Program-made: the position numbers and the translations under genes
Shown here: positions 1 through 63,667 of the stretch, piece after piece
Layout of the letters: each line of letters opens with the position of its first letter
Numbering within the stretch: the first letter of the stretch is position 1
Notes under the pieces: model-generated
What the model was told of the DNA's origin: nothing
Database searches by the model: none
What the model saw: the letters and a program-made list of their open reading frames with translations, nothing else
Source: Octopus bimaculoides
Taxonomy: Eukaryota
Direction of reading: 5' to 3'
DNA: 63,667 bases
Assembly (NCBI RefSeq): GCF_001194135.2
Contig: NC_068984.1
Coordinates: 85,789,777 to 85,853,443, forward strand

Positions 1-352
1 ACCATTCTTCTATCCCAAGTTTCCTCATTGACCACCAGATAAGGGATCGGGGGACCCTGTCAAAGGCTTTCTCCATGTCAACGAAAGCCAGGTACAGAGG
101 TTTATCCTTGGCTAGGTATTTCTCCTGCAGCTGTCTTACTAGAAATAAGGCATCAGTAGTGCTTTTACCTGGCACGAACCCAAACTGCATCTCATCTAAA
201 TTGATTCGCTCCCTAATTAGTTGGGCTATGACCCTCTCTGTAACTTTCATAACCTGATCTAACAGCTTGATGCCTCTGTAATTATTTGTATCTGAAGCGT
301 CACCTTTACCTTTGTAGCAGTTGACTATGATGCTGCTACACCAGTCATTGGG
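1..352 (-). mobile_element. RTE-clade LINE reverse-transcriptase fragment (runs off window edge)
   Basis: Manual - strand translation is open: PNDWCSSIIVNCYKGKGDASDTNNYRGIKLLDQVMKVTERVIAQLIRERINLDEMQFGFVPGKSTTDALFLVRQLQEKYLAKDKPLYLAFVDMEKAFDRVPRSLIWWSMRKLGIEEW. It has the non-LTR RT motifs NYRGI, QFGF and FVDxEKAFDRV. Confidence 0.9.
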
Positions 353-479
353 TTGTAAATATAAGCATTATGGTCATTGTAAAAACGTAAATTTAAGTGG
401 TGTTGCAAATATGGATATTCCAATGTTAAATTAAGTAGGGAGTCAGCTAAACTGGTTGCACAGGTACTTCCTGTACACC

Positions 480-1135
480 AAATCTAAGTAAAATCATTGA
501 TTTGGTTGGTTGGCAGAAACCTAAAAATGCACTTGTAACTTACTCTAAAATATCTCAAACAGATTCAGTAAATGGCAAAAAGAGGCGTGGGAATGTCAGG
601 GGAATAGGTCGAACAACAGGGAATGTTTTTAATCTGACCAGATGGAAATTCCAGACTGGAATGGATCCAGAAGACATAGAAACCCTTGCTTCGGATTGAG
701 CTGGATGGCAAACAAAAGTGTGGAGTGGAGTGAAAGCATTTGAAGAGGCCAGGATAACACATGCAAGACTCAAAAGAGATTTAAGGAAGAATGTTACGAC
801 CGAGAGGGTGAATCACAATGACCTTTTTGTGTACACAGTTTGTGAAAGACCATGCCTTTTACTGGATTCAAATCTCATTTGCGAACCAATAAAATACGAA
901 CCTCCATCAACTATTCTGCCTATATGTCTGTGCACACCTTTGAATGCAATGTATGCCAGAAGGTTTGCAAATCTAATGGAGGCCTCAAAAGACATTTTAA
1001 GATCCACAAAGATCAGAACTTATCTGCAGCTCTTGGTGGTCCAAATCGGATATGCAATCTATGTGGGTGCCTTTTCAGAACATTGTCTGGTTTAAAAAGT
1101 CACATCAGATGCCATGATGGTTCTAAGGTATAGGT
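480..1135 (+). mobile_element. Degenerate 3' end of a LINE ORF2 (RTE-like) with C-terminal C2H2 zinc fingers
   Basis: Frameshifted ORFs 718-1095 (W.GVKAFEEARITHARLKRDLRK, typical post-RT region) and 852-1133 (CNVCQKVCKSNGGLKRHFKIH; CNLCGCLFRTLSGLKSHIRCH), followed by a (TA)n tail. Confidence 0.65.
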
Positions 1136-1172
1136 ACCAGAGGTGGTCAAACTATCCATAAGGAGTAGACAA

Positions 1173-1208
<36 letters not shown>

Positions 1209-1809
1209 CATATATGCATACACATGCAAATATGGTGAAATGAACATCAAAATTGTGTTGGTTGCTGATGGTCCAGAATAAAAGTTTACTGAAATGACTA
1301 AAGACAAACAACTGCAGTATACATTTTGTGTTGAAGTCTTCTTTCACATACCAGCAGCTGTGTGTGTGTGTGTCTGTGTGTCTGTGTCAGTGCATGTGCA
1401 TGTGCACTTTGATATAGTAAGATAGTAGATAAGATGTTTTAACTTTTTTTTTTCCCTATCAACCCCAGCTTTCATATATACAGTCCCTAGACACAGCTGC
1501 CTGGTTATATGACTGTGCATTGATCTAGTGTAACAGATTACTGCTAGAGGAAAGTTTTCTAATGATAAAATCCAAGTTTCTAAAATTACATTCAGTCCTT
1601 AGATACTGTTGATTGTAAAAAATTCACAACTTTATCAGATCAAAAATGGTGTCACAAAAGATAAGATATTAAAAATAATCTAAGTGTATTAAATAAGACA
1701 TGCTTATCAAGATATCCGATTTTATACACACATATGCACCACACACACACACACACACACACATACACACACACACACACACACACATGATATGTATACA
1801 TCTTCCCAC

Positions 1810-1970
1810 ATGGCTTCAGTCTCAACATGCAGGCCTACATGAAGTGCCTGGAGGAGGTAATGCTGCCCTGGTTCAAGAGAGTGATTACTGGAAGGTCCTG
1901 TGTCTGGCAACAGGACTCTGCACCATACCACACAAACAGGAGAACCCAGTCATGGCTGTCAGATGAAAAT
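1810..1970 (+). mobile_element. Tc1/mariner-superfamily transposase fragment
   Basis: ORF 1827-2063 begins YMKCLEEVMLPWFKRVITGRSCVWQQDSAPYHTNRRTQSWL, which contains the WQQDxAPxH motif around the second catalytic Asp. Confidence 0.75.
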
Positions 1971-2333
1971 AACATCATGGTAAGAAAGGCAAAAGAGAGC
2001 AGCAGTATTGAACTCAATGCTTCACCAAAAGTCAATCACAAAGAATGGCCATTGAAAAGGTGATAATACTGGCGGGGCCCTAGCATGGTCACAGCCTTTT
2101 GGCTGACACGCATATNNNNNNNNNNNNNNNNNNNNNNNNNNNNNNNNNNNNNNNNNNNNNNNNNNNNNNNNNNNNNNNNTATATATATATAATTTATAGA
2201 AAAACCACTATTAAATAATTCAATAAAGAAGAATTTAATTCATACCCTCCAGAAAATAAATATATCATAAAAACCTTACTAAAAAAAATCAATAAAATAC
2301 AAAAAGAATAACTAATAAATGGTATAAAATGAC

Positions 2334-2468
2334 TTAATTATTGTAGTAGGCTTTCCATTTAATCCTATTAATAAAATCTTTAAAATTATTAATAAGTTTC
2401 AAAATATATTCCTTTCTAGATGGTATAGGAATATCCTTCAAAGATGAATTCCAAAACAGCAGTTCAAT
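2334..2468 (-). mobile_element. Probable Penelope-like element ORF N-terminal fragment
   Basis: Manual translation IELLFWNSSLKDIPIPSRKEYILKLINNFKDFINRIKWKAYYNN* resembles, from memory, the S(L/M)KNIPIP...RxRWKAxFF N-terminal segment of invertebrate PLE ORFs. It lies close to a (TA)n-flanked gap. Confidence 0.5.
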
Positions 2469-2744
2469 CTTTCCTGTAAGTTCTATAACTAACAAAATTA
2501 AGAAATTTTACAGAACTAAGATTGAATACAACTTTCCTACTAATGTCTAATCATTTTTTACTTTATTTTTTTTTTTTTTCAGACCATTGATTGCCAGTCT
2601 AGCTTCTTTCTGAATTTCACCTGTGTCAAGTAAACATCACTTTCCAGCAATGAAAGCCAAAAATATGAATTTCATCTCATCCAATCATTAATTTGTTCTA
2701 CCACTGCCAGCACCAAACTGACAAATTCCCTGTTTTATGTTGAT

Positions 2745-2993
2745 CAGTGGTTCTCAACCATTTTTCCCCTGTGGACCCTTTTGATTCCTATGAGGGTGGA
2801 TCCTCATCACCATTCAGTATTTAAAAAAAAATCTTATTATATTTTCATAATTAAATATTATTAAGAATTGTATAAAAGAATGAACACATTTTGTGTACAG
2901 TAGAAGTATAACCAATTCATTGTACATAAATTCTAACAACAAAATCTTATATAAACCCCCAAGGTCTATGTGGACCCCAGTTAAGAACCACTG
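2745..2993. mobile_element. hAT (Charlie-type) MITE
   Basis: TIRs cagtggttctcaacc / agttaagaaccactg; 8-bp TSD atgttgat (2737-2744) and atgtagat (2994-3001), 7/8 identical. Confidence 0.85.
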
Positions 2994-3423
2994 ATGTAGA
3001 TGGATGTGGGAGTATTGATATATCTTGTTCAGTAAAACAGTACACTGACATCAAATGAAATCATAACCTTCATACTAAAGGATCAATGAAGAAGATCTCT
3101 ATAAATGTGCATGCTTCTCACAATTTTGTACATCAGCCAATCCAGTGCTTGATATGTACCAGAATAAGATGTATGAACAAGCTGCTAAATAGCTAGTGCA
3201 TTAAACTCAGTTTCTGTAGCACTAAAACTCTAACAATCATATTAAACTATTACAGGACAACTTTTCTGCTATCAAATAATAAGGGGAATGGCATTGTTTT
3301 GTTCAGGTAACACAACGAAACATTGATAGTGTAATTATATGACAAATTATGAGATCAGATCCCAGGATTTTATTCACTTGATCATTATTAACTGAAATAT
3401 ATCAGATTGTTCCATAACAAACC

Positions 3424-5388
3424 ATGGGTGGTGACTGTCAACCAGGGACTGCAGTAATTTCTCTAGCAGTTGTTGGTACAGCTCTGACTTTAATTGTTAT
3501 TTTTGTCATTGTTAAATGCTTATATCGCTATTTTAAGAAGCATTCTAGACATTCAGAAAATGCTGATTTAACTATATATGATATACGAAAATTATCAGAG
3601 CAAAGAGACAGTGTCTATAAATGTGCATGTTTTACACACTTTCCTTTTGTACATCAGCCAAGTGCCAGGAACCTCTGTCACCATCAACAACAACAACCAC
3701 AAACACAGATAACAGAAAATTCAACATCAGAATGTTCTTCTCTCCAAAACAAGAATACTAAACTAGCATACATAAATCCTGATTTTGAAGAAGTGATCCA
3801 AGGAAAATGTATTCCTTCAAATACTTCAAACTCAATTAGTTGTGCTGACAGCTGTATATTTACTGAGAATGATTCTGCATCACATTCCTATGTTCAAAAA
3901 GAAAGTAATATCCAAAACTCTAGTATGTATGATCCAAATTTTTTGCTTTCAGCCTACAATGCTGGGTACCCTATTGGAAACTGTCTGAAGGAAATATATC
4001 AAATAACAGAGCGCAGTATTACAAAACAAATTTGTAATAAACTGGTGGTTTGTGTAAGTCACCTGGTTACTGACGTTGGTGACACTCTCATACTTGATAA
4101 CATGGGTATATCTCTTTATATACCACCTGGAGCCATTGAAAGTGGGAAGAAACAGGTTATCTCTCTTGTGCTTAACTGGGACCTCTCAGATAATCCTCTG
4201 ATGACTGGTGATGAATCTCTTGTAAGTCCTCTTGTCTATTGTGGACCCCATGGTTTGAAACTGAAGCAAAGTTGTCAACTTACATTCAAACATTGTGCTT
4301 TTAATGTAAACGAACTAAAAATCTTGAAAAGTGAGACTGAACTTACAGGTCATAAAGATTGGCAACAGATAAAGGACAAAGACCATTCTGGGAATAACAA
4401 TGAACAGTGTCAAAACTCTTTTAATATCACACCAAATGAGTGTCAAGTCAATATAAGTAGTTTCACATTATTTACAGCCATCATGACTATTCTGGAAGAT
4501 TGTGATGATGACAGTCTTCCACAAAGCTGTAAATGGTTGCAATTGGCTGCTTTTTCATGTCCACTAAAGTCAAACAGTTCACATTACCAAATCAGAATTT
4601 ATTTTTTAAACAAGACGCCATGTGCTCTACAATGGGCCATTCAAAATGAAGCTAAATTTGGGGGTGTATTATGTTGTCCAGAAAAAGTGTTTTTGTTTGA
4701 TGGTAAGAAGGGAGTTGGACATGGAAAAGATGTGATTATTAATACAATATATACTTCTGAAGGATGGGAAATGATAGAAGATACAGATGACGAGTCAAAC
4801 AGAATTCCGTTCCTCTATATTTGGCATGGGAAATGTCCATATGCATCACTTTGTTTTCATCGTCAACTTTCTACATCAAAACCAACAAAAGACCTTAGTT
4901 TACAGTTCCATATCTTCCAAGAGACTTTGGAAAGTGCAGGTGAAAAATTAATTGTCCAAAACCAGGCCAAGCCAAATATTTATGATGATAGTGAGCAGCA
5001 GTGTCAGAAACATAAATCACCCCAAATCAAAATCCAAGTTTCAGTTGATGGATTTAAGGAAAGCCAAGATATTTTTGATGTTGCAAACCATTTGAAATGC
5101 AAGAAAATTCCACAGGAACTAAGATTGAAGCTTAAATTACTACTAGATCCTTCTTGTTTATTTGATAAAAACTGGAAAGCTTTGGCATCGTACTTGAAAC
5201 TTGATTCATCAATTCGTTACATGGAAGCAAAAGACAGTCCAACTGATCAACTTCTGGACATCTTAGAACAGAAAATGTACAGCTTGGAAGCAATACACCA
5301 TATTTTAACAGACATTGGGAGAATTGATGCTGCTACTGAAATAGAAGAATTTCTTGAACAGTCAGTGGAGGAATTACCACAGAATTAA
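3424..5388 (+). CDS. UNC5CL: UNC5C-like ZU5-UPA-death-domain membrane protein lacking an ectodomain (single exon, 654 aa)
   Basis: Intact 1965-bp ORF with aaccATGG context and an in-frame TAA 9 nt upstream. TM helix AVISLAVVGTALTLIVIFVIV is followed by basic residues. ZU5: LILDNMGISLYIPPGAI...LVSPLVYCGPHGLKLKQSCQLTFKHCA. UPA: KWLQLAAFS...IRIYFLNKTPCALQWAIQNEAKFGG. Death domain: KLLLDPSCLFDKNWKALASYLKL...SPTDQLLDIL. Orthology to vertebrate UNC5CL is not established. Confidence 0.85.
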   Translation: MGGDCQPGTAVISLAVVGTALTLIVIFVIVKCLYRYFKKHSRHSENADLTIYDIRKLSEQRDSVYKCACFTHFPFVHQPSARNLCHHQQQQPQTQITENSTSECSSLQNKNTKLAYINPDFEEVIQGKCIPSNTSNSISCADSCIFTENDSASHSYVQKESNIQNSSMYDPNFLLSAYNAGYPIGNCLKEIYQITERSITKQICNKLVVCVSHLVTDVGDTLILDNMGISLYIPPGAIESGKKQVISLVLNWDLSDNPLMTGDESLVSPLVYCGPHGLKLKQSCQLTFKHCAFNVNELKILKSETELTGHKDWQQIKDKDHSGNNNEQCQNSFNITPNECQVNISSFTLFTAIMTILEDCDDDSLPQSCKWLQLAAFSCPLKSNSSHYQIRIYFLNKTPCALQWAIQNEAKFGGVLCCPEKVFLFDGKKGVGHGKDVIINTIYTSEGWEMIEDTDDESNRIPFLYIWHGKCPYASLCFHRQLSTSKPTKDLSLQFHIFQETLESAGEKLIVQNQAKPNIYDDSEQQCQKHKSPQIKIQVSVDGFKESQDIFDVANHLKCKKIPQELRLKLKLLLDPSCLFDKNWKALASYLKLDSSIRYMEAKDSPTDQLLDILEQKMYSLEAIHHILTDIGRIDAATEIEEFLEQSVEELPQN

Positions 5389-6579
5389 TCTTAAAGAACA
5401 CAGCTGTTGACATATTAATTTGTAATAGAAAAACAATGCCAAATTTATGTAGAAAAGAGTATCATTGATGGAAGGAGGTCTAGTATGTAACTAGTATGCA
5501 TTTTATCAGCTCCTGAGAATGACAGAATTATTCCTGGCAAAATTTGAACTTCAATCCAATGCCAAATTACCACACACCTGCTATTGAAATATTATCCACC
5601 AAATGTTGGTATCATATCATTTCTCCATTCTAAAATAGATATCATTGCTGTCAGAACAGCAATGCTGGTCTTTACAATATGATCAATATGGCTAACATCG
5701 TTCTGTGACAATAAAATGTTAATATTGATCAAGTAACAATAAACTGTTAACTTTGTTCCTTGACAACAAACTTTTAACATTGACTGATTATCCATAAACT
5801 TTTAACATTGTTCACCAAGAATAAATTGTTATCATAGCTCAGTGATAATAAACTAATTACATTGCTTTGTATGAACTGTTAACTTGATCAAATCGTGATA
5901 TTTTAGTGTTCATAATAATAAAAAAAAATTATGTAAAACACTCTTACATTATCACCACCATCACTAACTGCATTACTACATCCACAATGACCATCTCTAT
6001 CATTCTACTACCACTATCACAGCAATCACCACTATCATCGGCATCACAACCTTCATAACTACTACAAATATGACCACCCTACTATCACTGTTATCAACAC
6101 CACCAAAACACAATTGGTAAGCAAAAACAGATCTTATCCCATGTGTCACTATACTGCTGTTGAAATAAACTGCCTTTATTTAAATTAATTTTGGAAATAA
6201 TGAAGAACTTAGTAAAAATAATTTGTCATCATAGTATATGCTGAGTTGAGACTTTGAGAGAACTAGGCTAGTCATATGGTCATATAGCACCCAAGCTAAG
6301 GTTGTAGCACCTCAGTTGAATTTGATAGATCCAAAATATAATTTGAGATACTGGTACCTGAGGTTATATTAATCATTATCTCAGATGAGTATACATCTGA
6401 TATGAGTTAATAAGATCTGAGATGAAATAAAAACAAAAATAAGATGAAGTATTATCAACTACTGTATAGTTTTAATATCAACTGAAAGAGTGTCATTTAT
6501 AAAGCCATATAACCATCCCACAGGTTATAATATCTGAGCTGAGACTATAACTTTAATATGGTTATATTATGTCAGCTAA

Positions 6580-8776
6580 GGATAAACAATAATTGTGCTA
6601 GACTTAGGACATCTAAGCTAGACTTTTAGGAAGCTCATAACAACAGTTCCTCTATCCCAGATTCGTTTTAGTTTCTATTTCTTATTTTGATATGAGTAGC
6701 ATCATATAACATGTGTAACTGTATGACAAGAGAAAGATTTGTTGAGTAAGCATATGTGCATTGACACATATGACTGTCTAGAGAAAGATTTAGATACCAG
6801 TAGTATAGATGACAACTGGAAATTTCTACAAAATAACATGCTTAAGGCTATAGATCAGATGTTCAGATGTACAGCTGGGGAAAATTCCAAGTCAAACCAA
6901 AGGTGACATAGTTGTGGAATGATAGGGCTAATATGATGGTAAAGCACAAGAGACAGGCTTGGAAAACCTAAAGAGCATTGATCCTACAACATGCAGATCA
7001 GAGGCATGAAGTGTTCAGGATTGCAAGACAGTGTTAGAGAGAACTGAGATGTAACTGTTGAGTAGTGTATTCAGAATGATAAAGGCATGCTTACCATTGC
7101 TATCAAGGATGAAAACATGTTATGAAAGAATTATTATGAGAGGCAGTTGAATGTAACTATTTCATGTTGGCCCTACAGAGGATCTGACAATTGAAGTTGA
7201 AGCATAAAAGTAAATAAAGCAATTAAAGACATGAAGGGAGGGAAAGCTGTTGACCCATTAGGGATAATCAGAGGTACTCAAAATAACTAGTGAGATAGCA
7301 AACATGATTACCATGCATATAGTTATTGGAAAGATGTCATACCCAATGACCGGTGTAGCAGTATCACTATAAACTGTTACAGAGACAAAGAAGATGCCTT
7401 GCAAAAAATAACAGAACAATTGATTCATAACAGAGTCAACCTAGATGAGATGCAGTTTAGCTTCATACCCAACAGAGTACCACAGGTGCAATCTTCCTGG
7501 TGAGACAACTACCAGAGAAATACTTGGTTAAAGTAAGCCATTATTTCTAGCATTTGTTGACTTGGAAAAAGTATTTGACAAGGTACCGTGTTCAGTAATT
7601 TGATGTTTACTAAGGAAATTAAGTGTAGGTAAATGGCATGTGATGGCTGTACAAGCTATATACAAAGACGCAGTAAATAAAGTGAGTCAGTAATGATTTC
7701 ACTGACAAATTTATCTTGAGGGTAAATTATGGTTCAGTCCTCAGTCCTCTTACTCTCTTATTTCTCATAGCTTTACAGGCCATCACAGGGAAGTTTCAGA
7801 TTGGCTGTCCATGGGGACTCATCTATGCTGATGAACTCCTTCTCATAGTGGAATAAGAGAGAAAATTCCAGGCATGGAAGCTAAACCTAGACTTGAGAAG
7901 CCTCAGGGTAATCTTAACAATGACTAAGGCTTTAGTAGGCGGGAAAAAAAAACAGGATCCCAGTATCATCAGAGAAATAGTCTTTCTTGTTTATGCAGAA
8001 AAGCTGTAGATAGAAATTCCATATGTTGTACCTTTTGGAAGCTACAGACTCATATGGGTGTAGTAGAATCACAGACAGACTAACAAAGTAAGCTTCACAT
8101 GTAACAGATGCACTGAAGCAATACATTCTACGAACGCACTGGAAATAGATTCTCTGAAATGTTCAGATGGCTTACTAGAAGTAGTTCTGTTACAAAGGAA
8201 ACATAACTAGCAAAGGGAGTATCTGAAAGTAGCATAGCCAGAGTAAGAACAAGTTAGTTTACTAACTATTATCACAACAGGCAATAAACGTCTTTTTCCT
8301 CAGAATGATGGACAAATATTATGATGCTTGTGTTAAAAGCACAATACTGCATTAGAGTGAGACATGAGCCTTGATTGTAGAAGATTTTCAAAGACTAGAA
8401 AGAAGTGAAGCTAGCATGGTCTGATGGACGTGCAATGTTAGTGCTTGTGAAAGTACAAATGAGCTAAGGGAAATGATGCGTACAAGAGGAACTGGGTGTA
8501 ATATGCAAGACAGGAGGTTGTGGCAGTATGGGCATGTGTTGTGTAAAGTGCTGTGCATTCCAAGTTTGAGGAACCTGTGGAAAAGGGAAACCAAGGAAAA
8601 CTGGGTTGAAGTAGTGAATGCTGATGTAAAGGTGCTACATCTCATGTTGGAGAGGACAAAAGACCATACTCACGAGCAAATAGAGGTACTACAGAAAACT
8701 CATCCTCCTATGATAAAACACTCTCTTACACAAGGGTAGCAATGAAGATACTGTAACATACATCATCATCATCATG
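6580..8776 (+). mobile_element. Degenerate RTE-clade LINE (same family as 1-352)
   Basis: Broken frames give IPNDRCSSITINCY, RVNLDEMQFSFIP, FVDLEKVFDKVP and LIYADEL (YADD site). Ends near a (CAT)n tract at about 8759-8775. Confidence 0.8.
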
Positions 8777-8864
8777 ATTTAATGTCCATGCTTCATGCTG
8801 GCATGGGTTGGACAATATATATATATTTTTTTATTTTTATATATTTATTTTTATTTTTATTTTT

Positions 8865-9070
8865 ATATATCTGTAACGTACTATGCTGACGAGCGATAGC
8901 TAGATTTCATTCTGGTAATCGTGAAATCGGTCGATACATAGTTGAGTTTATTGTTTTAAAAAAAGTTTTTTTTTTTAAGAGTTGCTTTTCCTCTCATTCA
9001 GTAATAAAATGTGTTTATTGGGAAGTTTAGTGTGTGGCATTATTCTGTTGTTATGCCCTTATATAAATAA

Positions 9071-9075
<5 letters not shown>
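8865..9075 (+). mobile_element. Short hammerhead-bearing element ending in a 22-nt hairpin and (TA)n (PLE pseudo-LTR / retrozyme-like)
   Basis: U-rich leader, hammerhead, about 95-nt spacer, GGCAT-N12-ATGCC hairpin (9036-9057), CTTATATA, then (TA)n. Homologous to 26890-27228 on the - strand. Confidence 0.6.
8880..8942 (+). ncRNA. Minimal type I hammerhead ribozyme fold
   Basis: Stem I ACUAUG(8880-85)/CAUAGU(8937-42); core CUGACGA (8886-92); stem II GCGAU/AUCGU, extended by GCUAGA/UCUGGU; GAAA (8923-26); stem III AUCG-GU-CGAU; cleavage triplet AUA ending at 8936. Confidence 0.75.
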
Positions 9076-9123
<48 letters not shown>

Positions 9124-9956
9124 TGTATATATATANNNNNNNNNNNNNNNNNNNNNNNNNNNNNNNNNNNNNNNNNNNNNNNNNNNNNNNNNNNNNNNNN
9201 NNNNNNNNNNNNNNNNNNNNNNNNNNNNNNNNNNNNNNNNNNNNNNNNNNNNNNNNNNNNNNNNNNNNNNNNNNNNNNNNNNNNNNNNNNNNNNNNNNNN
9301 NNNNNNNNNNNNNNNNNNNNNNNNNNNNNNNNNNNNNNNNNNNNNNNNNNNNNNNNNNNNNNNNNNNNNNNNNNNNNNNNNNNNNNNNNNNNNNNNNNNN
9401 NNNNNNNNNNNNNNNNNNNNNNNNNNNNNNNNNNNNNNNNNNNNNNNNNNNNNNNNNNNNNNNNNNNNNNNNNNNNNNNNNNNNNNNNNNNNNNNNNNNN
9501 NNNNNNNNNNNNNNNNNNNNNNNNNNNNNNNNNNNNNNNNNNNNNNNNNNNNNNNNNNNNNNNNNNNNNNNNNNNNNNNNNNNNNNNNNNNNNNNNNNNN
9601 NNNNNNNNNNNNNNNNNNNNNNNNNNNNNNNNNNNNNNNNNNNNNNNNNNNNNNNNNNNNNATATATATATATATACATATATATATAGTCCACTGGAGG
9701 GATAAAGGTAGAATGAGGTATTTCTGCCTCTTGGCTGAAACAGCTGTAAGGTGTTATCCCAATTTCTATTGCTATATGTTATATTTTAATAATTACTGAT
9801 ATTTTATATATTGTCATACATGTGTGTATATTGCTATAATTGTCCTTTTAGTAAATAAATAGATTGACATAATATAATATCTATAAGTTGATGAATACCA
9901 CCTTTTGATCCCCTCCATTTTCTTATTGCTCTCTCTCTCTCTCTCTCTTTATACAA

Positions 9957-10003
<47 letters not shown>

Positions 10004-10195
10004 GGGAGAGAAGGAGAGAGAGAGAGAGAGAAATATAAATACATTTTATATATAAGGTGTATATATATCATCATCGTCATCAACATTTAATATCTATTTT
10101 CCTTGCTGGCATGGGTTGGATCGTACTATATATATAAACAGTGTGTGTGTGTGTATATATATAAATATATATATATATGCACACACATCTATATG

Positions 10196-10232
<37 letters not shown>

Positions 10233-11610
10233 CTTGTATCTCCTATTGATATCACATGACAGTTGTAAATGAGTGTCACTGTCATGCAAGCAGTGTCGTC
10301 CATTTCAAATATTCTGTGAAAACTTTGTCTGGCCATAGGGAAAATATTACTTTACTTGAAAACAGGTGAGGGTTGGCAATGGGAAAGGCATCTGACTATA
10401 GAAAATCTGTCTCAATAAATGCTGTCCAAGCCATACAAGTAAAATAGATGTTAAAACAGTGATGGTGTTAATTATATATATATATACACATGCATATACA
10501 CAGGGTGGCCCAAAAGTAGGTTTACAGTTATTCAACTATCTCTTTCACATTCAATATATTAACAATTTAGATCTTAATTATAAAAATATATGAAGCCGTT
10601 ATTCTATGCTAATTTAGTTAATTGTAAGATAGAAATTTAAATGCAATAAAAATATAGGAGCCACAGATCCAAGTGTAGGAAGTTTGTAAGCTTTAAGCAG
10701 TAGGTATAGAGAACAACAGTGGACAGTATACAATAAGGTAGGATAACAATTTATTGATATCAAGAGTTACACACTTTTTCTCATATTGAAGTTGCAAAGA
10801 AATTGGTATTGTGTCTTATCATATACTGTCCACTTTAGTTATCTATACTAGCCACCTATTGCTTGAAACTTACACAAACACACGCACACATATATGCACA
10901 TACATTTATAATCATCATCCTTATCATTGTTGTGGTCATTGTGATGTCCACTTTTCCATGCTTGCATGGACATAGAATTCATTGAGGCAGACTTTCTACA
11001 GCTACATGCCCTTCTTGTTGCCAATCCTCACCAGTTTCCAAGCAAGGTAATAATTCTTCATAGCTAGACATGTTTTTTGTATGCCTGGTGACAGAAGTAT
11101 CAATTATTGATGCCTCATAAATTATATTTATAATTTTGAATTGTATTATATTGTAAAAATTATTAAATTCCTGTATCATATATTGTATTAAACTTCATTA
11201 ATTGATGATTCATATTGTCTACTTATTAATTTTGATTTGTAATCTCTAAATGTGTTGAAATTTGAATTTGAAAAAAGGAAACATGATTACTCCGGAACAC
11301 TTTCACTCTTATCATTATCATCATCATCACCATCATCATCGAATGTCCATTTTTTTTTCCATGTTCACATAGCTCAGATGGAATATGTTGAGGCAGATTT
11401 TTTACAGCAGGATGTTCTTTCTGTCACAAATCCTCAACAGTTTCCAAACAAGGTAATATTTCTCATGGCTGGACATGCTTTTCTTTAGAAGAATGGAGAT
11501 GAACAACACTGTTTTTATGATGATGATGTTTATTTAAAACCATCCAGTGAAGTCAGAGCAAAGGTACACACAGAGAAGCACACAGACTCACAGATATATA
11601 TGCATATATC

Positions 11611-11761
11611 ACAGGCTTTCAGTTTCTGTCTACAAAATCTACTCACAAGGCTTTAGTCAGCCTAGGGCTATAGTAGAAGACACTTGCTCAAAATGCATGC
11701 AGTGGAATTGAACCCAAGATCATATGGTCGGGAAGCAAGCTTCTCAACCACACAGCCACAT
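11611..11761 (-). mobile_element. tRNA-derived SINE (family A), 5' portion
   Basis: Reverse complement of the gtggctgtgtggt...ttcaattccactgc...gcaagtgtcttctactatagcc...gtgagtagattttgtagacagaaactgaaag consensus seen repeatedly in this window. Confidence 0.75.
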
Positions 11762-13010
11762 GGAAAAAAATCTCTGAATCCATAAAATAAAGCTGGGATA
11801 GCCACATCTGGAATATTTAACAAATGATCTTTGATTCCATAAAAGAATGGGTTGGTGAAAGCTGGAAATTTTTCATTCTTATGATATGTTTGATAAATAA
11901 TTTCTGCTGACATCTCATCATCAATTTCCAGCTCTACGTAACCCATTCCTGTCCTTTCCTCTAAAACATAAGTAGTCATGTAGTTCTTCTTCAGCAAGAA
12001 GCCTGTTTTGCTCCAGCCTTTTCCTCTCATACTTTACCCCTCTATATTCCTTATTTTCCTTGCATAAAGTTCCTCCTACTCAAGGGTTGTAGTGATGCAA
12101 GCTTCATGGTCACCTCACTCATGCTGGTGGCATGAAAAAGTACCCAATACACACTGTAAAGTGGTTGGCGTTAGGAAGGGTATCCAACCAAAGAAACCAT
12201 GTCAAACAGACACTGGAGCACAATGCAGTCCTTAGGCCCATCACATCCTGACAGACTGCCTAGGATCCATGTCTGTTTTAGCATGGTTTCTAGAGCTGGA
12301 TTCCCTTCATAACATCAACCACTTTACAAAGTGTACTGGGTGTTTTTATGTAACACTGGTATGGGTGCTTTTTTGTGTGTGTGTGTGTGTGTTACGGCTT
12401 TGACATTGCATGGTAGTTGTAAATGAGTATCAGTCATGCAAGTGGTGTCCTTCATTTCCAATCTTCCATGGTCATGAAGAAATATTTCTTTGCTTGGAAA
12501 CAGAAAAATTTGCCTCGGCAAACTTCTGTTCAATCTGTGCAAGCATATAAAAGTGATTATGAAGGTGTGTGTGTATCTTTGTTTAATGTAAGTTTTTTCA
12601 TGCTGGTACATGTAGGACAGTTTGATAAGATGACTTGTCCCAGTTTTGGCTTTGTTTCTACAGCTGGATACCCTTCCTAAAACCAACAATTCTACAGTGT
12701 GTACTAAGTGCTTTCTTTTAAGACAACAACACAAGAGAGGTCACCAAATAATTTTCAAGAGAAAGGAAAGAAAGGATAGAGGAAAGTCTACCCATCTGAG
12801 TAGGAGTGTATTTAAGAGAGTGGGGGTGGCTGAGATAGAAGGGTTGTGATTTGAGCAAGAATTGTTAACAATTTCTATCAGGCATAGCCATAATGTTGTG
12901 TTATTTTATCTCATACATATAGCCATAAGGGTGTGATGTGAAAGGGATTTGGCTGCTATGCCTATCAAGTTGAGATATCATGTAGAGGCTCTATTACTAG
13001 TTCCTATATA

Positions 13011-13290
13011 CAAAGGGGTACCCAAAAGTAACCAGAAACATTCTCTGTGGGACAAACCCATTGTAGTTCAGGCTTCTGTCAGTAGAAGCCACTTGATACA
13101 ACCTCAGGTATCAGTCTGCCAACCAGCGGCATCCAGTGAAGTCGTACTGCCATGCAGTGCTTCTCCCCTGTTCGTCAATTTTTGCAATGGCTGAACAAGG
13201 GAACAGTGTGCTTCCATAAAATTCTATTTTCTGCTGGGGAAAATGGCAGCCAAAACAGTTGTCATGCTTCAAACAGCTTACGAGCTACTA
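13011..13290 (+). mobile_element. mariner 5' end remnant
   Basis: TA followed by caaaggggtacccaaaagtaaccagaa (TIR-like). Downstream frame EQCASIKFYFLLGKMAAKTVVMLQTAYE resembles the mariner transposase N-terminal HTH. Confidence 0.65.
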
Positions 13291-15559
13291 CATAGAGAAC
13301 TACCTAGCTGACTCACACACTTAATACATTACAGTGGAGCAACTATTGGAGGAGCTCTTGAAATACATTCTACATCTGAGGAATCCCCTACATAAATATC
13401 ATATAGCTTTATGAATTTTCTTACACCCTTTTGATAATAACCCACCAAAGATGGGTTCTGGGTCTATGATACAAACTTCTTATTTTAAAGTGGTTTAAAT
13501 TGAGACTTTCCATCAAAATTTCATATTAATTTTTATGTTCCAAGCACCAGCTAAATAATGACAAAGTTATTTTACATAAATCTTTGTTATTTTCGAAATT
13601 AATTGCCACAAAGGCAGTGTAGTTCAATAGAAATATGATCACAAAAGGGTTAGACATTCACAAAACTGCCCTTGGAGGGGTTGGCAGTGTTAAACCCTCC
13701 AGACAAAATAATCCTTTAGCCTTAAGCAAGAACTTGCTTTGATCAAACTCCGTGTGAAGTCATTTTTGCTGCAGGGCTTCTTTAATACATGGAGATGCTA
13801 GGATTTCCCTACATTAGGGAATATGCAGTATGTATATAATCCTTTCTACTATAGGTACAAGGCCTGAAATGTTGTTGTTAGGGGGGGGGGGTTAATAGAT
13901 TACATTGACTTCAGCAGTCCACTGGTATTTATTTTACCAACCCCGAAAGCATGAATGGTAAAGCCAACCTCAACAGAATTTGAACTTAAGACATAAAAAT
14001 GGATGAAATGCTGCTAGGCATTTTGCCCGGCATGCTAAGGATTCTGCCAGCTCACCACTTTGCTGTGTGTAAATAATAAAATTATAAATGTAGCAGGCAC
14101 ACTATGGCTATATGGTTAAGAAGTTCACTTCGAAAGCATGTGGTTAGGGGTTCAGTCCCACTGAGTAGATACTATCAGCTGGTTTCTTCTACAATGTACT
14201 GACCAATACCTTATAAGTGAATTTGGTAGGCAGAAACTGAAGAAGCCTGTCATATATAAATGTACATATATGCGAGAGAGAGTTTGTATTTCCCTTTGTC
14301 CTCATGTGTGCTCTCAGACTGTAAACAAAAAGCCTCAATGTTCATGTAATGCTTGTTTCCAGTCTTCCATGTAACAATGTTCATATTCATTGTTCAAGAG
14401 ACAGAGAGATTATTACATTATTTGGTATCCAATAGCAAAAAACTCTACCTCAACATAGTTCCATCTAATCCATGCATGAAAAAGCAATCATCACCATTGA
14501 TGACGATCATCATCATCATCATGGTGGTAAGAATTAAAGAAAATATTACTCAAAAATACATCTGCATATACTGAACCTATTCATTGTTGCTTACAGAACC
14601 CAAGAATTTTAGGGTATCCTGGTTGGGAAATACAGCAGTCATGTGGTTTGAGGGAAAACATTTGCAAGACATCAGTGATATGTGGCTGCTATATTGATCA
14701 AGTCTATCTACAATGTAGACACCTCCCCCATTGACTGTTAGATGCATATATGCACACATAAGACAGCAGAGAAAAACTGTTGTTGAATAGTTTGCATATT
14801 TGTCTTTCTTAGACACACAGTCATTGAGCTAGAGTTTGATAAAAGAAAATATTTTCCTGTTATTTAAAATGTTATTACACTACCATAGTCATCTACATTT
14901 AATATCATCAACAAATTTCAATTTATCTACCTTATAGGTAGTTTTGATAAGTACTGTGATAACATTCCACAGTTACATTATTGAAAAGGGGACTGTCATT
15001 AATCTTTCAGCATTCAGATGATACTGTCAAATGTAATACTTATTGATTCATATTGTTTTATAATTAATTATGCATTATCATGTAAGAAATCATCATCTAT
15101 TTTGATGTCCACTTTTCCAATGCATGAGTCAGATGGAGTTTATTGAGGCAGATTTTCTACAGTTGGATGCTCTTCACCTGTTTCCAAGCAAAGTAATACT
15201 TACTCATGGTCAAACATGTTTATGCAGAATATTGGAAATGAATGACATTTATTTAAAATAACCATGTGATGTTAAGACAAGGAGACATAAACATACACAC
15301 ACATACATAAATACATATACACCACAGGTTTTATTTAGTTTCTATCTACCAAATCCACTCACAGGGCTTTGATCAGCTAGAAGCTATAGTAGAAGACACA
15401 TGCCCAAGGTACCATGCAGTGAGACAACCCAAGCCATGTAGTTGGAAATCAAGCTTCTTAACCACACATCTATGCCAGCAACCACTATTATTACTGTAAA
15501 GCTATTACATTATATTAGTTAGCAGGGATGTTGTTTTACAGTTTTGTGAAAACAATTCT

Positions 15560-15745
15560 CTTCAAATCTCAAAAGTCTTCAAGGTTCTTGTAGAATACAG
15601 GATGCCACTTTTCTGTCGGTCAACAACAAAGTGAGTCTCAGTTTCAGAATCCTTCAGCCTCTCAGGTAATAGTGAGGGTGTTGTGTCAAGAGCACCAGTT
15701 ACCACAAGAACAATTGCCATCTTATTCATACACAATCTCTTCATC
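15560..15745 (-). mobile_element. C-terminal fragment of an R4/Dong-like (RLE) non-LTR retrotransposon
   Basis: KMAIVLVVTGALDTTPSLLPERLKD...QKSGILYSTRTLKTFEI matches the VxPIVxGALG...QKxxLLxTARIL tail of RLE-type elements. Confidence 0.55.
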
Positions 15746-16059
15746 TCTCAGGCTAGGTATTTATATTTTATTTCTTAATTTCTTTGGCATCCATTCTAGT
15801 ATCACATGGTATTGCAAATTCATAAACTTTACACATTTTTTGTTTTTGTGTTCTCCACAATCATATCAGTCTTTATGTAAAAAGACCATAAAATCCCATT
15901 TATTATTATTATATTTCATTTCTCAGATCTCTCGATCTTACTTGCGCCAATTAATTCTGTGAAAGTGGACAGCAACCTATTGTCAAAGGACTTACATGGC
16001 CTCTTTCTGCAAATTAAGATTTGGTACCTAGATGTTAAGCACCATGGAAGATACTTAAC

Positions 16060-16590
16060 ATTCAAGTATCAACAGAGCATTTTTTTAACATGCTCTACCA
16101 TCATGTCAATTCCAGTATGTCTGACATATTTCTCAAACTTGGTTGTTATTACTTCCAGTGCTCCTACAGCTATGGGGACGGCAGGTACTCTCTTCATTGC
16201 CAACATTCTAGCAATTTTGTCATTTAGTATATTTTTCCACTTTCAACAGCTCTTTGTTACCTACACCTGCATCCCCAGGTATGGCAATATCTATGATCTT
16301 TGCTTCCTTCTTCCTTTTATTCACTACTACAATGTCTAGTCTTCTGGTATCAATTAGAGTCACATTTGATTGTAAAGTCCCACAAGATCTTATACTCATG
16401 ATTCTCAATGACGCTTTCTGGTTCATGTTTGTAGCATTTCCATGTTCTTCCAGGACTGTACTTCTCACACAATCTCCAGTGAACAAACTTAGCTATGTTA
16501 TCATGCCTCCTTTGGGCAATTTTGCTACTTTCAGTCATACCATGTGATAATGTTTCATTTTTGTTGCCACACACCCTATATGCCCTGATG
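16060..16590 (-). mobile_element. R4/Dong-like (RLE) non-LTR retrotransposon 3' fragment
   Basis: RVCGNKNETLSH (degenerate CCHC), RRHDNIAKFVHWRLC, KILWDFTIKCD, RRLDIVVV...KIIDIAIPGD...KELLKVEKY (PD-D/E endonuclease), then ARMLAMKRVPAVPIAVGALE in a shifted frame. Confidence 0.8.
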
Positions 16591-17909
16591 CAGAACTAAG
16601 CAGTGGCTCTCACGGCTTCTAATCTTAACTGATTGGAAGTGTTATCATGTACATTGTTTTGTCTAGGTATAAAAGATGGACTACAGCAAATATTTTGCTC
16701 AATACCACAGATCTGCTTGTCAGTTGTTTAACCATAACCAGTTGAACATGTCCCTTACTGGCTGATGATATGTGCTGTGATCATGAGCAGAAGTAGCAAG
16801 GGAGCATCGTAGCCATGTGGTGAGAGGAGTTCTTTGAAGTTTGAATAATTCACCTCTGGAAACATGGGTGCTTTGTTCATCATCCTTAAAAGAACCCTTA
16901 TTCAGGGACCTTTTGAGTGGGATGGGCTACTCAACCTGAAGAAAATTATAACCTGCAAGGTCATGCAGATTTAACATCTAAAAAGAAAAACATATTGCAT
17001 GTTCATATAAGCCTCTACATGGCTGTTTGACCTATGTAAAAAAAGAAAAAGAAAAAAACAGTTCAATCTCCCACAAATCACACACATTACCATCTTAAAC
17101 AAAGGACACATTGGGTAATGTGTTCCTAAGTATACCAAGTGACAATAGTCACATGGAATATTTCAGATCATAGGTCTACTCAACCAGGCTTGGCTTGTGA
17201 TTTAACAACAAAGCACATTTAAGGCAAACACATACCTACATACACAGAAGAAATTTGGAAAAAAAAAAAAATCTAATTGTTTTAATTAAAACATTTTTCT
17301 TTTCTTTGTAACTGAAAGAGACCCCAAGGTATGAGGAGAAAAGAAGAAAAAAGAAAAGCAAAGAGAGAGAGAGAAAGAGATTTAAAATATATATAAAAAA
17401 AAAATGCATTTACAATTTACAATTTAATTCCAATTAGAAGAACTCTTATTTACATTGTCTTGTCTTTACATTGCAACATTTTTGTTCTTTCCTTCTTTTG
17501 TTTGAAAGAATATTTATTACACATATGTTATATATATACATGTAATATCATTGTGGGTTTATTTTTTGCTTTTTACATTTATATTTTTTTTCCATGTTAG
17601 AATGGCTGAGTTATCTTTATTAATTTAATTAATTATTCTTCTTCCTTCAAACTTTGCAAGAGCTTATTGTTTTGTTTGTTTTTTTTTTTTTTTAATCTTT
17701 TTTACAGTGAAATACTCCTTTCTTGCTGCTGCTAAGCACTCGACCTTGGAGTATGAATGGGATGTGCTGTTTGTCAATCACAGCACACCCAAGAAAACAA
17801 AGTTATGTGCCTTGCCCAAGGGAACACACAGGAGGTTTGAAATTGTATAATCAAAGCCAAGCCTTTAGCAAGGTTAGCTCCCATCACAGTATATGTGTGT
17901 GTCTGTATG

Positions 17910-17965
<56 letters not shown>

Positions 17966-19802
17966 AGTATATACATATGTGCACGTGTATGCATGTATGT
18001 GTGCATGGTGTGTGTGTGTCTGTGTGTGTGTGTGTATGTGGGGGAGGTATCAAAGAGAATTTCTTAAAGAGAGCTGGTGTTGTAGTTGAAGGCAAGAGTG
18101 TCAACACAGATGGTAAGCAACCAGCAAACGAGAGAGTGCCACTTTCACAAACACCAACCCTCATTCTCCTCCACCCTCCACATTCTTTTCTCAGAGTTCC
18201 AAATCCAGTTGGTTGGGATGTGATTAGGATGGCATGGTTTACTAATGCTGTGACTCCATTCCTCCATGTCTCAGATAAAATACATGCCAGTAATATACTG
18301 GAAAAACAAACCCACCACTACCAGAGAAATATAGCCTGACTATGTCCCCCCTCCCTCTCTTCCATCTTGTACATCTCGTTACCACCAGTACCACCACTGA
18401 TTAACATCACCATCACTGTATGAAGCTTCCCTCCTCTCTCTTTAACTGTTGACCACCATCACCACAACACATTTAATTGACTTCTCTGCTCCACCAAAGG
18501 CACCCATCACCAGTAGTGTATACTGAAACACACCCAACATTTATCAACCACAACCACCTCTACTCCCACATTCAGACACAAATACAGTATATAATGTGTA
18601 ATTTAACACAAGTAACTTACTTACTCAAACACAGCAAATGCTACATTAATACTAATCTATATAGCTAATTTATTAACCTTATTGAATCTATGTTATTTTA
18701 AATCTGTTTGAGATGAGAGGGTGTATGTGTGTGTGTATGCATGGAGTGAATGTTACTCTATCATCCACTTGCAATTACATCAAGCCCAGTGCTCAATTGG
18801 TACTTATTTTATTGACCCTGAAAGGATGAAAGACAAAGCTAACTATGGCAGAATTTGAACTCAGAACATAAAGCTGGAAGAACTGCTGACAAGCATTTTG
18901 TCCAGTGTGCTAATGAGTCTGCCAGTTCACTGTCTCAGATTGTAACACAGGTATAAAGACTCAAATACAGCAAAGGGGTACAGCCAGTTATATTGACACA
19001 AGCACTTGATCAGTACTACATTTTATCAACCCTGAAAGGATGAATGACAAAGATGAACTCTGTCACATTTAACATGAGAACATAACAATATAGGCCGTCA
19101 TCATCATAACTAAAATAATATTTTCACAATCCATAGGAACTTGTAACACACTTTCACTTCACTTTTGGAAGTTAGCAGGGTTAAAAACCAGTAGGAGACA
19201 AATTCTGCTGAGTAGGAAGCCAGTTTACCTGAGGCAATTCTTAAATGAAGTAAAGAGTGCGACTAAAGTGAGTAAATAACAATGTCAACATCAGCAGGAT
19301 TGCAATAATATTGTCCTAACAATGAACTTGATCAATCACAGATGCACACACATACACAAACATTCCTCCAAAATACCCAAAGTTAAGTAAGCTTTAGATA
19401 GATTGTCCATCAATGTACCCTGCAAGCCACCCATTTTACTTATACACATTCACCCAAACTGTCCAGAGCTCTAGAGCTCACTAGAAGCTGATCAAGGGAC
19501 ATAATATGCTTCATAAATTTTGAATAAACCATTCCAGAGAGAGGAGGAGAGAAATGAATGGACTAATCAAAATTGGGTTTGATGAGTTCTTTTTTAGTCT
19601 CACTTGCAATTATGGAACAATTTGTAGGCAGGTGATAGAAGATAGGTGGGTAGAAGTTTCAAAATGAAGGAAAGGGTATAATAAAGGATTGTGGGGAAAA
19701 CAACAACATTTTAGTTGACTGTGATGGTGATTACAGTAATCTTAGTTGTAGTGACAATTGAGGAAGGCAGTGGTAAAGACAAAGTGTAAAGGATGGGAGA
19801 GT

Positions 19803-19804
<2 letters not shown>

Positions 19805-19874
<70 letters not shown>
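19805..19874. repeat. Perfect (AT)35 microsatellite in the putative PI4KB 3' UTR
   Basis: 70 bp of uninterrupted AT dinucleotide. Confidence 0.95.
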
Positions 19875-19876
<2 letters not shown>

Positions 19877-20354
19877 ACCAGAGTTATTTTACAACAAATA
19901 TTAAAAAAACACTAGGCCAGGTCTAGTCAGCTGGGTAACCAGTTGAGTCTAGTTGGATGTTGTATGTTCACAGTAATGTCTACAAAATATAGATCAACAA
20001 ACAGCTGAAACAGCAGTTGTGGGAACTCAAAGAATCATTGGTGGTGATGGTGTTAGTAGTAGTGGTAAGGGAAGGCCAGATGGAAATTTGAATGGTAAGG
20101 ATTGCAACAAGAAAAAAGAAAAAGCAATAAAATGGTAAGAAAGAAGTAAAGAAAACAAAAATGGGAAAAAAGAACTTAAAAAAAAAAGATGAAAGAAAAA
20201 TATGTAAGAGTAGGGAGGAGGGGGGCATGAAACACCAAAACTGGGGTTGTCAGTCAGGAAGGAGTGATCACAATGGGGAGATAGAAGAGGGTAATTGTGG
20301 TGGTAGTGATGGGGACAGCAGATGCAGCAGGTGTGAAGATGGTGAGAAGAAGGT

Positions 20355-20588
<234 letters not shown>

Positions 20589-21748
20589 TTAAATACACAT
20601 TAAAGGTAGGCCACATTAAAAAAATGTTGGTTCATTGACTTTTAAGAAACATGTCCTGTAGGAGCTCTAAGGCAGTGATACAAGGATCAACTAGTGTACA
20701 TTTAAAAAATTTAATATTGATGCTTCCTTGTGAATGGTAGATGTATTTGATTATCTGCTCTGGAAGAGAAAATTCCAGAATGAGCAAAACATCTTTGGAA
20801 GTTTATTACCATGATATACAATACCAAGCAAAATTGGTCTGCACCTCACAATTATTACTGCAACAACATTTGCAGTATGAACCAAGAAAGCTTCTACGTT
20901 GTTGCTTGGCCTACAAGAAATAGCAACAGAATTTCCTCAACTAGCTTAAAAAGAAAGGCACACTAGATACAGACTAATGGATTTTTACAAATAATCACAG
21001 CTGGAGCACCTCTGATTACAAGCGTGCGCAATAAGATATAATTCAACATGTCTTATTGCTGAAGCAAACAAACAATGGAATCCCTATGCCATCTTTTGAT
21101 CTGCTACAAAACAGTTGCTATATTGTCTTCAAAAGAAGAACATGCTTGATATACTGAAGTTCTAGATACACTATGCCCAAATAAAGGATGGATGGTTACA
21201 GTTGAAACAAATTTGTTTGCTTGATGAGCTAACCTGGTGGTCCACAACAGCAGCAAGTTCCAAGAAACTCAAGTCCATTGCTTGGTGGAGTTTCTGAATA
21301 GCTATCACAAACTCATGAGGAAGGAAATGGTCAGGGAATTAGGAGGGTCTAACTTCATTTTTTTACCATTTTCAAGTTTCATATGACAAGAATAACAATA
21401 CTGAAATAATCTTTTTCCACAAAATTTCTTTTTTTTTTTTTCCTTTTAACATTTTTGCTCCTCAGTTCTGGCCATTTCCTTTTCCTTTATGTAATGATAA
21501 TTATTCCCAAACCCCAAACAATGCTTTGTTTAGTGTTGAACTATAATTATGTGAAAGCCTGCTAGAGGCAGAGTTAACTACATGCTTGATTTAACCCCAC
21601 CGCATGGCCCATAGTGCCTTTAGTGAACGTCCCTGCTTCTTACCACCAGTCTCGAAGATCTTGAAAAGGTCATGAGTACGGACCTTTCTCTTCTACTACA
21701 CTTGGATTTTTTTCCAATGTGTATTTTTAATCATACATATATACACTA

Positions 21749-21907
<159 letters not shown>

Positions 21908-22789
21908 CTAGAAGTAAGAGATAAAATATATATTCATATGTACACACACATACATACATTACGCAAGGACATAGAAATACTTGTGATAGTCAGCCAGCAT
22001 GCCAGATGAATCCCTATTTCTTGTTAGAACATCTATCTAGAAGGATACTCTAAGACAAAATCAGAAGCTAGTTCAGCTTCTGGTCATCCCCTAGCCAATG
22101 CTGAGCAACCACACCGAAAATGGATTTAGTAGCTGGAAACTGTATGGAAACTTGCCATATATATATGTATACATCTTGTATTTGTATTCACCACCACCAC
22201 TTGTCAACCAGTGTTGGCTTCTTTATGTTTGTGTAACTTAACAGTTCAGCAAAAGAAACTGATGGATTAAGTATCACACATAAAAAAAAAGTATTGAGGC
22301 CAATTTGTTTGACTAAACCCTTCAAGGTGGTGCTCCAGATGGCGACCGTCCAATGACTGAAACAAGTAGAAGGGTGTGTTTTAGAATGTAGATGGAGAAA
22401 CATTGTGATTGCAGTTTAAACTAAATGGCAAATTAATCCTTTTTTAAAGAAACCTCAAATAAGATGTACTGATGTGCTACAAGAAGAAATATCTACCATT
22501 TTGAATTTCAACAGCCCTCTTCATCATACAGTATCTAGTTGGCTAACTGTGCTTCAATATTAATGATTATGAGTTATCTTATTCATTGTGTCAACGAAGA
22601 GAATTCTTCCTCACACTGATATAATGTGAGGAAGAATTGCTAGAACTAGAGCAAGACACCTATGTCCCCTCTATACTTTAAATCTCTCAACTGGCCCAAA
22701 GCCAACCCTTTCAATACTACTCCCCACACCTCCCACTTTAGGGGTTCTTGTCTTGCAAGATACTTGATGATCTGGTTGGTGCTGGTGCC

Positions 22790-23310
22790 ATGTAAAAAAA
22801 CACTGGTGATGGTGCCACGTAAAAAACACTGGTGATGGTGCCACGTAAAAAACACTGGTGATGGTGCCACGTAAAAACACTGGTGATGGTGCCACGTAAA
22901 AACACTGGTGATGGTGCCACGTAAAAAGCACTGGTGATGGTGCCACGTAAAAAACACTGGTGATGGTGCCACGTAAAAAGCACTGGTGATGGTGCCACGT
23001 AAAAAGCACTGGTGATGGTGCCACGTAAAAAACACTGGTGATTGTGCCACGTAAAATGCATTGGTGATTGTGCCACATAAAAAGCACTGGTGATAGTTCT
23101 ACGTAAAAAGCACTGGTGATTCTGCCACGTAGAAAGCACTGTTGATTGCACCCTGTAAAAAGCACTGGTGATGGTGTCACATAAAAAGCACTGGTGATGG
23201 TTCCACATAAAAACACCTGTGATGGTGCCACATAAAACACACTGGTGAGGGTGCCACATAAAACGCACTGGTGATGATGCTACATAAACAGCACTAGTGA
23301 TGGTGTCAAA
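22790..23310. repeat. 26-bp minisatellite, about 20 copies (cactggtgatggtgccacgtaaaaa[a/g])
   Basis: Units start at 22801, 22827, 22853, 22878, 22903, 22929 and so on to 23292. Left copies are near-identical and right copies degenerate. Confidence 0.95.
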
Positions 23311-23314
23311 CTAT

Positions 23315-23470
23315 AAGATGGTTGGCATTAGGGAAAGCATCTAGCCATAGAAACCAGGTCAAAACAGATTATGGAACCTGGTGCAACTGCTGACTTTGCC
23401 AGCTGACTGCCCAACTGTCCAACCCAAGCCAGCATCGAAAACAGATCTTAAATTATGATGATGATGATGA
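23315..23470 (+). mobile_element. SINE/LINE-tail repeat (family B) ending in (GAT)n
   Basis: ggttggcattagggaaagcatctagcc...tgtccaacccaagccagcat...gatgatgatgatga; the same tail occurs at 23570-23720 and 25100-25260. Confidence 0.7.
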
Positions 23471-23977
23471 GAGCAGATGAGATACTGGCTAGAGAAAAGA
23501 ATGATAACCTTGTACTTCTTCTCTGTAAATTATTTTGAATATATCCATTTTTAGGTAGAAAAGATCCACTCTGTAAGGTGGTTGGTGTTAGGAAAGGCAT
23601 CCAGCTGTAAAAACCCTGCCAAAACAGACAGTGAAGCCTGGTGCAGTCTTCTGCCTAGCCAGCCCCTGTCAAACTGTTCAACTCATGCCGGCATGGAAAA
23701 TGGACGTTAAATGATGATGAAGTTAACCTGTTTGAATTATACCTTTGATGTGTAAGAAAATCATCTTCACAATCATTTTGCTTAATTTGTAAAATTATCC
23801 TTCACAGGAATCCTTTCATGTTACCAATGGCAATATGAAGCAAAAGACAGAAACTTCCAACAGACATACCAAAGAGGCACACAAAAGACATCAGAGTTTT
23901 TATTCCAACTTCAATGCTACAATAAATTCAATAAACTAGACCAAAAAAGTAACAAGGATAGATAACCGCAAACATCA

Positions 23978-24154
<177 letters not shown>

Positions 24155-24789
24155 TCAATTTTCAGAGAAAAACTTTAAAAACTTCACATATAAAATATCT
24201 TTAATTCCCCCGTTACCCACCACCATATTCCTATGTGATTGCTTGACCTGTTAGAAATTGCAGCTCCATAACAGTTGCAAATAATAAACCCCAAAAGGTT
24301 GCTCCACTCGAAAGAAATAGAAAATACAAGCAAAACCCTATCATCTTAAAAGAAGGGAACATTGGCTAATGTACTCTGTAGTACACTATGCCTGAAAAGG
24401 TAAAAAAAAAATAGAAGCAAGATGGTCACAACTGGATTACTTTTGATCTAAAGTCTGTTCACTCAAGGCTGACTTGGGACTAAACAACCACAAGACACAG
24501 GCACATACACACCCTATAGTCTTCTGTCAATCAAACCTAAATTATCTGCATAAATCACAATTAAATAATTAAAGTAAGGCTACACAATCATCATCATCAT
24601 CAATAACCTATTAATGTTGTTATTCTATGCTGTTCTGAGTAAGATGGGTCCAATGAGAACATTAACACTTGATCCTAAATGTGACCAAATGAGAAGAGTC
24701 ACCATATTAAGTACCAACAGCACTGTAAATATCAAGTGATTTGTTATTGCTTGCCTTGGATCAGCTTTGACTGAGCAGACCAATCAGCA

Positions 24790-25260
24790 ACGGTATTCCA
24801 GCTGTGTCCATCTTGTGTTCTTTTTAACCGTTCGTCTCCTTCATTGGACACGAAACTCAGCTTGCGAAGACCTGTTGGGGCAAACGAAAGCGAAATCGTG
24901 ATGGCACCTGTGCCCAGCGTCGCCTTTCTGGCACTTGTGCCCGTGACATGTGTAAGGATTTTCGAGCGAGATCGTTGCCAGTGCCCCTGGACTAGCTCTT
25001 GTGCGGGTGGCACATAAAATACACCATTTTGAGCGTGGCCGTTGCCAGTACCACCTGACTGGCCTTCGTGCCGGTGGCACGTAAAAGCACCCACTACATT
25101 CTCGGAGTGGTTGGCGTTAGGAAGGGCATCCAGCTGTAGAAACTCTGCCAAATCAGATTGGAGCCTGGTGTAGCCATCTGGTTTCACCAGTCCTCAGTCA
25201 AATCGTCCAACCCATGCTAGCATAGAAAGCGGACGTAAAACGATGATGATGATGATGATT
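24790..25260 (+). mobile_element. Relatively young family-B retro-repeat with internal ggtggcac(g/a)taaaa repeats
   Basis: CpG-retaining; ggtggcacgtaaaagcacccactac...gagtggttggcgttaggaagggcatccagctgtagaaac...ccaacccatgctagcat and a (GAT)n tail. Confidence 0.75.
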
Positions 25261-26134
25261 CCAATAATGATGTTAAATATCTACTAAAAATGGAATTGAT
25301 ATTTTCAACAAGTCATGTTGCCTCAAAAAATTTGACATTACTCAACAAAAGATAGATTGCTATATAAACCTGCTTTCTGCAGTAAAAGGGTTAAGCATGT
25401 AGGGTGCAATTTGAGGGCAATTTGGCAGCTCTGTCTGATAGGCTGAACAACCATATGCAGGCACCCTCAAGTAATTTATTATCTGCAGTGCTGAATTCAA
25501 ATACTTCTTCACACTTGGAGAAGACAAGTTACTTCAGTGTATAACTCCCCCAAGAAGGATCTTCAGTGGTTTATTTAAGATCTAATATGGTTATAAGTCT
25601 AACATTCACCATTCTAACTTTCTAAAATTGATAGCAATTAGTATCAGCAAAAATTATACAGTAAAGTTTGTGAGTTTGGATAAATTCAAATCCTGTGAAA
25701 AGAAGAGGATTTTGATATCTCAAAATTATGCTTCTCACCTTAGAGAAAGAGAGAATTTTTCATTACTCAGGTAAAGGATAACTTCTAAAACGTCTCCCAC
25801 AGGTATATGCATGCATGTACCTAAACTCAAAATTTCTATGAGCCGTTCTAATTACCATAAGCTCCAATTATTTCTCAATAAATCACTTCTAGCTACAATG
25901 TTTTAGTTAAAGGTTAACTATCATCCCAAATATTATCAGTAGTTTCCATAGCTACCTTAGCAATCTTTCATCATCTACAGAGACAATGATATGCCAACCC
26001 ATACAGATCACGATGTGATAATCCACAGAGGCCATTACATGTAGTAACCCATAGAGACCATGGTGTTGTAATTCACAGAAAGCGTAGTTGATAACCCATA
26101 ATATAGTAATCCATTGAGATCATCATGCAACTCA

Positions 26135-26461
<327 letters not shown>

Positions 26462-26889
26462 TCACACAAAGTTCAAAACCAACATTGCAACCAGGAACTA
26501 TGAACACTAAGGTTGTGTTTAAATGATCTGTGAAAATGTATGTTGGTCAAGAGAAGGAAGATAATTTTATATATATGCATATCAAGGGACATTAAAATAA
26601 TGCTGTTACATACTGTCATGGTTTTGATATCTACTTATATCAATCTACCCTTCATTTAACATCTCTTCACAATTTTTATTTATTTAACATCATGTTCTGT
26701 GAGCAATAACATCATAGGTTATTGATTTTCATTGGGTCAATAACTGGTTTATAACATTTACAATGGCAAGACTGAGAAATGATTGCCTGTGCCAGTGGGT
26801 GTCATGAATAGCACAAGGGAGTCATTCACATACACTGGTTTTCCTCACAGTATTTACATCTCCTACAGAAATATATCATCAAAAGATAT

Positions 26890-27228
26890 ATATATATATA
26901 TATATAATTTATATAAGGGCATTACTATATAGTAATGCCTCACGCTTAGAGGGACTAAATAAGTCAAAACTACCAAAAAATAAGCACATATTTACCGAAA
27001 GCGAGGGGATGCAACTTTCAAAAAATTAACCTCCTAAAAACATTTAACTTAACGGCAAACCACTGGTTTCATAATTAATGCAGCAATGTAGTAAGCTGCA
27101 TCTTTTATTCATCAGTGCACGTATGGTCGAGACACATAAAAAATAAACAAAAATCAACATACCCCGATGTACCCAACAAAGTACGATGACTTCTGTTCAT
27201 CCTTATATATCCGTGAAAGAGGCTGGCT
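26890..27228 (-). mobile_element. Second copy of the hammerhead-bearing (TA)n-anchored element, in a PI4KB intron
   Basis: - strand order: U-rich leader, hammerhead, about 110-nt spacer homologous to 8943-9035, perfect palindrome GGCATTACTATATAGTAATGCC (26918-26939), CTTATATA, (TA)n. The 5' end runs into an N gap. Confidence 0.6.
27052..27122 (-). ncRNA. Minimal type I hammerhead ribozyme fold, sense to PI4KB pre-mRNA
   Basis: Stem I ACG(U)GCA/UGCCGU; CUGAUGA (27115-27109); stem II AUAA/UUAU plus AUGCAGC/GCUGCAU; GAAA (27070-27067); stem III ACC-AGU-GGU; triplet GUU ending at 27058. Confidence 0.7.
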
Positions 27229-27939
27229 NNNNNNNNNNNNNNNNNNNNNNNNNNNNNNNNNNNNNNNNNNNNNNNNNNNNNNNNNNNNNNNNNNNNNNNN
27301 NNNNNNNNNNNNNNNNNNNNNNNNNNNNNNNNNNNNNNNNNNNNNNNNNNNNNNNNNNNNNNNNNNNNNNNNNNNNNNNNNNNNNNNNNNNNNNNNNNNN
27401 NNNNNNNNNNNNNNNNNNNNNNNATATATATATATATATAATCATCATCCTTATTTAATGTGTTTTCCATGCTGGCATGGGTTGGACAAGCATTGGCATG
27501 TCAGAAGACTGCACCAAACCCTGCTGTCTGCTGTGGCATGGTTTCTACGGCTGGATGCCCTTTGGGTGGGCTTCCACACAATTTACATCAACTGAAAACT
27601 TGAAGCTATGATAGAAAACATGTGTTCAAGATGCCGTGCAGATGGTTGCAAAACATAGCCATGCAATACATCAGTATTCCCCAAGAACATTGGGTCCATC
27701 CAGCATACAGCAAACAAAAATGAAAACATAAAAGAAACAGAAGTGCTGACTAGTCGAGCCTTTATATGATCATCAAAACCCACAAGAAACAGCAGCCAGT
27801 TATTTTTCAGATTATACCTTACTGTCTCAAATAAGTAAAGAGTATGTGATTTGTTTTACTTACTCTCAAAAACACAAGAAGGTTATAACTGGAATGTATT
27901 TGATCACAAGTACAATCAATCAAGATTGACCCAAGTCTA

Positions 27940-28221
<282 letters not shown>

Positions 28222-28494
28222 TCAAAAGATAATTATGATTTCTATCTTACACAGAAAACTAACATCTTGACAGATTCATCCATTTTATTTCAGACTGAAA
28301 TTCCAATTTAAATATGACCATTCTAATAGGGATAGTCTCTGGTTGGATTATTATTAAGGGGTGCTTAACTGCTACCTTATACACCCCCAACTAATCAATA
28401 TCACTCGTATATTTGGCTCAACTTGAAACATCTGTTCACATTACCCGGTCAAATAAACTGGTAAAGTAGAATGCGTTTTAAGTGTCAGAGGTAC

Positions 28495-28647
28495 CTCAAA
28501 TTTGCCCTTTGGTGCAGCAATGTTTTCTGATAGGCGTCGGCGAATATCAGCTGCAGCAATGTACACAGGGTCTTTACTATCAGCACTTGTAGAACTCTCA
28601 GCAGAGAACTGGGAAATTGTATCACTTGATTTTGACCGATTTGAATA
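28495..28647 (-). CDS. PI4KB: PI4KB exon
   Basis: ag|[51 protein letters not shown]|gt, 153 bp; matches the conserved ISQFS..S..S...[14 protein letters not shown] motif. Not in the ORF track. Confidence 0.95.
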
Positions 28648-29595
28648 CTGAAATTACATGAAAAGAAAACATTCTTGATAAAAAGTGATAAATTGAAAGA
28701 GAGCAGATGGCACAGAAAATATAATTTTTTTACTGAATAGTAAACTGGTTGTTTGTTGATCAGACAAATGGTTGTTTGTTGACAAGACAGATGGTCATTT
28801 AATAGTTAAATTTTTACTGAAAAGATAAATTCATTTTCTTTTATAAAAAAAAGAAATTACATAATCCATTTGCACAATCAAGTGTGTGTGTGTTGACAAA
28901 AGTGAAAATTAATAGACAGAAACTGTCCAGAACACTGAAGGAGAGACCTTTCTTCTTCTTAAGAGACAGACTTCATTTACTACCTGCTTTTACACCACTA
29001 CCTGGTCATTCAGTGCCTTCAATAGCAACCATTCTGTTGCAGGCATTTGTTACACATCTCTGGCCTAAGGACAACTTTTCTTTCCTTCCCATCAATCTAT
29101 GAAGGCCTTGAAAAGGGTAAGAGAACTGGCCTTATTTTTATCAGACTAAGCAATGACAAAAACATATTTTCCAGGCAAAAATAAGTGTATGCATATTTAT
29201 ATTCTTCTCACAATCAATACTTACAAGCAAAGGTACAGAATATCATTCGATAATAAATATAAAAACTTGTTCCAATAATTTTTATTCAAATACCTAAATT
29301 TTATAGAACACAGGCATGGTTATGTGGATAAGGGGTTGGGAAGCGATAAGGAGTTCACTTCCCAACCATGTGATTTGGGGTTCAGTCCCACTGCATAGCA
29401 TCTTGGACAAATGTCTTCTACTATTGCTTTGGGTCAACTAAATCTTTGTGAGTGAATTTCGTAGGAGAAAACTTAAGTTTATCTTGTGTATGTGTGAGTG
29501 AGAGTGCTTGTGCCTTGAGATAAGAGGGAAAAAACTCCCTCCCATGAATCTTTCAAATAATTCATATAACAAAACATGGAGTGAGGGCAACATAC

Positions 29596-29829
29596 CATAG
29601 CTTGCAGGATTTCATCATCATCTTGTAACCAACAGTCAGAATCATCAAAGTCAGAAGTACCATAAATGGCAAACTCTGGCTTTGGAGAGTTGTTGCTTCT
29701 GTTGTAGTAATGGGTCAAGTCCTCCTCTGAACGGGTGAAACGCAAAGTATTTTCCAAGATCTTACTTGGCAGTTGGCTGGTGACTGGGTTCTCACACTCG
29801 AGTACTTCAACATATATCAAGTAGGGAGT
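29596..29829 (-). CDS. PI4KB: PI4KB exon
   Basis: ag|TPYLIYVEVLECENPVTSQLPSKILENTLRFTRSEEDL...DDSDCWLQDDDEILQAM|gtatg, 234 bp. Confidence 0.93.
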
Positions 29830-30544
29830 CTAGATAAATAAGAAACAAAATGGTACTTCAGTTTCATCAGCATGATATCAAAATATTGTTATATACCATG
29901 GTCATACTGTTGTCACTGTCATATCACTGTAGTCATAGTAATCATTTTCATATTGCTATGATTATGCTATCATTATTATCATATCTCTGATTATTCTATA
30001 ATCACCGTCATATTGCTGATTTTATTAGCACATCATTGTCATATCATTTTGAGAGAAAAAAAAAAAGAAAATACAGTAACAAGAGAGGGAGAGAGAAAGG
30101 GAGGACACTAATTTTCTTTCCTTTCTCTTTGCTTCTCTTTATATACCTTTAGCTCCAGGGTGTATTTATTCATGTTTGATTTCATTTTTATTTATGAATT
30201 TTTTATTTGTTTTTTTTTCATTACTTTACCCTTTTACTATTGTTTATTTTAGTATTCTTTTTCTTTCTTTCAAAAGAATCCGGACTTCACTCACTCTCTT
30301 CACCTTTCATTTGATTTCTATCTATTTTCCCCTCAAAATACTTATAAGCCTTGCCATCTGTCCAACCTTAGAACATTTGATCCCTGTAACATTATGCAAT
30401 AAACTGTTTCTCTGATGATCTGTTGTGGTTAAACATCCAACTGCTCTCGAAACATCCAATTGTTCCAAACAACCTTAACATGAAATATACATAGGGAACT
30501 AAAGATATAAACTGGTGTTCATCACAATTTCTTATTTATATAGA

Positions 30545-31750
30545 TAATCTGGCTGAGTAAAAAGTAAGCAACGTTTTGAAACAGGAAATTCATCACAATA
30601 TATTTCAACAATGTGGAAATCTTATTCATCAAAGTACTATTACAGTCAACACATTTTTGCCAATGAGTTACAAGTATGTGTATTTCGGTAACATAAAAAT
30701 CTGGAGTTCTGAAGCTGATAAACTCTTTGAATGCACTTTCAGCAACGGTTTGGTTTTTGAACTCCTCCTCTTGCAGGAAACCATCAAGGTGCTTGAAAAA
30801 GTGGTAGTTGGTAGGAGAAAGGTCTGGGGAATAAACTGGTTGGGGAAGAACTTTGTAGCCAAGTTCCCTGAACTTCTGGAGCATCATTAGCGAAACGTGT
30901 GATCGAGCACGGTCATGAAGAATGACTGGCCCTCTTCTGTTGACCTGTCTGGGACGGAGGAGTAGTAGTTTTTTGTTTATTCATGGCAATATGTTTCTGC
31001 AATAATGGTTTTTGCGGGTTTTAAGAAGTTACAGTGGATGACTCCAGCAGTCCACCACCAAACAGCCACCATAACCTTCTTTTTGAAGAGCTCGGATTTA
31101 AGGAAGGTTTTCGGCGCTTCATTTTGGTCCAACCACTACGAATAATGATTTTTATTATTGTACAGAATCCACTTTTCATCGCTAGTTACAATATGGTCAA
31201 GAAATGGATCAGTCTGGTTATGGAGAAGAAGCGACGAGCAAATTTCATATCTGCACATTTTCTGATTTTCATTCAAATCATGTGGTGCCCATTTGTTGAG
31301 CTTTTTTGATCTTTTGATCACATGCAAATGGTTGCAGGTAGTTTTCTGGCTAACTTGAAGTTCCTTTGCCAGTTTTCGAGTGGTTTTACATGGATCTTTC
31401 TTAATGCCAGTCTCCACTGTGAAATCGTTTAAACCATTTTCGAGTTGATCACTCACTGGCCATTTCCTCACCAAATGTTTCATTGATATCACTAGCAGTT
31501 TCAGCTGCTTTACGCCCTTTTTTGAAGTTGAATAGCAAAATTGCTCGAATATTATGCTTTGACAGTTCCATTTCAGATGATTGTAACAATGATGAAAAAA
31601 AAATACCAATGTTGATTTATTGATGCATTTGGGCAAGTCAATGTCTGTATTATCAGACAATTGCAAAGAAATGTTTTTAAAAAATTCAAAACTCTGCAAA
31701 AATCAGGTACAAATTCTTCATGATTCAAAACGTTGCTTACTTTTTACTTA
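30545..31750 (-). mobile_element. Defective mariner element in a PI4KB intron
   Basis: Perfect 25-bp inverted repeat agtaaaaagtaagcaacgttttgaa (30556-30580 / 31724-31748). Transposase pieces: TTRKLAKELQVS...KWAPHDL...DHIVTSDEKWILYNN and LPQPVYSPDLSPTNYHFF...HWQKCVDCN. Confidence 0.92.
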
Positions 31751-32172
31751 ACTTTTTTTTATATCCATCCATCCCAAAATCCATCATAAATTAATCTTCC
31801 TAAATCATACATAAACAGTTATCTAATGAAGTTTTCTTGGCAGTAGAATTCTATTAAAACATTTATCTCCCTTGGTTTTGTGTGTGTGTGTGTGTGTGTG
31901 CGCGTGCGCGTGCGCGCGGTCACAACTCTGTGACTTTTGTCTAGCTGTGTTAACACCAAAATGAGCACATTGGTATGTGTGAGCGTACTAGAGGATGCAA
32001 CTGTTTATTTGTAAGTAGGAATGTACTTGTGTGTATGTGTGCATGTTTTGAATGTGTATGCAAATACGTGTGATTGTTTACAAGTAAGATAGCAAGAGAT
32101 TGCGATGATATGTGAGTATGCACAAGTGTCTTTGCAAGTATGTGTGAATGTGAATTTAAAAAGAAACAATCA

Positions 32173-32218
<46 letters not shown>

Positions 32219-32390
32219 CTAGTCAATATCTTATCAACTTGACAAATTTCACAACTAACATTGCACTGAACATGACAACAGCCACCACCAATACAAACAC
32301 TTATAAACCACCACTGCTTTTACAGACACTAGCAAGTTTCAGGACTTTTGATCATAAAAGTCTGCTTACTCAGGACTGACTTGGAGCTCA

Positions 32391-32618
<228 letters not shown>

Positions 32619-32682
32619 TTATAAAGAAAAAAGTTTAAAAACATTAAAGAAATATATAAATAGAAAGATAAATAATTATATA

Positions 32683-33080
32683 GGCGCAGGAGTGTTTGTG
32701 TGGTAGGTAGCTTGCTTACCAACCACATGGTTCCGGGTTCATTCCCACTGCGCGACACCTTGGGCAAGTGTCTTCTACTATAGCCTCGGGCCGACCAAAC
32801 CCTTGTGAGTAGATTTGGTAGACGGAAATTGAAAGAAGCCCATCGTATATATATATATATATATATGTTTGTGTGTCTGTGTTTGTCCCCCCAACATCAG
32901 TTGACAACCGATGCTGGTGTGTTTAGGTCCCCCGTAACTTAGTGGTTCGGCAAAAGAGACCGATAGAATAAGTACTAGGCTTACAAAGAATAAGTCCTGG
33001 GGGCAATTTCATTTGACTAAAGGCAGTGCTCCAGCATGGCCGCAGTCAAATGACTGAAACAAGTAAAAGAGTGTAAAAGA
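32683..33080 (+). mobile_element. Near full-length tRNA-derived SINE (family A)
   Basis: tRNA-like head (ggcgcaggagtg...gggttcattcccactgc), tgggcaagtgtcttctactatagcc central block, internal (TA)n and a gactgaaacaagtaaaagag tail. Other copies lie at about 14095, 15325, 29310, 38570, 40205, 43220, 44665, 47890, 52620 and 58940. Confidence 0.85.
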
Positions 33081-33722
33081 GAAAAAGAGAGTGCTCTACT
33101 GATTCTGGTGCCCATCTAAAAGACAGTGGCTTCAATTTGAAAGTGTTGAGCTTCTTCCCACATAATCATAAGTTCAAATCATACTATAGCCATCCTGTTG
33201 TCATTTTAAGAAAGCAACAAACTTCTTTACTTTTAGTTTGACCAATATAAAACATATTTTAATGCTACTTCACTGATAAGTACTTAATGGTAGGGAGCAC
33301 ACCTGTACGTAAAAATAATTGCTCAAGAGTAAATGCAACCATCAATGTCAGCTTGGATAGTAGACCTAATCTGTTAGCAAGTTTAATACCATCACCTTGC
33401 CCTTGGAGGCCTTTTTATAAGAGACCCTTCTGTTGCAAGGACCTGGACCAGGTCTCTAAAGATAACTCTGTGTCATGTATGATACATTCCTTCTTCCTTT
33501 ACAAATACAATTTATGGTTAGTTTTTTTCTCCCCCCCAACTGTCACAGTCCAAGTCACAGAATCTCTATAAAATATATCATGAGTGATGCCCTCTCTCCT
33601 TTGACTAAACTATAAAGAACAAAATGAAACAATGGAAATTTGGATGTGGTAAAATATTATATACTGTGAAAAGAGACCAAGAGATGATTAAATAAGAAAA
33701 CAATAAGAGAAATTTGGTTTAC

Positions 33723-33813
33723 TTCGAAGTTCTTTGGTGGGTAACTGTTGTAGTTTCTGTGCAATATTCATCAAAGCCTTCACAAATTCTTGTTGTGGCA
33801 TCAGCCTTGGTGC
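33723..33813 (-). CDS. PI4KB: PI4KB exon
   Basis: ag|APRLMPQQEFVKALMNIAQKLQQLPTKELR A|gt, 91 bp; matches human [27 protein letters not shown]. Not in the ORF track. Confidence 0.93.
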
Positions 33814-35401
33814 CTGTAAATACCAAAACAAAACATTATGTTCAAAAAAGAAACAAGAGACAAAAACGCAATATTTTTATTACCATGTCAGTTTTGTTTT
33901 TAAAACAAATATCTACTAGAATTGGAAATTAGAAAATGAATGAAACAAGACCAACATTCATTTCTAAAGTTTGTGTTTCAGTGAAAAGGTCTAATAAAGC
34001 CAGAACATGCATGGAGTTGTCTCCAGTACTTGCCAGAATAATTAAAATATTATTAGTCACTCTCCAATACTCTGTTTCTTACTCACAAACTAATTATTTC
34101 TAATTGGACTTTTAATATTCAGTACATTAAATGTAGTAATACTAACAGGACTACAGTTTTTAATTGTGATGGCATCTCTGGCAACTTATTTCTAAAGATG
34201 AAGTAGGGCATGTTATGAAAAAGGAAAAAATTTCTAACTTTGGACATTGGGTCAGATATTTGTAAGAAAGGTTTATGGTTAACTAAATAAAGCCCAAAAC
34301 ATGCCAATTATTGACTTTTATCAACCCCTACTGAATGATGAATAAAAGACAAAGTTGATACTAAAAGGATTTGAACACAGAACATAAGGATATGCTGTAG
34401 ATCAACACTGCATGACATTTAGCCTAGCATTTTGCCATTCCTATGGCTTACTGCCTTCAGTGTAAATAATATATGCTAATTAGAGGGATCCTATGTGGTT
34501 GTGTTGCTTGACTTGAAAGAAGCAGCAGCCAAACTACAACCTCACTGCCTTTAAAAAGAAAAAAAGCACCCTGAATAATATAGTCCAAGATAAATAAGAT
34601 GGGTCAATCACAGCTGGAACAGCTTATCATAAGTTAACTCCATCAGAACTAGTTTGAGACTAACATACTAAGGATTTCTAGCAGGCATAGAACACTCTGG
34701 GGTGGGGGGTAGTGGGGAATACAGTTGATTTCAATCATCCCAGTACTTGACTGGTACTTATTTTATCAACACAGGTAAGATAAAAAGTGTGGTCAATAGT
34801 TGCAGCACTTGAAATCAGAAAATAAAGGGAGGTAACAAAATACCACAAAACCATTTTGCCTACTGTTCAAACAATTCTACTGATGACTTCTAGTCAAGAA
34901 CAATGCTAATTTATAAAGATGTGATTTATACAGTTGATGTCACTAACTCCATTATATTACTGGTACTTGCTATTACAATATACAGAACCTATTTGAAAAT
35001 GGCACACTTTATATACACATACACTCATACAAAAGCATACATACACACAGTATCAGAACCTACCTCACAATGGCAAGTCACTTTACACAAATACACATGT
35101 GGTCAGAACCTATCTACAATGGCTCAGTACTTCATACCAAAAAGTAAAAGTACATGAAACTTACTCAGGTTCAATCAAACTAACAGTTCCTGTCTATCTA
35201 ATTTCACTAATAAGGCTTGGGTCAACAGACGGTTATGGTAAAAAAAAATAAAAATAAAAATAAAAACCTTGCAAGATTCCACGTTTTGGGATTGAACCCA
35301 TGATCTTGTGAGTATGAAGCAAACTTCTTAACCATCTGGCCAATACACACTCTCTCTCTCACCCACTCACATGCACACAAATACTGGATATCAGTACATA
35401 C

Positions 35402-35559
35402 CTCACAATGACAGACAGTCTTTCGACCAGTCAAATCATTGAATAATGCCTCTGAACTCTTGTGACAAGTGCAGCCACTTTCGAAAGCTCGTCCAGAGGT
35501 CAGGTCACCAGCAAGGAGAGGCATGTTTGGCAATGTCATAGAATGGCGGATGCTGCTGC
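35402..35559 (-). CDS. PI4KB: PI4KB exon with Cys-rich segment
   Basis: ttgcag|GC SSIRHSMTLPNMPLLAGDLTSGRAFESGCTCHKSSEALFNDLTGRKTVCHCE|gtatg, 158 bp; phases 1/0 fit both neighbours. Confidence 0.85.
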
Positions 35560-37949
35560 CTGCAAGTAGAGAGTGAGGGGGGAGATATATTTAGAAAACA
35601 TCAATTTCTATGTAACAACACCAACAGGTCAATGACAAATATGGCTATTACAGCCACAATCTGAAAAGATGAAGAAAAGCAGAAGAGAGGTTGAGTGGGG
35701 TGGGCCGAAGCATTCATGGAAATATTTAAACCAAAACAATGCAAATTTTATGTTCCATTACTTTGAAATACAAATACCAATTTAAGAAAATATCTATATA
35801 TTTACTCAACCTGTAAGAAATTCCCTCTTAAAATCATTCCCTGCTACCTAAAAAAAAAAAAATAATGAAGTTAAGAATGCACAAAAAGACAATAGTCATA
35901 ACTAGAATTTCTTTGGTCACAAGTCTGGATAATCAAGACTGATTTGGGTCTTAACAACAAAAACTACTCCTTCCAGCTTTGATTCATCACTAGGTGGTTC
36001 ATCTTTATCTCCCAGTTTTCCCCTGCACCTCTGCAATTCTACTTCTATACAAAAATGCATCAAACATAGTTGGCCAGGGCAGAGAAAAGAGAAAGGTACA
36101 ACTTTCTTTAAATATCACATGGGTAAGTGTTGCTGAAACAAAAAGATATCTCTTATAAAACAAAGTTATAAGTGGCTTGAGAGAGTCTGTAAATCTTTGA
36201 ATACAAGTATAGAGTTGGTTTTATAAATAATGCTCAACGGTCTACATCCTTTCATTAGTGCTACATCAGCATTTCTAGAAAAAATAACTTTCACGAGATA
36301 AATCCTCCTAGTCTCAAATAGGTACCATGTGCAGACACAGTTCACTATTTTAGGTGACAGAGCCACTAAGTGAATCTCAATGTGGGCACCCAATTTGCTA
36401 AAAATAACAATCAAATCCCCCAGAAATCACATCTTTCTTAAAAATAGGATGACACAGTGGATAATGTAATTCATGATACATTATTCTGAAAAACAGTAAT
36501 GAAAAAATAAAAGACGGGATCCACAGCTGGACATATGTCTTTTTGGTCAGGACTGATCTGAAGCTAAATAACAACAGAAGCATTATATAACTGCTGGATA
36601 TTATGTTGGATTACAATGTAATCACTTTGAAAATGAAACCTACTGATGAAATATCTGTTAAGGACATGAACCCTACAGAAGATTCTACATTGAAAGAAAT
36701 GGAACCATTTTTATGGAGATACATGAAAAAATATAGATGCTATTCTTTTTATCCTCTAAAAAATATACGAATCTCATTAGACAAGGGAAAAAGTACATAC
36801 AAACAGTATATGCATTCAATAAGGTAAAAAGTATGTACAGTCTTGAAAAGATCAGCTTTTAATTCTAGTACACAACTGGTGGCAAGATTATAAGGGGGCT
36901 GTGTTTGGCTCCAGGACAATCCTGATCCAGCAGACCTGTAATTAAAGGGGTTCCAAATGTGCCCATATTGTCTCTTTAAGTGCAAGTAGGACATCATTAT
37001 TTAAAGTATCCTTTCCCTATTTCAGACAGTAATTTTAAGGGAAATTTGATTGCTATTTCTTGCAGATTGAGCAATCACATTGCAGATCCCTTAGTGACTC
37101 ATTTTGGTGATTAAATTTTAGCCAGAGTATCAAGGAGTAATTTGTAGGATCCGTTGAATTGGAATACTGGCTGGAAACATTGATAAAATGAAAATAAACT
37201 TCTTAGAAGTTGTAAAATAAAACTGGAAGTTAATTAGGGACTGACAGGATGAAAAAAATTAGGTTGTTTTCTGTTTTTTTTCTTTTTCTCCTAATTTTGA
37301 GCTGCTGTCTTTTTGAAAATAAAAACATTATAAAGCGCTGAAGAACAACACAAGTATTTAACTCCTTAGTATTCCGACTATTCTGTTAAATGCAATACTT
37401 ATTTGGCCCCATTGTTTTGAATTAAACACACATTATCGTGTAGCTTTGAGACTTTGATGATGCGACTGTTTATTTTAAGAATGACATGGTAGGGTAGGTG
37501 TGAGAGGGTGAATATGACTGGTTTGAACATAAAACAAGAATATATGAGCCAGATATAGTCAGTTTAAATGTTAAATACTATAGTGAAGAGAGATGAAGCT
37601 CCATATTTGAAAAGGTTTTTTACTCATTCCGCTTCTCTTATATATAGGATCTTTCTCAAATTCTGCAATAACTAACTATGGAAAAAGAGGTTATACAGTG
37701 GACAAGATTGTAAAGATTGATACAAAGGTGGAGTCTAAAAACAGAAGCAATGCCTATCATAGTAGGTAGCGCTACTAGGCACTGCACACATCCTATGTAA
37801 AACATTTTCAATACAGTGAAAATAAGAGCATCACAAAAAAACCACAACACATACCCAAGGTACACAGAGCTGCACTCAGTAGTGCAGTGAAAGCACATGA
37901 TAAAAATAAGACTACTGATAGTAATAATGGTTTCAAATTTTGAAAGAAG

Positions 37950-38145
37950 GGCAGGAATTTTGTGTGGAGGGGATGAGTCAATTACATCGACCCCAGTGTT
38001 CAACTGGTACTTATTTTATTCACCCCGAAAGGATGAAAGGCAAAGTTGACCTCGGCGGAATTCGAACTCAGAATGTAAAGACGGGCAAAATACTACCAAG
38101 CATTTCATTTGGTGTGCTAATGACTCTGCCAGCTCTCCACCTTAA
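37950..38145 (-). mobile_element. tRNA-derived SINE (family C)
   Basis: Reverse complement of ttctgagttcgaattccgccgaggtcaactttgcctttcatcctttcgggg...taagtaccagtt...ctggggtcgatgtaat. Confidence 0.8.
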
Positions 38146-38569
38146 TAATAACAATAATAATAATACTAATAAAAATCCCAATGTTGACTTGAACTATGTC
38201 ACTAGCAACTAAGTAGTTCTGACATGTTATTACTGCACCAAACTATTACCTGAAAACTAAGTTGCAGATATAAGTACTACAAAGTAGACGAGATAATCCT
38301 AATCTGATAATTTGATATATTCAAGTTACAGTTTGGTGATGATGATGGTGGCAGTGTGGTATAGTAATCTATAGATCAGTAGTTCTCAATGCTTTTGACT
38401 TCATGGCACATTCGATATCAAATAAAAAACACTTACAGCCGTACTTTGCAAAGAAAGTTTTAAAATGTCAGTGCATTTTAAATTTGAAAAAAAAAACTAG
38501 AAATAATTTTTTTTTTTTTTAATTGTCAATCTTGCTTTATTAATCATATTTGTGTAAAACAAAATTATA

Positions 38570-38950
38570 GGCATGGCTGTGTGGTAAGCTTGCTTCCCAA
38601 CCACATGGTTCCCGGTTCAGTCCTACTGTGTAGCACCTTGGGCAAGTGTCTTCTATTATAGCCCTAAGTTGATCAAAACTTTGTGAATGGATTTGGTAGA
38701 CAGAAACTGAAAGAAGCCCATTGCATGTATGTGTGTGTGTGTGTGTGTTTGTCTCATCACCACTTGACAACTGATATTGGTTTGTTTATGTCCCTGAGAA
38801 CAAGTGGTTCAGCAAAAAAGAGACCAGTTCAATAAGTACCAAGTTTACAAAAATAAAAAAAGACTGGAGTCAATTTGTTTGACTAAATCCTTCAGAGTTG
38901 TGCCCCAGCATGGCTGCAATCTAATGACGGAAACAAGTAAACGATAAAAG
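38570..38950 (+). mobile_element. tRNA-derived SINE (family A)
   Basis: Colinear with 32683-33080 over its whole length. Confidence 0.8.
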
Positions 38951-39164
38951 ACGACATGTTTTTCAAGCTGCTTAAGTATTTGAATAAATCTTTTATAGCT
39001 TTAAATTACATTTTTTTAAAACCTGCAAGCACACCTAGATACCCTTTGTGGTGCATCAGTGTGCTATGGTGCACCATTCCTAAATCACTGTTAATACTAT
39101 CACTTCCCTCCTATACCACTACTGCAACAAATACCAATGTTACTACCACAAGTTACTATTAATA

Positions 39165-39325
39165 TTGGCAATTCCGCTGAGGCTGACTTTGCCTTTCATC
39201 CTTTCGGGGTTGATAAAACGAGTACCAGTTACGCACTGGGGTCGATGTAATCGACTTAATCCCTTTGTCTGTCCTCGTTTGCCCCCTCTATGTATAACCC
39301 CCTGTGGGCAATAAAGAAATAAATA
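39165..39325 (+). mobile_element. 5'-truncated family C SINE
   Basis: Highly similar to 57130-57285 (ctttcatcctttcgggg...cactggggtcg...taatcgacttaatccctttgtctgtcc...gtgggcaataaagaaataa). Confidence 0.85.
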
Positions 39326-41091
39326 TTACTACCATCAGTGATACAATCACTGACACTACCACCACTGGTAAGAACAACACTAAAAGTACTATCACCACTG
39401 ATTTAGAATTGTATTGGTGGCAGTGCACACAGTAGTGCACACACACAAAACATGCATGCACACACGTCTACATGTTCAACTATAAAATGTTCTCACCTAT
39501 GAATTCAATACAAAAATGAGTTCCATGGTATATACACTGCCTGTATTGATTATTAAAAACAGCAGGGTGTTGATATAGGCCAGGACATACAAATTATTGT
39601 TAGCTGGGTATTGAAGGTGACATTACAGACAGGCTTTCATATACACTCATTGATCAGAATTAGAATCAGCCATACAATTGTGTGTATATGTGTATGCATG
39701 CCTGTGTGTGTAGGTACATGAATGTATACATAGGTCTGGACACACAAGTATATATGTTGGCTTCTATATGTAAATTTCTATGTAATATTTACTTAGAGCA
39801 GCTTCAGTACCCATGACTTTCATGTACCTTCCCAGGCTGGTAAGAATATTGCCTGCAAGAAAAATATTTGGACAGAAAGGGTTCCAAAATTTTGTGCTTG
39901 TGGGAGAGAGTAGACTGAGTAAAATGTTTAGTGAGGTTGAGAGACAGTAAAGAATGACAAGTGGAGAAGCATATTGGTTAAGAACAGCGAAACTCATCAT
40001 TTAATTTTCACTTTTTCCATGTTTGCAGGGATCAGACGGAATTTGTTGAGGTTGATTTTTTTTTAATGGCTGGATGCCCTTCCTGTCACCTACCCTCACT
40101 TATTTCTAAGTAAAGTAATATTTCCCATGGTCAGACACAAATTTCACAGAAAACTGGAACTGATCAACATTGCTGTATGACAGTGATGCTCAAGACACAC
40201 ACAAGACTTCTTTCAATGTTCATCTACCAAATCCACTTAGTTGGACCAAGGCTATAGTAGAAGACACTTCCCCAAGGTGCCATGCAATGAGACTGAACTT
40301 GAGACCATATGGTTTTTGAAAAGCAAGCTTCTCGACCACACAGTCATACCTGCAACTACAACTCAATCTGCTTTTGAAGGGTACTCACTCTCTGATTGGA
40401 GACAAGTACAAATATATGACACCTGATGACTGTTGGGGACCAAGCTGTTTGAAATGTGTTTTCCCACATGCATGGAAAAGAGGAGATCAAACACCTTGAA
40501 ATAAGAACTGGACAATGTGATATCAAGAGTAAGATATAGTTTCTAATGGACATCATCTAATCAAGCAATGAGCAACAACAGCTGTTCAGTAAAATACTAC
40601 AGGTGCTATGATTGATATTTAGTATAGATTTATTAATGGTTTTTTGTTAACTTGGTGCTAACTCAGTCAATAAGAGATATTTCATGTTTGTTTCTTTGCA
40701 TGAAGACAAACTGATAGAAAAGGAAGTATGAACAAAATAGTGTAGGCGTTGAGACTAAAGTAACTCAGCAAGCAAGAGGGACAACTACACTGGTTTCAAG
40801 ACATGTAATATAAATGGTGGAGGTATGTTGGATAAAGAATAACATTAGAATTGGTAGCGATAGATAGATAATGGCAAAAAATGAAGTAAAAGTCGATTGG
40901 AAAAGTAGGTAGGTAAGACTTGCAATAATAGCATTTTGACTCAAAATTGAGAAACATGAAGTATTCTACAGTGCAGTAAACTCAGTCAACCCATTCATGC
41001 ATATAGGGAAATATGTATTAGATGACTGAGGAAGTGATGCTGATGTCAATGAATTAACAACATGATGATAACAGAGGCAGTGATAATACAG

Positions 41092-41570
41092 TTCTATATT
41101 TAAGAGATGAGGAATTATGTACATTATTTACATTTGATGGATATTTGTCCTCCTCTTGTTTGTTGTTAACACATTTCAGCTGATATACCCTCCAGCCTTC
41201 ATCAGGTGTTTTGGGGAAATTTCAAACCTGGGTTCTCATTCCTAAGGTATTTTCATTCCGAAAGTATGCCTACAGGCATATGGTGTAATGGTTAAGAGCG
41301 CGGGCTACTAACCCCAAGATTCTGAGTTCGATTCCAGGCAGTGACAATAATAATAATAATAACAACAACAACAACAACAACATCGAAAAATACCTTAGGA
41401 ATGATAACCCAGGTTCGAAATTTCCCCCAAGACACCTGATGAAGGCCAAAACATGTTAACAACAAAACAAGATGGGGNNNNNNNNNNCCCCAAGACACCT
41501 GATGAAGGCCAAAACGTGTTAACAACAAAACAAGATGGGGGCAAATATCCGTCAAATGTAAATAATGTAA
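41092..41570. mobile_element. Composite repeat: inverted pLTR-like arms with degenerate hammerhead cores flanking a tRNA-like head
   Basis: 41100-41255 is the reverse complement of about 41385-41570. Between them is a tRNA-like segment (A box TGGTGTAATGG 41281-41291, B box GTTCGATTC 41326-41334) and (AAT)n(AAC)n. CTGATGA cores lie at 41205-41199 (-), 41436 and 41499 (+). Confidence 0.6.
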
Positions 41571-43647
41571 AAAAAAAAAAAAAAAGGCAGTGATGACAAT
41601 CACAATAATGATGACAATAAGAATGACATTAGCAATGACAATAATTGTAGCAACATGCAATAAATAAAAACCAAGCCTCCCTCAAATCATACTGTAGCAA
41701 CTTGAAAAAACAAAAAAGAGAAGAAAAAAAGGTCACACTGGATATCAGAGTCCTAAATACACAGCCTGAAATACAGGTAGGATGGTCAATTCTGGATTGC
41801 CTTGATCATAGATTTATTCAATCAGCACTCATCTGGGATTAAGCAACAACAGTGACATTGACAACAGCAGCAGCAGTGACAATAATTAGGATGCTCGTAA
41901 TTAGGATGACAATGATGAAAATGGTAGCAATGACCATGATGACAACAATAATAACAGCACTACCCATCCACCTCCTCTCTTTCACACACACACACATACA
42001 GCCATGAGAAAATCAGTGAAGAAGATCAGACATCTTCATACTTCTGCTACTCCCCATTTTCTGAACTCATTGGTACATGGAGTAAAAGTAATAAAAAACA
42101 AACTTTACAGTCAACAACTGAACCATAGAGTATTATGTTTGTTGTCGGCTGTATCAACAACACAAACATAATGTCAATAACTGTATCACACAATCTTGTG
42201 TTGCTGTTGGTAGTTTTTGATTTAGAGAATTTAATGATACCAAATGTCAGAGAGAGAGGGGGAGGAGAGAGAGCAGGAGAGAGAGAGAGAGAGAGAGCAA
42301 GAGAGATAGGGAGAGAGAGAGATGTTGAGAAAAAGAGAAAACTGAGAGCATGCAACAAAAAGAAGTCTGAAAGAGATTATACGTGTGTGCACTGAAAAGT
42401 GGAAGAAGACAAAAACAAAAAGAATTTGAGATTGAAAAAATGAGAAAATGATCTGTGAATGTGAATGAAAGAGAGAGAGAAACAAAAAGAAAAAAAATTG
42501 TAACAAAGTGATAATGAAAAAATGAGATTGCTTAATTGTTTATTAGACAGGTTGTTAATTAAAGAAGAGAGAAAAAATATAGGACAAAAATAATTGAAAA
42601 AAAAAAGCAAAGCTACTTCTCATATATTTAGTGTTCCACATTGATTTTCTCATAATGTTATGGGTGGGACAGTTGATTTGTTTGGAGCAAGTGTCTTACA
42701 CATGGACGCCTCTAGCTATTGCTGTAAACCATTCAGCCATGCAGTAAGGAATTGATTTTTAGGTTTTGAGGCTTTTTTTTATGAGTTGGTCAGAGCAACG
42801 AGGGTAGTGTCAATGACATTTGCAAGCACCACTGAACATTTTGTAGGCCAATGTCTATAAGAGAAACCATGAGCAAGGAAGGGACCACAGGAGGTCTGGT
42901 GTGAATGCTTACAATAAAGAGAACTTTGCTAAAAGCACCCAAGGACCAAGTAAATGGTAGTGGTATTAAAATGGATGGTGGTTCAGCCAACAGTGTCGTA
43001 AGTGGATGTTTATGTATGTGTGCTTATTGGCACAAACTAGAGCAAGCAGAGTTAGGTGCCTTACTCCATGGGGCCAAAACACATGACTGAAGTAACATAT
43101 GACTTGATTATGGAAACAAAAGTTTGACATCTCGACTATATAGCCATTAGTACTTCATAATTATAATGTACTACATACTGGGAATCAAATCCAAACCACC
43201 AGGCTAATAGCCAGGGATATCTTTCTTTTATTTGTTCCAATCATTGGATGGTGGCCATGTTGGGGCACCACTTTGAAGAGTTTTGTAGTCAAACAAATCA
43301 ACCCTGTACTTAGGTTTTTTAAAATCTTTTCTCTTTGAAAGTCTGGTACTTAATCTATTATCAGTCACTTTTGCTGAATGACTAAGTTTGGAGAAGTAAA
43401 CAAACCAAGACTGGTTGTCAAGTGGTGAGGAGGGGTGTCATACATACACACAATGAGCTTCCAGAGTTTCCATCTGCCAAATTCATGCACAAGACATTGG
43501 TTGATTTGGGGTTCTTAGAGAAGATACTTGCCCAACATGTCATGCAGCTGGACTGAACTAGAAACCACGTGGTTGAAAAGAGAGCTTCTTAATTACACAG
43601 CCATATAAAATACCGTATAATCTACCTACATACACACTTGTGTGTGC

Positions 43648-43681
<34 letters not shown>

Positions 43682-45062
43682 ATGTGCATGTGAACATGCT
43701 TTCAAAATGGCCAATTCACTCTATCATTATACAGACTACGTGTGGCAATTTAGGTGACAGGTGACAAATTTTGGGGTTTGAAGAATCACACACAAAGAGG
43801 AATCATCAAAGAACTCTAAAAGGATAAATAAAATCTAATTATGCATATACTCTGTAGCGTTTCTCACACTTTTACTCTAGAACGTGTGTGTGTGTAGGCA
43901 GGGTATTCAATAGTTATGAAAGGAAGTCTATTATTCAAGAAAGTACTCAACACATAGTATTTCATTCTTAGTAACACTAAATATGTTTCATATATGTCAT
44001 CATTATCATCATTTTGCATCTGTCTTCCATGCTGGAATGGGTTCAACAGGTTCAAGAGAAGTTGGCAAGCCAGAGGACTGCACCAAGCCCCACTATCTGT
44101 TTTGGCATGCTTCATATCAACCGCATTACAGAGTGCTTTTTATGTAGCACCAGCTCTGGTAAGGTCTGTTTGGCATAGTTTTTACGACTGTATGCATATA
44201 TGTGTGTGTGTATGTGCGCATGCGCATAAACACAGTCATTATTTATTCATTTGTTTGTTTGCTTGTTTGATTTTACATTTGATTTTCCATGCTAGCATGG
44301 CTTACATCAGGCATAAGCAACCTTTTACAAGAAGCAGGCCGCATGAGACATGGCTCATCATAAGACAAACTACTAAAAAAAATTGAAGGTAATTTTTTGT
44401 TAGGTGCGCCATTCAGATAACCAAACAAGCCACAGGTTACCTATAATTGGTTTAGCTGATTATGATACTAAGGTATCGTTTTACAAACAGATGCCCTTCC
44501 TGTTGCTAAGCCTTGCCTATTTTCAAGTAAGGAATCTCATTCCATAAGTCTTGGAAGTACAAAACCTAACTGATGATTTGTTGTCAAGTATAGCAACAAC
44601 ATCACTATTTCTAGCTCATCGAGTTTTGGAGAAGTGCAGATGTAAACACATACACACATAAAAGACTTCTTTCAGTTTCCATCTACCAAATCCACTCACA
44701 AGATTTTGGCCAGTCTAGGACTATTGTAAAAGACACTCCTCCAAAAGGTGTCACACAATGGGACTGAACCACCAAACCTTATGGTTGTGAAGCGAACTTC
44801 TCAACCACACAACAATGTCTGCACAGACACATATATAATATATAACGAAGGTTAGAGTTTGCAATATTTTTATTTAATTGTTGACAACTGTTTCAACAAT
44901 TCCTTGATGACTAATCTTGCATCATGTTTATAAACATGTCTATTATCTTCAATTGTAATTAGTGGATCTTCAGCTTATATGGAACATAGGGGGATATCCC
45001 ACTCACAATTTCAGACAGCTACTGTTTGTAGATGTGCTTCCCAAGATAAATGCCTGACTGCA

Positions 45063-45094
<32 letters not shown>

Positions 45095-48000
45095 TATTGG
45101 AGGCAGAAGCAGTATTTGTGCCAAAAGGTAATATTTATCCCACTTAACTGGATGTTGTATTAAAACACAGAATACTATGATAGTTACCATAAGAGAATCT
45201 CTCAAATGGCCTTTTGGTGAATATAAGCACTCATTTACATCACTAGCAGGAGATAAATCACCTGCTATCTCCACCGACGAGACTACCCGATCATTTTATT
45301 TTGGCTCTCCTTGGCTTTGTCAATGGTAGACACTCAACCGCTGGAGTTAACAGCAATGTCTCTGCTATACATAGAACCACAGGGCCTAATCAGGCATTGG
45401 TGTCATGAACAGCCAGTGGGTTAATTAAAAGATAATTCTTAACAACAGAAGCAGTGTACTTCTATAACTAAACCATTCAAGGTGATGCGCCAACATGACC
45501 ACAGTCCAATGACTGAAACAAGTAAAAGGTAAAACAACACAAACACACAAACTTTAATTGAAGCTGAAATTACACAATGATAGCTCTCAGTTTCATCTTT
45601 TAGCTCATCAGGCTGTAGTAATATAAGGTAGAACATTCATTTATATAAATATAACTTGGGAAGTCAAGCAATATTCAAAATTGTTGTGGATAGGGTTTGT
45701 AAGAAAAGGTGTCACATTGGATACAGGGCACGGGATGCGTGGGGGAGGGAAGGGATTGGAGAAATGAGAGAATGAAGGAAAGAAAGAAGTGGGAACTGGG
45801 GAAAGAAAAAGTGAGGATATAACAAGAACTGTGGAGAATGAAGTGTAAAAAGGAGACAGCAGCAAGATATAAAATAGTTATAACAAAGAAAAAAAATGGA
45901 AAAAAAATAAGTGGATGTAGTAAAAAGAAAGAAAACTGTAACAAATAAGTAGAGAGAGATATTAGAAAAAAGAAAAGAACACTAGATTATTGAATGGTCA
46001 GTTAGTGGATCAGTAAGAATTTGGTTAGCAAGTGATATGAGAACAGAAACAGGAACCATAGTAATAAGCAGTTAGATCCCCTTTGAAAGCTGAGTAGAAG
46101 TCAGCAGGATATGAGACTGGCACTCTTACCTTCCCTTTGAAACATTGTTTCGTTCTCATCTCCACATGAATTCGTCCTACGTCGCTTGAACTTAAAGTGG
46201 CCTGTAGGAAATTTAGGGTGGAAAGAACAGACAAAATTTTGACTTTAAACTGAGTTTGTAGCAAAAGCTTTAAAACGATGAATATAATAGTTCTTTGAAG
46301 CAGAACCAATAGAGGTTTTCTGTTTGATATATTTGAAAACTGATAAATAGATATATATAACCTAAGGCTTTATATTTCATTTGAGTAATAGCTGCACTAA
46401 TCAATGTGATTTCCAGTGAGAAATGTATTGCACTTCTTTTAAATTTTGGATTGTACTGTTCACAAATGAATGTTAAGTGTGTGCACATGCACACATGTGC
46501 ACACACACACTCACACACATATATAAGCATCCAGTATACACAATAGAGTGACTGGCATTAAAAAGGGCATCCAGTCATTAAAAAAGCATGCAGAAGTAGA
46601 CAGTGGAACATAATGCAATCTTTGAACCCATCATTTCCTGTGAAGTCATCCAACTCACACGAGCAAGAAATATGGACATTAAGTTATGATGATGAAATAC
46701 ACACATACTGTAAAGCTGTACCTGCTTTGGCTAGCAATGAAAAAGAGAATTACATCTTGGAAAAGCCTTTTAGCCCATTTAAACATATTTCAAAGCTGCT
46801 ATATTCACTTTTCATTTATTAATAATAGTGCAGTTTACTTTGACATAATAGACATTACTATGTCTAAAAGTTTCATTACACTTATATGATCCAGTTGCCA
46901 ACTGGGGTTTATTAACATTCCATAATAAACTGTACTATTGAAAAAAATAAATGTGCAGTAAATATAAGTCTGGGTATTCTTAACTAGCTAAAATTATTCT
47001 CCACATCATCATGTGTACATACTCACTCACTCAGACACACACATGAATTGAAAACATTCAAATATCTCGGATATGAAATGTAACAAAAATCAGTGCTGGT
47101 TATAATTTCTATAGAATATCTGTAGAGATAACCTTAACAAGAAATGTAATGCGCACTGTTAACACAGTAGAACACGGTATTGACTTATAAAAACGTTTAA
47201 TATACTTCATAGTATATTATGGCTGCATAACAAAATACTGTGCCCATACAAGTCATTGATATTCAAATATCTATTCGCATAATGAGAGAAAACTTAGGCA
47301 GTGAGGTAGCTATAAAACCCACAATACTTAGTTAACATTAGTAGTATTTCTTGCCTTCTTCCATTAAGTTATTCCTAACCCATGCATCCATTTTCGCCAT
47401 GCACCCTTCCTAGGAGGGTTGTGAAGGCAGAGTCCTTAGGCACCTCCTCCATAGATCCTATCAGAAGCAACTGTCATTACATTGTCCATTATTCCGAATT
47501 TTTATATAAATCTCACGCACCTGCACGTGTATGCAGAAAATGTAGCAACATCATGAAATATCACATTGGAGAAAACAGTCACCAAATGTTCAATAGGAAA
47601 CTGACTCTATGACATTCTCTTGCCTTATCAAAGACTAGAGACAGTAGCTTTGAATATTTTGACTTGACTAAAATAATCAACTATAAATATCTCTCTTCTA
47701 CTTTGTGTCTATGTGGTTTGATTTAACTGCAATTTGATGGGCTGGATTCTTAACACTCACACACAAAATCATCATCATCATCAGCATCATGGATGACTGG
47801 AAACAAAAGAAACCACATTGACATTCGCTTATAATCATCACATGAAGTCAAGGCAGACACATTCACATTCACACACACACACACACACAACAGCTTTCTA
47901 TCAGTTTCTGTCAACTAAATCCACTCACAAGGCTTTAATTGGTCTGGGGCCATAGTAGAAGATACTTGCCACACAATGGGACTGAACCCGAGACCATATG

Positions 48001-48857
48001 GTTGGGAAGCAAACTTCTTATCAAATAGCCATGCCTGTATGTGTGTGCATATATATTCATAAACACACATGCACACACACACACACACAGATGTGTGTGT
48101 GTATATATATGTACAGTACATTAAATGTTGCACAGTAAGTTGATTAGCTGGAAACCTTTAAACAGTGCCCTTTTCTAGAGAACTGCTCTCTGAATACGAG
48201 TGTCTAACACAATTTATTGCATAACATTACAGCCTTATATAACATTATCATCTTTAACCCTAGAATTACGAAACCCAATTTTACAGGGTAATGTGAATTA
48301 TGGCATAGAAATTTTCATCCGACATACTTTTTCCACTTCAGAATCATCAAACACATACTTGGAATCTTTAAAGACTCATCCCACCCTACTCAGAAATTCT
48401 TATGTAATTGAAGCATGTAGCTGCTAGTATTAAAGTGGTATAACAGCTGGTATTGTACTGAAATACTGTAATGGGCTGTATAGATACTAATCAGTCCTGT
48501 GTTAGTTATACAATATGAATGCAGGCATGAAAGTGTTCCAGAAGTTCAGTTCAGAAGCACATAGTTCTGTGTTAGTTTCCATTGTGTTCGGTATCTTACA
48601 TGAGTGTCTTCTCAGATAGTCTAATGCCTTCTGCATGAAATTTGGTACACAAATTATATATCATCATCATCATCATTTAACATGTTTTCCATGCTCACAC
48701 ACACACACACACACACACACACAACTCATGTGTGTGTGTGTATGTGTGTGTGAGTGATTTTTCTTTTTTTAGTTTTATTTAAGAGAGTTCAAGCCAGTTA
48801 CTAACAAAGTAACAAAGCTTTCAGAGACAGGTAAGTTCCCAGTGTTTGTAAATATGT

Positions 48858-48900
48858 GGTTGAGCTGGTATGCCGGTTGAGCTGGTATGCCGGTTGAGCT
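48858..48900. repeat. 17-bp tandem repeat x2.5 (ggttgagctggtatgcc)
   Basis: Exact copies at 48858 and 48875, partial copy at 48892. Confidence 0.9.
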
Positions 48901-51715
48901 GTGGATTCACACACAAACCCAAGTGTGTGCATTTACTCACCTAAAGAATCTCAGATGAGAATCTTTGGAATGTTTTACAAATTGTGCCACTGATAGATGG
49001 CATTTGGAGAATCCACATCAGTTTCTTTTGCTCTTTCTTTGAAAAAGCTAGTATTTCTAGGTTTTTGTCTAAATTTGTAGGTATATAGCCTCATGCACCT
49101 AGGCACAAATGATAGGTATAAGAGCCATAAGTTCCACATTAATTCACCATGCATGATGCATGCATATATGTGTATATATGTATGGTCAGAAGTGTGGTTA
49201 CGTGGGAAGAAAGTTCACATCATAATCATGTGTTTTGGGTTCTATCCCACAACTTGTCATTTTGAGAAAATATTGTTTGACATAGTCTCAGGTAAATCTA
49301 AGCCTTGAGAGTGAAATTTGTTAGGAAGAACTCATGTAGTAGCCTATCAGGTGTAGCAAGTATTCAAGACACCAGGCCTCCTATCAGAAAATATCTTCCT
49401 TCCTCCCTCCCTTCTTCCTTCACATCAGACTCAGAGCCCCTAAAAAAAGGACATTGGACTGTCCTTCCTCCTCTGATTAATTAACAAACAAAACAAACAA
49501 ACAAAAACCTGAAGGCTTATTCTTCTGTCAGAAAGCCAGTCAATTAACTGCATAACACTATCATTTGTAAACTACACTAATATCCTTTTATACAGAACTC
49601 CTGAGTATTGTCTGCTCCAGCAATATAAAAAAAAAAAAAGAAATTTTAAAAAAATGGGTTTAGAGCCAAGAAATATATTAGAAAAATCAGCAAGGATATT
49701 TCAGTTTGCAACATTTTTTTCACACCATGCTTATGTATATATAGAAATGTTCAATGCCATGCGTGTAGGTAAAGATTTTATGCCATGCTTCACAAAATAT
49801 ATTTCATGCTTCACGTATTTCAATATAAATGTTGTGATTTTATGGCATGCTTCACACAAACAAGTTACAGCCAAAAATAAAATAACCAAGTTATATTTTT
49901 TACTCAACATCTTTATATATATATGATGATATATATANNNNNNNNNNNNNNNNNNNNNNNNNNNNNNNNNNNNNNNNNNNNNNNNNNNNNNNNNNNNNNN
50001 NNNNNNNNNNNNNNNNNNNNNNNNNNNNNNNNNNNNNNNNNNNNNNNNNNNNNNNNNNNNNNNNNNNNNNNNNNNNNNNNNNNNNNNNNNNNNNNNNNNN
50101 NNNNNNNNNNNNNNNNNNNNNNNNNNNNNNNNNNNNNNNNNNNNNNNNNNNNNNNNNNNNNNNNNNNNNNNNNNNNNNNNNNNNNNNNNNNNNNNNNNNN
50201 NNNNNNNNNNNNNNNNNNNNNNNNNNNNNNNNNNNNNNNNNNNNNNNNNNNNNNNNNNNNNNNNNNNNNNNNNNNNNNNNNNNNNNNNNNNNNNNNNNNN
50301 NNNNNNNNNNNNNNNNNNNNNNNNNNNNNNNNNNNNNNNNNNNNNNNNNNNNNNNNNNNNNNNNNNNNNNNNNNNNNNNNNNNNNNNNNNNNNNNNNNNN
50401 NNNNNNNNNNNNNNNNNNNNNNNNNNNNNNNNNNNNNNNNNNNNNNNNNNNNNNNNNNNNNNNNNNNNNNNNNNNNNNNNNNNNNNNNNNNNNNNNNNNN
50501 NNNNNNNNNNNNNNNNNNNNNNNNNNNNNNNNNNNNNNNNNNNNNNNNNNNNNNNNNNNNNNNNNNNNNNNNNNNNNNNNNNNNNNNNNNNNNNNNNNNN
50601 NNNNNNNNNNNNNNCAACAAGATTCTTATAAAATATATTGTACATATTTCCTTAAGTAAAAATCCCTCCATACAGACAAAGGTGTGAACATCATGTCATG
50701 CATTCAAGTCCATATGCAAATGAGTTTACAAGAATGAGCATATATGATTAAACTGTAGTTTGAAGAAAAGCAAATGCTGTCTTTTATTGCTTAGCAACAA
50801 GTTAGCTCTGATCAAGCAGAGCTATAATAAGAGGTAGTCCAACCAAGTAAGACCATCCCCACTGTCCATTGTTATCTTTTACTTAAAATAGTAGGATGTA
50901 GTTTGAAGGAGATTTGACTTATTTCTACCAGGGCAGGTGATGACATAGTGGCTGCCTTGTTGGATTGTGAAGATATTAGGAAAGAGAGTTCAAACTTCAG
51001 TAGTTGACAAAATATCTTAGTTTCATGTAAGCCAGTTATTTCTACATAGTCAGTGAAAAGATAGGAAGAACTAATGTATAATATTAATAAGATTGCTATA
51101 GCTCAAATATGCTGAAGATCTTTATAAATTAACCCTTTTTATATTAACCTGCCTAAGTAAGGCTATTCTTGGTTTGTTCACGTTCTAAAGTGTTCATATT
51201 TAAACTAAATCTTTCATTATAATTTTATTTAAGAAACTTTACTAAACACCAATGTAATAATGAAGAGTTACTTATTTTACAAAAACTCTCTAAATTGTTG
51301 ATTATTTTCAGTATTAATTGAAATACATAAGCATATTTCATAGGTAACATGCTAATGAAAGAGATTAACTGGCAGATATCAACTTGTGTCACTATTTAGT
51401 GAGCATGACTCATTAAAATGAATCTGTGAAGAAATTCTAAAATCGGCAAATATGTTTTCAACCCAGATCTTCGAAAAGGGCTTCTGATAATTCTTAGTAC
51501 CTTTCTTTAAAAAAAAAGATGGGTCAGTACATAAAAAAACAATAATACATGGCACTGTGTAAATGGAGCCTGATAAAAAAAAAAAGAAAAATGAATTAAA
51601 TCGATTACACACAATATCACATGGGCAATACATAAGTAATATGTAAGTAATACCACTACCTTTGTGAATAAAAATCATTATAAAATATAGAATATAAGAA
51701 GAAAATAATGAAAAA

Positions 51716-51756
<41 letters not shown>

Positions 51757-53045
51757 NNNNNNNNNNNNNNNNNNNNNNNNNNNNNNNNNNNNNNNNNNNN
51801 NNNNNNNNNNNNNNNNNNNNNNNNNNNNNNNNNNNNNNNNNNNNNNNNNNNNNNNNNNNNNNNNNNNNNNNNNNNNNNNNNNNNNNNNNNNNNNNNNNNN
51901 NNNNNNNNNNNNNNNNNNNNNNNNNNNNNNNNNNNNNNNNNNNNNNNNNNNNNNNNNNNNNNNNNNNNNNNNNNNNNNNNNNNNNNNNNNNNCAATCAGA
52001 ACCAATCACGATGACCATGCCAATTCTATACACAGTATTATATCCTCATCTCTCTCTCTCTCTCTCTTTTCCACACACACACAAACACATATCTATGAGG
52101 ATTCTTTAGCCTGTATAGCACCAGAAACCTTACTAATGCTGGTGTCATTACAAAATGCATCCAGTATACTCTGTAAAATTGTTAGGAAAAGCATCCTGGC
52201 AAAGAAACCATGCCAAAAATGGTATGTACAAAAAAAAAAAAAAATGTAGTCCTCCAAGATAACTAGGAGGGCAGTATATCCAAATATGAAATGACTTAGA
52301 CAATAACAACCTGTCAAAACCATGCCAGTATAGAGAGTGGACATAAAAATGATGAAGAAGAAGAGGGAGATGAGGATGATGATGACAAGAATGATGATAT
52401 TTAAAGGCTTAGTCAGAGAAAGAAGAGTGGCGCCCATTATCTTTTTCAGGACCTCCATGACTAGTAAGAAGTAGTTAGCTTCAAATTGAAGACCTAACTT
52501 CAATGTTGCTTGCAACAGAGTGGACTTCATAAAAGGAAATCACGGACCACATGTGGTAATGTTCAACAGGGTGACACATTAAGTTTACCACCCCAGTTCA
52601 GAAACAGTCCTTTGACAGGCTTCAACACAGTTTCTATCTATCAAATTTAACTCACAAAATTTTAGTCAACCCAAGGCCAAGTTAGAAGATACTTACTCAA
52701 GATAGTGCATTGAACCTTAAAGCATGTAGTTGCAAAGCAAAATTTTTAAACACCCAACTATGCCTGTACCCATCTATATAAATAAATGTACAGCAATAGA
52801 TGTTCAAGGGTAAAATATTCATAAAATTTACAGTTTTTAATCTCTATTGAAGGACTACATAATTCAGTTGTTTCAAATAATAATCTGGAATATTCCATGA
52901 ACAATATTCAATGGCCAACAACAATATTTCCTACTTTAGAAAGGACATGCAAATGACAAGAGATTTGAAAGTGATAAACAAATGCATAATGAGTCAATGA
53001 AATACAATGATAGGCAACTATTGTGGAAGCAAACAGATAGATATA

Positions 53046-53934
53046 TGTGGTCTGATCAATAAGTATCCAGACTGTTGCCATAGTAACAATCCTAAAGCAC
53101 ACAGAGTAAAGCCGTTTGGCACAGATTGACCTTAAACTCTACTGTGCATGTGCACTAAGTTTTAATGTTCTAGCTCACTTCTGCTGTTTACAGCAGTGAT
53201 TGGAAGGAAGGTGTGTAGCGTGTGATCATCGCATTGACCATGACAGAGGAAGTTGAGCAGAAAATCTGCATCAAATTTTGCCAAAAGTTTGGCAATATCT
53301 GCTCAGAGGCCTATACAAAGTTCCCAGAAAGTTTTCATCATTCCCAACACAATCAAGATCTTGTGCAACTGAAACCTGAGTGTGTTTTGGTCAGCTGAAA
53401 GCAGTTTGGGCACAAACTTGGCAGACACGCGTTTCATACCCAAATCTTCAGTGATAATGGACTAAACTGAACTAATCTGCACATCCTCTGATAACTCACA
53501 GATGGTGATTTGATGATTTCCCCTCACAGCTGCACACACGTCTGTGATGTGATGATTTTCTCAGTTCTACTGGTTGCAGGTCTCCCAGACATTCATCAAT
53601 ATTGACATTCTCTTGGCCATCTTAGAAACATCTGAACCACTTGTACACTTGTGTGCGACTCATACATTCCTTTCCATACACTTTCTATAACTTTGCATAA
53701 GCCTCTGAGCAGGTATCGCCATGACAACTTTCTCTATTATGGTCAATGCGACGATCACACACTACATACGTTCCTTCCAAGCACTGCTGTAAACAGCTGA
53801 AGTGAGCTAGAACGTTAAAACTTAGTGTGCATGCACAGCAGAGTTCAAGGTCAATCTTTGCCAAGTGGCTTCACTCTGTGTGCTTTAGCTTCGTTACTAT
53901 AGCAACAGTCCAGATACTTATTGATCAGCCATTG
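53046..53934 (-). mobile_element. mariner-derived fold-back element with about 250-bp inverted arms
   Basis: Terminal 36-bp IR 33/36 identical (53052-53087 / 53893-53928), TA flanks. Arms 53046-53322 and 53689-53934. The - strand encodes MSRTQVYKWF...VSVAQDLDCVGNDENFLG in broken frames. Confidence 0.88.
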
Positions 53935-55018
53935 TATAGACACACGCAGATTAAGATGTACATCTTTCAAACATTTTTTTTCTTTTTGCAAAACAAGAAT
54001 CTTGATTAAATGAAAACAGTCTACATTATTATGATCTGGTTAGTTGAGATGATAAATGCAAGCTGTTGTTTCTTGATCAATCCATAAACACAATATGCCA
54101 TATATATATATATAAAATGTTCTAGTAGAGACTGGATCTTAGTATATCAGAAATATCAATTGTTCCATGTTTTAAGTTCAAATTTTAGTTATGCAGGTTA
54201 CAGTATAACAGTCAGTGGATAGTGTATCTGGTTTATAAAGCCTGTTTTTATAATAAAAAAAAAATACAGTGACAATCAAGATGTGTTCTAGCACATTTAG
54301 ATTGTCTGATGTATAGTATGAAAGTTAGGACAGGCTTCTTGGGTTCTAGTGCAAACAATCATGGTTTGTTCAACACAGTTTAGTGTTCTCTTGTATGGGT
54401 CTTAGTATTAACACTCATGGCATGTTAGGCCCATTATGTGTATGGTTGTGCAAGAGTAGTGTTTTAGGTGTAGGGTATAGTGTGCACAGTTATGACATAT
54501 CAGGCCCTGTTTGGTGTCAGGTTGTAAAATGGGGTGAAGTGTGGACAAATATAAGCTTGAATAATGTCTGTTCTATGTATACATCACAATGTCAAAGTAA
54601 CTATGTGAGATATTCTCATTATCATTTAATGAAAGGACAGGAAAAACATTCATGACCTTTGTAGGTCATGAAGACTTCCCGAAAATGAGGTCAGTTGAAT
54701 CTTAGCTTGTGATGGTCAATATGTGTGTGAGTGTGCACGTGCATGATGCAACTGTATGCATACCGTTCTATAATGCCACGCAAATTGCATGAAATGCTGA
54801 AAAGAGATACACAATGACAATGCAAGAAGCCCTTCACTCATCATCATCCACAGCATCCTCGTTTTACTGAGAAGGTTACCATCACCATCATGACCAACAT
54901 CATCTACTTCTTCATAAAAATATTATAGGTCACCTGGCATTCTGAAGCGCTTCAAGCTAATTAACAGCCAACACTAATTAACATCTCACACATACAAACA
55001 TAGGAGAGCAATACAAAC

Positions 55019-55146
55019 CTGTAGCATCTGATCGTGAACGATGGTGAGTCTTTTTGACGGAATTTGGAGATGTGGGTGGACATGGTGTCTGGTGCTGTTG
55101 TTGAGTAGGGCTTGGTAGGGTTGATGGACTCTTCTGGCGTAATGGG
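55019..55146 (-). CDS. PI4KB: PI4KB exon (RSxSDAT region)
   Basis: Long TC tract, cag|C PLRQKSPSTLPSPTQQQHQTPCPPTSPNSVKKTHHRSRSDAT G|gt, 128 bp; matches human KRTHQRSKSDAT. The ORF track shows a different frame. Confidence 0.9.
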
Positions 55147-55384
55147 CTGGAATGAGAGAGGAAGAGAGATTATAAGAGAGAAGCGAGAAGAAGAGACAGA
55201 GAGAAGCAAAGAGTAAGTAAAATTACTGCTCTTGTTCTTGTTATTTAGCTTATCAGTTTCAACTGAGTGGGGCTGTGATCAAAGATATTTCAGGTTTTGC
55301 TACTGCTTCTAATAATAATAATAATAATAATAATAAATGATGATGATGATGATTTTTAATAGACATTAAGCCACAATTTTAGGA

Positions 55385-55715
55385 AAGGGATGTAAAGGGT
55401 AAAGACCCCCTTCAGTCATGAAGGACCATGAGATTGCACCTAGAAAGTTCCCCTCCGAGGCACATGTCCAGGCAATGTTGTTTATGGAAAATCAGCAGTC
55501 ACCCATGCATACCAGCCTCACCTCCCCTCTCCACACCACTGATGTTATCCAAAGGAAAGGCAAAGGCCAATACAGCTTGGTACCAGGGACATCGCAACTC
55601 ATTTCTACAGCTGAGTGAACTGGAGTAAATAAAGTGTCTTGCCCAAGAACACAACACACAGCCCAGCCTGAGAATTGAACTCACTACCTCATGATTGTGA
55701 ACCTGAGCCAAGAAA
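55385..55715 (-). mobile_element. tRNA-derived SINE with CORE/Meta-like central block
   Basis: - strand: ...gagttcaattctcaggctgggctgtgtgttgtgttcttgggcaagacacttt...ccagttcactcagctgtagaaatgagttgcg. Confidence 0.55.
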
Positions 55716-56429
55716 ATTGACTCTAGTATTTATTTTGACTCTAGACAGGATGAAAGGCAAAGTCAATACTGGAAGGGTTTGAAGAACAAGAGGGGCGTAA
55801 CTAACTAGGAACCATCAGGCTCTTTGTATTGCACTATCATATCTGCCATGCACCTCTCTGCACTGGCTTTGTCTTGCACCCTACTATATCTACCATGCAC
55901 TGCTCAGCATAGGCTTTGTCCTGCACTTTACTGTATCTGCCTTCCGCTGCTCTACATTGGTTTTATAATAACAATGACCTGTATAGTAGAGCTAGGACAT
56001 AGTTTACTTATTGATTTTAGAGTCTAAAAAGCAAAAACTCAATGCCTGCAGGATTTGAATTCAGAAATTGAAGTAAAGATTCAAAATGATATATTGTAAG
56101 ACATTTAGTCTGGTGTCCTGCCAACACATAATACTATTACAATTATTCATCATGATTCAACTGCAGCAGTAAACAGCCCCATCCCAAGTCCAGCTCTTGT
56201 GTGGTGGCTTGTGTACTGTAATGACCCTGAAAGTTATGGCAGCAGGGTGCAAGCTACTGTTAGGGCCTCTCTTGCTGAACATGTCAAAGGATAAAGGCCT
56301 AACTAACATGGAGCACCTCTCTCTAGAGGTAAAAGTAGGTTTACATAGGACCACCATTGCTACCTCAAAAAAAAAAAATAAAGTTGCAGAAGCATCAATA
56401 ACAATTCAAAACCAACACGACAAGAGAGA

Positions 56430-56645
56430 GGAAGACCTTTCCTTGAGAAAATATATGACACATCAGGTCCTGAAATGGAATCCAAAAAGGAGGCAGAAGA
56501 AAGGGTGCTCTAAAAATAGCTGGAGTTGGGATACTGAGGCAGTACTGAAAAAGCAAGAATCCAACTGGAGAGAAGCAGAAAAGACAACCCAGAATTGAGA
56601 ACAGTGGAGGAAAGTTATCAATAGCCGATGCATCAGAGAGTGTGG
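56430..56645 (+). mobile_element. RTE-clade LINE 3' fragment
   Basis: THQVLKWNPKRRQKKGCSKNSWSWDTEAVLKK...WREAEKTTQN*EQWR resembles the RTE ORF end (TRQALxWNPxGKRKRGRPxxTWRR). Confidence 0.65.
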
Positions 56646-57054
56646 AAGAGCTTATGTGAGTAAGTTGATGGCCACAATCCTCCATCACTTATTACAGCTT
56701 TCATAATTGTGGTCCATGATAAGGTGGTAAGCCTTGGGTAATGGTAAGAATTGAATCCCGAGGCAAAATCTGAATTCAGAGTGAATATCATGAGCATTTC
56801 ATCTAACAATTTTACCAATGTATTACCCTGGATTGATTGGTAATTTAAAAGTTTTCAAAGTTGAACATAGATGGCAGAGAGTTACTGTGACTACTACAAA
56901 CAATAACAATACAAACCAAAGAGGGAACTTCATGAGCTGATCAGAGATCCTAACAAGCTGACAAGATGGCCTGTACATGGATGCTCAACTTGTTGGAAGT
57001 ATAAGGGAAACTCATTAGCCATCAAAGAAGCTATGTGACCCAACAAAAAAGCCT

Positions 57055-57290
57055 GCCAGAAATAGTAGAAACGTTAGCACTCCGGGCGAAATGCTTTGCA
57101 GTATTTTGTCTGCCGCTACGTCCTAAGTTCAAATTCTGCCGAGGTCGACTTACCCTTTCATCCTTTCGGGGTCGATTAAATAAGTACCAGTTACGCACTG
57201 GGGTCGTTGTAATCGACTTAATCCCTTTGTCTGTCCTTGTTTGTCCCCTCTATGTTTAGCCCCTTGTGGGCAATAAAGAAATAAGAAATA
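57055..57290 (+). mobile_element. tRNA-derived SINE (family C), near full length
   Basis: tRNA-like head with gttcaaattc B box, CpG-retaining body and aataaagaaataagaaatag tail. Confidence 0.8.
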
Positions 57291-58213
57291 GTAGCCACAT
57301 CTCCCACAAAAGGTAAGGATATATATAATGTAGTACTAGATACATTGTCTGAACAAGGAGAAAGGATAGCATGAGTAGAATGACTTTGATTATAGATTGT
57401 GGGATAAGGGCTTGTCTAGGGCTAAGCAATAAAACTAATGATTACTTGTTTTGTCAACATACAAAGTCCATTTCCAAAGAAAGTAGAGAGTGTCATCAAC
57501 TGAAACAAATTCCAAAATAATACTGGTAAATAGTCTATCATTCTCATAAATCTGTAAATGTTTCACTATATAACTCCTCACTGCTATATTACCATCATAC
57601 TGATAGCCCATTTCAGTTCAAAGAATCCAAATTGCCAGAGACTAAAGATTCACAATGTTTGTCAACAAAACCAAACGTCAGACGTTGATGGTGACTTTAC
57701 TGTAGCTTGAAGGACTCTGCTTCTTTTTGGATAGATGTTATGTGAGATATTCATGTGATGGAAGGAGCAAAAACAATCTTTATAGCAAAGCCCATAATAG
57801 ATAAACTATAAACGTTGCTTATAATGAAACCCTTTACTGAGAATTATTTGTCTGCTTTGCCTAAAATAACAGTTTTTGAAATGAGCATCTCTGTTACAAA
57901 CAATATGAAGAGTGTATTTCAAGTAATACATATATGCTGAATTACCACAATCCTTTTTCAAGCAGCTTGTCACCAACTGGGACATATAAAACAAAAAAGT
58001 AATTATTTAGTTAATCCTTGCTTTCACACACACACTCTCACACAACAATATATTAAACAACAACTGAATAAATAAACAGAACGGACAAGCTGACTCAAGG
58101 GATATACTGTATGACATACATGAAATATAATCAAAGCCTGCTCAAAGTAGAGTTTGAATTCATAGACATATAAGATGGCAAATTTGGGGTAACAAGGAGG
58201 TAGACCTACTTAC

Positions 58214-58348
58214 CGTAGTTCTTCATTAAGTATCATGTTCTTTAATTTGACACCTTGGGAATTTTTCCATGTAGGTTTGAGGACATCAGCAGAATAGGCT
58301 CCTAATAACCAGGCAGCACGGATGGAAAACTCCACACTGGATCGACAT
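58214..58348 (-). CDS. PI4KB: PI4KB exon (helical domain); most 5' exon found in the window
   Basis: tttgtag|A CRSSVEFSIRAAWLLGAYSADVLKPTWKNSQGVKLKNMILNEEL CG|gtaag, 135 bp; matches human CRQSINFSLQCALLLGAYS...GTKLRKLILSDEL. The twelve exons sum to 1930 bp (1 + 643 codons), consistent with one frame. Confidence 0.93.
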
Positions 58349-58939
58349 CTACAAAAGAATAACAAGACAAAATATGGTGAAAGAGTTGAATATCAGTTAT
58401 TTGGAGGATATAGAAATATGTGTGAGATATTGAGGACTAAATTAAATGGCCTAGTGGCATGACAACAGAATCTGGTCAATATAATACAGGCACACTTTGA
58501 GTGGTACATTAATTAGCCTAGAAGAACATGGCCAGACCTCAAGTAGTAAACTAGTTGAATATTAGATAATTGCTGTGTAATCCTCATACAATTTCCATAT
58601 TTGAATTTCAGGGAAAAACATCTTGGAAAGCAAGACTACTACACCAAAGACAGCTTTTACATTAACCATTGTGTTTCTGTGTTCCTAAATGATACTCCCA
58701 GCAGCGTATCAAGCAAAATATTGAGTAGTGTCCTGTCACAATTCACAGCAGTAGGGAATATCTGTGACCTATACCAGAGATTATAACCAATTAAGAAGTC
58801 TCTGCAGAGTTGACCAACTAGAAACAGCAGTTAAGTCTCCTTCAAAGCATACCTTACCATTAAAAAAAAAAAAAGGAACAGATAAATATTTACTACATCT
58901 GGAAGGAAAAAAAAAGGGAAATAGTATTCTTTCATTCTT

Positions 58940-59285
58940 TTACTTGTTTCAGTCATTAGACTGCAGCCATGCTGGGGTAGACTTGAAGAATTTTAGTCAA
59001 ACAAATCGGCCCCAGTACTTATTTTTAAAGTCTGGTACTTAATCTCTATGACTGAACTACTAAGTTATGGAGACACAAACATACCAACAACCAGTTGTCA
59101 AGTGGTGGTGGGGGACAAACACACACACACATACACATATGATAGGCTTCTTTCAGTTTCCACCTACCAAATCCACTCACAAGGCTTTAGTTGGCCGGAG
59201 GTTACAGAAGAAGACACTTGCCCCAGGTGCCACACTTCAGACCATGTGATTGGGAAGCAAACTTCTTACCACACAGCCATGGAAA
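58940..59285 (-). mobile_element. tRNA-derived SINE (family A)
   Basis: Reverse complement of 32683-33080, including the tail and head. Confidence 0.8.
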
Positions 59286-60149
59286 CTTTGAATACTCCTA
59301 AAATGATGAGATGATCACAACTGGAACATCTGTGATAGGTCTGCACACTTAGGACTAACATCATCATCCTCCTCAATATTTAATGCCCCGAGATGAAACA
59401 AAAAAACAACAAAAAAAACAGTTAGTTATGCGCTTGTAACTATTATTTAGCTTATTTAGCTCCAGGTTGGCCCTGATCAAGCAGATCTATGATCACAGGC
59501 ATTTCAGCAGTCATCTTGTTTTCTTAGAAGTACTTAGAACAACATTATCTGCATGAGCAATCTTTACTTAAGATGACTGGGTCTAATTTGAGGGAGATAT
59601 GGTTGCTATTATTACTACATCAAGTGACCACATAGCTTAAGTGATACACTTTATGTCATACTAGGTCAGCTACCTTCTTCCTATCGAAGCAGACTACCAT
59701 CAATAATAATCCAATAGCATAAATATTCCATGAAGTTACACCCACAGATTGACACACAAACCCTTGCACATCTTAATATAGAGCACAGCTTACAATCAAT
59801 AAAAGCATTACTATTTTAACTTACGACAGAGTTGAACAGTTCACATTACACAAGTATGGTCATAACAACACATTGCTGTCACCTTCACCACCTTACATCC
59901 ATCTGAAACAATTTACTATACAGGTATACAAGCACTCTTACTCTTTACCTGTGTTGTGTGAGAGAGAGAGGGGGTGAGAGAGGGAGACAGTGCACATATG
60001 TCTGTGAGGGGAAGTAAATGTACATATCGATGTCACATTTTGTAATCATACAGTAAGTTACTACCAGTACACTCCAATCGCTATCCCACTACTAAGCTGG
60101 GCCTCCTTTCTTTTCAACAGTTACTACATCAGCCTTTGTTCCTCTAACT

Positions 60150-61807
60150 CAGTGGTTCCCAACCTGTGGTACACGAGCACTTTCAGGGTAATATATAATT
60201 TTTAGTTTGTCCTGTTTCCAATATTCGGCCAGCATGTGATTAATGCTTTCCAAATCGATCAACCAGTAATCAGTACTTTTCGATTACAGGCACACCATTG
60301 ATTAACCTTTTATTCGCTCTCTGTACAGTGATCAGCACCATCCAACCAATGCATGTAACCCTGAGTATGGTATGATGCTATGAGTGACCTTGAGGGGCAC
60401 ACGCGTATAAAATGCACCGTGTGCTCATTAATAAATGACAGTTGTTTGTTTGGTTTCTGGTGCATGTCTTTGTTCTCTCTGGGCTGGGTAGAGGTTGACT
60501 GGGGGCTAGCGAGGCAGGCATGCCATTACAAGTTAATATTTTCTTCACAAAAATGTTTACTGCCTTACACAAGGTAATCTGGCAACGATTTGCTACTTTC
60601 ATACCCATAATTTTCTTATTATTGTGTGTATTATTATTATTAGTATTAATATTATTTTGTATTTTTTAAATTTTTATATTTCTTTATTTCTTGATTAATT
60701 TTTTTTTACTTTTCTACAGGATTTGATAACATGCTGAAGTAAAACTACGACCCTGCATACACAAAGTATGGCTTCATTGCAATCGAGCAGGGAGGAGAAG
60801 CTCTTCCACAGTGTGTGGTCTGTATGAAGTCCCATTCCAATGTGGCCATGAAACCCAGCCTGCTCAAACGTCATCTTGAGATGAATCACAAGGACAAGAA
60901 GGACTGAGTTACTTCCAGTGATTTGGTGAGAACATAAAGTGGCAGCACATAGACAAGACTGGCCAGATCTACTGGAAGAGGGCAGGAATTGTGAGAGCAT
61001 CCTTTGAAGTTGCTCTCTTGATGGCCAAAAACATGAAGTCCCATACCATTGCAGAGTCTCTTGTCATTCCAGTGGCAAAGATATTGGTCAGGCACATAAT
61101 TGGAGAGGAGGCGGTGGTAAAGTTGGAGAGGGTTTCCATCTCTAACAACACTATACAGCACCATATTGAGATGTCGGTCAATATTGCCAACCAAGTGATT
61201 GAGGGAGTGAGAGCTCAAAGTATGGGTTTGCTATTCAACTTGAATCGATGGACGTCACCAACTGTTGTCAACTACTTACCTACGTCCGCTTCACATAGAA
61301 TAATGCTGTGAAGACTGAGCTACTGCTGAGCCAGGAGCTGTTCAGCACAACAAAAGGAAAGGATATTTTCAACATTTCGGACAATTTCTTCCAGCAGAAT
61401 GAACTGGACTGGGAAAAGTTGGTCGGATGCATGACAGATGGGGCTCCATTTATCTTCGGTTGAAAGACAGGTTTTCAAGCCCATGTGAAAGCTGTGTCAC
61501 CAAATGCCACAGCTGTCCATTGTGTCATACACAGATTTCCCTTTTGTGCTCAGGTGCACCCTCCGAAGTTTTTATCATGCTTGAACCGAGTTATCAGAAT
61601 CGTGAATTTCATCAAAACTTCAGCTCTGAATACTCGGCTGTTCAAGCTGCCCTGTGAAGATTTCGGCTCTGATGACATCTGTCTCCTCTACCACACAAAG
61701 ATTCGCTGGCTCTCCTAAGGTTAATGCAACGAGGCGTTTCTTTGAACTGAGGGATGAACTTCTAGTTTTCTTCATGGTACGCGATCACAAAAAGGTGGGA
61801 ACCACTG
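60150..61807 (+). mobile_element. Internally deleted hAT (Charlie/Buster, ZBED5-like) transposon
   Basis: TIRs cagtggttcccaacct / aggtgggaaccactg; TSD ctctaact / ctctaaat. Transposase remnants: BED finger YDPAYTKYGF...PQCVVC...MKPSLLKRHLEMNH; VALLMAKNMKSHTIAESLVIP; CMTDGAP; HCVIHR; LLYHTKIRWLS. Confidence 0.92.
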
Positions 61808-62045
61808 CTCTAAATGATTAACATAATTACACTCACTCTAAAAGCTCAAAGCCAAAACCCATTCCTTTCCTGACTTAGCTAAATCCCATTTATAATACTT
61901 TTCCCCACTAATCAAAAAACTAAGAGTATTCTGACAGACTCTGTTATCTCAATGTTACAGCCTGAGAGAGAGAGAGAGAGGGAGAGGGAGAGAAAGAGGG
62001 AGAGGGAGAGAAAGAGGGAGAGGGAGAGAGAGAGANNNNNNNNNN

Positions 62046-62079
<34 letters not shown>

Positions 62080-62341
62080 AAATGGTTGCACCTACTAACC
62101 TTCAGCACCAGGCTAATGATAAAATATCACAGAGTTTTTCAAATAGCAACTTAGGAGAAATGTTCTCTTCTTCCACGTTTTAAGTTCAAATATTAGCAGA
62201 AGCAACCAGTAAAAACTGTAATTCAGACCCTAAGACCCTATCCACTGAATATCTGAGATAATGTTTATATATTTTTATGTTTTAATGCAACAAGTATTCA
62301 TAACTCCAATTATAAATACTTATGTAGATTTGATAGCTAAT

Positions 62342-62560
62342 GTGAGGGGGTGCTGAAAAGTTCCTGGCTTTGGGTAAAACAAAATACAAGAGGATCAGTT
62401 AATGATGATTTTATTCAACATATTCCCTTCTCAGATTCATACACTTATTGCAGTGGTCCGTCATTTTTTCTAAACCCTGTAAAAGAACTCAGAAGGTTGG
62501 GCATCCAACCAGGCCTTTTGTGATATTCTTAAAGCCAGGAACTTTTCAGCACCCCTTTGT
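62342..62560. mobile_element. mariner-type MITE
   Basis: Perfect 25-bp inverted repeat ggggtgctgaaaagttcctggcttt (62347-62371 / 62531-62555) around a short non-coding interior. Confidence 0.85.
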
Positions 62561-63667
62561 GATTAGTTTATGACTAATATGAACTCAAACATTGTGGGAG
62601 ACAACTCCATATACGTTTTGGTTTTATTAGACAATCTCATTGAAGCACAGACTTTAACTACCTTGCCAACAAAAAATTTCCCCACTTAGTTTTGCTTTAT
62701 CATTTCTATGATAGACAGTCATAGTCCACACTTGAACACTACATGTTGACCAATAAAAGTGATTATCTAGACCACTGGGTTACTGATCGGCATCTTTTAA
62801 ACTAGGTCAATTAGTATTATTATTAATTTTGCTTATTTCACTATATGAACATCATAACTGAAGTGATCTTTAACCCATATTATATGATAAAAATGCAACC
62901 AAGTATCACAATGTTGTCACGCCATCTCTTGAGAAGAAAGTTCAATATTGGTTACATTTTTTAACCTCTGTGAGGTTCTATTTCCCAACACCTTAGTTCT
63001 CTAGGCTGTCCACCCACACATTCACCATCATTAATAGCAATGATAGCAGTTAAAAATGAGAGTATATGTTTCACATGAAACATAAAGAGAACATTTAATT
63101 TTCAAGTGTTTAAGTAGCACTCAGTAAATAATTTCAAGCCTCACCAGCTGCTGGAAGCAGTGGGCAATAGCTTCTTGTGTTTAATATAGTAATGGTTTGG
63201 AGAGTACACTTACTAGTAGTGGTACTGAGTGAGGGTAACAACAACTATACTAACTATAAACCTTCGTTGGTTCAACAGGCTAAAGTCTTTCATTGTCTTT
63301 AGCTGTTGACAGCAGTTTCATTGTAACTGCATATACCTATTCTCACAGGGAACTCTTTGGACTGCTGTTAGCCCTTTCTAATGTAAGACACTAACAGTAT
63401 GTATAGAGTTATTACCATACTAATAATAGTCACACTCACTCCCCACTGCATTCAATATTTAAAATTTCAGGGTTGTCTCCCTCCTTACTTTTTTCAAACT
63501 AGACTTTATCATTTAGAAACTAATTGTTCTCATTACTATGGTTATAATATTAATTGAAATTTATTGGTTTACTACATCATGTTAGTGTCCATTTTAGTTT
63601 CCATGCAACAAGTATCTCAGGATAGTGTTTTCCAGTCATACATTTAATTCATAATGTTAGTGTTCAT

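Follow-up and report, generated by a model that had tools for sequence, protein, structure and literature searches.

A type I hammerhead motif of probable retroelement origin in an intron of the Octopus bimaculoides PI4KB gene

The terminal repeats (pLTRs) of Penelope-like elements (PLEs) carry type I hammerheads with a short helix III and a small palindromic loop, a form suited to dimers, and most such hammerheads genome-wide are single motifs that are "probably related to truncated PLEs" (Cervera and de la Pena 2014, PMC4209133). PLEs insert preferentially into microsatellites. In Hydra nearly every family targets (TA)n, a target that is also commonly seen for Naiads, and such targeting often obscures the target-site duplications (Craig et al. 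2021, PMC8557442). A related group, the animal non-LTR retrozymes, includes newt satellite 2, Schistosoma Sm-alpha and repeats of coral, mussel and axolotl, and consists of AT-rich units that measure 170-400 nt and carry a single type I hammerhead (Cervera and de la Pena 2020, PMC7229834). Retrozymes are argued to derive from PLE terminal repeats and occur as dispersed monomers, with ~43% of the Xenopus copies being intronic (Li et al. 2026, preprint 10.64898/2026.07.22.740005). A different class of intronic ribozyme is represented by the HH9 and HH10 hammerheads and the HDV-like CPEB3 ribozyme, single-copy motifs with deep conservation at orthologous positions, of which CPEB3 has been shown to matter for expression (PMC10919898). 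Here we describe a hammerhead motif in a cephalopod gene that resembles the first two groups closely and the third in its location.

The motif was analyzed within a stretch of 63,667 nt from Octopus bimaculoides (NCBI RefSeq assembly GCF_001194135.2, contig NC_068984.1, positions 85,789,777 to 85,853,443), designated the window. It is located at 27052-27122 on the minus strand and was designated copy A. The topology is that of type I, in which helix I is open and helices II and III are closed by loops; it was read directly in the sequence, was found by a descriptor search, and scored 95.4 bits with a covariance model built from two copies (model R1). Along the minus strand, from 27122 to 27052, the segments are ACGUGCA, CUGAUGA, AUAA-AA-GAUGCAGC-UUACUACAUU-GCUGCAUU-AA-UUAU, GAA, ACC-AGU-GGU, U, and UGCCGU. 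Helix I has 6 bp and is formed by a 5' strand at 27116-27122 (ACG-U-GCA, with a bulged U at 27119) and a 3' strand at 27052-27057 (UGCCGU). Core positions C3 to A9 (CUGAUGA) lie at 27109-27115, and G12, A13 and A14 (GAA) lie at 27068-27070. Helix II (27071-27108) is composed of a basal stem of 4 bp (AUAA/UUAU, 27108-27105 with 27074-27071) that begins with the pair A10.1-U11.1, a 2x2 internal loop (AA/AA), a distal stem of 8 bp (GAUGCAGC/GCUGCAUU, 27102-27095 with 27084-27077), and a 10-nt loop (27094-27085). Helix III (27059-27067, ACC-AGU-GGU) consists of A15.1-U16.1 and two further base pairs with a 3-nt loop; it is quasi-palindromic, and an 8-bp duplex with a second copy is possible. From the hammerhead numbering, cleavage is predicted after U17 (27058) and before 27057, at a GUU triplet.

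The invariant core positions of the hammerhead, including A15.1-U16.1 and U17, were complete in copy A. In both copies the helices followed the order I-II-III and the cleavage triplet was of the NUH type (GUU in copy A, AUA in copy B). A G10.1-C11.1 pair at the base of helix II is strongly preferred in hammerheads, without being absolute, and fast cleavage at physiological Mg2+ needs a contact between the loops of helix I and helix II. The G10.1-C11.1 pair was absent from both copies, which have A10.1-U11.1 (copy A) and G10.1.U11.1 (copy B) at this site. The geometry of the two helices was compatible with a tertiary contact, with an internal loop after 4-5 bp of helix II and a 6-bp helix I. 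Canonical type I hammerheads have conserved loop 1-loop 2 contacts, whereas no conserved loop nucleotides for such contacts were recognizable when the two copies were compared.

Copy A is hosted by an intron of PI4KB that extends from 27951 to 26402 on the minus strand, with a GTGAGT donor at 27951 and a CAG acceptor ending at 26402. The upstream exon ends with the residues KQLQ at 27952, directly followed by GTGAGT, and the downstream exon starts at 26401 behind the CAG acceptor and encodes part of the PI3/PI4-kinase domain (Pfam PF00454 match). Further PI4KB exons were placed on the minus strand at 24127-23987, 21907-21780, and 20543-20358, the last of which contains the stop codon. A protein search with the flanking exons returned, as the closest database proteins, sequences that carry the name phosphatidylinositol 4-kinase beta; no near-identical PI4KB was found in the protein database with this query, and the best relative was 82% identical and came from short cDNA-sized contigs. 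Copy A lies on the transcribed strand; in the assembly the 5' splice site is 829 nt away, and the distance to the 3' splice site is 655 nt. The same intron contains an assembly gap of 195 N (27229-27423), which starts 107 nt upstream of the copy A motif and beyond which (TA)n follows at 27424-27440. Further parts of the element, or a tandem copy, could be concealed in this gap.

A first-pass annotation of the same DNA had proposed a hammerhead fold at 27052-27122 on the minus strand, sense-oriented inside a PI4KB intron, with an A-U pair at 10.1-11.1, a GUU triplet and a cut at 27058/27057. The fold was borne out base for base, the only extension being a G.U pair added to the 7-bp distal stem of helix II that had been drawn originally. 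The pair, the triplet and the predicted cut position all match the minus-strand sequence, and the placement agrees with the splice sites, the PF00454 match and the names of the related proteins.

The descriptor also identified a second motif, copy B, on the plus strand at 8880-8942, which scored 92.1 bits with model R1. Its segments are ACUAUG, CUGACGA, GCGAU-A-GCUAGA-UUUCAU-UCUGGU-A-AUCGU, GAA, AUC-GGUC-GAU, A, and CAUAGU. Helix I (ACUAUG/CAUAGU) has 6 bp; helix II has a basal stem of 5 bp that includes G10.1.U11.1, a 1x1 loop, a distal stem of 6 bp and a 6-nt loop; helix III (AUC-GGUC-GAU) has 3 bp. The core consists of CUGACGA (8886-8892), GAA (8923-8925), an A-U pair at 15.1-16.1, and A17 at 8936. 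Copy B lies ~11 kb beyond the PI4KB stop codon and on the opposite strand.

The similarity of the two loci continues for ~125-145 nt 3' of the hammerhead, between 26907-27051 on the minus strand (copy A) and 8943-9068 on the plus strand (copy B), which gives the repeat a length of at least ~210-250 nt. The 3' parts were 73% identical, rising to 82.5% over the last 40 columns. The middle stretch, from the ribozyme to the terminal hairpin, was homologous by itself (global alignment, z = 7.9; 0 of 2000 dinucleotide shuffles as good). Both copies end in the same order, with a hairpin, an identical CTTATATAAAT, and a (TA)n run. In copy A the hairpin is a perfect one of 8 bp, GGCATTAC-TATATA-GTAATGCC (26939-26918, a 22-nt self-match), followed by CTTATATAAAT at 26917-26907; in copy B the hairpin GGCATTA...TTATGCC (9036-9057) is followed by CTTATATAAAT at 9058-9068. 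An exact-motif search of the window found the common terminus ATGCCCTTATATAAAT at copies A and B only. The (TA)n microsatellite that adjoins the 3' end of copy A (26886-26906) is the presumed insertion target. Copy B is followed by imperfect (TA)n up to an assembly gap at 9136, and its 5' side is also TA-rich. Upstream of hammerhead A, the sequence up to the gap (27123-27228, minus strand) contains a T-rich stretch that aligns weakly with copy B, the remainder being unique in the window, and the alignment leaves the 5' limit of copy A undefined within this interval.

No third copy was found within the window by blastn, by nhmmer, by exact terminal motifs, or with the covariance model from A and B run with its filters off. 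The next best match to the model, at 16483-16549 (13.7 bits, E = 1.2), was rejected as a further copy, as it had neither the core nor the element terminus. Two patterns derived from the conserved terminus were matched by no metagenome contig and by no viral contig. An abundant SINE-like repeat adjoins both copies; a link between it and the hammerhead repeat was rejected because their relative orientation differs between the two loci.

Within the hammerhead region itself, copies A and B were 52% identical overall, which is below the value for the 3' part, and all core nucleotides were the same. In a structural alignment of the two copies, a single pairwise comparison (n = 2) on a structure derived from these same sequences, 17 of 17 shared helix pairs formed in both copies; nine of these had both partners replaced and three had one. 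When the partners were slid by 1-3 columns, 0-2 such changed pairs were obtained and pairing fell to 27-52%. The descriptor had forced 10 pairs in copy B, and the pairs of distal helix II and half of those in helix I were unforced. Helix II also kept its architecture, with different letters in the distal stem: both copies have 4-5 bp at the base, a small internal loop above them, 6-8 distal bp, and 6-10 nt in the closing loop. The simplest reading of the sequence comparison is that the hammerhead was under selection in active lineages of the element. Position N7 differs between the copies, with CUGACGA in copy B and CUGAUGA in copy A.

The best explanation, and one that we regard as likely, is that the motif is the hammerhead of a short interspersed retroelement of the PLE/retrozyme type that was inserted in (TA)n in the PI4KB intron and is probably carried there as a passenger. 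The motif itself is real and its likely explanation ordinary: a retroelement hammerhead in a microsatellite within an intron, of a kind that is already known and common in animals. The assignment as PLE-derived or retrozyme-like is held with moderate confidence. The element would have its hammerhead toward the 5' side, followed by a conserved stretch of ~120-140 nt, the terminal hairpin and then CTTATATAAAT, and it would have entered a microsatellite that happened to lie within the PI4KB intron. It would most likely represent a 5'-truncated or solo PLE terminal repeat, or else a non-autonomous derivative (the animal "non-LTR retrozyme" monomer).

Copies A and B are like the PLE hammerheads (PMC4209133; PMC8557442) in being of type I, in their quasi-palindromic helix III and long helix II, in occurring as solitary dispersed copies, in the microsatellite or (TA)n neighborhood, and in the AT-rich host element. 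Both have the short palindromic helix III that suits dimers, and both have a junction with (TA)n. In contrast to the PLE hammerheads, helix III here has 3 bp instead of the usual 1-2 bp, helix II is a two-part structure of 12-13 bp in total that is interrupted by an internal loop, A-U or G.U is found at 10.1-11.1, and the motifs occur without an RT/GIY-YIG ORF and without a flanking direct repeat, none being seen. The window was covered by listing ORFs of at least 110 aa and by scanning nine of them against Pfam; no PLE RT/GIY-YIG ORF was recognized, and the sole Pfam RT match among the nine, at 2-367, was LINE-like in appearance.

The likeness to retrozymes (PMC7229834; preprint 10.64898/2026.07.22.740005) lies in the low G+C content of each copy (34% in copy A, 30% in copy B), in a non-coding unit with one type I hammerhead, and in dispersed, often intronic monomers, some of which are dimer-dependent for cleavage. 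Retrozymes are defined by tandem arrays and circular RNA products. No tandem arrangement was visible at either copy within the window, where each locus has a single copy and assembly gaps lie ~70-110 nt away from both. No mention of cephalopod entries was met in the supplementary tables of the PLE and retrozyme papers, as far as these were checked.

In the life cycle of such an element, the ribozyme would process multimeric or tandem transcripts. Two neighboring copies would join through their quasi-palindromic helix III segments, which together make up one extended helix, and both cores would then cut after H17. A solitary intronic copy would be without such a partner and could be tolerated as a passenger.

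A conserved 3' hairpin that ends in a simple repeat is also compatible with a SINE whose 3' tail is borrowed from a LINE. Under this alternative the repeat is a SINE-like element, comparable to Schistosoma Sm-alpha as first described, that a LINE mobilized by way of a 3' stem-loop and a simple-repeat tail common to both. It would then have no PLE ancestry, and (TA)n would be its own tail and not its target. In both copies the conserved terminal hairpin is indeed followed directly by the simple repeat, the window contains LINE-type RT fragments, and no PLE ORF was seen in it. Against this stand the TA-rich sequence on both sides of copy B and the (TA)n beyond the gap by copy A, which fit a pre-existing microsatellite, and the hammerhead with a short palindromic helix III, which is a hallmark of PLEs and retrozymes (PMC4209133, PMC7229834). 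Rfam revealed no tRNA-, 5S- or 7SL-like head. We therefore consider a SINE origin unlikely, and retain an element of the PLE/retrozyme type as the preferred reading.

The predicted behavior of the lone intronic copy was assessed by nearest-neighbor folding, in which the tertiary contacts that stabilize real hammerheads are ignored. In single molecules of copy A, the pair probabilities were 0.94-1.00 for helix II and 0.10-0.41 for helix I. The helix III hairpin had a pair probability of 0.02 in copy A and 0.00 in copy B, with energies of -0.8 and 0 kcal/mol, respectively. As self-duplexes, the helix III segments ACCAGUGGU and AUCGGUCGAU reached -13.2 (copy A) and -10.4 (copy B) kcal/mol. Two whole A motifs cofolded at -45.8 kcal/mol, compared to -38.4 kcal/mol as two monomers, and this gain of 7.4 kcal/mol was obtained via an intermolecular helix III. 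In copy A a competing pairing of CACUG with CAGUG gave a minimum-energy fold that was 3.6 kcal/mol better than the hammerhead fold. A weak monomeric and a strong dimeric helix III are the pattern of the double hammerheads of newt satellite, PLEs and axolotl retrozymes, for which cleavage was seen with dimeric constructs and was poor or absent with single motifs (PMC4209133, PMC7229834). In some invertebrate retrozymes, hammerheads with a 2-bp helix III are efficient as monomers (PMC7229834).

From these calculations, the lone intronic copy A is predicted to cleave the PI4KB pre-mRNA slowly or not at all, because helix III barely forms in the monomer and because of the A10.1-U11.1 pair and the GUU triplet. 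Since the energy models take no account of tertiary contacts, the inactivity of the monomer is something that we infer. The A10.1-U11.1 pair and the GUU triplet had already been named in the first-pass annotation as suboptimal features that may be why the motif is tolerated, and their presence stands; the main reason to expect low activity, a weak monomeric helix III, had gone unnoticed. The same annotation implied a role specific to this gene, which the evidence does not support. The motif is part of an interspersed repeat with a diverged copy outside PI4KB and on the other strand; because of that second copy, the repeat has nothing specifically to do with PI4KB, and the presence of the motif is explained by transposition into (TA)n and not by PI4KB biology.

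Cleavage of copy A could in principle compete with splicing of PI4KB. An active intronic copy, domesticated or tolerated, would cut the nascent PI4KB pre-mRNA and compete with splicing of the kinase domain, by analogy with the amniote intronic hammerheads HH9 and HH10 or the CPEB3 ribozyme. Copy A shares with these (PMC10919898) a sense-oriented motif of a self-cleaving type within an intron of a conserved protein-coding gene, and the same logic of cleavage versus co-transcriptional splicing would apply to it. Its core is complete, a partner copy could be hidden in the gap that starts 107 nt upstream, and there are precedents for self-cleaving ribozymes in introns whose activity is balanced against splicing (CPEB3, PMC10919898; hammerheads listed among the references of PMC4209133). 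Unlike HH9, HH10 and CPEB3, which are single-copy, copy A belongs to a repeat family with a second member at 8880-8942, it has a poor helix III as a monomer, and it had no match to the Rfam HH9 or HH10 models. A transposon with a second copy outside the gene accounts for the motif, the monomer hardly ever forms helix III, the CACUG/CAGUG pairing is more stable than the hammerhead fold, and the A-U pair at 10.1-11.1, the GUU triplet and the weak helix I are further points against activity. On balance, we judge an active intronic ribozyme to be quite improbable. The bolder proposal, that a transposon-delivered hammerhead, alone or together with a copy hidden in the gap, severs a fraction of nascent PI4KB transcripts and so acts as a brake on kinase-domain splicing, seems to us more doubtful still; if true, copy A would be an invertebrate equivalent of the intronic ribozymes CPEB3 and HH9, observed early in its domestication.

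With a passenger retroelement as the preferred reading, the PI4KB locus calls for caution, as a perfect-looking intronic ribozyme core is most simply a transposon passenger. The repeat family may help in the study of how dimer-dependent, sense-strand hammerheads are tolerated inside genes, and a depletion of sense-strand intronic copies would reveal residual ribozyme activity.

A chance resemblance, in which CUGAUGA, a hairpin and GAAAC fall in the right order within an AT-rich intron, was weighed against the frequency of the motif. The descriptor required CUGANGA, a helix II of at least 4 bp from 10.1, GAAA, a helix III of at least 3 bp ending in U, H17, and a helix I of at least 3 bp; it was fitted after the fact and was loose enough to accept copy A. 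Simulated sequences with the first- and third-order composition of the window gave 0.0075 and 0.0025 matches per window, respectively, compared to two matches in the real window, copy A and copy B. The post hoc fit of the descriptor to copy A speaks for chance, as do the failure of Rfam to match the motif, an extrapolation of ~0.005 matches per 64 kb to the order of a hundred chance matches if the genome is assumed to measure several Gb, and a poorer third motif at 36643-36713. This third match, which was itself judged a chance one, appeared under relaxed settings only, for which ~0.1 matches are expected per window, and its helix II has just 3 bp. Chance was already disfavored by the two matches against 0.003-0.008 expected, and a homologous second repeat copy with the same fold at the same relative position, an identical core and nine compensatory pairs makes it extremely improbable. 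Equally remote is a C/D-box snoRNA-like gene or other structured intronic ncRNA gene with UGAUGA as its C box: introns commonly host snoRNAs and Rfam gave a weak snoZ223 match (13.1 bits, E = 5.6), but this score is far under the 45-bit gathering threshold, no D box (CUGA) lies just 3' of the motif, copy B has UGACGA in place of UGAUGA, and the conserved GAAA and three covarying helices have no snoRNA role.

All the Rfam matches obtained were deemed chance matches; these were miRNA look-alikes driven by (TA)n, snoZ223 at 13 bits and mir-725 at 12 bits. No Rfam hammerhead match was obtained at the gathering threshold in the whole window, or at E<=10 in stretches of 701, 436, 96 and 88 nt around copies A and B. 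The curated hammerhead families of Rfam are Hammerhead_1, Hammerhead_3, Hammerhead_II, HH9 and HH10. Their models likely miss copies A and B owing to a helix II of 30-38 nt and the U at 11.1. In giant squid, the Rfam-based count is 235 Hammerhead_1 matches (PMC6962438). The repeats of the octopus genome that bear a hammerhead and are associated with (TA)n form a family that escapes the curated models, and for this reason Rfam-based hammerhead counts in such genomes may be underestimates.

The diverged second copy of the hammerhead-bearing repeat, copy B, lies outside PI4KB at 8860-9135 on the + strand, with its motif at 8880-8942 and its terminus at 9058-9068. The terminus is followed by an imperfect (TA)n tract that reaches an assembly gap at 9136. 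Located approximately 3.5 kb upstream of copy B, on the strand opposite to PI4KB, is an uninterrupted 656-aa reading frame (3418-5385, + strand) with ZU5, UPA and Death domains by Pfam (E = 4e-20, 2e-10 and 1e-10, respectively). This frame looks like an exon of a death-domain protein of the UNC5/PIDD/ankyrin type.

Assembly gaps bordered by (TA)n were found at 27229-27423 and 9136-9661, each about 70-110 nt from a hammerhead copy. Both assembly breaks were probably caused by microsatellites, and further element sequence could be hidden within the gaps. A SINE-like repeat containing TTTAATGT..CCATGCTGGCATGGGTTGGAC was abundant in the window, with copies at 8758-8815, 10060-10120, 23593-23720, 25122-25256, 43990-44112 and 48655-48695. 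The start of another copy (27441-27560, + strand) directly abuts a (TA)n run, suggesting that elements of several families insert preferentially at (TA)n tracts here.

Several open frames look like coding remnants of transposons. A reverse-transcriptase fragment at the window edge (2-367, - strand; RVT_1, E = 4.5e-12) and a second retrotransposon-like remnant near 16.3 kb (about 16200-16560, - strand) both look LINE-like rather than Penelope-like. Within a PI4KB intron, two adjacent open frames of 188 and 152 aa (30525-31702, - strand) carry a YSPDLSPTNYHFF-like motif and look like a putative, decayed mariner-type transposase, although Pfam returned no match to them at E <= 0.01. Three overlapping open frames at 22649-23310 (- strand), likewise in a PI4KB intron, are built from degenerate tandem units (repeats of …HHHQCFLRGTITSAFYVAPSPVFFTW…) and represent a minisatellite-like array.

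A third, weak match to the hammerhead descriptor, the search pattern fitted to the intronic motif, was observed at 36643-36713 (+ strand, antisense to PI4KB), with CUGAUGA ... GAAA and a helix II of only 3 bp. Because the relaxed descriptor is expected to give approximately 0.1 hits per window, this match probably arose by chance.
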